A stretch of DNA of 22,433 nt from a virus. Its lineage: Duplodnaviria > Heunggongvirae > Uroviricota > Caudoviricetes. The stretch lies in the IMG/VR virus record IMGVR_UViG_2627853732_000005, one strand, 5' to 3'. Numbering within the stretch: the first letter of the stretch is position 1; every line of letters begins with the position of its first letter. The position numbers and the translations under genes were made by a program. This document shows positions 1 to 22,433 of this stretch, piece after piece. The notes beneath the pieces were generated by a model. The model was not told the origin of the DNA and did not search any database. It worked only from the letters and a program-made list of their open reading frames with translations.

Positions 1-200
1 CACAACATCCGAGGACAGCATCGTCCGCCAGCCTACAGAAGTCCGGAAAGCCATGGAAGGTCGTTGGGAGGAGGTACGAATTCTATCATGCAAAAAATAC
101 GTAAAATCGATAACGCCTAGAAATCATTCAATACTCGCACTATCGAAAGTTTACCAGCCAACCGCGGCACGTTCCTGCATACGACGTGCCGCAGCTTCTG

Positions 201-824
201 TTATTCCACGATAAAATTCCTAACCGAATTCAAATCCTTCAGACTATTCAGCTCTTCCTTCAGCTCCCGCTGACGGCGATAAATCTCGTCATTGCGCTCA
301 ACCTGTGCCTGAGCCATTGCTGCCGCCAGTTCTTCCAGTTCCGGCATCGACTGTTTCACCTGCTGATTATCGGCATCACCCCACGTCATCACGTCCCGTA
401 CAATGTCGGATTTCGCAGCCATTACCACCGGATAAAGGCGGCCCAGTGAGTTGGGGCCAGCATTCCAGATACGACCGTTCCATTCAAACGTGAACGGCTT
501 CGCCTCCTGTTCTGTGCGCCATGCTTCAATTCCCTGACGTCTGGCCTCTCTGGCCGCTTCCAGCATTTCTGGTGTCACAGTGAATGGGGCTATCTCACCC
601 CATTTGCCACTTTGCAGTTCCTGCCAGATTCGCTGACCCGTCGGTGCGACATCATCAGCGGTGGCTGTGTAGGGGACTGCCTGGTCCCTGTCGTCAAAAA
701 AAACGTCACAGTCTACTGCGCCACTTTCGGTATAACGGGGATTAATGATTTTTTTAATTTCCACGGTGCATTCCTCACGATGTGCGAATAAAAAGCCCGG
801 GCATTGCGCCAGAGACATGAGCAT
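201..824 (-). CDS. phage protein directly 3' of the tail-fibre fragment; position suggests a tail-fibre assembly/chaperone role, not confidently recognised
   Basis: 207-aa ORF from the track, same orientation as and immediately downstream of the fibre fragment (lambda stf-tfa layout). First ~16 codons overlap the fibre frame (stop at 775-777), so the true start is probably internal. I cannot name a motif with certainty. Confidence 0.45.
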   Translation of the reverse strand: MLMSLAQCPGFLFAHREECTVEIKKIINPRYTESGAVDCDVFFDDRDQAVPYTATADDVAPTGQRIWQELQSGKWGEIAPFTVTPEMLEAAREARRQGIEAWRTEQEAKPFTFEWNGRIWNAGPNSLGRLYPVVMAAKSDIVRDVMTWGDADNQQVKQSMPELEELAAAMAQAQVERNDEIYRRQRELKEELNSLKDLNSVRNFIVE

Positions 825-1445
825 CCGGCACCCCGGACAGGGCGCTATATGACCCCGGTAATGAATGCTCTGAACATCCCGTAATGAAAAATTGTGGGGA
901 TGCTATATACGTTCCGGTGGGAGTACTGGGCACTGAAATCCCCACCGGCCCCAGTCGTGAGCCTCTGTATGACTGCCCCCTGACAAGTCTGATGACTTTA
1001 TCACCGTCAGCTTCTCCCTGGTACGCAGCAATAATCAGCCCGCCAATGTCAGGGTCTCCCCATCTGTTGCAGACAGAGCTCGCCACGATTCTGTAAATAA
1101 TATCTTCTGTGGTTATATTTATTTTCACCCAGCCAGTCAGTCTGGATATGGGCCAGTAGCAGTAGCGGGTGTGATAAATGGGGCCGTTAATGCCGTAAAA
1201 AGTAAGGGATTTGGCTCTGTACCTCGGTTCTGTTGTCTCAGGGCGTGCATCAGTCCACCGGATGCTGAGCACCCCTTCAAACCGTGTGTCGGGTATGATG
1301 ATGTCGTAGGGGCCAGCAACGGAATATTCACCTGGCAGCGCATTCCTTACCCAGGCCAGGAAATCACTCTTAGTGTCAAAACGGATAACATCTTCAGGCA
1401 GAAAAGCACACCCAAAGCCGAATGCGCCGGGTATCGCCAGACGGC
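775..1445 (-). pseudogene. C-terminal fragment of a phage tail-fibre gene, 5' part removed at an IS600 boundary
   Basis: Track ORF 775..1461 starts with TTG at 1459-1461 and its first 5 codons (LPVHL) are read out of the IS600 terminal repeat. The frame then stays open to TGA at 775-777. Gly/Ser/Thr-rich fibre-tip-like composition. No start codon of its own. Confidence 0.55.
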
Positions 1446-1488
1446 TGAGGTGTACTGGCAATAGCGGACACTACCATTTGTTCTTTTT

Positions 1489-2307
1489 TTAAGCAGCCAT
1501 CTGATGATATTTTTCCCTGAAGGCTGCCGGGGAGATATTCCCCAGACGAGAGTGACGACGCTGACGATTGTAGAAAATCTCAATGTATTCCCGTATTACT
1601 GAGATGGCTTCATCCCGGTTATTAAAACGATAGTGGCTCAGGCTCTCATTTTTCAGCGTTCCCCAGAAGCTTTCCATCGGAGCGTTGTCGTAACAGTTAC
1701 CTTTACGCGACATTGATGTTTTCAGACCAGACTGCTCCTGTATGACCCGGTAATCGTATGCGCAGTACTGTGAACCTCGATCAGAGTGGTGGATTAGCCC
1801 GGCAGGTGGGCGCTGGCTCCTGAGCGCCATAAACAGGGCTTTACCTGTCAGCTCTTTTGTCATGCGCTCTCCCATGGCGTAGCCGACAATTTCGCACGTA
1901 TAAACATCTTTGATGCCAGCGAGGTACAACCATCCCTCCTGTGTGGCAACATACGTCAGGTCCGCCACCCAGACCTGATTTGGTGCTGTAGGAGCGAACG
2001 TCTGGTTCAGCAGATTTGGCGCAACTGGCAGATTGTGGTTCGAGTTCGTAGTCGCTCTGAACTTGCGTTTCTGCTTACAGCGTAGCCTTAGCTCCTTACG
2101 AAGACGTGCCAGTCGGTCACGACCAACGATGATGCCATTCTCTGCCAGCTCCGTCTGGAGCCGCCGGGTTCCATATGTTTCGCGAGTGCGGATATGTGCC
2201 ACCTTAATCTCCAGTTTTAGCCGCTCATCACTTTGTTTTCTGTCTGAGGGTTCATGCTGTACCCAGTTGTAATAACCGCTCCTGGATACACCAAATACCT
2301 GACACAT
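1489..2307 (-). CDS. IS3-family transposase OrfB (DDE integrase-like domain), copy A
   Basis: 272-aa ORF whose translation matches OrfB of the other copies (MCQVFGVSRSGYYNW...HSDRGSQY...). Confidence 0.85.
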   Translation of the reverse strand: MCQVFGVSRSGYYNWVQHEPSDRKQSDERLKLEIKVAHIRTRETYGTRRLQTELAENGIIVGRDRLARLRKELRLRCKQKRKFRATTNSNHNLPVAPNLLNQTFAPTAPNQVWVADLTYVATQEGWLYLAGIKDVYTCEIVGYAMGERMTKELTGKALFMALRSQRPPAGLIHHSDRGSQYCAYDYRVIQEQSGLKTSMSRKGNCYDNAPMESFWGTLKNESLSHYRFNNRDEAISVIREYIEIFYNRQRRHSRLGNISPAAFREKYHQMAA

Positions 2308-2342
2308 CGCTTCAATGGGAAATTGTTGTCGCCATTGTTCGA

Positions 2343-2622
2343 TTAACGCGTATTTTTCAGCGACTCCTGTGCAAAATACGCTGTTGCTTTTTTTAATATA
2401 TCTCGCTCAAGGCGAGCTTCATTTAACGCCTTACGCAGTTGCAGAATTTCAGATTCCAGTTCAGCCACCGTGCGGGAACCAGGAGTACCGAGCCCTTTTC
2501 TGGCGGCGGTAACCCATTGTCCTAAAGTGCCTTCAGGAAGAGATAATCGGGAAGCGCCTTCACTGATCGAAAGTTGATTTTCAAGAACCGTTCTGACAGC
2601 TTCAGCTTTGAACTCTTTAGAG
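2343..2622 (-). pseudogene. IS3-family OrfA (HTH), N-terminally truncated, copy A
   Basis: Track ORF 2343..2645 reads MWSAGIDTSKEFKAEAV... where intact copies read MSRKTQRYSKEFKAEAV.... The first codons therefore come from flanking istA sequence. Confidence 0.7.
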
Positions 2623-3295
2623 GTATCGATACCGGCTGACCACACAGCGCTTCGGGAACGCTGTAACGATTACCACCAACCTCGATATAGCTGTCCCAGG
2701 ACACATGGCGGATATCGAAGTAACTGGTATCGAAGTCTGTATCCGGTAACGGCTGCAGATGTTCCTGCTCCAGCGCGAAGCGCTGTTCCGGCGTTTCTTT
2801 GAACTGGCGAAGCTCCCGTTTGTCAGCCACATCGGCTATCCATTGCTCCAGTTGTTGATTGACATGAGTGAAGCTGTCGAACCTGCGGTACCGGACGAAG
2901 AAGTTCTCCTTGAGGTATTTCACCATCCGCTCAACCTTACCTTTTGTTCTGGCCCTGCGTGGACGGCATGCCCGTGGCAGGAAGTTATAGTGGTCAGCCA
3001 GCAACAGGAATCCGGAGTTGAACACGACTTTCCCGTTGTTATTCTTCAGCACCGCAGCCTTCTGGTTATCAACCAGCACCGTTTTCACACAATCACCGAA
3101 GTAGCGGAAGGCGCGAACCAGTGATTCGTAGGTATGCTCAGCATCCTGTTTTGGTGCGGCGAAGACATGGAAGCTGCGGGAGAACCCCAGCGTATTAACC
3201 GCAAAGTTAACTTTGCACCGTTGCCCGGCAACCTCCACCTCAACTTCGCCCCAGTCATGCTGGAGCTGGTATCCAGGCTGAGTTTCGAAGCGAAC
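2623..3295 (-). pseudogene. istA: IS21-family transposase IstA, central/catalytic fragment
   Basis: Translation from 3295 downward reads VRFETQPGYQLQHDWGEVEVEVAGQRCKVNFAV...LPRACRPRRARTKGKVERMVKYLKENFF, the IstA DDE-region pattern as I recall it. It is cut at 2622/2623 by truncated IS600 copy A. The track ORF 2522..3238 is this frame running on into IS600. Confidence 0.65.
3293..3295. repeat. 3-bp target-site duplication (AAC), left copy, of IS600 copy B
   Basis: AAC directly abuts both ends of the element (3293-3295 and 4560-4562). Confidence 0.8.
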
Positions 3296-3359
3296 TGAGG
3301 TAGCCTGAGTTTAACGGACACTCCTTCCTGAAATAGAATGGCATCAGAAGGAGCTAATA

Positions 3360-3662
3360 ATGAGCAGAAAAACCCAACGTTACTCTAAAGAGTTCAAAGC
3401 CGAAGCTGTCAGAACGGTTCTTGAAAATCAACTTTCGATCAGTGAAGGCGCTTCCCGATTATCTCTTCCTGAAGGCACTTTAGGACAATGGGTTACCGCC
3501 GCCAGAAAAGGGCTCGGTACTCCTGGTTCCCGCACGGTGGCTGAACTGGAATCTGAAATTCTGCAACTACGTAAGGCGTTAAATGAAGCTCGCCTTGAGC
3601 GAGATATATTAAAAAAAGCAACAGCGTATTTTGCACAGGAGTCGCTGAAAAATACGCGTTAA
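3360..3662 (+). CDS. IS3-family transposase OrfA (HTH DNA-binding)
   Basis: 100-aa ORF MSRKTQRYSKEFKAEAVRTV...; the identical protein recurs at 12777 and, with one substitution, at 12298 and 20743. Confidence 0.9.
   Translation: MSRKTQRYSKEFKAEAVRTVLENQLSISEGASRLSLPEGTLGQWVTAARKGLGTPGSRTVAELESEILQLRKALNEARLERDILKKATAYFAQESLKNTR
3611..3617 (+). other. candidate programmed -1 ribosomal frameshift site (A7 run followed by G) joining OrfA to OrfB
   Basis: TTAAAAAAAGC near the orfA 3' end. The -1 frame from this point reads KKSNSVFCTGVAEKYALIEQWRQQFPIEAMCQVFGV..., which runs into OrfB. IS3-family elements are known to make OrfAB this way. Confidence 0.6.
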
Positions 3663-3697
3663 TCGAACAATGGCGACAACAATTTCCCATTGAAGCG

Positions 3698-4516
3698 ATG
3701 TGTCAGGTATTTGGTGTATCCAGGAGCGGTTATTACAACTGGGTACAGCATGAACCCTCAGACAGAAAACAAAGTGATGAGCGGCTAAAACTGGAGATTA
3801 AGGTGGCACATATCCGCACTCGCGAAACATATGGAACCCGGCGGCTCCAGACGGAGCTGGCAGAGAATGGCATCATCGTTGGTCGTGACCGACTGGCACG
3901 TCTTCGTAAGGAGCTAAGGCTACGCTGTAAGCAGAAACGCAAGTTCAGAGCGACTACGAACTCGAACCACAATCTGCCAGTTGCGCCAAATCTGCTGAAC
4001 CAGACGTTCACTCCTACAGCACCAAATCAGGTCTGGGTGGCGGACCTGACGTATGTTGCCACACAGGAGGGATGGTTGTACCTCGCTGGCATCAAAGATG
4101 TTTATACGTGCGAAATTGTCGGCTACGCCATGGGAGAGCGCATGACAAAAGAGCTGACAGGTAAAGCCCTGTTTATGGCGCTCAGGAGCCAGCGCCCACC
4201 TGCCGGGCTAATCCACCACTCTGATCGAGGTTCACAGTACTGCGCATACGATTACCGGGTCATACAGGAGCAGTCTGGTCTGAAAACATCAATGTCGCGT
4301 AAAGGTAACTGTTACGACAACGCTCCGATGGAAAGCTTCTGGGGAACGCTGAAAAATGAGAGCCTGAGCCACTATCGTTTTAATAACCGGGATGAAGCCA
4401 TCTCAGTAATACGGGAATACATTGAGATTTTCTACAATCGTCAGCGTCGTCACTCTCGTCTGGGGAATATCTCCCCGGCAGCCTTCAGGGAAAAATATCA
4501 TCAGATGGCTGCTTAA
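3698..4516 (+). CDS. IS3-family transposase OrfB (DDE), copy B
   Basis: 272-aa ORF from the first ATG. Differs from other copies at one visible residue (NQTFTPTAPN versus NQTFAPTAPN). Confidence 0.9.
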   Translation: MCQVFGVSRSGYYNWVQHEPSDRKQSDERLKLEIKVAHIRTRETYGTRRLQTELAENGIIVGRDRLARLRKELRLRCKQKRKFRATTNSNHNLPVAPNLLNQTFTPTAPNQVWVADLTYVATQEGWLYLAGIKDVYTCEIVGYAMGERMTKELTGKALFMALRSQRPPAGLIHHSDRGSQYCAYDYRVIQEQSGLKTSMSRKGNCYDNAPMESFWGTLKNESLSHYRFNNRDEAISVIREYIEIFYNRQRRHSRLGNISPAAFREKYHQMAA

Positions 4517-4559
4517 AAAAAGAACAAATGGTAGTGTCCGCTATTGCCAGTACACCTCA

Positions 4560-4562
4560 AAC
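4560..4562. repeat. 3-bp target-site duplication (AAC), right copy, of IS600 copy B
   Basis: See 3293..3295. Confidence 0.8.
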
Positions 4563-4886
4563 TGTTCTTTTTGACGGACGCATTTTACGTTTGGGCTGGA
4601 TGTAGTAACGCAGCATGGAACGTCCGCCCGTATAACCCATTGCCTTAATCTCCGCGAAGATAACCTCGCTATTCCAGACATTCTCTGCCAGGCGCATGTC
4701 GATGTAATCCATAAACGGTTTCAGCTTAACCATTTTGTGGCGGGTCTTTCTGGCTGGCGGTTCAGGGTATTTGAGGTAGCGTCTGACCGTCCGTTCAGAG
4801 CAACCAATCTGAGTCGCAATATCGACGATGTACGCGCCCTGCTGGCGCATTTGCTTTATCATGTAAAAGTCCTCTCTGCTCAGCAT
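4560..4886 (-). pseudogene. istA: IS21-family transposase IstA, N-terminal HTH fragment
   Basis: ATG at 4886; MLSREDFYMIKQMRQQGAYIVDIATQIGCSERTVRRYLKY...SKRTV, then TGA supplied by the IS600 end. Continues in phase at 3295. Confidence 0.7.
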
Positions 4887-4993
4887 GTTGATGTCCTTTC
4901 TGGTGTGAGAACCTTAAGGAAACAACATGTTGGGTGGAGCGGACAATCCAAATGGCGAATTACCGTCTTATATCACTGGCGCTGACACTTCAT

Positions 4994-5299
4994 CACCTCC
5001 GGACGTAAATCACCATCCTTTGGTGCATTCAGAAACGCGTTCAGTGTCCCCGGTGCATCAGTCGGTGCCACATCAATATCCCCGACACGGGTTGGCTGCC
5101 AGCCGTTACAGTGAAGCGCAACCTCGTAATACCCCGGCTCAGCCTCAATCACATAAGCACCGTTATTGTCCGTCACGCAAGTGGCAACAACGTGTGCCAC
5201 AACGGTCGGACTGGTTCTTCTGGCCCGCAGTTCAATCGCACAATTTACGACAGGTTTACCCGCCCCATCTTTCAGTACACCTGAAATCTTTACTGCCAT
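4994..5299 (-). pseudogene. stf: side tail-fibre gene stf, N-terminal ~102 codons only, truncated by the IS21-family element
   Basis: From ATG at 5299: MAVKISGVLKDGAGKPV...GTLNAFLNAPKDGDLRPEV follows lambda Stf N-terminus as I recall it. It then switches to MKCQRQ-stop, which is IS-derived. Track ORF 4973..5341 begins upstream at an alternative start. Confidence 0.7.
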
Positions 5300-5310
5300 A
5301 TTCACCCCAC

Positions 5311-5335
5311 AAAAAGCCCGCCTGAACCAGCGGGC
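5311..5335 (-). terminator. rho-independent terminator downstream of lom
   Basis: Minus-strand RNA GCCCGC-UGGUUCAG-GCGGGC followed by UUUUU (plus-strand stems 5316-5321 and 5330-5335, A-run 5311-5315). Confidence 0.6.
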
Positions 5336-5362
5336 AGTCATAACACTGTGTTACCTGGCTAA

Positions 5363-5962
5363 TCAGAACTTATAACCGACACCCACGATGAAACCGTCAG
5401 TGCGCCAGTCACCACTGCCGGAACCTTCATAAGCAAGGTCAATGGCCACGGATTCGGTCGGGTTAAACTGCACGCCAGCCCCCCACGCCAGAGACGTGTT
5501 GCTGTGGCGACCGCCATCACTTCCGGTCAGCACATCGTGCGTTTTCCCCTTGTTGTCAGTTACGCGGAGATAATCCCCGGAGAAGGTCGACACACGGCTG
5601 TAAGCCACGCCCGCCATCGCATACGCGCTGAACCATTCATTCACGCGCACAGACGGCCCCGCCATCACGCTGAACCAGCGGTTACGCACGGAATCCTCAT
5701 GCCAGCGGGTATCGCTGTAATGCGTTTTTTGCTCATCTTCAGCGTTGGCATAACTGAATGACGTAATCAGCCCCAGCGTGTCCGTAAACTCATAACGGTA
5801 TTTCACGTTAATGCCCTTCAGGTCATCGCTGCCTGGCATATCAGTATGGGTCTGAAGATACCCGGCGCTCAGCGTGGACTGATGTTCAGACGCCCATGCA
5901 GGCGCACCGGATACGGCCAGACAGATGGCTGCGGACAAAATGGCTGCACAAACTTTACGCAT
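5363..5962 (-). CDS. lom: Lom outer-membrane protein (Ail/Lom family), intact
   Basis: 199 aa with signal peptide MRKVCAAILSAAICLAVSGAPAWA and C-terminal GFIVGVGYKF; closely follows lambda Lom as recalled; lies between J and stf as in lambda. Confidence 0.9.
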   Translation of the reverse strand: MRKVCAAILSAAICLAVSGAPAWASEHQSTLSAGYLQTHTDMPGSDDLKGINVKYRYEFTDTLGLITSFSYANAEDEQKTHYSDTRWHEDSVRNRWFSVMAGPSVRVNEWFSAYAMAGVAYSRVSTFSGDYLRVTDNKGKTHDVLTGSDGGRHSNTSLAWGAGVQFNPTESVAIDLAYEGSGSGDWRTDGFIVGVGYKF

Positions 5963-5986
5963 AATTACCTCTCGCTTTTCTGCAAT

Positions 5987-6010
5987 AAAAAAGGCACCAT
6001 TTCTGGTGCC
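5987..6010 (-). terminator. rho-independent terminator between J and lom
   Basis: Minus-strand hairpin GGCACC-AGAAAU-GGUGCC followed by UUUUUU (plus-strand A-run 5987-5992). Confidence 0.6.
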
Positions 6011-6029
6011 CGTATCTGGGTTATAAAAT

Positions 6030-9000
6030 TCAGCTAATCGTGATGCCTGCAGTGGCTTTCTTCATCACCACAACCAGCAAATCGCTGATACTTGCTGTGG
6101 GATACCAGCCATTTACCAGCCATGCCGATACAGAAAACTCCAGCGTCATGTGACCGTGACCGGCAGGCATATCAATAACACCCGTATATATCAGCGTATT
6201 ATCCAGGGTCGTTCGGTTATAAATTTCAGCACCGTTTTTCTTCACTATCAGGCGGCATGACGAATAAATATTGTTATTCTTCCGCTCATGTTTAGCACCG
6301 CGAAACGCCACCGCGGGAATAACAATTTGCCGATCAAACGGCTGATCGTCATAAACCCTGACGGTAATGGTCCCTGATGGCCACCTCTCCGGTGCCCGGG
6401 AGTCCCGTGGGAAAGGTTTGCCCACTGTTTTAACGAGATCGCCTTCAATCTGGTTCGCGGACAATTTTCCCAGAACCCGACAGTTCTTATTAATCGTGAC
6501 GTTGTTGAGCGTCCCGGAGTTCGCGTTCACGTTACCGCTGATATCGGCATTTTTCGCCGTCAGCCGTCCGCCAGGTGTCAGGGAAAATGCCGGAGGATTA
6601 CCGCCGCTGGTAATGGTCGGAGCCGTCAGGCATTTCAGGAACACGTCGTTCATGAATATCTGATCGCCCTGACCAACAAACATCGGCTTTGTGTTGCCAT
6701 TCGCAGGATTAATCATCGCAATCCTGTCTGCCGCCAGCAGCACCTGACTCTGCATTCCTGCTGGCGTATTCTCAATACCGGCACCGATACCCGCAATATA
6801 AAGGCGTCCGTCCTTCATCTGTTGCAGCTTCACAGCCCACATGCTGTTCAGGTTATTATTTGTATCAACCTGAACTTTCTGTATCTGCTGGATTGCAGCA
6901 CTCTGATTTTCCAGTTTTTTATTGACGGTTTGCGTGATTTCATTGCTGACATTCGTAATGGACGTCCTGATTTCAGTCAGGTCCGGCGCAAGCTGACCGT
7001 TATCAATCTGCGTCCACAACTCCTTGCCGAGATGCGTTTTATTGATCAACCCTTTATAAAAATTCAGATAACCTTCTGCATCATCGCTCGCCCGACCGAT
7101 GGCCTCCACAAATGCCGATTTGCCAACGGTGTTCACACTGCGAACGTAAAAATAATAATCATGGCCCGGCCTGATATTGATACTGGCGGCTATCCAGTAC
7201 AGCGCCGTGCCAAGATAGCGGGCGCTGGTTTCAACCTGCCTGATATCCGCAATCCGCTTTTCCGAAAACCAGAACTCAAACTGCACCGTCGGGTCATATA
7301 CAGCCAGTTTCGGGACCGCCGTTATCTGAAAATACCCCGGTATCAGTTCAATAGTGACAGGCGCTGCCGGTGCCGCAATCCGGAACGATACCGACGCCGG
7401 ATCGCCCTGCTGCCCCCGGGCATTTACCGCCCGGACTGTCAGACTGTAATTCCCCAGCGCCAGCTGCCTGAAGCGGTATGTGGTTTCCGTCGTCCTGGCT
7501 GTGCTGACCAGCCGCTCACTGCCGTCGTCCGCTGCCACGGTCAGGCGAAGCAGGAAGCTCACACCCTTCACCACCTTCGGCGTGTCCCATCGCGCCAGCA
7601 CCTGATATTCCCCGCTGTCTGCGGTGACTTCGGCGGTCAGATGCTGCACCGCTGGCGGCGTGACACCATTCACCGTGCCGCGCCGGTCACCGTCAAAGTG
7701 TGCCCCGTTATCCACGATGGCCTCTTTTTCCGGCACATGCTGCACGGCGGTGATGGCATACGTGCCGTCGTCGTTCTCACGGATACTCACGCAGCGGAAC
7801 AGACGCTGGCGCAGCGTCGGCAGCTTCAGCCCCCACACGCTGTATTCTGCAACGCCGTCAGGAACCCGGCTCACTTTCACCTTCACGCCGTCGGTGACGG
7901 ACTGGACCTCCACGCTGACCGGATTGCCACTTCCGTCAACCAGGCTTATCAGCGTGGTACCGGAGGACGGCAGCGTGATTTCACGGTCGAGCGTCAGCGT
8001 CCGGGTCTGGCTGTTCACCGCCAGTACGCGACCACCGGTGCTGATACCGGCATAATCATCATCGCAGATTTCAATGACATCACCCGGTACATGGCGAAGC
8101 CCTTCTGCGCCCACGCTGAAGTCCACGGTCTGCGTTTCCAGCAGTTCCGTTTTAATCAGCCACAGCCCGGCTCGGTGTGCCTGCCCCCGGCTGGTACAGC
8201 CAAAGGCATCCATCTTCGTGACATTACGACCGTAACGGGCAATGGCCTGCGTATCCTCCACAAGCTCTGTCGCCGTCTCCCAGCCGTTATCTGGGTCAAT
8301 CCAGTTCACCTCAACGGCATTATGGCGGTCCTTCAGGGCGCTGAAGCTGTAGCGGAACGGCGCGCCATCGTCCGGCATCACCACATTACTGCGGTTATAG
8401 GTCCACACCTTATCCGACGGTCGGTCCTGCACGAACGTCAGCATCTGTCCGTTCCATACCGGCATACAGCGCATCGCCGAGCAGAAATCACTGAGAACAT
8501 CCCACGCCTTACGCTGTGTGGTCAGGTAAGAGTTACAGGTGATGCGCGGCTCCGTGCCGCCAAATCCGTCCGTCACTGACTGGTCGCAGTACTGGCCGAT
8601 GACATACAGCGCCCATTTGTCCACATCTGCCGCACCAAGACGTTTCCCCATGCCGTAGCGCGGATGAGTGAGCATGTCCCACAGACACCAGGCCATGTTG
8701 TTGCTGTATGCTGGCTTAAGCGTTCCGTCCCAGATACCGCTGTATTGCCGCGTCTGCGGGTTATAGTTCGACGGCACCTGCAGAATGCGCCCGCGAAGAT
8801 GATAATTGCGACTCACCTGCTGGTTACCGAACTGCTCTGAATCCACCTGCACGCCGACCAGCGCCGTGTTCGGGTAGCACTGTTTCACATCGATGATTTC
8901 GGTGTACGACGACCAGAGCGTTTTGTTCTGCAGCTGGTCTGTGGTGCTGTCCGGTGTCATCCTGCGCATCCGGATATTAAACGGGCGCGGCGGCAGGTTA

Positions 9001-9509
9001 CCCACCACCACCGAGGCCAGATACTGCGAAGTGGTTTTGCCCTTAATGGTGATGTCTTTTTCCGTCACCCAGCCACCGTTACGCTGTATCTGAACCAGCA
9101 GGCGGACTTCCGACGGATTCCGGTCACCCTTTGAGGTGGTTTCCACCAGTGCCTGCACACCGAAGGTCAGGCGCAGACGGTCGATGTTTGCCGACGTGAT
9201 GGTCCGGGTGATCGGCGTGTCATATTTCACTTCCGTACCCAGCACCGTCTCGGAGCCGGAGGATTCAAAACCCTCCGGCGGTGTCTGCTCCTGCTCACCT
9301 GCACGGAACACCACCGTAACACCGGAAAAGTTTGTCTTCCCCTCGCTGTCCAGGACCGGCGTACCGTTCAGCAGCACGCTTTTTAATCCATCCACCGGAC
9401 CGTCAACCGGCCCTTCGCTGATGGCATCAATCACACTCAGCAACTGCGTGGATTTCAGGTTGTCCTTCGCTTCGCGCGGGGTATGCCCCTTACTGCTGCC
9501 TTTACCCAT
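6030..9509 (-). CDS. J: tail tip / host-specificity protein J, intact 1159 aa
   Basis: N-terminus [26 protein letters not shown] and most of the length follow lambda gpJ as recalled; the C-terminal receptor-binding part differs (see findings). Confidence 0.95.
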
Positions 9510-9530
9510 TCCTCACGCTCCATAAACGAC

Positions 9531-9551
9531 AAAACCGCCCGCAGGCGGTTT
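9531..9551 (-). other. intergenic hairpin between I and J (possible attenuator or processing site)
   Basis: CCGCC-CGCA-GGCGG stem-loop; on the minus strand it is followed by UUUUGUCGUUU and then the J ribosome-binding site (GAGGA). Confidence 0.3.
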
Positions 9552-9569
9552 CACATAAAACATTTTGCA

Positions 9570-10211
9570 TCAGCGACCAATCACCACAACCTGACCACCA
9601 TCCCCTTCGTCTGCCGTGCTGATCTCCTGAGAAACCACACGTGACCCCACGCGCATTTCACCGTACAGAACGGGCAGAACATTGCCCTGGGCAACCATGT
9701 TATCCAGTGACGAGAAATACGTGTTCTGCTTACCGTTATCCGTTGTCTGTGTACGGGGAGTTCTGGCTTTCGGTGCCAGCATCTGTGCAACACCGCCAAG
9801 CGTCATACTGGCACCGAGAGAAAACAGCAGATTACTCGCCATAATTCCTACCCCCGGCATCCATATAGCAACCGCCATAACAGCCGCCCCCAGCACCGCC
9901 TGAAACACACCGCCACTTTTAGCTCCCACCAGACGCGGTACTATGTGGATCACTGCACCATTTGCCAGCGGCTCATTAAGACGGGCAGACAATTCGGTTT
10001 CACCTGCATCACGCCCGGCAATGCGCACCTGATACCAGCCGTCACTCAGTTTCTGACGAAACGCCGGGAGCTGTGTGGCCAGTGCCCGGATGGCTTCAGC
10101 CCCCGTTTTCACACGAAGGTCGATGCGGCGACCAAATCGTTGTAAATCCCCGTAAAGGCAGATGCGCGCCATGCCCGGTGACGCCAGAGGGAGTGTGTGC
10201 GTCGCTGCCAT
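9570..10211 (-). CDS. I: tail assembly protein I
   Basis: 213 aa, MAATHTLPLASPGMARICLYGDLQRFG...GGQVVVIGR, lambda gpI-like; its 5' end overlaps the 3' end of K. Confidence 0.9.
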   Translation of the reverse strand: MAATHTLPLASPGMARICLYGDLQRFGRRIDLRVKTGAEAIRALATQLPAFRQKLSDGWYQVRIAGRDAGETELSARLNEPLANGAVIHIVPRLVGAKSGGVFQAVLGAAVMAVAIWMPGVGIMASNLLFSLGASMTLGGVAQMLAPKARTPRTQTTDNGKQNTYFSSLDNMVAQGNVLPVLYGEMRVGSRVVSQEISTADEGDGGQVVVIGR

Positions 10212-10852
10212 TTGTCGGTGTACCTCTCTCGTTTGCTCAGTTGTTCAGGAATATGGTGCAGCAGCCCGCCGTCACCGCAGTAAATGGCGGCATGATTCGG
10301 CACCGATGAACCAAAACAGCACAGCAGCACATCGCCCGGCTGTGCCTCTGTCAGTGCGACACGGTAAAAACCCGTCACCTCCATATTGTCAAGATAGAGA
10401 TTCTGACCGTTACGCCACCAGTCATCCCCGCGATGAAAATCCGGCATCTCAATCCCTGCCAGATGATAAGCATCCCGGAACAGCGTGTAACAGTCCGTCA
10501 CCCCGTGCTCAAAGCGCCGCCCGGTGAGATGCGGCACACAGCGGAACTTGTGAATCGCCCCCCGGCAGACCAGCCACCACGGCAAATCACTCTGCACCTG
10601 CAGCCGCCGGTCAGCCTCACTCAGCCAGGGCAGACCACCGGGATGACTGTGGACCAGCGCCACAATCTCACCCTGCATTTGTGCCCGCAGCCAGTCCTCC
10701 GGAGCCATCCGGAACCGTTCCTCCGGCTCACCGGAGATATTCTCGCTGGGAAGATACCTGTCTCCCTCCGGCGTTCTTACCACGAAGCCACACGACTCCG
10801 CTGGCGCACATCGCCGGGCGTGCGCCAGAATCGCTGATTCTGTCTGTGTCAT
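10109..10852 (-). CDS. K: tail assembly protein K
   Basis: Start reassigned to ATG at 10852 (MTQTESAILAHARRCAPAESCGFVV...), 5 nt after the L stop. Contains an HSHPGG metal-binding motif. The track ORF 10109..11116 is a 5'-extended artefact. Confidence 0.9.
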   Translation of the reverse strand: MTQTESAILAHARRCAPAESCGFVVRTPEGDRYLPSENISGEPEERFRMAPEDWLRAQMQGEIVALVHSHPGGLPWLSEADRRLQVQSDLPWWLVCRGAIHKFRCVPHLTGRRFEHGVTDCYTLFRDAYHLAGIEMPDFHRGDDWWRNGQNLYLDNMEVTGFYRVALTEAQPGDVLLCCFGSSVPNHAAIYCGDGGLLHHIPEQLSKRERYTDKWQRRTHSLWRHRAWRASAFTGIYNDLVAASTFV

Positions 10853-10856
10853 GGAT

Positions 10857-11555
10857 TTACTGAGAAAGTTTATTGATGGAAAGGAAACCGCCGAAATTAC
10901 CGGTATTGTTGCGCAACTCACACCCGCGCATACACTTGCTGCATTTGTCCTTCCGGATATCCGTCGTTGGTTTGTCGAACTCGTCAGCCACTGCCCTGCC
11001 CGTGTAACCACACTCATCAGAACGGTAAGTCCACATACAGGTATTCGCCAGCATGATACGCCCCGGGAAAACCGCGCCATCCGTCTCCGTTGGTGTGGCC
11101 AGCACAAAAGAGGCACTGACCGCGCTCAGTTCGCTGCACTGCTCGATGCGCCAGCGGCTGATCACCTCCTGTTCCGGATCGGCGTCGCTGTTTCCGTTGA
11201 CGAAGTTCACCGCATCCAGAAAACGGGCGTAAACCTTACGCCTGACCACCGTTCCGCCGACCAGACTCTGCAGGTCTTCCGCCATCCCGGTGACCATTCC
11301 GTGCAGGTTAGAAACCGTCAGTGTCGGACGGGCAGCACTGCCCTTGCCGTTCAGTTCAAATCCCGTCCCCTGAATGGGGTATGCCTGATACTGCCGCCCC
11401 TGCCAGGTAACCGGCTCACCTTTTTCGTTCTGCTCATTACAGAAAAAATAACGTTCACCACCGACCTCTGTCAGATCGATTTCCCAGAGCACCACCTGGG
11501 CTGACTGAGTGAGGCGTGTCGTCTCATGATGTGTTTCCTGTGGAATATCCTGCAT
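10857..11555 (-). CDS. L: minor tail protein L
   Basis: 232 aa, MQDIPQETHHETTRLTQSAQVVLWEIDLTEVGGERYFFCNEQNEKGEPV..., lambda gpL-like. Confidence 0.95.
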   Translation of the reverse strand: MQDIPQETHHETTRLTQSAQVVLWEIDLTEVGGERYFFCNEQNEKGEPVTWQGRQYQAYPIQGTGFELNGKGSAARPTLTVSNLHGMVTGMAEDLQSLVGGTVVRRKVYARFLDAVNFVNGNSDADPEQEVISRWRIEQCSELSAVSASFVLATPTETDGAVFPGRIMLANTCMWTYRSDECGYTGRAVADEFDKPTTDIRKDKCSKCMRGCELRNNTGNFGGFLSINKLSQ

Positions 11556-11564
11556 CAGAGCCTC

Positions 11565-11894
11565 CTATGCCACGACCTGTTCAAAATCTGCCGTTATGGT
11601 TACCCACAACGCCCCCACGCTTGCCGACCATTTACGACAAACCACCCTGATCGGCTTCCAGTCATAAGGTGGCGTCCACTGAAATGCGCGGACGCCACCG
11701 TGCCGTTCCAGAAAGGCTTTTAAAAATGGGTGTTCACCTTTACGAACACGTATCTTCACGCTGTAAGTCGACAACTGGTTATTCAGTCCCGCCGCACGAC
11801 GCTGTTCATAACCATCGCCCAGCTTCACTGTCACCACTTTCGGCTCTGATACCACATTCATATCCGGGCGCACTTTCCAGTGAAACGTCTCCAT
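11565..11894 (-). CDS. M: minor tail protein M
   Basis: 109 aa, METFHWKVRPDMNVVSEPK...FEQVVA, lambda gpM-like; its start overlaps the stop of the H fragment (TAATG). Confidence 0.95.
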   Translation of the reverse strand: METFHWKVRPDMNVVSEPKVVTVKLGDGYEQRRAAGLNNQLSTYSVKIRVRKGEHPFLKAFLERHGGVRAFQWTPPYDWKPIRVVCRKWSASVGALWVTITADFEQVVA

Positions 11895-12233
11895 TACCGG
11901 TATGCTCCACTTAACCGGCCACCATCACGGGCCTGCTGTTGCATAAAGTCCGCGGCCGCTTTTTTCCCGAGGTCATAAACCACCTTCAGGGCAGCCGGAC
12001 CTATCTGCCCGTTCGTGCCATCGTTATTGATCTCAATGTTGTACTGCGGGGCAAACATCACCATGCCTGAACCACCAGTATCCGCCACACCCCCCAGCTT
12101 ACCATCAGCACCGCGACGCAGTGGCAGAATGGCTTCAGGTCCCGCTTCCCCCATCACACCCGCGCCTTTTGCAAAAGCAAAAAACGTCGGACGGTTAACC
12201 ACCGTGCCACTGTAGCGACTCAAATCAGCAGAC
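11894..12233 (-). pseudogene. H: tail tape-measure gene H, C-terminal ~110 codons only; 5' part replaced by IS600
   Basis: Track ORF 11894..12259 begins with codons read out of the IS600 left end (SVKLRLPQ), then continues as an open frame that ends at the stop overlapping the M start. Identity inferred from position and frame. Confidence 0.7.
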
Positions 12234-12715
12234 TGAGGTAGCCTGAGTTTAACGGACACTCCTTCCTGAAATAGAATGGCATCAGAAGGAGCTAATAATG
12301 AGCAGAAAAACCCAACGTTACTCTAAAGAGTTCAAAGCCGAAGCTGTCAGAACGGTTCCTGAAAATCAACTTTCGATCAGTGAAGGCGCTTCCCGATTAT
12401 CTCTTCCTGAAGGCACTTTAGGACAATGGGTTACCGCCGCCAGAAAAGGGCTCGGTACTCCTGGTTCCCGCACGGTGGCTGAACTGGAATCTGAAATTCT
12501 GCAACTGCGTAAGGCGTTAAATGAAGCTCGCCTTGAGCGAGATATATTAAAAAAAGCAACAGCGTATTTTGCACAGGAGTCGCTGAAAAATACGCGTTAA
12601 TCGAACAATGGCGACAACAATTTCCCATTGAAGCGATGTGTCAGGTATTTGGTGTATCCAGGAGCGGTTATTACAACTGGGTACAGCATGAACCCTCAGA
12701 CAGAAAACAAAGTGA
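12234..12715 (+). mobile_element. IS600-like element, copy C, left 482 bp only
   Basis: Left terminal repeat at 12234, orfA, and the first ~20 codons of orfB. The sequence then jumps at 12713-12715 (shared TGA) into the left end of copy D. Confidence 0.85.
12298..12600 (+). CDS. IS3-family transposase OrfA, copy C
   Basis: 100 aa; carries the VPENQ variant (VLENQ in copies B and D). Confidence 0.8.
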   Translation: MSRKTQRYSKEFKAEAVRTVPENQLSISEGASRLSLPEGTLGQWVTAARKGLGTPGSRTVAELESEILQLRKALNEARLERDILKKATAYFAQESLKNTR

Positions 12716-12776
12716 GGTAGCCTGAGTTTAACGGACACTCCTTCCTGAAATAGAATGGCATCAGAAGGAGCTAATA

Positions 12777-13079
12777 ATGAGCAGAAAAACCCAACGTTAC
12801 TCTAAAGAGTTCAAAGCCGAAGCTGTCAGAACGGTTCTTGAAAATCAACTTTCGATCAGTGAAGGCGCTTCCCGATTATCTCTTCCTGAAGGCACTTTAG
12901 GACAATGGGTTACCGCCGCCAGAAAAGGGCTCGGTACTCCTGGTTCCCGCACGGTGGCTGAACTGGAATCTGAAATTCTGCAACTGCGTAAGGCGTTAAA
13001 TGAAGCTCGCCTTGAGCGAGATATATTAAAAAAAGCAACAGCGTATTTTGCACAGGAGTCGCTGAAAAATACGCGTTAA
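12777..13079 (+). CDS. IS3-family transposase OrfA, copy D
   Basis: 100 aa, identical in translation to copy B OrfA. Confidence 0.85.
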   Translation: MSRKTQRYSKEFKAEAVRTVLENQLSISEGASRLSLPEGTLGQWVTAARKGLGTPGSRTVAELESEILQLRKALNEARLERDILKKATAYFAQESLKNTR

Positions 13080-13114
13080 TCGAACAATGGCGACAACAAT
13101 TTCCCATTGAAGCG

Positions 13115-13754
13115 ATGTGTCAGGTATTTGGTGTATCCAGGAGCGGTTATTACAACTGGGTACAGCATGAACCCTCAGACAGAAAACAAAGTGATGAGCG
13201 GCTAAAACTGGAGATTAAGGTGGCACATATCCGCACTCGCGAAACATATGGAACCCGGCGGCTCCAGACGGAGCTGGCAGAGAATGGCATCATCGTTGGT
13301 CGTGACCGACTGGCACGTCTTCGTAAGGAGCTAAGGCTACGCTGTAAGCAGAAACGCAAGTTCAGAGCGACTACGAACTCGAACCACAATCTGCCAGTTG
13401 CGCCAAATCTGCTGAACCAGACGTTCGCTCCTACAGCACCAAATCAGGTCTGGGTGGCGGACCTGACGTATGTTGCCACACAGGAGGGATGGTTGTACCT
13501 CGCAGGAGCAGTCTGGTCTGAAAACATCAATGTCGCGTAAAGGTAACTGTTACGACAACGCTCCGATGGAAAGCTTCTGGGGAACGCTGAAAAATGAGAG
13601 CCTGAGCCACTATCGTTTTAATAACCGGGATGAAGCCATCTCAGTAATACGGGAATACATTGAGATTTTCTACAATCGTCAGCGTCGTCACTCTCGTCTG
13701 GGGAATATCTCCCCGGCAGCCTTCAGGGAAAAATATCATCAGATGGCTGCTTAA
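13115..13754 (+). pseudogene. IS3-family transposase OrfB disrupted by internal deletion, copy D
   Basis: Track shows two fragments (13115..13540 and 13470..13754) in different frames; the first diverges after EGWLYLAG. Confidence 0.8.
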
Positions 13755-13979
13755 AAAAAGAACAAATGGTAGTGTCCGCTATTGCCAGTACACCTCACAC
13801 TCTATCCAACAAACCACCCACAGTTAATCGGAATAAAAGCAGAGTGCTTATGAATGATCGCACGCCCGAAGGTTAGTATTTCTGCACAGCAATTTTGCAA
13901 AAAAAGGCGATCATTCATAACTTAAACGTCTTTCAGTCACTCCGGGATTTCCCATCATCGCAGACTGAAAGACTCTGAC

Positions 13980-14054
<75 letters not shown>

Positions 14055-14057
14055 ATA

Positions 14058-14133
<76 letters not shown>

Positions 14134-14135
14134 GC

Positions 14136-14212
14136 TGGCCCACCACCGAGGACTCGAACCTCGCACCGTCAACTTAGAAGGTTGATGCTCTATCCGGATG
14201 AGCTAGTGGTGG
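14136..14212 (-). tRNA. tRNA-Arg (anticodon UCU)
   Basis: Reverse complement CCACCACTAGCTCATCCGGATAGAGCATCAACCTTCTAAGTTGACGGTGCGAGGTTCGAGTCCTCGGTGGTGGGCCA. Acceptor CCACCAC/GTGGTGG, anticodon stem TCAAC/GTTGA, loop CTTCTAA; encoded CCA. Confidence 0.8.
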
Positions 14213-14213
14213 T

Positions 14214-14290
14214 TGGTGGCCCTTGCTGGACTTGAACCAGCGACCTGGCGATTATGAGTCGCTCGCTCTGACCAACTGAGCTAAAGGGCC
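14214..14290 (-). tRNA. tRNA with CAU anticodon, most likely Ile2 (lysidine type) rather than elongator Met
   Basis: Reverse complement GGCCCTTTAGCTCAGTTGGTCAGAGCGAGCGACTCATAATCGCCAGGTCGCTGGTTCAAGTCCAGCAAGGGCCACCA. Anticodon loop CTCATAA. Overall close to E. coli ileX as I remember it; Ile versus Met cannot be settled by eye. Confidence 0.75.
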
Positions 14291-14377
14291 GGAGGCAGAA
14301 TAATAACCATATGTCATCACATCTGCAAACTCATCTGACCACCAGCACGTTTAACGTCCTGTGCCGTTTTTCAGGTA

Positions 14378-14405
14378 TAAAAAAACCCGCATAAAGCGGG
14401 CTCTT
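14378..14405 (-). terminator. rho-independent terminator between Q and the tRNA array (possible tR' analogue)
   Basis: Minus-strand RNA CCCGC-UUUAU-GCGGG followed by UUUUUUUA (plus-strand stems 14386-14390 and 14396-14400, A-run 14378-14385). Confidence 0.6.
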
Positions 14406-14479
14406 TCAAATGTCCATGTCTGCTATTCGCCTCGCGGTACAGCTTTGCGAAGCGTACAAGAATTGAAGCAGTTTTTACG

Positions 14480-15034
14480 TCAAAAAGCAATAACTTTTTT
14501 CTCTATACCAAAAGCCATAACCATTGGTTTGTACAAAATAAATTCTGCCACCTTTAGCCAATGCTCAATGCGTCTTTCACAGGTTCTTAAACTCCATTTC
14601 GGGTGTGCATCATTCAGCAGTTCAGCCATTTTGCGTTTGGTCATCCCCCGCCCCTCATACCGTTGCCGAAGGACGCTAATCAATCCTGGATGCTCTGCCA
14701 GCACCTCACTTATGACCCGATCAATACATAACGCCTCTGCATCAGTACAATGCGCCAGCCAGCTCTTTTGCTTACCGTTAATCATATCCCGCAAAAAAGC
14801 CTCAAGTTCAGACTTGTTCAGACCTGCTTTTTTCATCCTCCGGAGCGCCTCGTTAATTGCCGTTTTTGTCAGCTTTTTAGAGGTCAACATCAGGTTAAAC
14901 ATATTCCCCGTCTTACCGCCACCAATATACGACCAGCGCCCCCACATACGTAGTTTTCCCTGAATCCAGACACTTTCCAGCGTGGTGAGACGAAGGTGTT
15001 CTCCGCTTTTTCCTGTATTCGTTGGGTAAATCAT
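14480..15034 (-). CDS. late-gene antiterminator Q-like protein (QuuD/Q82-type)
   Basis: Start reassigned to ATG at 15034 (MIYPTNTGKSGEHLRL...), which overlaps the upstream stop as ATGA and is preceded by GGAGG. Contains LRMWGRW and CTDAEALCIDRV, resembling the ERWGAW / C.DD...I motifs of QuuD as recalled. Sits between nin genes and the terminator/tRNAs. Confidence 0.65.
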   Translation of the reverse strand: MIYPTNTGKSGEHLRLTTLESVWIQGKLRMWGRWSYIGGGKTGNMFNLMLTSKKLTKTAINEALRRMKKAGLNKSELEAFLRDMINGKQKSWLAHCTDAEALCIDRVISEVLAEHPGLISVLRQRYEGRGMTKRKMAELLNDAHPKWSLRTCERRIEHWLKVAEFILYKPMVMAFGIEKKVIAF

Positions 15035-15321
15035 AAATATCCCTCCTTTCTCCAGATTTCTTGTGTGCGAAAAACACCTTCTGCATGCATCAGGCGTAAT
15101 TCTTCTTTGGTGTAATCGCTGGTTTTTACCCGCCCGTCGATTAAATCGTGGCACGAGCTACAGGCAATCGCTGCCTGCATATCGTGTGGCTTTATCGCTG
15201 TTCCGCACGTTCCCGCCAGTCGGTAATGCGCCAGCACAGACGTTTCCGGATCGTGATTGCAGTAGCCAGGAATTCTGACGGTGCACATCTGCCCCCGCGC
15301 CGCTTTACGTAAATCCACCAT
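15031..15321 (-). CDS. YbcO-like nin-region protein (DUF1364-type, Cys-rich)
   Basis: 96 aa, MVDLRKAARGQMCTVRIPGYCNHDPETSVLAHYRLAG...AIACSSCHD, resembling DLP12 YbcO as recalled; start overlaps the upstream stop (TAATG). Confidence 0.65.
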   Translation of the reverse strand: MVDLRKAARGQMCTVRIPGYCNHDPETSVLAHYRLAGTCGTAIKPHDMQAAIACSSCHDLIDGRVKTSDYTKEELRLMHAEGVFRTQEIWRKEGYL

Positions 15322-15920
15322 TACGCAAACTCCAGCAGCTGCGCGGCCACATTTTCGACTTGTTCCGGAGAGGAAAATTTACGGAACAGAATCCAGTTCC
15401 ACAGCACATTCAGAACAGATTTATAAACCTGCTGAAACTCGGTTTCGTCCATATTCGCAAAAGCGATGGATTTTGCCCGACGCCCGCGGCTACCGTCCGG
15501 ATAAAAATGTTCGGTGTAAAATCCAGCCTGAATGGTTACCCACTCGCGAAAAGCCTCAAACGACTTTAGCAATGCCGTATCCCGGGTTCTGCGTGTCGCA
15601 ACTGTATTCAGATATTGCTCTGCGGCTTCGCTCAGAGCTGGCGTATGTTCCCGACCTACTGATTCGCACAGGTAATCAACGAAACCAGACAGCAGTTCTC
15701 GTTCGCGAGGCGTGATCGCCCCACCGACCGGAGTCCAGTAATCGAATCCCAGTTGCAGGAGTTTGAAAAAACGCTTGTGGAATGCGTAGTTACGCACACG
15801 CTTAAAGTCTGCGTGTATCCACTCACCTGTTTTGATTTGATGCAGAAAATCGCAACTCTCCGGCGTCGCCGGGAGAAGTAATCCGGAAGAGGTTTGTTTG
15901 ATCAGTTGTATATGCGCCAT
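15321..15920 (-). CDS. nin-region phage protein of unknown function
   Basis: 199-aa ORF in the same operon orientation, tightly coupled to the following gene. I suspect a DUF family but cannot recall it reliably. Confidence 0.55.
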   Translation of the reverse strand: MAHIQLIKQTSSGLLLPATPESCDFLHQIKTGEWIHADFKRVRNYAFHKRFFKLLQLGFDYWTPVGGAITPRERELLSGFVDYLCESVGREHTPALSEAAEQYLNTVATRRTRDTALLKSFEAFREWVTIQAGFYTEHFYPDGSRGRRAKSIAFANMDETEFQQVYKSVLNVLWNWILFRKFSSPEQVENVAAQLLEFA

Positions 15921-15991
15921 CGTAGTTCTCCGCTGGCGCAGTAGAATGGGTGTTCAGCCCGTTATGTAGTATACCAGAATTAATGCCAATA

Positions 15992-16204
15992 CTAACAGGA
16001 TGCTCTGACTCGCAATTCATCCAGCAGTTTATCATTTCCCATAATGTCACTTACCCTCATCGGTAAAAAAATTGCCTTTCGACCATTACGATACATCATT
16101 GATTTTTTGGTTTCAGGGAAGTAATCCATTTCGACTATAACTGACAGGTCATCACGACGTATGACTGCGTATTTACTACTAAATAGTTTCTTTATTTTTT
16201 CCAC
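15992..16204 (-). CDS. hypothetical small protein (70 aa)
   Basis: GTG start at 16204 preceded by GGAGG at the right spacing; IS1 copy 1 lies 52 bp upstream of the start. Confidence 0.35.
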   Translation of the reverse strand: MEKIKKLFSSKYAVIRRDDLSVIVEMDYFPETKKSMMYRNGRKAIFLPMRVSDIMGNDKLLDELRVRASC

Positions 16205-16310
16205 GATGCCTCCAGGTTTATAAGTACAAACGGTTATATCAACATAGAGACAAAAGGTGATGCTGCCAACTTACTGATTTAGTGTATGATCGTGTTTTTG
16301 AGGTGCTCCA

Positions 16311-16586
16311 GTGGCTTCTGTTTCTATCAGCTGTCCCTCCTGTTCAGCTACTGACGGGGTGGTGCGTAACGGCAAAAGCACTGCCGGACATCAGCGCTAT
16401 CTCTGCTCTCACTGCCGTAAAACATGGCAACTGCAGTTCACTTACACCGCTTCCCAACCCGGTACGCACCAGAAAATCATTGATATGGCCATGAATGGCG
16501 TTGGATGCCGGGCAACTGCACGCATTATGGGCGTTGGCCTCAACACGATTTTACGTCACTTAAAAAACTCAGGCCGCAGTCGGTAA
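16311..16586 (+). CDS. insA: IS1 InsA
   Basis: [43 protein letters not shown]..., 91 aa. Confidence 0.95.
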
Positions 16587-17008
16587 CCTCGCGCATACAG
16601 CCGGGCAGTGACGTCATCGTCTGCGCGGAAATGGACGAACAGTGGGGCTATGTCGGGGCTAAATCGCGCCAGCGCTGGCTGTTTTACGCGTATGACAGTC
16701 TCCGGAAGACGGTTGTTGCGCACGTATTCGGTGAACGCACTATGGCGACGCTGGGGCGTCTTATGAGCCTGCTGTCACCCTTTGACGTGGTGATATGGAT
16801 GACGGATGGCTGGCCGCTGTATGAATCCCGCCTGAAGGGAAAGCTGCACGTAATCAGCAAGCGATATACGCAGCGAATTGAGCGGCATAACCTGAATCTG
16901 AGGCAGCACCTGGCACGGCTGGGACGGAAGTCGCTGTCGTTCTCAAAATCGGTGGAGCTGCATGACAAAGTCATCGGGCATTATCTGAACATAAAACACT
17001 ATCAATAA
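16505..17008 (+). CDS. insB: IS1 InsB reading frame (expressed as an InsAB' fusion after a -1 frameshift)
   Basis: 167-aa ORF as given by the track; the functional transposase is known to be the frameshift fusion. Confidence 0.9.
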
Positions 17009-17084
17009 GTTGGAGTCATTACCAAAAAAACCGCCGAAACGGGTTAAGTGCGGGTGCGTTGAGGATGCCTGACACATCAAAGGT

Positions 17085-17106
17085 GGCGGGAGATTACTCT
17101 CCCGCC
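17085..17106 (-). other. perfect hairpin 10 nt 3' of the hok stop (candidate hok mRNA 3' structural element)
   Basis: GGCGGGAGA-TTAC-TCTCCCGCC, 9-bp stem and 4-nt loop; no U-tract. Confidence 0.4.
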
Positions 17107-17115
17107 TGGTCACTC

Positions 17116-17271
17116 TTACTCTCTAGATTCGTAGTCTACGAAAACAGCGACCTCCGTCTGGCCGATTCGGATTCGTACCTCGCAGAGGTCTTTCCTCGTT
17201 ACCAGTGCCGTCACAATGACGGTTAAACAGATGACGATCAGGGCGATTAACATCGCCTTTTGCTGCTTCAT
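17116..17271 (-). CDS. hok: Hok/Gef-family type I toxin (51 aa); the in-frame upstream extension to 17328 is Mok-like
   Basis: MKQQKAMLIALIVICLTVIVTALVTRKDLCEVRIRIGQTEVAVFVDYESRE closely follows HokD/HokC as recalled. AAGGAG lies 9 nt upstream of the ATG at 17271. Confidence 0.85.
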   Translation of the reverse strand: MKQQKAMLIALIVICLTVIVTALVTRKDLCEVRIRIGQTEVAVFVDYESRE

Positions 17272-17610
17272 AGCCTGCTTCTCCTTGCCTTTCGGCACGT
17301 AAGAGGCTAACCTACATTTGTGAGACATAGATTGGGCCTCAGATTAATGTTAAGCGTCTTGCAGGACGCGTAATGTTAACTGGGGCTTTTCTCTGTCTGC
17401 CTTACAGTGACATACCCGAGGCAGACAGCCTCAAGCACCCGCAGCAATCTTACCGACACCGATAAGAAAACGCTATTTTTTATTGCCAGCACCATCTATC
17501 CAGGCTAGTTTATCTGCGTCAGAACGGCGCAATGCGCTCGCCTGAGATACGTTTACTTGCCATGGTAACAACAGGTAACGGCAATTGCTGTTTCTGTTTT
17601 GTTTCCTTCA

Positions 17611-17645
17611 AAAACCCCGGACCATCAATCCGGGGTTTTTGTTTG
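17611..17645. terminator. bidirectional rho-independent terminator
   Basis: AAAA-CCCCGGA-CCATCAA-TCCGGGG-TTTTTGTTTG; U-tracts on both strands, stronger on the plus strand. Confidence 0.65.

Positions 17646-22433: not shown

Follow-up and report, generated by a model that had tools for sequence, protein, structure and literature searches.

How did a phage tail fibre gene come to lie in two pieces around the remains of transposable elements that are themselves truncated and nested? The question is raised by a DNA stretch of 22,433 nucleotides (IMG/VR virus record IMGVR_UViG_2627853732_000005), called the window below, in which positions 775-5299 were examined on both strands and for repeats. 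The locus lies in a lambdoid prophage remnant adjoining sitABCD on the Shigella sonnei chromosome, and over 14,886 bp the window was 100% identical to the S. sonnei assembly GCA_000815815.1. The S. sonnei genome has undergone a massive expansion of insertion sequences (IS), and Shigella genomes carry hundreds of IS copies, IS600 being one of five expanded families (PMC7373316). Nested or truncated elements are therefore unsurprising here; what has to be explained is which events produced this arrangement, and how much of their order it records.

The uninterrupted state is provided by E. coli VL40, in which the gene order is J, lom, stf, a tfa-like gene (DUF4376), sitDCBA, uspF and ompN, and in which stf is intact, codes for 471 aa and contains no IS. 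The S. sonnei assemblies have the same gene context. Using the joined stf remnants of the window as a query, we found intact stf in nine complete E. coli genomes at ~97% identity, VL40 and CFSAN029787 among them. The remnants and the gene downstream of them are:

201-824, minus strand: intact tail-fibre-assembly-like gene (DUF4376) downstream of stf; an open reading frame (ORF) with PF14301, whose VL40 orthologue is a DUF4376 protein
775-1445, minus strand: what is left of the 3′ part of stf, beginning with the second base of codon 249; the VL40 alignment continues to the stf stop
4988-5299, minus strand: 5′ remnant of stf, codons 1-104 (MAVKISG...PEVMK), aligned to the VL40 locus and carrying PF08400

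Both domain content and position identify the gene as stf: the 122-aa product that contains the Stf N terminus has PF08400 (phage_tail_N) as a listed domain, the intact VL40 orthologue bears the annotation 'prophage tail fibre N-terminal domain protein', and the order J, lom, stf, tfa was verified. Homology to stf ends at window position 4988, which corresponds to position 6382 of the VL40 locus and to the third base of codon 104, and restarts at window position 1445, which corresponds to VL40 locus position 6816 in codon 249. Compared with VL40, 433 bp of stf are missing between the two elements that border the remnants, IS640 and a copy of IS600 (copy A). A previous interpretation made from the letters of this DNA (the sequence-only reading) had proposed that an IS21-family element interrupts stf, and the VL40 locus bears this out and fixes the breakpoint; the cut, however, falls after codon 104 and not, as had been proposed, after codon 102. 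The stf gene is dead.

The IS21-family element, IS640, is itself in two pieces, with a second copy of IS600 (copy B) between them:

2623-3295, minus strand: IS640 positions 426-1098, istA codons 109-332 plus 1 nt, aligned without gaps to pSS_046 and Ecol_542
4560-4987, minus strand: IS640 positions 1-428, with the left inverted repeat TGTCAGCGCC at 4987 and istA codons 1-109 (ATG at 4886)
4988-4991: GAAG (stf strand), presumed left copy of the 4-bp target duplication of IS640, the right copy being lost

When 2623-3295 and 4563-4987 were rejoined on the minus strand, the product aligned without gaps, and with 1 mismatch, to positions 1-1098 of intact copies on the pSS_046 plasmid and on the E. 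coli Ecol_542 chromosome. The rejoined IstA of 332 aa is identical to the 390-aa reference WP_000952382 at 331 of 332 residues, and its score of 279 bits against NF033546 (NCBIfam transpos_IS21; cut-off 160) places it among the IS21-family IstA transposases (HTH plus DDE). The reference copies are 2130 bp long, with genes for IstA (390 aa) and IstB (265 aa). They are flanked by 4-bp target duplications, CATG and TATA at the pSS_046 and Ecol_542 copies and ATGC at the copy on pR18.0877_278k. The pSS_046 copies are 99.9% identical to the window element over 1098 bp and have the same left inverted repeat; the pR18.0877_278k copy, also of 2130 bp, is 99.3% identical (8 of 1098 positions differ). 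The pR18.0877_278k copies have been called IS640, and a related chromosomal insertion has been described as an 'IS640-like element (2,130 bp)' with a 4-bp repeat (PMC10714929). The name IS640 follows the usage of that one paper and is not ISfinder-based; the PGAP label of the element is 'IS21-like element IS21 family'.

Unlike the references, the window copy keeps positions 1-1098 alone, and these are split by IS600 copy B. IstA ends at residue 332 and the element stops at position 1098; the 3′ 1032 bp are gone, and with them istB (no IstB was found in the window copy), the inverted repeat of the right end and the other target copy. Of the TGTCA... inverted repeats expected at both ends of such an element, the left one, at 4987, has the reference sequence. 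Since the left flank alone survives and the reference copies have 4-bp duplications, GAAG probably represents the left half of such a duplication. Comparison with strains that have the uninterrupted element had been proposed by the sequence-only reading, and the alignment to the 2130-bp references substantiates its claim that istB and the 3′ part are missing; the terminus that it had put at 4990 moves to 4987. With a truncated IstA, neither istB nor a right end, and half of a target duplication, the window copy is a remnant and not a functional member of its family.

The element that splits IS640 has the following parts:

3293-3295: AAC, left copy of the target duplication of IS600 copy B (GTT, Val109, on the istA strand)
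3296-4559, plus strand: IS600 copy B, complete, 1264 bp, from repeat mapping and the transpos_IS3 profile
3360-3662, plus strand: orfA of copy B, a 100-aa ORF (HTH)
3611, plus strand: A7G slippery (-1 frameshift) motif of copy B, at IS600 position 316, inside orfA
3698-4516, plus strand: orfB of copy B, a 272-aa ORF (DDE/rve), with PF00665 (rve) listed
4560-4562: AAC, right copy of the target duplication of copy B, from flank comparison with intact references

Copy B has each of the defining features of IS600 for which we tested. Like IS600, a 1264-bp member of the IS3 family, it has imperfect repeats with TG...CA termini, orfA and orfB with an A7G motif, and a 3-bp duplication. Its terminal inverted repeats begin TGAGGTAGCC... 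and TGAGGTGTAC... (left repeat TGAGGTAGCCTGAG..., right repeat TGAGGTGTACTGGC...), in agreement with the ~1264-bp length and TG start of IS600, and it scored 335 bits against NCBIfam transpos_IS3 (cut-off 160). Identical DNA is labelled as IS600 family by PGAP. Copy B thus appears to be intact. It carries substitutions at window positions 3569 and 4010 (IS600-B positions 274 and 715), absent from the other window copies that cover them, and may descend from an IS600 sub-lineage other than that of the copies around it.

In the intact reference istA, AAC occurs singly, at element positions 426-428 (Val109). The AAC on either side of copy B thus represents a genuine target duplication, made at IstA codon 109, the single reference AAC outweighing the 1-in-64 chance of a 3-bp match. 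The sequence-only reading had described both the AAC flanks (3293-3295 and 4560-4562) and an IstA frame continuous across copy B. Indeed, removal of copy B and one AAC leaves one open minus-strand frame, and the references do not have the different join, without AAC, that had been put forward as a counter-case. The accompanying claim, that copy B entered a pre-existing and intact istA, holds for the continuity of istA at the insertion; the word 'intact' applies only locally, around the site.

The nesting itself leaves room for a different birthplace. An IS640 already carrying copy B could have formed elsewhere and reached stf as a unit, either in trans or by recombination with another IS640, and IS600-B would then predate the stf insertion. 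S. sonnei pINV indeed has five nearly identical IS640 copies that might have served as IstA/IstB donors or as recombination partners. However, the IS600/istA junction at this site was present in no PLSDB plasmid and no E. coli genome, and, while matches to the 109-aa ORF fusing the IstA N terminus to IS600 were in excess on contigs of 50-200 kb, every contig read that encodes this fusion represented the same chromosomal locus. We regard an origin elsewhere as quite improbable. With no second composite copy in the contigs read or in PLSDB, insertion of copy B in situ, into an IS640 resident in stf, is favoured, and it is this that we infer.

The other IS600 copy lies between the IS640 remnant and the 3′ part of stf:

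1446-2622, minus strand: IS600 copy A, positions 88-1264, a 1177-nt inverted match to copy B with 3 mismatches
2622-2623: deletion junction, at which IS600 position 88 meets IS640 position 1098 (...GATAC/CTCTA...)

DNA identical to copy A is annotated as an 'IS3-like element IS600 family transposase'. The left 87 bp of copy A, with its left inverted repeat and the start of orfA (position 65), are missing, and so is the left flank, in which one half of a 3-bp duplication would lie; its right end is intact, terminal at 1446, and abuts stf codon 249. The intact right end at codon 249 indicates that copy A inserted in stf itself, most simply as a simple insertion. The loss of 87 bp and the inverted arrangement of the two IS600 copies with left ends facing, both already part of the sequence-only reading, were recovered by repeat mapping (positions 88-1264 retained; the left ends face across the 673-bp istA fragment). 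An insertion of copy A into stf, 433 bp downstream of IS640, had no place in that reading. Both IS640 and IS600-A are dead.

At 2622/2623 neither side of the junction is an element terminus. The IS640 reference would continue with GAATA and IS600 position 88 is preceded by GTTA, so that microhomology is zero. An internal motif resembling a left inverted repeat (TGGTCAGCCGG) lies 10-20 bp from the break and not on it. The absence of an element terminus, together with the absence of microhomology, marks the break as an illegitimate, non-transposase deletion between the elements, as had been supposed beforehand. A transposase-made junction was rejected, there being no terminus on either side. The size of the deletion comes to 1032 + 4 + 433 + 3 + 87 = 1559 bp if both insertions were simple, with 4-bp and 3-bp duplications. 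RecA-independent deletions in enterobacteria usually involve a few bases of homology, and a blunt junction is uncommon; the blunt, microhomology-free join thus counts against the explanation that we prefer.

The right end of copy A, exactly terminal at 1446, is also what any end-mediated event predicts. Copy A could first have landed in the 3′ half of IS640 or directly next to that element; its right end would then have promoted a deletion of neighbouring DNA as far as stf codon 249, and a second, small deletion would later have removed the IS600 left end and some of IS640. That other IS600 copies in the window have no target duplications implies that rearrangements at IS600 ends do occur here. 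However, this route needs four events against three, and its left junction would still require an illegitimate deletion. IS3-family elements transpose by a copy-out/paste-in mechanism and rarely make adjacent deletions, which also speaks against it. We consider this sequence of steps unlikely.

What each piece is and where it ends, the AAC duplication, the two stf breakpoints and the blunt join are shown directly. They make it probable, in our judgement, that stf was hit by both IS640 and IS600-A, that IS600-B entered IS640 in situ, and that one deletion of ~1559 bp joined the two truncated elements. In this reconstruction, IS640 (2130 bp) would have inserted into stf after codon 104, and copy A at stf codon 249, 433 bp downstream of IS640. 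Copy B would have transposed into the istA gene of the resident IS640 at codon 109, making the AAC duplication; the prior state of istA would be the empty AAC site AAAAGAACAGTTCGCTTCGAA. One illegitimate deletion of ~1559 bp would have removed IS640 positions 1099-2130, which hold the last part of istA, the whole of istB and the right inverted repeat, together with the inner target-site copies of both elements, the 433 bp of stf that separated them and IS600-A positions 1-87. Before it, one would expect the IS640 right end followed by GAAG and CGCTTTGAGG on one side, and ...GACAAAAGGCC followed by TGAGGTAGCC at the left side of IS600-A, with a GCC duplication if the insertion was simple. Parsimony is the basis both for a single deletion and for the target duplications that IS640 and IS600-A are taken to have had at first.

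The hypothetical junction between the IS640 right end and stf was found in none of the genome and metagenome contig collections, and that between stf and the IS600 left end in no metagenome contig; no strain was found in an intermediate state, whether pre-deletion or pre-insertion. Nor did the junctions that do exist in the window turn up outside S. sonnei in these searches: none of the four IS junctions tested was present in 5426 complete E. coli genomes, the deletion, IS600-A/stf and stf/IS640 junctions included, and the deletion junction was also absent from PLSDB plasmids and from GTDB species representatives.

Part of the order follows from the structure. IS640 preceded IS600-B, since the latter is nested in it, and both IS640 and IS600-A preceded the deletion, since both are truncated by it. 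Because the insertion site of IS600-B (426-428) and the deletion endpoint (1098) are independent and lie apart, which of these two events came first is not recoverable. The sequence-only reading had proposed a linear series, of which IS640 before IS600-B stands; its next step, IS600-B and then the deletion, does not follow from non-overlapping sites.

Inverted repeats of 1177 bp (3 mismatches) only 673 bp apart are hard for short-read assemblers, and a collapse or mis-join between IS600 copies could in principle have created the whole arrangement. However, the same five junctions (searched as 40-mers) recurred in at least 12 independent assemblies, among them long-read complete chromosomes of ~4.8 Mb and the Sanger-era Ss046; in two error-prone assemblies one junction each was missing. 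This recurrence, together with the Ss046 annotation, refutes an assembly artefact and leaves it scarcely any probability. Inversion between the IS600 copies was rejected separately as a source of the arrangement: after any odd number of inversions the AAC copies would no longer lie together on either side of copy B, which would then show no duplication. The isomer at the inverted pair was the same in all assemblies.

Across the 2622/2623 junction runs a chimeric predicted ORF of 100 aa (2343-2645, minus strand), which starts with GTG at 2645 in IS640 and continues in frame into orfA of IS600-A (MWSAGIDT/SKEFKAEAV...). The gene caller of one assembly extended it to a 385-aa OrfAB-like product. 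The arrangement might thus not be inert: the inverted IS600 pair (1177 bp, 3 mismatches, 673-bp spacer) could be a RecA-dependent invertible or fragile segment, or copy A could supply IS600 OrfA/OrfAB in trans from the chimeric GTG at 2645. We think either very improbable.

The structure is already in the public record. Three junction-spanning ORFs, of 122 aa (Stf N terminus to IS640), 109 aa (IstA N terminus to IS600) and 238 aa (IstA to IS600-A), are recorded in hundreds of samples, and each of the contigs examined with these ORFs represented the same chromosomal locus. In S. sonnei Ss046, junction ORFs are annotated as AAZ88447 and AAZ88444, named 'IS21 ORF1', with IS600 ORFs in between; a third source name among the junction proteins is 'putative tail component [Shigella sonnei]'. 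The 238-aa and 109-aa ORFs of Ss046 are identical in sequence to those of the window, and there is no structural difference between the loci. Given these annotated ORFs and the 100% identity over 14,886 bp, the structure was already present in the 2005 reference genome. The public annotation is a list of fragments, from which the history of events is absent.

IS600 has left other traces in the window. A second IS600-in-IS600 arrangement occupies 12234-13797, where a 5′ fragment (12234-12715, IS600 positions 1-482) is abutted at 12713 by another IS600 with an internal 179-bp deletion (positions 791-969). The outer flanks of this pair have no target duplications, and the pair sits between the antiterminator Q gene and minor tail genes, the expected place of lysis and head genes. 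Most other S. sonnei assemblies are collinear to 13506, where the internal deletion starts, and have a full-length orfB in that IS600 copy, which makes the 179-bp deletion strain-specific. A complete IS600 at 20679-21942 (plus strand) is flanked by TAG on the left and TTG on the right; the lack of a 3-bp duplication points to recombination or a deletion at this copy.

Elsewhere in the window, four tRNA genes (Gly-tcc, Thr-tgt, Arg-tct and Met-cat; 13980-14290, minus strand) adjoin the late-gene regulator region of the prophage. The stretch 17266-17440 (minus strand) matches the sok antitoxin RNA (RF01794) over its full length, at 118 bits, and indicates a putative hok/sok-type toxin-antitoxin locus inside the prophage remnant. 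This locus falls within the ~3.5 kb bracketed by direct repeats at 16256-16555 and 19772-20071 (99-100% identical), each with a pair of ORFs of 91 and 167 aa, a layout that we take to be typical of IS1.

Beyond annotation, the consequence of these findings is small: the locus is a clear case study of how IS elements break down a prophage remnant in S. sonnei. It also illustrates the limit of nesting as a clock, in that an insertion must postdate the sequence it entered, while structure alone gives no order for independent events within one element. If a product of copy A did act in trans, it would influence IS600 activity in S. sonnei. The prophage remnant still carries the sitABCD iron/manganese transporter, and the five junctions, S. 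sonnei-specific within the collections searched, may serve as lineage markers.

Follow-up and report, generated by a model that had tools for sequence, protein, structure and literature searches.

A complete lambda-type tip attachment protein J with an O157-prophage-like C-terminus, most likely directed at OmpC, in a defective Shigella prophage

Replacement of gene J of lambda, or of its C-terminus alone, with that of phage 434 retargets lambda to OmpC (PMC11101478). For A8 gpJ, two entries are available in the PDB (9wca and 9wcb), of which 9wcb is described in its title as a complex with OmpC (G17 of EDL933) in the open state. DNA delivery by the engineered lambda chimera gpJ-1A2 into MG1655 delta-lamB delta-ompC depended on the supply of a suitable OmpC, 20 of 23 alleles being accepted (PMC11338833), while delivery into wild-type MG1655, which has LamB, was 5.2% as opposed to 97.7% for lambda (PMC11338833). 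The chimera is dependent on OmpC, and LamB does not serve it as a receptor (PMC11338833; bioRxiv 10.1101/2025.02.28.640725). The native receptor of phage 21 is LamB, and the substitution I1025T adds OmpC; gain of a receptor took only this one change in phage 21 (Gerbino et al. 2024) but about four in lambda, where residues 1048-1049 are a published hot spot of indels and variation (PMC6646904). The Stx phage phi330, which uses OmpC, has a tip that is 35-40% identical in pairwise comparisons to those of 434 and lambda. A 2026 receptor-prediction preprint covers the Drexlerviridae-type GpJ and explicitly excludes lambda J.

The stretch of DNA analysed here (the window, 22,433 nucleotides, IMG/VR record IMGVR_UViG_2627853732_000005) was found, from its open reading frames and their translations, to carry a complete J gene encoding the tip attachment or host specificity protein (positions 6030-9509, minus strand; 1159 codons and a stop), the reading frame of which is uninterrupted across all 1159 codons. 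The Pfam domains follow one another in the order FNIII-A_GpJ, Phage-tail_3, Ig_J, Ig_J_second, Phage_Tail_Tip and Ig_GpJ_C, and the gpJ series is complete, including the hub domains, two FNIII/Ig domains, a helical shaft, a beta-prism fibre and a C-terminal Ig-like receptor-binding domain (RBD). The protein aligns with lambda J (J02459) over its full length with 82% identity (BLASTP), and by its domain series and gene neighbourhood it is a lambda-type tip attachment protein. The exact sequence is already catalogued as MULTISPECIES host specificity protein J [Shigella], mainly from S. sonnei.

Identity to lambda J is unevenly distributed along the protein. Residues 1-816 are 95.7% identical (781/816), which bears out the lambda-like body described in a sequence-only reading of the same DNA, and the peptide strings quoted there were all present in the translation. 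That reading had also described the C-terminal 150-200 residues as unlike lambda. This holds for the last 150 (residues 1010-1159, window positions 6033-6482), where 60 of 150 residues (40%) are shared and the domain is hence not the standard LamB-binding domain of lambda, but not for residues 960-1009, which remain about 90% lambda-like, so that identity across residues 960-1159 is 51.5% (103/200). Nor does the C-terminus fail to follow lambda in the sense of an unrelated domain: it has diverged, but belongs to the same Ig_GpJ_C family, and the last 150 residues align with lambda from end to end with a single 1-residue gap. The RBD is a different allele of lambda's fold and not another kind of domain.

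A second divergent block, absent from the earlier reading, is formed by the alpha-helical shaft (codons 817-900, positions 6810-7061, minus strand), the limits of which were taken from lambda (PMC11101478). Here only 24 of 84 residues match lambda, with 28 gap positions that correspond to BLASTP gaps of 21 and 7 residues and define a 28-residue insertion at about codons 837-864 (positions 6918-7001, minus strand). Single-sequence AF2 predicted helices at residues 811-823, 826-836 and 844-899, and residues 810-900 are 91% identical to the J protein of VT1-Sakai (Sp15 of E. coli O157:H7) and 89% identical to that of phage 21. The central straight fibre, a beta-prism (codons 901-1009, positions 6483-6809, minus strand), is moderately conserved, with 75% identity to lambda (82/109) versus 96% to VT1-Sakai; the Pfam Phage_Tail_Tip match spans residues 872-1000.

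The RBD (codons 1010-1159, minus strand) matched PF12421 Ig_GpJ_C with 124.8 bits over profile positions 2-135 of 135. It is 40% identical to the RBD of lambda, 42% to that of phage 434, 63% to A8, 66% to phage 21 and 92.7% to VT1-Sakai. In the PDB, phmmer gave 9wca as the best match (1.9e-118), while lambda gpJ was matched at 1.1e-95 (8xcj). After fragments and frameshifted pseudogene products had been removed from the homologue alignment, AF2 gave a model of the RBD with pLDDT 76, for which Foldseek listed 9wca/9wcb first (TM 0.76-0.77) and then 8xck/8xcj, the TM values overall being 0.76-0.79. The domain is not the lambda allele (lambda residues about 985-1132), because it departs from lambda in each of the four bottom loops (lambda 1012, 1048-1052, 1077-1078 and 1106-1107) and by one indel; it is also not of the A8/phage 21 type, since it lacks the 5-residue extension of the long hairpin (NFNSNNQQSYW), has the longer DSRAPERW loop and is only 63-66% identical. 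Comparison with VT1-Sakai disclosed no gaps over 350 aligned residues and unchanged loop lengths, and across the module swapped in 1A2 (window residues 991-1159) identity to the VT1-Sakai/1A2 type is at least 90%. Of 5426 complete E. coli genomes, 3378 carry this type at a nucleotide identity of 80% or more.

At the nucleotide level, codons 1-720 (positions 7350-9509, minus strand), which encode the hub domains and the first FNIII/Ig domain, are 91-98% identical to lambda J versus 62-83% to VT1-Sakai J, and about 95% of the informative sites favour lambda. From codon 810/811 or thereabouts, the C-terminal 350 or so codons are 87-100% identical to VT1-Sakai J. The crossover zone lies between them (codons 721-810, positions 7080-7349, minus strand), where informative sites are few and mixed (8 for lambda, 7 for VT1-Sakai), with clearly lambda-like sequence on one flank and clearly VT1-Sakai-like sequence on the other. 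GC content falls from 0.59-0.61 in the body of J to 0.50 in its 3' third. J is a recombinant of two parents, resembling lambda as far as about codon 720 and VT1-Sakai, an O157 prophage, from about codon 810. As the body matches lambda and the tip matches a well-known E. coli O157 prophage variant, this mosaic is of a kind already known and is not new.

The RBD differs from that of VT1-Sakai by 11 substitutions, 6 of which fall in two of the four loops that have been published as specificity hot spots. The difference map and the AF2 model place five of them in a hairpin tip, R1076-K-N-N-N1080 (positions 6270-6284, minus strand), homologous to lambda 1048-1052, where all five residues differ (RKNNN in the window, KEHTD in VT1-Sakai/1A2); the model has a beta-hairpin here (E72-76/E79-91), and in the alignment of homologues no other stretch of this RBD type varies as much. 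The sixth, located by the alignment and the difference map, is G1134 (positions 6108-6110, minus strand), aligned to lambda A1106/D1107 and replaced by N in VT1-Sakai/1A2 and by D in other alleles. Residues 1076-1080 and 1134 would belong to receptor-contact loops, judging by the lambda hot spots and by the hairpins of the predicted model, and in these putative contacts the window does not carry the residues of VT1-Sakai/1A2.

The nature of the receptor was approached through gpJ-1A2. Its sequence was recovered from the OCR text of a PDF, damaged by about 10 frameshift artefacts, and a frameshift-tolerant alignment was used in place of tblastn. The fusion junction lies after lambda ...ADISG, and the recoded 3' module is of the VT1-Sakai type: among its 183 readable codons, 177 agree with VT1-Sakai and 166 with the window. 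The tip of the window J is nearly identical to this tested OmpC-binding module, 12 of about 169 residues being different, of which five form the block 1076-1080 and one is residue 1134. Since this tip shares 92.7% of its residues with that of VT1-Sakai, and gpJ-1A2, which depends on OmpC, carries the VT1-Sakai module, the receptor of the window J is most likely OmpC rather than LamB; by this analogy, there is indirect but specific support for the suggestion of the sequence-only reading that J targets a different outer-membrane receptor. The assignment is not airtight, since 6 of the 11 differences are in hot-spot loops and one substitution changes the receptor use of phage 21. Phage 21 was considered as a native OmpC user and rejected, as Gerbino et al. 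2024 give LamB and a gain of OmpC only via I1025T; its native use of LamB lowers confidence in receptor assignments drawn from similarity alone. Indeed, phage 21 and the OmpC-binding A8 have tips that share 81.5% identity, and receptor use in the J family is labile and uncoupled from overall similarity. At the position of I1025T the window carries L.

The genes around J are in the lambda order, M-L-K-I-J-lom followed by the side tail fibre, with H and stf shortened by IS elements. Upstream of J, the tail-tip block (positions 9570-12259, minus strand; Pfam/NCBIfam) comprises I (9570-10211, Lambda_tail_I), K (10109-10852, Prok-JAB and NLPC_P60), L (10857-11555, phage_tail_L), M (11565-11894, Phage_min_tail) and a tape-measure (H) remnant of 121 aa (11894-12259), which matches only positions 258-332 of 332 of tape_meas_lam_C and is cut by an IS3-family element beginning at about 12226. 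On the other side are lom, the usual downstream neighbour of J (5363-5962, minus strand), with an OmpX/Ail-type NCBIfam match and annotated Ail/Lom in matching genomes, and a side tail fibre remnant (4973-5341, minus strand) of which only the N-terminal 122 aa are left (Pfam phage_tail_N, positions 1-104 of 134), cut by IS sequences and followed by an IS21 fragment (4557-4886); the intact counterpart in E. coli FDAARGOS_943 has 470 aa. Between the Q-like gene and the H remnant, gene-family searches of the window found neither head genes nor any for terminase or tail tube. IS3-family elements are represented by five copies or fragments, and IS1 by two copies. The prophage is defective, and J cannot build a phage in this genome because the head genes are missing and H and the side fibre are truncated.

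It is therefore highly probable that J is an inert relic here, its receptor moot in this genome and its intact frame a sign of recent prophage decay in a young clone, as suggested also by the identical J context in several S. sonnei chromosomes. Nevertheless, the 1159-codon frame has been kept, and the same allele (99.8% nucleotide identity) is carried by a prophage of E. coli FDAARGOS_943 that looks complete (NZ_CP065615, about 291-318 kb); moreover, this explanation concerns use and not biochemical capacity, and is compatible with the receptor assignment.

A different explanation is that the RKNNN hairpin and G1134 have retargeted the tip, either to another porin (e.g. OmpF) or to a narrow set of OmpC variants (e.g. 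Shigella/EIEC-type) unlike the 1A2 spectrum. The location of the substitutions in the hot-spot loops, the variability of positions 1076-1080 and 1134, the highest within the type, and the few changes by which lambda and phage 21 gain a receptor are in its favour, as is the rarity in E. coli of the exact allele, present at 99% identity or above in 8 of 5426 genomes though the type is common. Positive selection was sought between the window and VT1-Sakai tips and no sign of it emerged, as pN/pS was 0.17 over the RBD and 0.29 around the hairpin, both on small counts; in addition, loop lengths are unchanged and the RBD type appears tolerant, given that 1A2 accepts 20 of 23 OmpC alleles. Retargeting of this sort seems doubtful, and it is likewise only a tentative proposal that RKNNN and G1134 mark a Shigella/EIEC-associated sub-allele with shifted acceptance of OmpC variants or a move to another porin. 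If true, this would be an example from nature of how receptor choice can be finely adjusted inside a single RBD type, at the same loop positions as those found in laboratory-evolved lambda.

Binding to LamB, as in lambda or wild-type phage 21, would agree with the domain family and fold shared with the LamB-binding domain of lambda and with the native LamB use of phage 21 (66% identity between its tip and that of the window J), but it is very improbable given the identity of only 40% to the lambda tip, the poor delivery of the 92.7%-identical 1A2/VT1-Sakai module into wild-type MG1655 (5.2% against 97.7% for lambda) and the dependence of this module, in the delta-lamB background, on the OmpC allele supplied.

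The reading that we prefer, and regard as reasonably probable, is that of a complete lambda-family J, recombinant with a C-terminus of the O157-prophage lineage and most likely using OmpC as its porin, in a defective Shigella prophage. Recombination joined about 720 lambda-like codons to about 350 codons of the VT1-Sakai-type lineage encoding the shaft, the beta-prism fibre and the RBD. Assembled into a functional virion, the J trimer would engage a trimeric porin with its three C-terminal Ig-like domains, whose bottom loops would enter the porin; the tip would thereby open, and this change would be passed upwards along the fibre to trigger DNA ejection, as shown for lambda/LamB and gpJ A8/OmpC (template: PMC11101478). 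We infer both the porin of the window allele, most likely OmpC and not LamB, and the OmpC alleles that it would accept. In this Shigella genome, most likely of S. sonnei, J would be a relic of recent origin that may still serve as a donor in recombination.

This reading would provide a better functional label, likely OmpC-binding in place of 'lambda J, LamB', for a prophage gene that is very common in Shigella and E. coli, and is a reminder for annotation that the LamB allele of lambda is absent from most natural J genes. The hairpin sub-allele may be a useful addition to the parts available for engineered lambda delivery particles, provided that its range of OmpC alleles is distinct from the ranges of 1A2 and A8. 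The current understanding of J modularity is unchanged, and the practical value is small.

Among the described proteins, VT1-Sakai J is the closest at the C-terminus, where the last 350 or so residues are of the same DNA parentage, the 28-residue shaft insertion is shared and the RBD has no indels, but its body is far from the lambda-like codons 1-720 of the window, the whole hairpin tip and residue 1134 are substituted, and it is itself annotated as split by mutation while the window J is intact. The A8 chimera, the best PDB match by both sequence and structure, has the same fold and binds OmpC, but its hairpin is 5 residues longer and its first loop 4 residues shorter, and it accepts the OmpC of K-12, which the 1A2 type does not. 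Lambda gpJ (8xcj, 8xck, 8iyk) has the same domain architecture and neighbourhood, but binds LamB through its diverged RBD and has a shaft 28 residues shorter. The J protein of phage 21 has the same long shaft and the same fibre (93%), but differs in its native use of LamB, with OmpC gained via I1025T, and in its longer hairpin; the record of phage 21 contains sit transporter genes beyond the fibre genes, likewise found in the S. sonnei loci. Lastly, the J protein of phage 434, the OmpC-binding partner in the classical h434 host-range swap, is of the same family as the window J, but has three loop insertions in its RBD and a short, lambda-like shaft.

The single long open reading frame at 6030..9509 on the minus strand (1159 codons) was identified as J, the tail-tip host-specificity protein, from the ORF list and the translation of the window, and all peptide strings cited in the sequence-only reading were found in this translation. 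The gpJ domain series predicted by Pfam is complete along the frame, and includes FNIII-A_GpJ (residues 86-207), Phage-tail_3 (330-498), Ig_J (611-714), Ig_J_second (716-818), Phage_Tail_Tip (872-1000) and Ig_GpJ_C, the 'Tip attachment protein J, C-terminal receptor binding domain' (1030-1159; 124.8 bits, profile positions 2-135 of 135). The neighbouring genes are the lambda tail-tip set, in an order identical to that of lambda, with I, K, L, M and a tape-measure remnant upstream and lom and a side-tail-fibre remnant downstream. A 585 aa ORF antisense to J (6822-8579, plus strand) lies wholly within the GC-rich part of the gene and is most likely an artefact of codon bias.

Comparison with lambda J (J02459) bore out the proposal of a lambda-like body with a different C-terminus, as residues 1-816 share 781/816 positions (95.7%) with lambda and residues 1010-1159 only 60/150 (40%). 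Residues 901-1009 are 75% identical (82/109), and the true break with lambda is near residue 1010; of the divergent stretch originally placed at residues 960-1159, the portion from about 1010 onwards stands, but its first ~50 residues are still ~90% lambda-like. A second divergent block, which the sequence-only reading did not cover, was found at residues 817-900 (window 6810-7061), where 24/84 residues are identical with 28 gap positions. This block holds a 28-residue insertion relative to lambda (gaps of 21 and 7 in lambda; window about 6918-7001) in the region equivalent to the alpha-helical shaft, defined by Ge & Wang (PMC11101478) as lambda residues 809-861. Helices were predicted at residues 811-823, 826-836 and 844-899 in a single-sequence AF2 model, which is indicative only (monomer, pTM 0.40). 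As 28 residues correspond to four heptads, the shaft can reasonably be taken to be longer than that of lambda. VT1-Sakai, a prophage of E. coli O157, and phage 21 have the longer shaft in common with the window J, and it is evidently compatible with function in both.

The first 2160 nt of J share 91-98% nucleotide sequence identity with lambda versus 62-83% with VT1-Sakai J, whereas from about nt 2430 identity is 87-100% to VT1-Sakai versus 41-64% to lambda, one conserved bin excepted. Informative sites, at which lambda and VT1-Sakai J differ, were counted per 90-nt bin; ~95% agree with lambda in codons 1-720, while those in codons 811-1159 are overwhelmingly of the VT1-Sakai type (e.g. 69:0 and 40:2 per bin). 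The GC content is 0.59-0.61 in the body of J versus about 0.50 in the 3' third. J is thus a lambda/VT1-Sakai-type recombinant, and the concurrent switch in identity, informative sites and GC content indicates that the unit exchanged is the shaft, fibre and receptor-binding domain, not the receptor-binding domain alone.

The C-terminal domain is of the same kind as the receptor-binding domain of lambda, of which it is a diverged allele, as follows from the full-length Ig_GpJ_C match and from matches to PDB entries. In a phmmer search of PDB sequences, the last 326 residues matched 9wca, the closed state of 'A8 gpJ 713' (A8 being a lambda J chimera with a foreign C-terminus), with an E value of 1.9e-118, and lambda gpJ713 (8xcj) with 1.1e-95. 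An AF2 model of residues 1001-1159 (pLDDT 76, nine beta-strands) matched 9wca, 9wcb, 8xck and 8xcj in Foldseek with TM 0.76-0.79, all others being far worse; 8xck and 8xcj are lambda, closed and with LamB, and 9wcb is titled 'Open state of A8 gpJ 713 central tail fiber with OmpC G17 from E. coli EDL933'. Identity to residues 1010-1159 is 92.7% for the tip of VT1-Sakai, 66.4% for phage 21, 63.0% for A8, 42.2% for phage 434 and 40.0% for lambda. In the phage collection, the tip type was found at 88-94% identity in VT1-Sakai, PPompW prophages, many long-tailed Stx1a/Stx2a phages, phage 2G7b and vB_EcoS-640R1.

The strongest evidence on the receptor is provided by Brödel et al. 2024 (PMC11338833), who attached C-terminal parts of natural J variants to lambda J and selected the chimeras for function without LamB. 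The supplementary sequence of one of these, GpJ 1A2, follows lambda DNA to ...AKNADISG and continues with a recoded module. As the source PDF text contains OCR indels, it was aligned by a frameshift-tolerant routine, and its readable codons were identical to VT1-Sakai at 177/183, the window at 166/183, phage 21 at 130/178 and lambda at 95/181. Hence 1A2 has a VT1-Sakai-type tip, and exchange of lambda residues ~964-1132 alone changes the receptor. In the source data, delivery into wild-type MG1655 was 5.2% for 1A2 and 97.7% for lambda. With OmpC alleles supplied in trans to MG1655 delta-lamB delta-ompC, 1A2 delivery at the top MOI was at least 76% for 20/23 alleles and about 1-2% for G1, G2 and G40, of which G1 is the K-12 allele, since its numbers equal those of the OmpC-MG1655 panel. 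A follow-up preprint reports that gpJ-1A2 recognises OmpC of EDL933 instead of LamB. In supplementary file 10 of PMC11338833 (Extended Data Fig. 2), the numbers of panel C (OmpC-EDL933) duplicate those of panel B (1A2 = 2%) and conflict with Fig. 1b, Extended Data Fig. 1 (G17) and Extended Data Fig. 8a (about 98%), probably through a copy error in the deposited table.

By analogy with 1A2, the tip type of the window J would thus bind OmpC, not LamB, with allele selectivity, which supports the earlier suggestion of a different outer-membrane receptor. The window and VT1-Sakai/1A2 differ at 11 of the last 150 residues and at 12 within the swapped module (991-1159). Five differences are consecutive, R1076-K-N-N-N1080 versus K-E-H-T-D, at the tip of a beta-hairpin in the AF2 model, and another is G1134 versus N; these align with lambda 1048-1052 and 1106/1107. 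Within the 'specificity region' of lambda J (960-1132), Maddamsetti et al. 2018 (PMC6646904) described four hot spots of indels and variation, at 1012, 1048-1049, 1077-1078 and 1107, and among database homologues of the tip type the most variable positions are likewise the hairpin (KNNN, NHTD, EHTD, ENND, ENSD) and 1134 (G/N/D). Receptor use in this family is labile; phage 21, whose tip shares 81.5% identity with that of the OmpC-binding A8, natively uses LamB and gains OmpC by the single substitution I1025T just above the receptor-binding domain (PMC11336670), residue 1025 being L in both the window J and VT1-Sakai. A shifted spectrum of OmpC alleles, or another porin, would fit the hot-spot differences and the ease with which phage 21 gains OmpC, but is considered unlikely, no sign of positive selection relative to VT1-Sakai being seen in pN/pS (0.17 over the domain and 0.29 near the hairpin; crude Nei-Gojobori estimates from small counts). 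LamB, which phage 21 with its related tip uses natively, is a very improbable receptor here given the poor delivery of 1A2 into wild-type MG1655. Even with the hot-spot differences and the labile receptor use taken into account, OmpC is considered the probable receptor of the exact window allele.

In lambda, three Ig-like domains push four bottom loops into the LamB trimer, upon which the trimer spreads at its bottom and closes at its top; newly formed hydrogen bonds make the beta-prism more compact and turn it, the helical shaft then undergoes a flip, and the hub is opened (PMC11101478). For A8 with OmpC, a corresponding pair of closed and open structures is available in the PDB. Since every part of this relay has its match in the window J, the same relay would be expected by homology, with OmpC as the trigger.

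The prophage carrying J is lambdoid and defective. Only the last 121 aa of the tape-measure protein (H', 11894-12259) remain, abutting IS3-family copies, and the first 122 aa of the side tail fibre (4973-5341) adjoin an IS21-family transposase gene split by an IS3 copy (4557-4886 and 2522-3238). No head, terminase or tail-tube genes were found between the Q-like/YbcO/DUF1367 genes (14480-15920) and H', and with these genes gone and both H and the side fibre cut, no particles can be built with J here. The IS3-family element is present in three full, 100% identical copies (1446-2622, 3383-4559 and 20766-21942) and two partial ones (12226-12715 and 12705-13506), and IS1 in two (about 16256-17008 and 19772-20524). 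An ORF reaching the window end (21927-22433, plus strand), directly after an IS3 copy, matches the Phage_integrase domain (E 1e-13) and could encode the integrase of a prophage or of an island, perhaps in truncated form. Four tRNA genes (Gly-TCC, Thr-TGT, Arg-TCT and Met-CAT; 13980-14290, minus strand) lie just downstream of the Q-like antiterminator gene (14480-15154), and tRNA clusters near Q are typical of Stx-type lambdoid late regions. A sok antitoxin RNA (17266-17440, minus strand; Rfam, 118 bits, gathering threshold 59), together with the HOK_GEF gene called at the equivalent place in matching S. sonnei loci, points to a hok/sok toxin-antitoxin locus in the early region.

The protein collection lists the exact 1159 aa J under the name 'MULTISPECIES: host specificity protein J [Shigella]'; nearly all members of its cluster bear the name S. 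sonnei, and the assembly index has the sequence in 1582 blocks. That the J frame is still intact is accounted for most simply if the prophage decayed only recently, in a young clone. An identical arrangement occurs in S. sonnei chromosomes next to a sitABCD-like metal ABC transporter, just past the tail-fibre end of the prophage. In the record of phage 21, too, sitC/sitD follow the fibre genes, suggestive of a cargo module common to both (sit genes at about 19500-22960 in the compared loci L005-L010 and at 7266-8471 in L003). S. sonnei CP019689 (about 4.618-4.651 Mb) carries the H'-M-L-K-I-J-lom block twice, about 9.4 kb apart, with identical 1159 aa J proteins and an IS3-family element between the copies; this repetition is probably either an artefact of assembly or a duplication mediated by IS elements.

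Among 5426 complete E. coli genomes, the window tip type (≥80% nucleotide identity) was present in 3378, and the window allele (99.8%) in only 8. One of these, FDAARGOS_943 (NZ_CP065615, 291-332 kb), has the allele in an apparently complete morphogenesis module running from terminase to a 470 aa side fibre, so that the allele plausibly belongs to functional phages elsewhere. This prophage is inserted by yehV/btsSR (btsR), the VT1-Sakai attachment locus, and carries a frameshifted ipaH effector cargo gene.

That a swapped C-terminus of J can bring a new porin receptor has been textbook knowledge since the lambda h434 hybrids (cited in PMC11101478), and how the specificity region varies naturally among enterobacterial prophages has been the subject of a systematic analysis (PMC6646904). 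The window tip type has been tested experimentally and is in use in a therapeutic vector (PMC11338833), a related OmpC complex has been solved (9wcb), and the protein is a multispecies entry in RefSeq. The observation of a lambda-like J with a different C-terminus is confirmed and the proposal of another receptor is supported, but the finding is already known, published experiments covering every element other than the hairpin sub-allele (R1076-N1080).

Follow-up and report, generated by a model that had tools for sequence, protein, structure and literature searches.

Tandem IS600 segments in a defective lambdoid prophage

The window analysed here is the whole 22,433-bp stretch of IMG/VR virus record IMGVR_UViG_2627853732_000005 (Caudoviricetes), which corresponds to part of the Shigella sonnei Ss046 chromosome (CP000038.1; adding 1,860,697 to a window position gives that in the record). 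The assignment was made through two ORFs, the 121-aa fusion of tape-measure and IS600 sequence and the truncated 141-aa OrfB of copy D. It carries genes of a lambdoid prophage and five IS600-related segments. Two of these, copies C and D, adjoin each other in direct orientation between the remnant of a tape-measure gene and a phage tRNA cluster. The genes at this locus have been annotated since 2005, and those that flank the pair are as follows.

11894-12233, minus strand: 3' remnant of the tape-measure gene (gpH, lambdoid tail), 113 codons, aligned to the end of the 'phage tail tape measure protein' of E. coli FDAARGOS_944
11894-12259, minus strand: SSON_1768, annotated 121-aa ORF, whose start codon and first 9 codons come from the IS600 left end
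13980-14290, minus strand: phage tRNA cluster (Gly, Thr, Arg, Met/Ile2), upstream of the lost holin gene
14480-15034, minus strand: Q-like DUF1133 late-regulator gene, retained from the same prophage

E. coli FDAARGOS_944 contains a close relative of this prophage with no IS600 in its late region, to which the sequences on either side of the tandem can be aligned, both in one orientation. The two flank points lie exactly 15,110 bp apart in FDAARGOS_944, and all of this DNA is absent from the window. The left flank ends there between ...CAGCAGAC and TGGTAAAC, inside the tape-measure gene and 113 codons before its end; the tape-measure remnant of the window is broken after the same ...CAGCAGAC. 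The right flank starts between ...GGAAAG and CACTCTATCC, between tRNA-Gly and the holin gene.

The missing interval encodes the holin, lysozyme and Rz-type lysis proteins, terminase, portal, protease/capsid, head-tail and tail-shaft proteins and most of the tape-measure protein. With this interval, the lysis, terminase, portal, capsid and tail-shaft genes are absent from the window. Tail genes M, L, K, I and J and lom are kept on one side of the tandem, and the tRNA cluster and the Q-like regulator on the other. Pfam families, tRNAs and colinearity with FDAARGOS_944 identify the region as a defective lambdoid prophage. With these late genes lost, it is unable to lyse, package or build particles, and the locus documents how one S. 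sonnei prophage got locked in place.

The tRNA gene at 14214-14290 was called tRNA-Met (CAT) by ARAGORN, and the identical gene in relatives is tRNA-Ile according to RefSeq. As a tRNA-Ile, it would belong to the lysidine-modified type that is common in lambdoid phages.

Anatomy of copies C and D

Copies C and D were compared with copy B, which is intact and lies in the same window.

1446-2622, minus strand: copy A, IS600 without its first 87 bp
3296-4559, plus strand: copy B, intact IS600 of 1264 bp, flanked by an AAC duplication
12231-12233, plus strand: GAC, presumed target duplication of copy C, of which this left half survives
12234-12715, plus strand: copy C, IS600 left stub, positions 1-482 (IRL 12234-12259; GAC on its left)
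12713-13797, plus strand: copy D, 1085 bp (IRL 12713-12738, IRR 13772-13797; CAC on its right)
13798-13800, plus strand: CAC, right half of the target duplication of ancestral copy F, the source of the right end of D
20679-21942, plus strand: copy E, intact IS600, flanked by TAG and TTG

RefSeq gives the name IS600 to the same sequence in E. coli, under the label 'IS3-like element IS600 family transposase, programmed frameshift'. Full copies in the window and in E. coli are 99.6-99.8% identical and have TGAGGT...ACCTCA ends, orfA and orfB, an A7G site and a 385-aa OrfAB. Copies C and D depart from this pattern in three respects: C consists of the left 479-482 bp only, 179 bp of the rve core are missing from D in Ss046, and the pair has no matching 3-bp duplication.

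Copy C matches copy B at 480 of 482 bases. It has an IRL only, and thus C alone is not an element. Copy D retains TG...CA terminal inverted repeats at both ends (IRL and IRR) and matches copy B at 1083 of 1085 bases, being made up of positions 1-790/791 joined to 970/971-1264. The two segments overlap by a TGA (IS positions 480-482), which makes their boundary ambiguous: positions 1-479 belong to the stub unambiguously, and these are the whole stub if D is taken as complete. The only difference between C and D lies at IS position 126, which is C in copies C and E and T in copies D and B. This SNP gives OrfA the sequence VPENQ (Pro21) in C and VLENQ (Leu21) in D.

A 3-bp direct target duplication is present at copy B (AAC) and at the ancestral insertion in CP061367.1 (CAC) described below. 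None surrounds the pair, whose outer flanks are GAC and CAC. The junction inside the pair does not have the structure of a tandem dimer or circle junction either, in which IRR and IRL are separated by a spacer of about 3 bp; instead, IS position 479/482 is joined directly to IRL position 1.

Coding capacity of the pair

The reading frames and related features of C and D are listed below.

12298-12600, plus strand: orfA of copy C, 100 aa, Pro21 variant, HTH_Tnp_1, open
12549-12556, plus strand: A7G slippery site of copy C (IS positions 316-323)
12777-13079, plus strand: orfA of copy D, 100 aa, Leu21 variant, open
13115-13540, plus strand: truncated orfB of copy D, 141 aa, with HTH_21 and the first 27 rve-core residues, then frameshifted
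13470-13754, plus strand: 3' orfB remnant, a 94-aa ORF (rve_3/rve_2) across the deletion junction
13502-13504, plus strand: junction of the 179-bp deletion, with a single shared C at 13503

Owing to the 1-nt repeat (C) at its ends, the deletion in orfB of D can be placed at IS positions 791-969 or 792-970. OrfB codons 130-189 are gone, including the aspartate of HSDRGSQY, and the reading frame is shifted; the loss took out the second catalytic aspartate of D. Pfam recognises HTH_21 in the orfB of D together with an rve fragment that scores 21.7 bits, below the cut-off of 32.6. An OrfAB with the DDE (rve) core is thus absent from D in the window, and it is present in D of other S. sonnei strains and in copies B and E. 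Since D of Ss046 retains both ends and its orfB is broken, it could be moved only by transposase supplied in trans.

A simulated -1 shift at the A7G site turns copy B into the 385-aa transposase annotated by RefSeq. The same shift in copy C yields a truncated OrfAB' of 142 aa ending in ...KQSEVA. Judged from these reading frames, OrfA may be expressed from both promoter-proximal frames of the pair, and the truncated OrfAB' by frameshifting. The junction is not of the IRR-IRL type, and so no strong junction promoter is formed. With dozens of IS600 copies present in S. sonnei, such output would be marginal. Nothing points to a selected function of the C and D pair, and the tandem is no working unit but the scar that a deletion left in a defective lambdoid S. 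sonnei prophage.

These results bear out all sequence statements of the preliminary description, which had let C end at element position 482 and D begin there with TGA in common, distinguished the VPENQ and VLENQ variants, and noted the unmatched outer flanks, the intact orfA of both copies, the 179-bp loss inside orfB at a 1-nt microhomology and the loss of phage late genes at the locus. Its statement that the pair is not a simple duplication stands in so far as C and D differ, and its basis is one SNP only. The five copies it counted are five IS600-related segments, of which copy A lacks the first 87 bp.

An ancestral IS600 insertion at the CAC site

Through an exact match to the Q-like protein, we reached the chromosome CP061367.1. 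Its alignment with the window, which takes in the final 295 bp of copy D and the right flank and extends into the first IS1, has 3 differences in 3523 bases, and the IS1 and copy-E insertion sites are in common. CP061367.1 carries an IS600 exactly at the CAC site, where the CAC is perfectly duplicated (...GGAAAGCAC, IS600, CACTCTATCC), and the holin and lysis genes are still present on the other side of it. Position 126 of this IS600 is C, and that of D in S. sonnei is T. The duplicated CAC demonstrates that the right junction of D stems from an older, independent and ordinary insertion, which we call copy F. The mismatch between GAC and CAC is therefore explained by two different insertions and the loss of the DNA between them.

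Two same-orientation IS600 insertions thus once lay 15.1 kb apart: copy C, with target GAC, in the tape-measure gene, and a second copy, with target CAC, between the holin gene and the tRNA cluster. The lost DNA begins inside C, after position 479/482, and reaches precisely to the left tip of the second copy, so that the right 785 bp of C are missing as well. What is certain about the join is that internal position 479/482 of one IS600 is fused to the exact first base of another.

Among E. coli complete genomes, none had an IS600 at either site. A genome with an intact copy C was found neither in these nor in the GTDB representative genomes and JGI metagenomes, and exact pattern scans of the latter two collections for the right junction of an intact copy C and the left junction of copy F gave no match. 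A match of E. coli FDAARGOS_943 to the right flank of D was rejected, as its IS600 lies in the lysozyme gene about 600 bp away, at a different site.

Distribution and alleles in S. sonnei

Of the 19 assemblies that span the locus, 18 have the 479/482 junction and 18 have both outer flanks. Its carriers include at least 14 independent chromosome-scale S. sonnei contigs, many of them from long reads, and the tandem is thus not an assembly artefact. The exact SSON_1768 ORF, which marks the left junction, was found in 440 contigs, and every source name listed for it is S. sonnei; exact look-ups of gpM and gpL returned S. sonnei chromosomes only. BLAST searches of E. coli with 160-bp junction queries merged the two halves of any normal IS600, which made junction matches uncountable there.

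The 179-bp deletion is confined to four assemblies (Ss046, AMKH01000050.1, CP151349.1 and UEDG01000243.1), and in all others D has its full 1264 bp, interrupted in one case by an IS2. The 94-aa ORF across the deletion junction likewise occurs in 4 contigs, which come from independent assemblies. The deletion is thus a late, sublineage-specific lesion outside the original rearrangement.

Two further alleles were identified. In one S. sonnei sublineage, a stub of 255 bp is joined to position 1 of a full copy, with the same outer flanks and SNP pattern as in the 482-bp allele; its marker, a 67-aa truncated OrfA, occurs in 60 contigs. In CP023645.1, a full copy is preceded by two stubs, 1-482 and 1-593, and no flanking DNA has been lost. 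All three junctions (479/482, 255 and the extra 590/593) end exactly at IRL position 1. The 482-bp stub, the 255-bp stub, the double stub and the 179-bp deletion are separable with short reads, and these four alleles could serve as a cheap lineage marker.

No assembly contains a lone IS600 between the GAC and CAC flanks, the only candidate being L010, which has N at the join. The short-read scaffolds L010, L011 and L014, which have other right flanks, were set aside as scaffolding artefacts; the join contains N in L010 and L011. Likewise, neither an unresolved nested intermediate nor a nesting in inverse orientation was seen in the 19 assemblies. The preliminary description had called for long reads that might reveal a collapsed single element and for a comparison of related strains: the long-read assemblies uphold the tandem, and the related strains revealed that D is intact in most S. 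sonnei and that stub length varies.

Formation of the junction

Two of the three junctions lie at GTGA (479-482 and 590-593), where the TGA is common with the tip of the IS. TGA occurs at 28 of 1262 positions in IS600, and GTGA at only 3. The chance that at least two of three junctions fall at TGA is about 0.0015, a figure that was calculated post hoc from three junctions. We then looked at the target preference of IS600. Its target duplications are NAC (AAC, CAC or GAC) at 9 of 13 ordinary insertions, a likewise post hoc count in which 11 sites have both copies of the duplication and the others are those of C (inferred) and F (observed); the sites come from L001, L002, L022 (CP061367.1), L037-L046 and the window. 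A NAC preference of IS600 was not found stated in the literature cited here. The would-be target triplets at the three junctions are AAG, TCG and GGA, none of which is NAC.

Taken together, the polymorphic junctions that are exact at the IRL, the GTGA coincidence and the non-NAC targets lead us to favour an event that started at the left end of D itself, by a nick or one-ended strand transfer helped by microhomology, to which we assign slightly less than an even chance. Most likely, transposase would have nicked the IRL of D, or carried out a one-ended strand transfer there, in the manner of the 'adjacent deletion' of IS3 and IS150. The strand transfer would land on the TGA inside copy C, and 15.9 kb would be lost. 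A later event of the same kind would, in one S. sonnei sublineage, trim the stub from 479 to 255 bp and, if aimed at a sister copy, would add the second stub (1-593) in another strain. The 179-bp deletion in orfB of D, at its 1-nt repeat, came later, in the Ss046 sublineage. The evidence for a transposase-mediated adjacent deletion, which would depend on active transposase and not on RecA, is indirect and consists of the end-exact junctions, the microhomology and the non-NAC targets. We also considered that the internal junction sites might act as pseudo-IRR ends and dropped this idea, since the three junctions have no CA tip in common at 3 nt upstream.

Several observations speak against a start at the left end of D. 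Were D the CAC-site copy, one more substitution, or a gene conversion, would be needed to turn C into T at position 126. In the two-stub allele, sequence has been gained, which calls for a sister-chromatid or template-switch version of the event. In addition, the 255 junction has no microhomology, and the collections searched yielded no genome with an intact copy C.

It is tempting to speculate that the allelic series may record a non-canonical natural pathway of IS3-family elements, in which a left-end nick seeds one-ended strand transfer or microhomology-primed template switching; we regard this as tentative and somewhat unlikely. In such a pathway, an upstream acceptor would result in a deletion, and a sister-copy acceptor in a partial tandem duplication. 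Should the microhomology pattern hold in further junctions, it would be natural evidence for end-initiated, non-canonical rearrangement in IS3-family elements. Absent such a pattern, the locus is an ordinary IS scar.

A third IS600 with T at position 126 could instead have nested as a circle into C at 479 in the same orientation, after which RecA recombination with the CAC-site copy deleted the 15.1 kb; the 255-bp and 593-bp stub alleles would then be further nested insertions, each resolved by direct-repeat recombination. Every step of this scheme is textbook IS3-family biology, and IS600 is very active in S. sonnei (PMC7373316). It explains without an extra mutation why position 126 is C in the stub and in the CAC-site copy of CP061367.1 and T in D, and it accounts likewise for the two stubs of CP023645.1. 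However, it requires three same-orientation insertions in one target of 1.3-1.7 kb, with none of the three would-be duplications being NAC although IS600 offers 81 NAC sites. It does not predict the coincidence of two of three junctions with TGA or GTGA, and no nested intermediate or inverse nesting turned up in any of the 19 assemblies. We consider this course of events quite possible, though well short of an even chance.

If recombination came first, C and F would have exchanged to leave one hybrid IS600 with GAC and CAC flanks, at the cost of the 15.1 kb, and the 479-bp stub would have been gained afterwards, in the way in which CP023645.1 acquired its 593-bp stub. Among IS-mediated deletions, those by recombination between direct copies are the commonest, and CP023645.1 is an example of a left stub gained at this locus with the flanking DNA intact. 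This order of events is nevertheless improbable: it takes more steps than the other models, and the single IS600 between the flanks that it predicts is found in no assembly, the one contig resembling it being the N-containing scaffold L010.

The preliminary description had read the locus as an insertion of one IS600 into another and a subsequent loss of the distal part along with the phage late genes; taken literally, one deletion would have run from the right end of D through the rest of C and the late genes to a chance CAC point. The presence of a stub beside a copy and the absence of the late genes fit that reading. It is contradicted by CP061367.1, which is 99.9% identical in the alignable right-hand region and has a CAC-duplicated IS600 at that very nucleotide, so that the end point of the deletion was not set by chance; we regard it as very unlikely. 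Mis-assembly of a single IS600, conceivable for repeats in a 2005 Sanger assembly, has a practically negligible chance of being correct in view of the junction in 18 assemblies, including many long-read chromosomes, the 179-bp deletion junction in four independent assemblies and the 255-bp allele in 60 contigs.

Relation to known IS rearrangements

IS911 and IS2 form tandem dimers and circle junctions in which IRR and IRL are separated by 3 bp, and in S. dysenteriae 1 a defective Stx prophage is flanked by IS600. A tandem dimer or circle junction is also known for IS30 (PMC9333248). The pair resembles the tandem dimers of IS3-family elements and IS30 in that two copies in direct orientation abut at the IRL tip. 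In contrast to the IS911, IS2 and IS30 junctions, the partner of the IRL here is internal position 479/482, so there is no IRR with a 3-bp spacer and no reactive junction.

Our preferred reading, an event from the left end of D, finds its closest counterpart in the adjacent deletions of the IS3 family. [quoted passage not shown] 1994 as PMC11708052 cites it. As in those cases, the IS is kept, the DNA beside one end is lost and a target duplication is absent, and the 479-bp and 255-bp stub alleles compare with the stepwise extension of IS150. The S. sonnei locus differs in that the far end point is internal to a second IS600, terminal microhomology of 3-4 nt is present at two junctions, and one allele is a stub gain.

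S. sonnei harbours dozens of IS600 copies, and IS-driven decay of prophages and genomes is documented in Shigella (PMC7373316). Debris of IS600, an IS3-family element, at an IS-mediated prophage deletion is a kind of feature already well known in this genus, and IS3-family elements drive much of its genome reduction. As at the Stx prophage of S. dysenteriae 1, IS600 bounds a crippled lambdoid prophage whose late genes are deleted and whose other genes are kept, with nothing essential that differs. The locus is a case of ordinary genome decay, in which the strain differences at the junction hint at how deletions of this kind form. The new points are modest, namely the exact 15,110-bp reconstruction, the ancestral CAC-site insertion and the allelic series with terminal microhomology.

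Neighbouring IS elements

Other IS elements of the window have also been rearranged. Copy A is joined at 2622/2623 to an internal fragment of an IS21-family istA-like gene. The istA-like ORF (2522-3238) contains Pfam rve and Mu-transpos_C_2 domains, and copy B with its AAC duplication is inserted in the same fragment. Two IS1 copies (16256-17020 and 19772-20540) bracket 2.75 kb of prophage DNA; CP061367.1 has a single IS1 and lacks the 2.75-kb segment, which looks like an IS1 x IS1 deletion.

Copy E has TAG and TTG flanks and no duplication in S. sonnei. The insertion at the same site in CP061367.1 has a TAG duplication, with DNA of the prophage early region on its right. With the duplication present in CP061367.1 but not in S. 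sonnei, the latter must have undergone a second loss anchored at an IS600 end.

IS600 itself was struck at positions 448-452 by different ISs in two genomes, CP180008.1 and CP061367.1. The inserted elements are an IS2 (1331 bp, 5-bp duplication) and an ISEc52/IS911-like element (1249 bp, 3-bp duplication), and this region may be an insertion hot spot inside IS600. Finally, the reverse strand of UGZB01000001.1 (8465-10021) carries a full IS600, GAC and then IS600 positions 1-290, a true tandem junction of IRR, 3 bp and IRL as it would come from IS3-family circles or dimers.

Follow-up and report, generated by a model that had tools for sequence, protein, structure and literature searches.

A probably complete hok/mok/sok cassette of the hokD subtype adjoins IS1 in a Shigella sonnei prophage remnant

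Has a hok toxin gene that ends 92 bp from an IS1 copy lost its antitoxin and the 3′ element by which its mRNA folds back on itself, or is the cassette still whole? The question is raised by a locus on the minus strand of a 22,433-nt viral sequence (IMG/VR record IMGVR_UViG_2627853732_000005; hereafter the window, meaning this whole stretch), for which the original prediction, made from the sequence alone, had proposed an orphan hok/mok locus with a possibly truncated fold-back element. The comparisons below make it very probable that the locus is a structurally complete hok/mok/sok type I cassette of the hokD/'MokW-like' prophage subtype, carried by an S. sonnei lambdoid remnant, with IS1 lying outside the cassette. 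Such a cassette is ordinary and already annotated, and its biology is known.

Positions 17001-17700 are identical to S. sonnei Ss046 (CP000038) at 700 of 700 bases, and the window as a whole is what remains of a lambdoid prophage, riddled with copies of IS1 and of IS3-family elements. Where E. coli prophages are free of such elements, the hok cassette has a fixed place in the nin region, after variable early genes and immediately ahead of the phrog_1813 gene, DUF1367, YbcO and a Q-like gene. Upstream of hok in the window are DUF551, HNH and DUF4014 genes; the neighbouring nin-region genes that were checked are intact, and no relBE-like gene was found near hok, as anticipated. A 497-bp hok stretch was matched in ~4,700 of 5,426 complete E. 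coli genomes and in many lambdoid and Stx phage records, and enrichment of hok in prophages has been described (bioRxiv 10.1101/2025.08.07.668861).

Other features were seen in the remnant outside the hok locus:

13983-14290, minus strand: four clustered tRNA genes in the prophage late region; the counterpart in E. coli FDAARGOS_944 (L001) is annotated tRNA-Ile, -Arg, -Thr and -Gly
17646-17729, minus strand: an unannotated 27-aa hydrophobic ORF, MTWPEAFTTVGIAMAVALVVYSICRWG, with a strong Shine-Dalgarno (SD) sequence and an ATG overlapping the DUF551 stop (ATGA)
17609-17641: a 13-bp terminator hairpin following the 27-aa ORF
1446-2622, 3383-4559, 12226-13801 and 20671-21946: near-identical copies or fragments, in both orientations, of a repeated element

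In ~55 prophage loci the 27-aa ORF has stayed intact upstream of hok, one of its forms being a diverged variant (MNWPEAFAITGVAMAIAFLVYVICRWG), and a PHROG search with it returned no match. Copies of the repeated element, for which the E. coli annotation of matching sequence is IS3-like IS600, break up the tail and early regions of the prophage.

The coding part of the locus comprises two nested reading frames:

17271..17116, minus strand: hok, 51 aa, with its TAA stop at 17118-17116
17116..17328, minus strand: mok, 70 aa, in frame with hok, with its ATG at 17328

Nineteen codons of mok precede the hok ATG in the same frame. The toxin matches the Pfam family HOK_GEF (PF01848) over profile positions 1-42 of 42 (E=1.7e-21) and PHROG 251, 'MokW-like host killing' (3.6e-32); in NCBIfam, Hok-family and HokA matches were below threshold only, and no equivalog was assigned. 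An SD sequence, GGAG, stands 9 nt before the hok ATG (17284-17281), and another, GAGG, 8 nt before the mok ATG (17340-17337). The proposed arrangement of a Hok/Gef reading frame with its ribosome-binding site inside an in-frame Mok extension is therefore borne out by the ORFs, the Pfam match and the SD positions on the minus strand. The locus shows no stop codon, frameshift or element loss. The identical protein goes by the name 'Hok/Gef family protein' in Shigella and is the S. sonnei allele.

On the hok-sense strand, the following transcript, promoter and leader elements were placed:

17475-17470, minus strand: weak hok −35 hexamer, TAGCGT
17447..17452, minus strand: putative hok −10 hexamer, TAAGAT, aligning column for column with R1 TATGAT, hokC TATAAT, hokB TAGGAT and hokE TAAGAT
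17024..17440, minus strand: predicted full-length hok mRNA, ~417 nt, beginning with the conserved GGGUGC and ending in the terminator U-run
17429..17440, minus strand: tac element, GGGUGCUUGAGG, the 5′ fold-back partner (mRNA nt 1-12)
17393..17428, minus strand: 5′ hairpin of the mRNA, with a 10-bp stem, CUGUCUGCCU/AGGCAGACAG, in the minimum-energy fold
17382..17388, minus strand: ucb or anti-SD box, AAGCCCC, pairing with the mok SD region in the full-length fold
17326-17321, minus strand: dcb box, GUCUCA, pairing with the mok SD in the truncated fold

With the mRNA +1 at the G of 17440, we infer 17447..17452 to work as the hok promoter; the −10 hexamer of R1 hok, TATGAT, has been validated by FASTBAC-Seq (PMC9841398). 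A simple sigma-70 consensus scan of 16900-17750 reported no promoter. The same scan found the hok promoter of R1 and missed the Sok promoter of an R1-like control locus, so its null result is not read as absence.

The leader is recognised by Rfam family RF01794 from 17440 to 17266, over model positions 1-157 of 157, with 118.1 bits (gathering score 59). This compares with 118.3 bits for K-12 hokC, 109.7 for hokB, 87.2 for an R1-like plasmid locus and 84.4 for hokE, while K-12 hokD gave no match to the model. Although named 'sok antitoxin', RF01794 matched the hok-sense strand in every locus tested, starting at the 5′ end of the mRNA and stopping at the hok AUG; this is the strand opposite to annotated sokC, sokB and sokE, so that family name and strand disagree. 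Since all matches run in the hok sense and end at the hok AUG, what the family recognises is the leader of hok, and Sok is encoded on the opposite strand.

The complementary strand holds the predicted components of an antisense gene:

17285-17290, plus strand: predicted Sok promoter −35 hexamer, TTGCCT, followed by a 17-bp spacer
17308-17313, plus strand: predicted Sok promoter −10 hexamer, TAACCT, 7 nt before the predicted +1 at ~17320
17320..17396, plus strand: predicted Sok RNA, ~77 nt, with ends taken from alignment to annotated K-12 sokC, sokB and sokE

The two hexamers were read from the sequence and lie below the threshold of the simple promoter scan; they are co-positioned with TTGCGC/TATCCT of the R1-like locus and with a conserved CAAGG...TTAGCC block. 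The predicted RNA has a 5′ tail that can base-pair with the region around the mok start, a long terminator hairpin and then UUUUCUCUGU, and folds at −33 kcal/mol (z = −5.83). The label 'orphan' very probably does not hold: with 118 bits of RF01794 on the leader and a putative Sok gene at ~17320-17396 that has promoter hexamers and a hairpin, the locus is one in which a predicted Sok antitoxin gene is present. Alignment to R1-like and K-12 loci, which had been suggested as a check, together with folding placed tac, ucb, dcb, fbi and the predicted sok promoter, and putative antisense promoter hexamers, complementary elements and an unbroken hok frame were all found where their lack would have spoken against a hok/sok locus. 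Of the upstream inverted repeats that had been assigned to Sok and its target, both are real helices. The one at 17369-17365 / 17358-17354 forms in the minimum-energy fold and falls in the Sok terminator stem (17354-17369), as expected of it, but the one spanning 17393-17428 is the hok mRNA 5′ hairpin.

What, then, has become of the 3′ end? Between the hok stop and the insertion sequence lie 92 bp (17024-17115), a spacing that had been given correctly, and the elements there are ordered as follows:

17085..17106, minus strand: GC-rich 9-bp post-stop hairpin, GGCGGGAGA/UCUCCCGCC (17106-17098 / 17093-17085), beginning 9 nt after the stop
17052..17064, minus strand: fbi element, CCUCAAcGCACCC, the 3′ partner of tac, 51 nt after the hok stop
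17024..17042, minus strand: intrinsic terminator, CCGU-UUCG-GCGG (17042-17031) followed by U7 (17030-17024)
16256..17023, plus strand: IS1 copy 1, 768 bp with both terminal repeats, its IRR adjoining the hok terminator

The perfect 9-bp hairpin described earlier is thus present, and fbi, which pairs with tac, is intact 28 bp inside the junction. IS1 copy 1 adjoins the last U of the terminator U-run, of which seven of eight U are kept. The nearest IS-free relative, E. coli FDAARGOS_944, differs by three substitutions over 677 aligned bases, none of them in the 3′ tail, and the 92-bp tail matches it except for U7 in place of U8:

17414: in a hairpin loop, with no effect predicted
17143: in the Val43 codon, synonymous
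17165: in codon 36, T36I

According to the reading put forward at the outset, IS1 truncates the 3′ fold-back, leaving an mRNA that lacks fbi and a locus deregulated or inactivated in the manner of IS-hit K-12 loci. The closeness of IS1 to the stop codon invites this reading, and so do K-12 hokC and hokE, where IS186 does truncate the locus 18-19 bp after the stop. The insertion there is 19 bp after the stop in hokC (L003 1732-1752) and 18 bp in hokE (L005 1489-1508), in both cases inside the post-stop hairpin, so that fbi and the terminator are gone. In the window, however, fbi, the terminator hairpin and seven of eight U all stand between the stop and IS1, the tail equals the IS-free FDAARGOS_944 tail minus one U, and fbi sits at +51 as in intact loci. 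Truncation is already refuted at the level of sequence, and we give it hardly any credence. The accompanying statement that K-12 hok loci often have IS insertions just 3′ of the toxin was right in outline, as hokC and hokE show, but there IS186 removes fbi as IS1 does not here; in hokA, IS150 is on the 5′ side. IS1 lies clear of all parts of the cassette, whose regulation it should leave unchanged. When the IS1 right end was inspected by eye for an outward promoter reading antisense into hok, no convincing −10 hexamer was seen.

The fold-back itself is backed by folding and by comparison. The 417-nt hok RNA folds at −163.1 kcal/mol (z = −5.87), as well as which none of 100 shuffles folded, and the minimum-energy structure is closed by 12 bp between tac and fbi; the mok SD is sequestered in it. 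We gathered ~140 hok loci from genomes and viral contigs, ~100 of which have a recognisable 5′ end and sufficient 3′ flank. In nearly all of these ~100 testable loci, the first 12-13 nt of the mRNA can pair with a segment that lies 45-56 nt beyond the stop (+51 in the window), whereas the pairing is absent from the IS186-truncated K-12 hokC and hokE. The two partners change in concert:

Escherichia: 5′ GGGUGC with 3′ GCACCC
Photorhabdus and Pantoea: 5′ GGGCGC with 3′ GCGCCC
K-12 hokB: 5′ GGGUGCC with 3′ GGCACCC

Two Photorhabdus contigs (L043 1356-2383; L055 956-1653) carry two tandem hok loci within ~600 bp, and Photorhabdus genomes hold many paralogous hok copies each.

Covariation was assessed on a sequence-only MAFFT alignment of 39 diverse loci for four helices, namely tac/fbi, the 5′ hairpin, ucb/SD and the post-stop hairpin. 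Across these, 91% of cells are paired, as against 41-52% with the partners slid; 13 pairs change on both sides, and none of 500 shuffles reached the observed covariation score. Pair 4/427 of tac/fbi, for example, is U-A in 25 of the 39 sequences and C-G in 11. The 5′ hairpin (arms 17428-17419 / 17402-17393) is 92% paired and has three pairs that change on both sides, the post-stop hairpin has five, and the GCCCC of ucb is invariant. The window mRNA aligns end to end with the 38 other loci.

When the RNA was shortened in silico from its 3′ end (nt 1-358 or 1-365), tac moved onto ucb through pairs 1-3/57-59 and 5-8/53-56 (GGG/CCC and GCUU/AAGC), and a hairpin between the mok SD and dcb appeared. 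The same tac-ucb and SD-dcb rearrangement after 3′ processing is described for R1, as is a post-stop stem-loop that shields the processed mRNA from 3′ exonucleases (PMC9841398), to which the 9-bp hairpin of the window corresponds.

A small hairpin within the hok coding sequence is also conserved:

17124..17138, minus strand: UAGA[CUACGAA]UCUA, with the Tyr47 codon, UAC(G), in its loop

Its UACGAA is nearly invariant in the 39 loci while the stem covaries. The CUACGAA of the loop is also the anticodon-loop sequence of tRNA-Arg2. The hairpin is a candidate TadA A-to-I editing site; such editing, changing Tyr to Cys, has been reported at the matching Tyr of hokC, hokD and hokE (bioRxiv 10.1101/2025.08.07.668861).

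Beyond this anatomy, the steps of a mechanism can be proposed by homology with R1 hok/sok. The weak promoter would give rise to a stable ~417-nt hok mRNA, closed by pairing of its 5′ tac with its 3′ fbi and with the mok SD held on ucb, so that ribosomes and Sok would be excluded. Slow trimming of the 3′ end, as far as the GC-rich hairpin after the stop, would remove fbi, upon which tac would re-pair with ucb and the mok SD/dcb hairpin would form. The opened RNA would then be bound by the short-lived Sok and destroyed or, once Sok is gone, be translated through mok into hok, yielding a presumably membrane-damaging peptide. As for the neighbouring element, IS1 would have inserted at the last U of the terminator, with removal of 135 bp of downstream intergenic DNA.

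Conceivably the cassette is anatomically intact and phenotypically silent, a recent relic in a decaying prophage that owes its survival solely to the youth of the S. sonnei clone. T36I (codon ATC, 17165) and a weakened terminator could be first signs of decay. Nearly all other Hok sequences compared have T, S, D or A at position 36, I being confined to the S. sonnei allele and one other sequence, and the exchange could lower toxicity. In relatives the terminator reads CCCGC-UUCG-GCGGG plus a U-run; its stem is 5 bp there and only 4 bp in the S. sonnei lineage, so some read-through into IS1 may occur. The window, moreover, abounds in IS1 and IS3-family copies, the three substitutions relative to E. 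coli are too few to demonstrate purifying selection, and post-segregational killing was not mediated by those chromosomal hok loci that had been tested (bioRxiv 10.1101/2025.08.07.668861). On the other hand, the locus is free of stops, frameshifts or lost elements, the checked nin-region neighbours are intact, and most chromosomal Hok peptides are toxic when overexpressed (bioRxiv 10.1101/2025.08.07.668861). We regard a silent relic as possible, though rather doubtful. A complete cassette would give S. sonnei a toxin module that is potentially active and has the lineage-specific T36I, within a prophage remnant bracketed by IS1.

The bracket is formed by a second IS1:

19772..20539, plus strand: IS1 copy 2, in the same orientation as copy 1, with three mismatches to it and with its own 10-bp duplication, AACTCATCTT

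The pair encloses 2748 bp including hok/sok, a configuration which, with two same-orientation elements differing at three positions, resembles a Tn9-like composite transposon that could have brought hok/sok to this site on 2.7 kb of DNA. No target-site duplication was found at copy 1, and as copy 2 has its own, the two did not come in together; nor do the outer flanks agree. Gene order, both between the two copies and beyond them, follows that of IS-free E. coli prophages, and an IS1-hok-IS1 unit occurred in no plasmid or E. coli genome searched. What looked like plasmid matches to such a unit were unrelated IS1 copies and separate hokD loci, and the transposon idea, whose chance of being right we consider negligible, was dropped. 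At copy 1, the interval from the terminator to the next gene lacks 135 bp of AT-rich intergenic DNA (L001 4498-4632 in E. coli); the loss, together with the lack of a duplication, fits an insertion after which IS1 deleted adjoining DNA, or else a recombination event joining two IS1 copies. An exact search of one-genome-per-species contigs gave no match to the hok-IS1 junction, and it is present in every S. sonnei locus examined, these having been reached via exact-protein look-ups. Judging by these loci, the junction is specific to S. sonnei. Beyond it, S. sonnei CP151349 (L013 4701-8156) has Mu-like transposase genes (A/B type) in place of the DUF1367 genes.

Elsewhere, E. coli 2018-11-3CC (L146 1186-1290) carries an independent IS1, in the same orientation, ~11 nt past the terminator of a different hokD-type locus, and IS421 lies just downstream of a plasmid hokD (L144 ~1320-1514). 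A wider view would be that hok 3′ ends are recurrent IS landing pads and that, in S. sonnei, the IS1-bracketed and active hok/sok serves as a deletion lock, by which cells that delete the 2.7-kb segment through IS1 x IS1 recombination would be killed. It draws on IS186 and IS421 at the post-stop hairpin (K-12 hokC and hokE; apparently plasmid hokD) and on IS1 copies that lie, in the same orientation, just past the terminator in S. sonnei and, independently, in E. coli 2018-11-3CC. Target preference of the IS elements could alone lie behind the pattern; the GC-rich post-stop hairpin, for one, suggests itself as a preferred IS186 target. A paper on IS elements in the long-term evolution experiment (PMC7881107) makes no mention of hok. 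We consider the landing-pad and lock idea improbable. For the complete cassette favoured here, the consequence is a plainer one: an IS element beside hok need not mean a disabled locus, as what decides is whether it inserted before or after fbi and the terminator. Beyond correct annotation, this matters little.

How does the cassette compare with characterised systems? It shares with hok/mok/sok (parB) of plasmid R1 the order of its parts, from a weak hok promoter through tac, ucb, the Sok target, the mok SD and mok to the hok SD, hok, the post-stop hairpin, fbi and the terminator, as well as an antisense Sok whose promoter is inside the 5′ part of mok and the same predicted switch from a closed to an open RNA. 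The two differ in that the Hok of the window has strongly diverged from R1 Hok, mok is in frame here and out of frame in R1 (by arithmetic on the coordinates in PMC9841398), the Sok hairpin of the window has ~20 extra nt, and the R1 locus is on a plasmid rather than in a prophage. The R1-like leader, unlike that of the window, has a 17-nt insertion in the 5′ hairpin.

Among K-12 loci, hokD (relF, of the Qin prophage) matches the window locus with 92% identity along 261 bp that begin 14 nt ahead of the ATG, run to the terminator and include fbi, and close relatives of the window locus are annotated HokD. Unlike the window locus, K-12 hokD is without a leader (no RF01794 match, tac, ucb, mok start or sok) and follows relBE. 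By this comparison the window locus is of the full-length hokD type, and K-12 hokD is a 5′-truncated copy, with relBE in place of the leader. K-12 hokC/mokC/sokC (gef) has the same in-frame mok, of hok length plus 19 codons, and an equal RF01794 score. Both hokC and hokE resemble the window in having an IS element on the 3′ side of hok; as against this IS-inactivated type, IS1 in the window follows the terminator U-run and no regulatory element is lost. In hokA, IS150 on the 5′ side splits mokA and sokA. With prophage hok morons (PHROG 251; the hok of Stx and lambdoid phages) the cassette has the gene, the RNA elements and the nin-region position in common; the differences are limited to the T36I allele, the junction with IS1 and the 135-bp deletion.

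Follow-up and report, generated by a model that had tools for sequence, protein, structure and literature searches.

A candidate small RNA module without a conserved reading frame beside the hok cassette of a lambdoid prophage

Several small RNAs (sRNAs) encoded by prophages of E. coli affect the transport or metabolism of sugars in the host (PMC5069750, PMC12803456, PMC4104026, bioRxiv 10.64898/2026.05.13.724894). DicF, the Pas sRNAs, AgvB/AsxR, Esr41, STnc100 and svsR/co293 are short non-coding units of lambdoid prophages, with U-tailed intrinsic terminators and a patchy distribution among strains. The locus considered here, part of a 22,433-nucleotide stretch of Caudoviricetes DNA (IMG/VR record IMGVR_UViG_2627853732_000005; “the window” below), is predicted to share these traits, but matches none of them in sequence or structure. 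The Rfam models of DicF, AgvB, AsxR, Esr41, and STnc100 give no match even at E ≤ 10, and the 40 genomes with the element include neither E2348/69, from which the Pas sRNAs come, nor K-12 or O157 strains. Genomic positions differ as well: svsR sits at the 3′ end of cI and PasA/C near holin, RusA, and TerB genes, neither of them by hok. The Shigella RNAs CssrB and CssrC do not fit either, CssrC being the hok transcript.

The locus also resembles phage morons in being a discrete insert, present in some prophages and absent from others, between two genes of a phage operon, with its own terminator, a promoter-like border, and a GC content below that of its flanks. Classical morons are protein-coding genes, however, and this one has no conserved ORF. 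The OOP RNA of lambda is short, is made from a promoter of its own, and ends at its own terminator; it runs against the early-right operon and overlaps the 3′ end of cII, to which it is cis-antisense. The candidate would likewise be a short RNA unit directed against the early-right operon, with its own (predicted) promoter and terminator, but it lies in the nin region, overlaps an ORF by at most 2 bases, and has no sequence similarity to OOP. Bidirectional terminators between convergent genes, including that of par RNA I/RNA II of pAD1, offer a further parallel in their perfect GC-rich stem, flanking A- and T-tracts, and converging units, one of which encodes a small hydrophobic peptide. Here, in contrast to par, the small hydrophobic ORF (27 aa) mostly occurs without the hairpin or the module, and the minus-strand U-tract is short.

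With Sok of the hokW/sokW type the candidate shares its strand, its small size, and its intergenic neighborhood. The hok/mok mRNA occupies 17030–17440 on the minus strand, with its 5′ end at 17440 (Rfam RF01794, 118 bits over 17266–17440; Hok/Gef Pfam domain, E = 1.7e-21), and a Sok-type antisense RNA, placed by aligning it with the annotated sokW of phage 933W, lies at 17320–17390 on the plus strand, where it consists of a hairpin plus GGGGCUUUUCU and ends at 17390 in a U4 tract only. The left edge of the region singled out in a preliminary description of this DNA (17380–17392) is the 3′ end of this Sok RNA, and 17380–17440 is the 5′ end of the hok mRNA on the minus strand. Sok is antisense to the mok leader, whereas the candidate is found 130 nt further right, beyond the hok promoter; its hairpin (17609–17641) and conserved block are outside the hok transcript, and its complementarity to the hok mRNA does not exceed chance. 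The Rfam “sok” model itself marks the hok leader, which is the wrong strand for Sok.

The preliminary description placed the region between the mok start (17328) and the end of the DUF551 gene (17726), as is the case, and drew attention to a hairpin at 17615–17635 followed by a T tract on the plus strand. Both are present, and the hairpin (CCCCGGA at 17615–17621 paired with TCCGGGG at 17629–17635) proves to be the core of a perfect 13-bp stem with a 7-nt loop, at 17609–17641 (inverted repeat I3, 100% complementary). In the full stem, CAAAAACCCCGGA (17609–17621) pairs with TCCGGGGTTTTTG (17629–17641) through seven G-C and other pairs, running into TTTTTGTTTG at 17636–17645. T-runs flank the hairpin on both sides, giving it a bidirectional form, but the plus-strand tail (UUUUUGUUUG, U in 8 of 10 positions) is richer in U than the minus-strand tail (UUUUUGAAGG; U5, then GAAGG). 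The fold energy is −20.7 kcal/mol on the plus strand (z −4.3, with none of 200 shuffles as good) and −24.0 kcal/mol on the minus strand (z −4.5). A terminator scan, which found three sites in all against 1.0 ± 1.0 expected from shuffles, passes the hairpin on the plus strand only, where a GC-rich stem-loop directly precedes a U-rich tract as in intrinsic terminators. Among the loci examined, the same stem and loop close a plus-strand relE/HTH operon in SLK172 and six IMG/VR contigs, and the hairpin was seen only with a plus-strand unit to its left, either this toxin-antitoxin pair or the module described next.

Comparison of otherwise collinear prophages shows that the hairpin is the right-hand end of an inserted module of about 195 bases (17449–17645) in a lambdoid prophage. 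Alignment shows that it is absent from SE11, O157:H7 F8492, cq9, and phage pPE4, in which the hok +1 region is followed by some 45 nt and then by the stop codon of the 27-aa ORF, with no hairpin. Of 5,426 E. coli genomes, 40 have the module segment, 30 of them over 80% or more of its length; E. coli strains FDAARGOS_944, M8, and C3 bear the module. The copies all come from E. coli or Shigella prophages and are closely related, and so represent few independent events. The GC content of the module is 0.457, the hok cassette having 0.519 and the 27-aa ORF 0.56. Most copies are linked to the hok cassette, together with which the module is duplicated in locus L042, but it is also found without hok, and in strains C5 and 04-00955 a plus-strand gene with its own terminator is directly upstream instead. 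The upstream units thus vary between loci while the module is constant. Searches of phage and plasmid collections gave no match to the module, a literature search for its literal sequence none either, and nothing like it is present in Rfam, phage or plasmid databases, or the literature.

This distribution bears on an alternative already raised in the preliminary description, that the hairpin is the terminator of the minus-strand operon and its plus-strand symmetry incidental. It would then be a tR-like terminator of the early-right (nin) operon, positioned after the 27-aa ORF, and the remaining 170 nt would be spacer or regulatory DNA upstream of the hok promoter. The hairpin does lie only 4 nt past the last ORF's stop codon, and its fold is slightly more stable on the minus strand; terminators read through by antitermination are known from lambdoid nin regions, and the A/T tract near the hok promoter could serve it as an UP element. 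However, most prophages that share the ORF, the operon, and the hok cassette lack 17449–17645, hairpin included, and there are copies of the module without hok. The minus-strand tail has just five U residues and does not pass the scan, and the G-U pairs of a second stem-loop (SL2, below) become C-A on the minus strand. This alternative is considered improbable. Because the module is an insertion relative to the minus-strand operon, the region is not simply a conserved 3′ UTR of that operon.

The converging ORF (17646–17729, minus strand; MTWPEAFTTVGIAMAVALVVYSICRWG) is context rather than part of the candidate RNA. It closes the minus-strand gene run ahead of the module and is flanked by the hairpin on one side and the DUF551 gene on the other; its ATG overlaps the DUF551 stop codon (ATGA). 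It is conserved as a coding sequence, with 15, 8, and 4 variable sites in third, first, and second codon positions, respectively, and its DNA occurs in 1,487 of the 5,426 genomes, nearly always without the hairpin or RNA module. Since the module is in only 30 to 40 genomes, the two are not an obligate toxin-antitoxin couple, and they lack the constant association and the overlap of a type I system, their overlap being limited to the terminator. The candidate RNA is not cis-antisense to any gene in the window, sharing no more than 2 bases with the 27-aa ORF.

No reading frame of the module itself appears to be coding. The longest on the plus strand (17532–17732, 66 aa), rightly taken as spurious in the preliminary description, crosses the terminator, is antisense to a real gene, and is broken by a stop codon or indels in relatives; its one match among 5.8 billion proteins is this spurious ORF as called in an assembly of Shigella flexneri. 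This ORF and two on the minus strand (32 and 14 aa) have no Pfam or PHROG matches and are broken in relatives, and all frames are interrupted in the window or elsewhere. By eye, the plus-strand peptide RSPEIRLLAMV resembles an antitoxin C-terminus, PALRLLSVV, at the equivalent position, as if a HigA-like antitoxin remnant were present, but there is no BLASTP alignment or Pfam match and the protein search returns just the same ORF.

That resemblance would have suited a different history for the region, in which the hairpin once terminated a plus-strand moron, for example a toxin-antitoxin pair, that lost its coding part by deletion or replacement on the arrival of the hok cassette; the 130 nt before the hairpin would then be leftover DNA without function. 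In other prophages the identical hairpin closes a plus-strand relE/HTH operon at this very site, which is consistent with such a relic, as are the rarity of the element and the decayed appearance of some copies (L054 has a mutated −35, and L035 and L095 have hairpin deletions). Besides the lack of support for the antitoxin likeness, blastn found no parent gene in the 5,426 E. coli genomes, phages, or plasmids. A relic should also not hold a block less variable than an adjacent coding gene, or keep the SL2 hairpin through 13 substitutions, as described below, and this history seems unlikely overall.

The preliminary description suggested promoter prediction on the plus strand; a consensus scan over 16900–18200 gave no site there, the −10 described here falling below its threshold. 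Comparison of relatives is more informative. An A/T tract, TATTTTTTA (17474–17482, plus strand), read from the sequence as a possible UP element that may also act for the divergent hok promoter, is followed by a predicted −35 hexamer, TTGCCA (17483–17488; five of six matches to TTGACA), and a predicted −10 hexamer, TAGTTT (17506–17511; three of six matches, with T1, A2, and T6 kept). TTGCCA is unchanged in 16 of 17 haplotypes (TTTCCA in L054), and only one of the 12 columns at 17477–17488, covering the UP/−35 region, is variable. The spacer keeps a constant length of 17 nt despite variation in 13 of its columns, and the −10 variants (TAATTT, TAATGT, and TACCTT) all keep TAnnnT. The pattern TTGCCA-N16-18-TANNNT occurs once in the window, but 43 of 100 shuffled sequences contain it at least once as well; the prediction of TTGCCA-17-TAnnnT as promoter-like comes from its conservation pattern. 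Homology common to loci with different left neighbors, whether the hok cassette or a plus-strand gene with its own terminator, begins at the −35, with TTTTTATTGCCAGC as the first shared stretch. Near-invariance sets in at 17516, and a start near 17518 is predicted from this onset and the −10 position.

Plus-strand RNA might also reach the hairpin from elsewhere, whether the Sok promoter, IS1, or an upstream plus-strand gene, in which case the hairpin would be a backstop guarding the converging operon and there would be no independent RNA gene. The predicted promoter is weak, Sok ends with just its U4 tract, C5 and 04-00955 have their plus-strand gene directly upstream (if with a terminator of its own), and the IS1 insA/insB genes in the window run in the same direction as the candidate RNA. 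Read-through would leave unexplained, however, the TTGCCA, 17-nt spacer, and TAnnnT at the border, the invariance from 17516, and the conservation of SL2, and the module is unchanged where the upstream units differ. It has a low probability in our estimation.

The predicted non-coding transcript, of about 125 nt (17518–17645, plus strand), would comprise a first stem-loop (SL1), an 18-nt linker, SL2, and the terminator. Its minimum free energy is −47.0 kcal/mol (z −5.1), mostly due to the terminator; without that, the fold is unremarkable (z −1.8 on the plus strand and −1.3 on the minus strand). A scan with Rfam 15, also proposed in the preliminary description, yielded no family for it. At gathering thresholds only RF01794 (the hok leader) and tRNAs pass, and at E ≤ 10 the best match within 17441–17650 is STnc30, with 27.6 bits against a gathering score of 120; the weak matches are all driven by the terminator.

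SL2 (17564–17606, plus strand) is an internal stem-loop of 17 bp; GCAATTGC lies at the apex, and the 3′ arm is U-rich and may be an Hfq site. Its apex is a palindrome (17581–17588) which, with the adjacent T-run, was initially put forward as a termination signal; both are present, and the terminator scan does give a weaker site at 17577–17592 (AACGGCAATTGCTGTT plus TCTGTTTTGT), but the palindrome is better read as part of this stem-loop. SL2 has −16.0 kcal/mol on the plus strand (z −3.6) versus −10.3 on the minus strand (z −2.3), and RNAalifold keeps it on the plus strand and loses it on the minus. Of 47 columns in SL2, 19 are variable. The hairpin has been retained through 13 substitutions. 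Ten of the 17 pairs vary, eight of them with a G-U (which pairs on the plus strand only) and one with a C-A (which pairs on the minus strand only); because it needs the G-U pairs, SL2 survives this divergence as a plus-strand RNA only. All nine haplotypes fold it on the plus strand at −11.6 to −16.0 kcal/mol, while the minus strand is weaker by 3.7 to 8.3 kcal. Simulated mutation gave P = 0.036, 0.064, and 0.10 for the plus strand and 0.40 for the minus. A formal covariation test did not reach significance (103 of 500 shuffles score at least as high), with both sides changed in one pair only. The 3′ arm, UGUUUCUGUUUUGUUUCC, is followed by UUC, the terminator hairpin, and UUUUUGUUUG, so that by sequence there is a U-tailed terminator with a U-rich stretch by a stem-loop upstream, the 3′ module of Hfq-type sRNAs; Hfq binding is predicted from this layout.

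The 5′ part of the predicted RNA is a near-invariant block of 46 nt (17516–17561, plus strand), with three variable columns, as opposed to 35 of 84 columns in its coding neighbor, the 27-aa ORF (Fisher P = 1.4e-5). SL1 (17519–17545), within the block, is not thermodynamically special (z −0.1), so the constraint is apparently on sequence; a scan for SL1 variants with a degenerate stem returned the same 38 loci and thus provided no covariation data. Conservation in sequence, without a significant fold, is what might be expected of a protein-binding site or a recombination linker acting as DNA, and the block both contains a near-palindrome, GCGCAATGCGC, and lies at a junction of exchanged modules in a mosaic. 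On the other hand, no nearby repeat or partner site exceeds chance (an inverted repeat at 17530–17546 and 17715–17731 is 82% complementary, about as expected by chance, and the two RNAs would be alike rather than complementary), and no related sequence is found at other junctions in the 5,426 genomes. An element of this kind, to which we assign very little probability, would leave the strand-specific hairpin unexplained, along with the terminator and the promoter-like border.

A possible role in base-pairing is suggested by a BLAST search with 17512–17570. Outside the module it found one thing only, a 20-nt stretch (TCAGAACGGCGCAATGCGCT, 17519–17538, plus strand) that is perfectly antisense to the coding region of host sgrR and occurs there in 1,035 E. 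coli genomes. SgrR is the activator of the SgrS/SgrT glucose-phosphate stress response. The match begins one base past the predicted start site, and sgrR is on the opposite strand in the query-oriented locus, so that the RNA would pair with sgrR mRNA, at the codons for SALRRSE. The EcN-type allele gives 20 of 20 pairs; in K-12 and the module-bearing strain C3 one A-C mismatch leaves 17 contiguous pairs, and most module-bearing genomes have this one-mismatch allele. Sequences flanking the 20-mer are unrelated between module and sgrR, and none of three control queries gave a match. The BLAST E-value is 5 because the database is large and redundant; the chance of the match in a non-redundant pangenome, a calculated estimate rather than a measurement, is about 0.001 to 0.015. 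The site lies deep in the coding region, at some 410 nt, and a predicted stem takes in part of it, which is atypical for targets of Hfq sRNAs. A literature search for sRNAs acting on sgrR found nothing relevant, and duplex scans of the conserved block against the whole window and the hok mRNA gave results no better than shuffled seeds.

Taken together, and with modest confidence, we favor the view that 17449–17645 is a small mobile moron, without an ORF, which forms one plus-strand unit for a non-coding RNA of about 125 nt with an Hfq-type layout and trans base-pairing. A sigma-70-type promoter (A/T tract, TTGCCA at 17483–17488, 17-nt spacer, TAGTTT at 17506–17511) would start transcription near 17518, and the RNA would end at the strong intrinsic terminator, with the 17609–17641 hairpin followed by U5GU3. 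Its near-invariant 5′ part, stem-loop with a U-rich arm, and U-tailed terminator would be arranged as in enterobacterial Hfq-type sRNAs, and it would act in trans by pairing through its conserved 5′ end. The host sgrR mRNA is the one concrete candidate target, through bases 17519–17538 (20 nt, or 17 contiguous in K-12-type alleles). Pairing within its coding region would be expected to lead to cleavage and lower SgrR, and hence to damp induction of SgrS/SgrT under sugar-phosphate stress. As a by-product, the hairpin could stop or insulate converging transcription from the prophage early-right operon. Of the earlier suggestion of an antisense or regulatory RNA on the plus strand, then, sequence comparison favors the small RNA, as a plausible candidate for a new member of the prophage-encoded sRNAs, but not cis-antisense action on a gene of the window.

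A more far-reaching proposal, which we regard as speculative and rather unlikely in its entirety, is that this undescribed prophage sRNA is a trans-antisense silencer of the host transcription factor SgrR, acting through a perfect 20-nt duplex in the coding region. The prophage would in this way turn down the SgrS/SgrT circuit and reset PtsG and ManXYZ, sugar transporters which also serve phages for DNA entry. The seed would have been captured from the host gene or have converged on it, and the ORF-less moron would be coupled to a hok/sok addiction cassette.

For annotation, the consequences are that the element is unannotated in all 40 of the RefSeq genomes that carry it, and that the strand of the Rfam “sok” model cannot be taken for that of Sok. 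If the RNA is real, the cargo of this moron is an RNA instead of a protein, and the site between the small nin-region ORF and hok would be an exchange point for plus-strand cargo of several kinds: a toxin-antitoxin pair, a coiled-coil gene, or an RNA. It would also be one more prophage-encoded sRNA that rewires host physiology, with sgrR as an explicit target hypothesis.

A lambdoid prophage, read on the minus strand and heavily invaded by insertion sequences, makes up the window. IS1 is present twice (16256-17025 and 19772-20541), one insertion directly following the terminator of hok mRNA. A ~1.26 kb repeat occurs in four copies, full or partial (1446-2622, 3296-4559, 12228-13503, and 20679-21943); 13506-22433 is identical to an IMG/VR contig. 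Together with an ORF 98% identical to one of Shigella flexneri, the IS1 and repeat copies suggest that the window originates from a genome of Shigella type whose prophage is decaying. The annotated gene order comes from a prophage of E. coli FDAARGOS_944, 99.7% identical to the window and without the IS1: lysis genes, four tRNAs, ORF6N, DUF1133, DUF1364, DUF1367, hypothetical, Hok/Gef, DUF551, hypothetical, HNH endonuclease, and onward, all on the minus strand. The tRNA genes are in tandem (13983-14290, minus), with the antiterminator region on one side and the lysis genes on the other, and are annotated as Ile, Arg, Thr, and Gly in a near-identical E. coli prophage.

The site under study is the gap between Hok/Gef and DUF551. 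To the right of its hairpin is a minus-strand ORF for a hydrophobic protein of 27 aa (MTWPEAFTTVGIAMAVALVVYSICRWG; 17646-17729), whose ATG overlaps the preceding DUF551 stop (ATGA). This ORF and its flanking DNA are found in 1,487 of 5,426 complete E. coli genomes, behind differing upstream genes, and its variable sites (15, 8, and 4 at codon positions 3, 1, and 2) have the third-position bias expected of a real gene. The nearest RefSeq genome leaves it unannotated, and others call it a “hypothetical protein”; it has no Pfam family, and its best PHROG match is at E = 0.019.

The preliminary description placed plus-strand terminator signals at 17380-17645, belonging either to a candidate small RNA or to an incidentally symmetrical minus-strand terminator, and all the features it named are present in the sequence. 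The hairpin has a perfect 13-bp stem (17609-17621/17629-17641) and a 7-nt loop, with fold energies of -20.7 kcal/mol on the plus strand and -24.0 on the minus, equaled by no shuffle. It is followed by TTTTTGTTTG on the plus strand and by TTTTT then GAAGG on the minus, and only the plus strand passed a terminator scan. In the common arrangement (SE11, O157:H7 F8492, cq9, phage pPE4), ~45 nt separate the hok 5' end from the stop of the 27-aa ORF, and there is no hairpin. The hairpin alone, identical in stem and loop, is found in SLK172 and six IMG/VR contigs directly after the stop of a plus-strand relE/HTH toxin-antitoxin operon. Missing from the one arrangement and present after a plus-strand operon in the other, it arrives with plus-strand units, and the minus-strand operon normally has no terminator of its own here. 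This and the one-sided scan argue against a minus-strand terminator joined to a hok upstream region, which we consider improbable. In the most divergent haplotypes (contig copies L006, L008, and L094) the loop (17622-17628) is inverted, TTGATAG for CCATCAA, with the stem unchanged; apart from one base these are reverse complements, the signature of a palindrome-centre flip.

BLAST matched 17445-17650 in 40 of the 5,426 genomes, with at least 80% of it present in 30 and only the hairpin and right flank in the other 10. Most copies of the inserted module (17449-17645) have the hok cassette as their left neighbor. In strains C5 and 04-00955, as well as in two viral contigs, its place is taken by a plus-strand gene encoding 93-110 aa and equipped with a terminator of its own; homology between copies with these two kinds of neighbor starts at TTTTTATTGCCAGC. 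Viral contigs were first scanned with a 20-mer from inside the near-invariant block described below, and the same copies were recovered by an independent terminator pattern, a different metagenome pattern, and BLAST. Plus-strand cargo is exchanged at the site left of the hairpin (L006 1609-1941, L007 1663-1944, L009 1298-1979): depending on the prophage, it is a 93-110-aa coiled-coil-like protein that has a terminator to itself, a relE/parE-HTH toxin-antitoxin pair, or the module, which is non-coding. One viral contig (L042) has the hok cassette, module, and 27-aa ORF twice in the same nin region (146-770 and 2628-3250), 2.5 kb apart, in front of differing upstream genes, with at least 300 nt 100% identical between the copies.

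Variation is unevenly distributed along the module. An A/T tract with TTGCCA (17477-17488) has one variable column in 12, followed by a spacer (17489-17505) that is 17 nt long in all copies and variable at 13 of 17 columns, and by TAGTTT (17506-17511; 3/6 variable), whose variants TAATTT, TAATGT, and TACCTT keep TAnnnT. Next come a near-invariant block (17516-17561), with just three variable columns in 46, and the SL2 stem-loop region (17562-17608), with 19 in 47. A promoter followed by a constrained transcript, starting near 17518, would be expected to leave such a pattern. The predicted -10 matches consensus at only three of six positions, a consensus scan of 16900-18200 reported no promoter, and 43 of 100 shuffled versions of the window contained the specific pattern one or more times, so the case for the predicted promoter is one of position and conservation rather than match strength. 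Plus-strand read-through as the sole source of transcription is given a low probability. The module might also be the relic, itself non-functional, of an earlier plus-strand moron. Some copies may indeed be decaying: a 40-nt deletion between direct repeats TTTTGTTT (equivalent to ~17600-17641) takes out the whole hairpin in L035 and L095, and the -35 of L054 is altered to TTTCCA. The block is nevertheless less variable than the neighboring 27-aa coding ORF (35 of 84 columns; Fisher P = 1.4e-5), and a relic seems unlikely.

The strand of the candidate transcript was also considered from predicted structure. RNAalifold gave SL1 (17519-17545), a single-stranded linker, a 17-bp SL2 (17564-17606), and the terminator on the plus strand; on the minus strand SL2 was lost. 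The palindrome GCAATTGC (17581-17588), named in the preliminary description, is the apex of SL2, a longer stem-loop. Of the 17 pairs in SL2, ten are variable: eight use G-U, which pairs in plus-strand RNA only, and one uses C-A, which would pair on the minus only. A compensatory change is seen at one pair. SL2 in the window folds at -16.0 kcal/mol (z -3.6) on the plus strand vs. -10.3 on the minus, and all nine haplotypes keep the hairpin on the plus (-11.6 to -16.0), each 3.7 to 8.3 kcal/mol weaker on the minus. In simulations that scattered equally many mutations of the same types at random, retention of plus-strand energy by the most divergent haplotypes had P = 0.036, 0.064, and 0.10 (minus, 0.40). 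Formal covariation measures were not significant (observed score reached by 103 of 500 shuffles), SL1 had no thermodynamic signal, and the whole fold without the terminator was unremarkable. Overall the structural evidence favors the plus strand, suggestively rather than conclusively; a DNA-level site at this position we regard as very improbable.

No known family accounts for the region. Its relatives share no conserved frame, its ORFs matched nothing in Pfam or PHROGs, and blastn against 50,697 phage records and 72,556 plasmids found no related sequence. The 66-aa plus-strand ORF is spurious, as first thought: in C5 it contains a stop codon, other haplotypes have frameshifts in it, and its only relatives are calls of the same ORF elsewhere. 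By eye, a plus-strand frame resembles the C-terminus of the SLK172 antitoxin, at the same position; an HTH-antitoxin remnant was unsupported by BLASTP, Pfam, or a search of 5.8 billion proteins. An Rfam scan, proposed in the preliminary description, returned no family for the candidate RNA. Nor does that RNA correspond to a described prophage sRNA: svsR is located at the 3' end of cI (PMC12803456), the Pas sRNAs adjoin holin, RusA, and TerB genes and were defined in E2348/69, a strain without the element (bioRxiv 10.64898/2026.05.13.724894), and CssrC is probably hok mRNA.

The Rfam “sok” model originates from CssrC (S. flexneri 301), which was reported as a ~340-nt transcript sharing the strand of the genes beside it (PMC3071730) and for that reason is probably hok mRNA. 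In the hokW-type cassette left of the module, RF01794 (“sok antitoxin (CssrC)”) matches the hok leader strand, ending in the AUG region (17266-17440, minus, 5' end at 17440; 118 bits), and not the Sok antisense RNA, which alignment with the phage 933W sokW feature places on the plus strand at 17320-17390. Annotation based on RF01794 will thus give “sok” the wrong strand. Through the insertion, the sequence preceding the hok -10 was exchanged (17441-17480, minus): the common arrangement has TTGCGG-16-TAGAAT, the window TAAGAT with no recognizable -35 (TAGCGT) and an A-tract further upstream, so hok transcription may differ in module-bearing prophages.

Targets were sought by BLAST of 17512-17570 at a permissive threshold. 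Besides the module itself there was one match, a perfect 20 nt (17519-17538; TCAGAACGGCGCAATGCGCT) inside sgrR, the host regulator of sugar stress, in 1,035 genomes including EcN. The gene is on the opposite strand, in a locus oriented like the query, so a plus-strand RNA would be antisense to its mRNA, at codons SALRRSE ~410 nt into the gene. In K-12 and the module-bearing C3 one base differs, giving an A-C mismatch and leaving 17 contiguous pairs; in two further alleles one pair becomes G-U. Flanks of the match are unrelated. Its E-value of 5 is relative to 28 Gb of highly redundant genomes; by our own estimate, any 20-mer match would turn up in a pangenome free of redundancy (20 to 200 Mb) with a chance of roughly 0.001 to 0.015. 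The reversed query and two dinucleotide shuffles found no match at the same threshold. The match starts one base after the predicted start site, within the invariant block, and a 5' position is where many enterobacterial sRNAs have their seed. Against this, the site lies far inside the coding sequence, the match overlaps the predicted SL1 stem, and the block runs 23 nt past the match; sgrR is a tentative lead of fairly low probability.

Insertion with plus-strand cargo, conservation, and strand bias make a small RNA the best-supported reading, unproven as it is, and we hold it with slightly better than even confidence. A weak to moderate sigma-70 promoter, possibly aided by the A/T tract, would fire divergently from the hok promoter, and a transcript from near 17518 to the hairpin would be ~125 nt long. 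Hfq might bind the U-rich 3' arm of SL2 and the U tail, and the conserved 5' part might pair with targets in trans, sgrR mRNA being the explicit candidate. The hairpin would insulate the converging prophage operon; upon induction, antiterminated minus-strand read-through transcripts would be fully complementary to the candidate RNA. If real, this would be a prophage-encoded sRNA not described before, packaged as an ORF-less moron.
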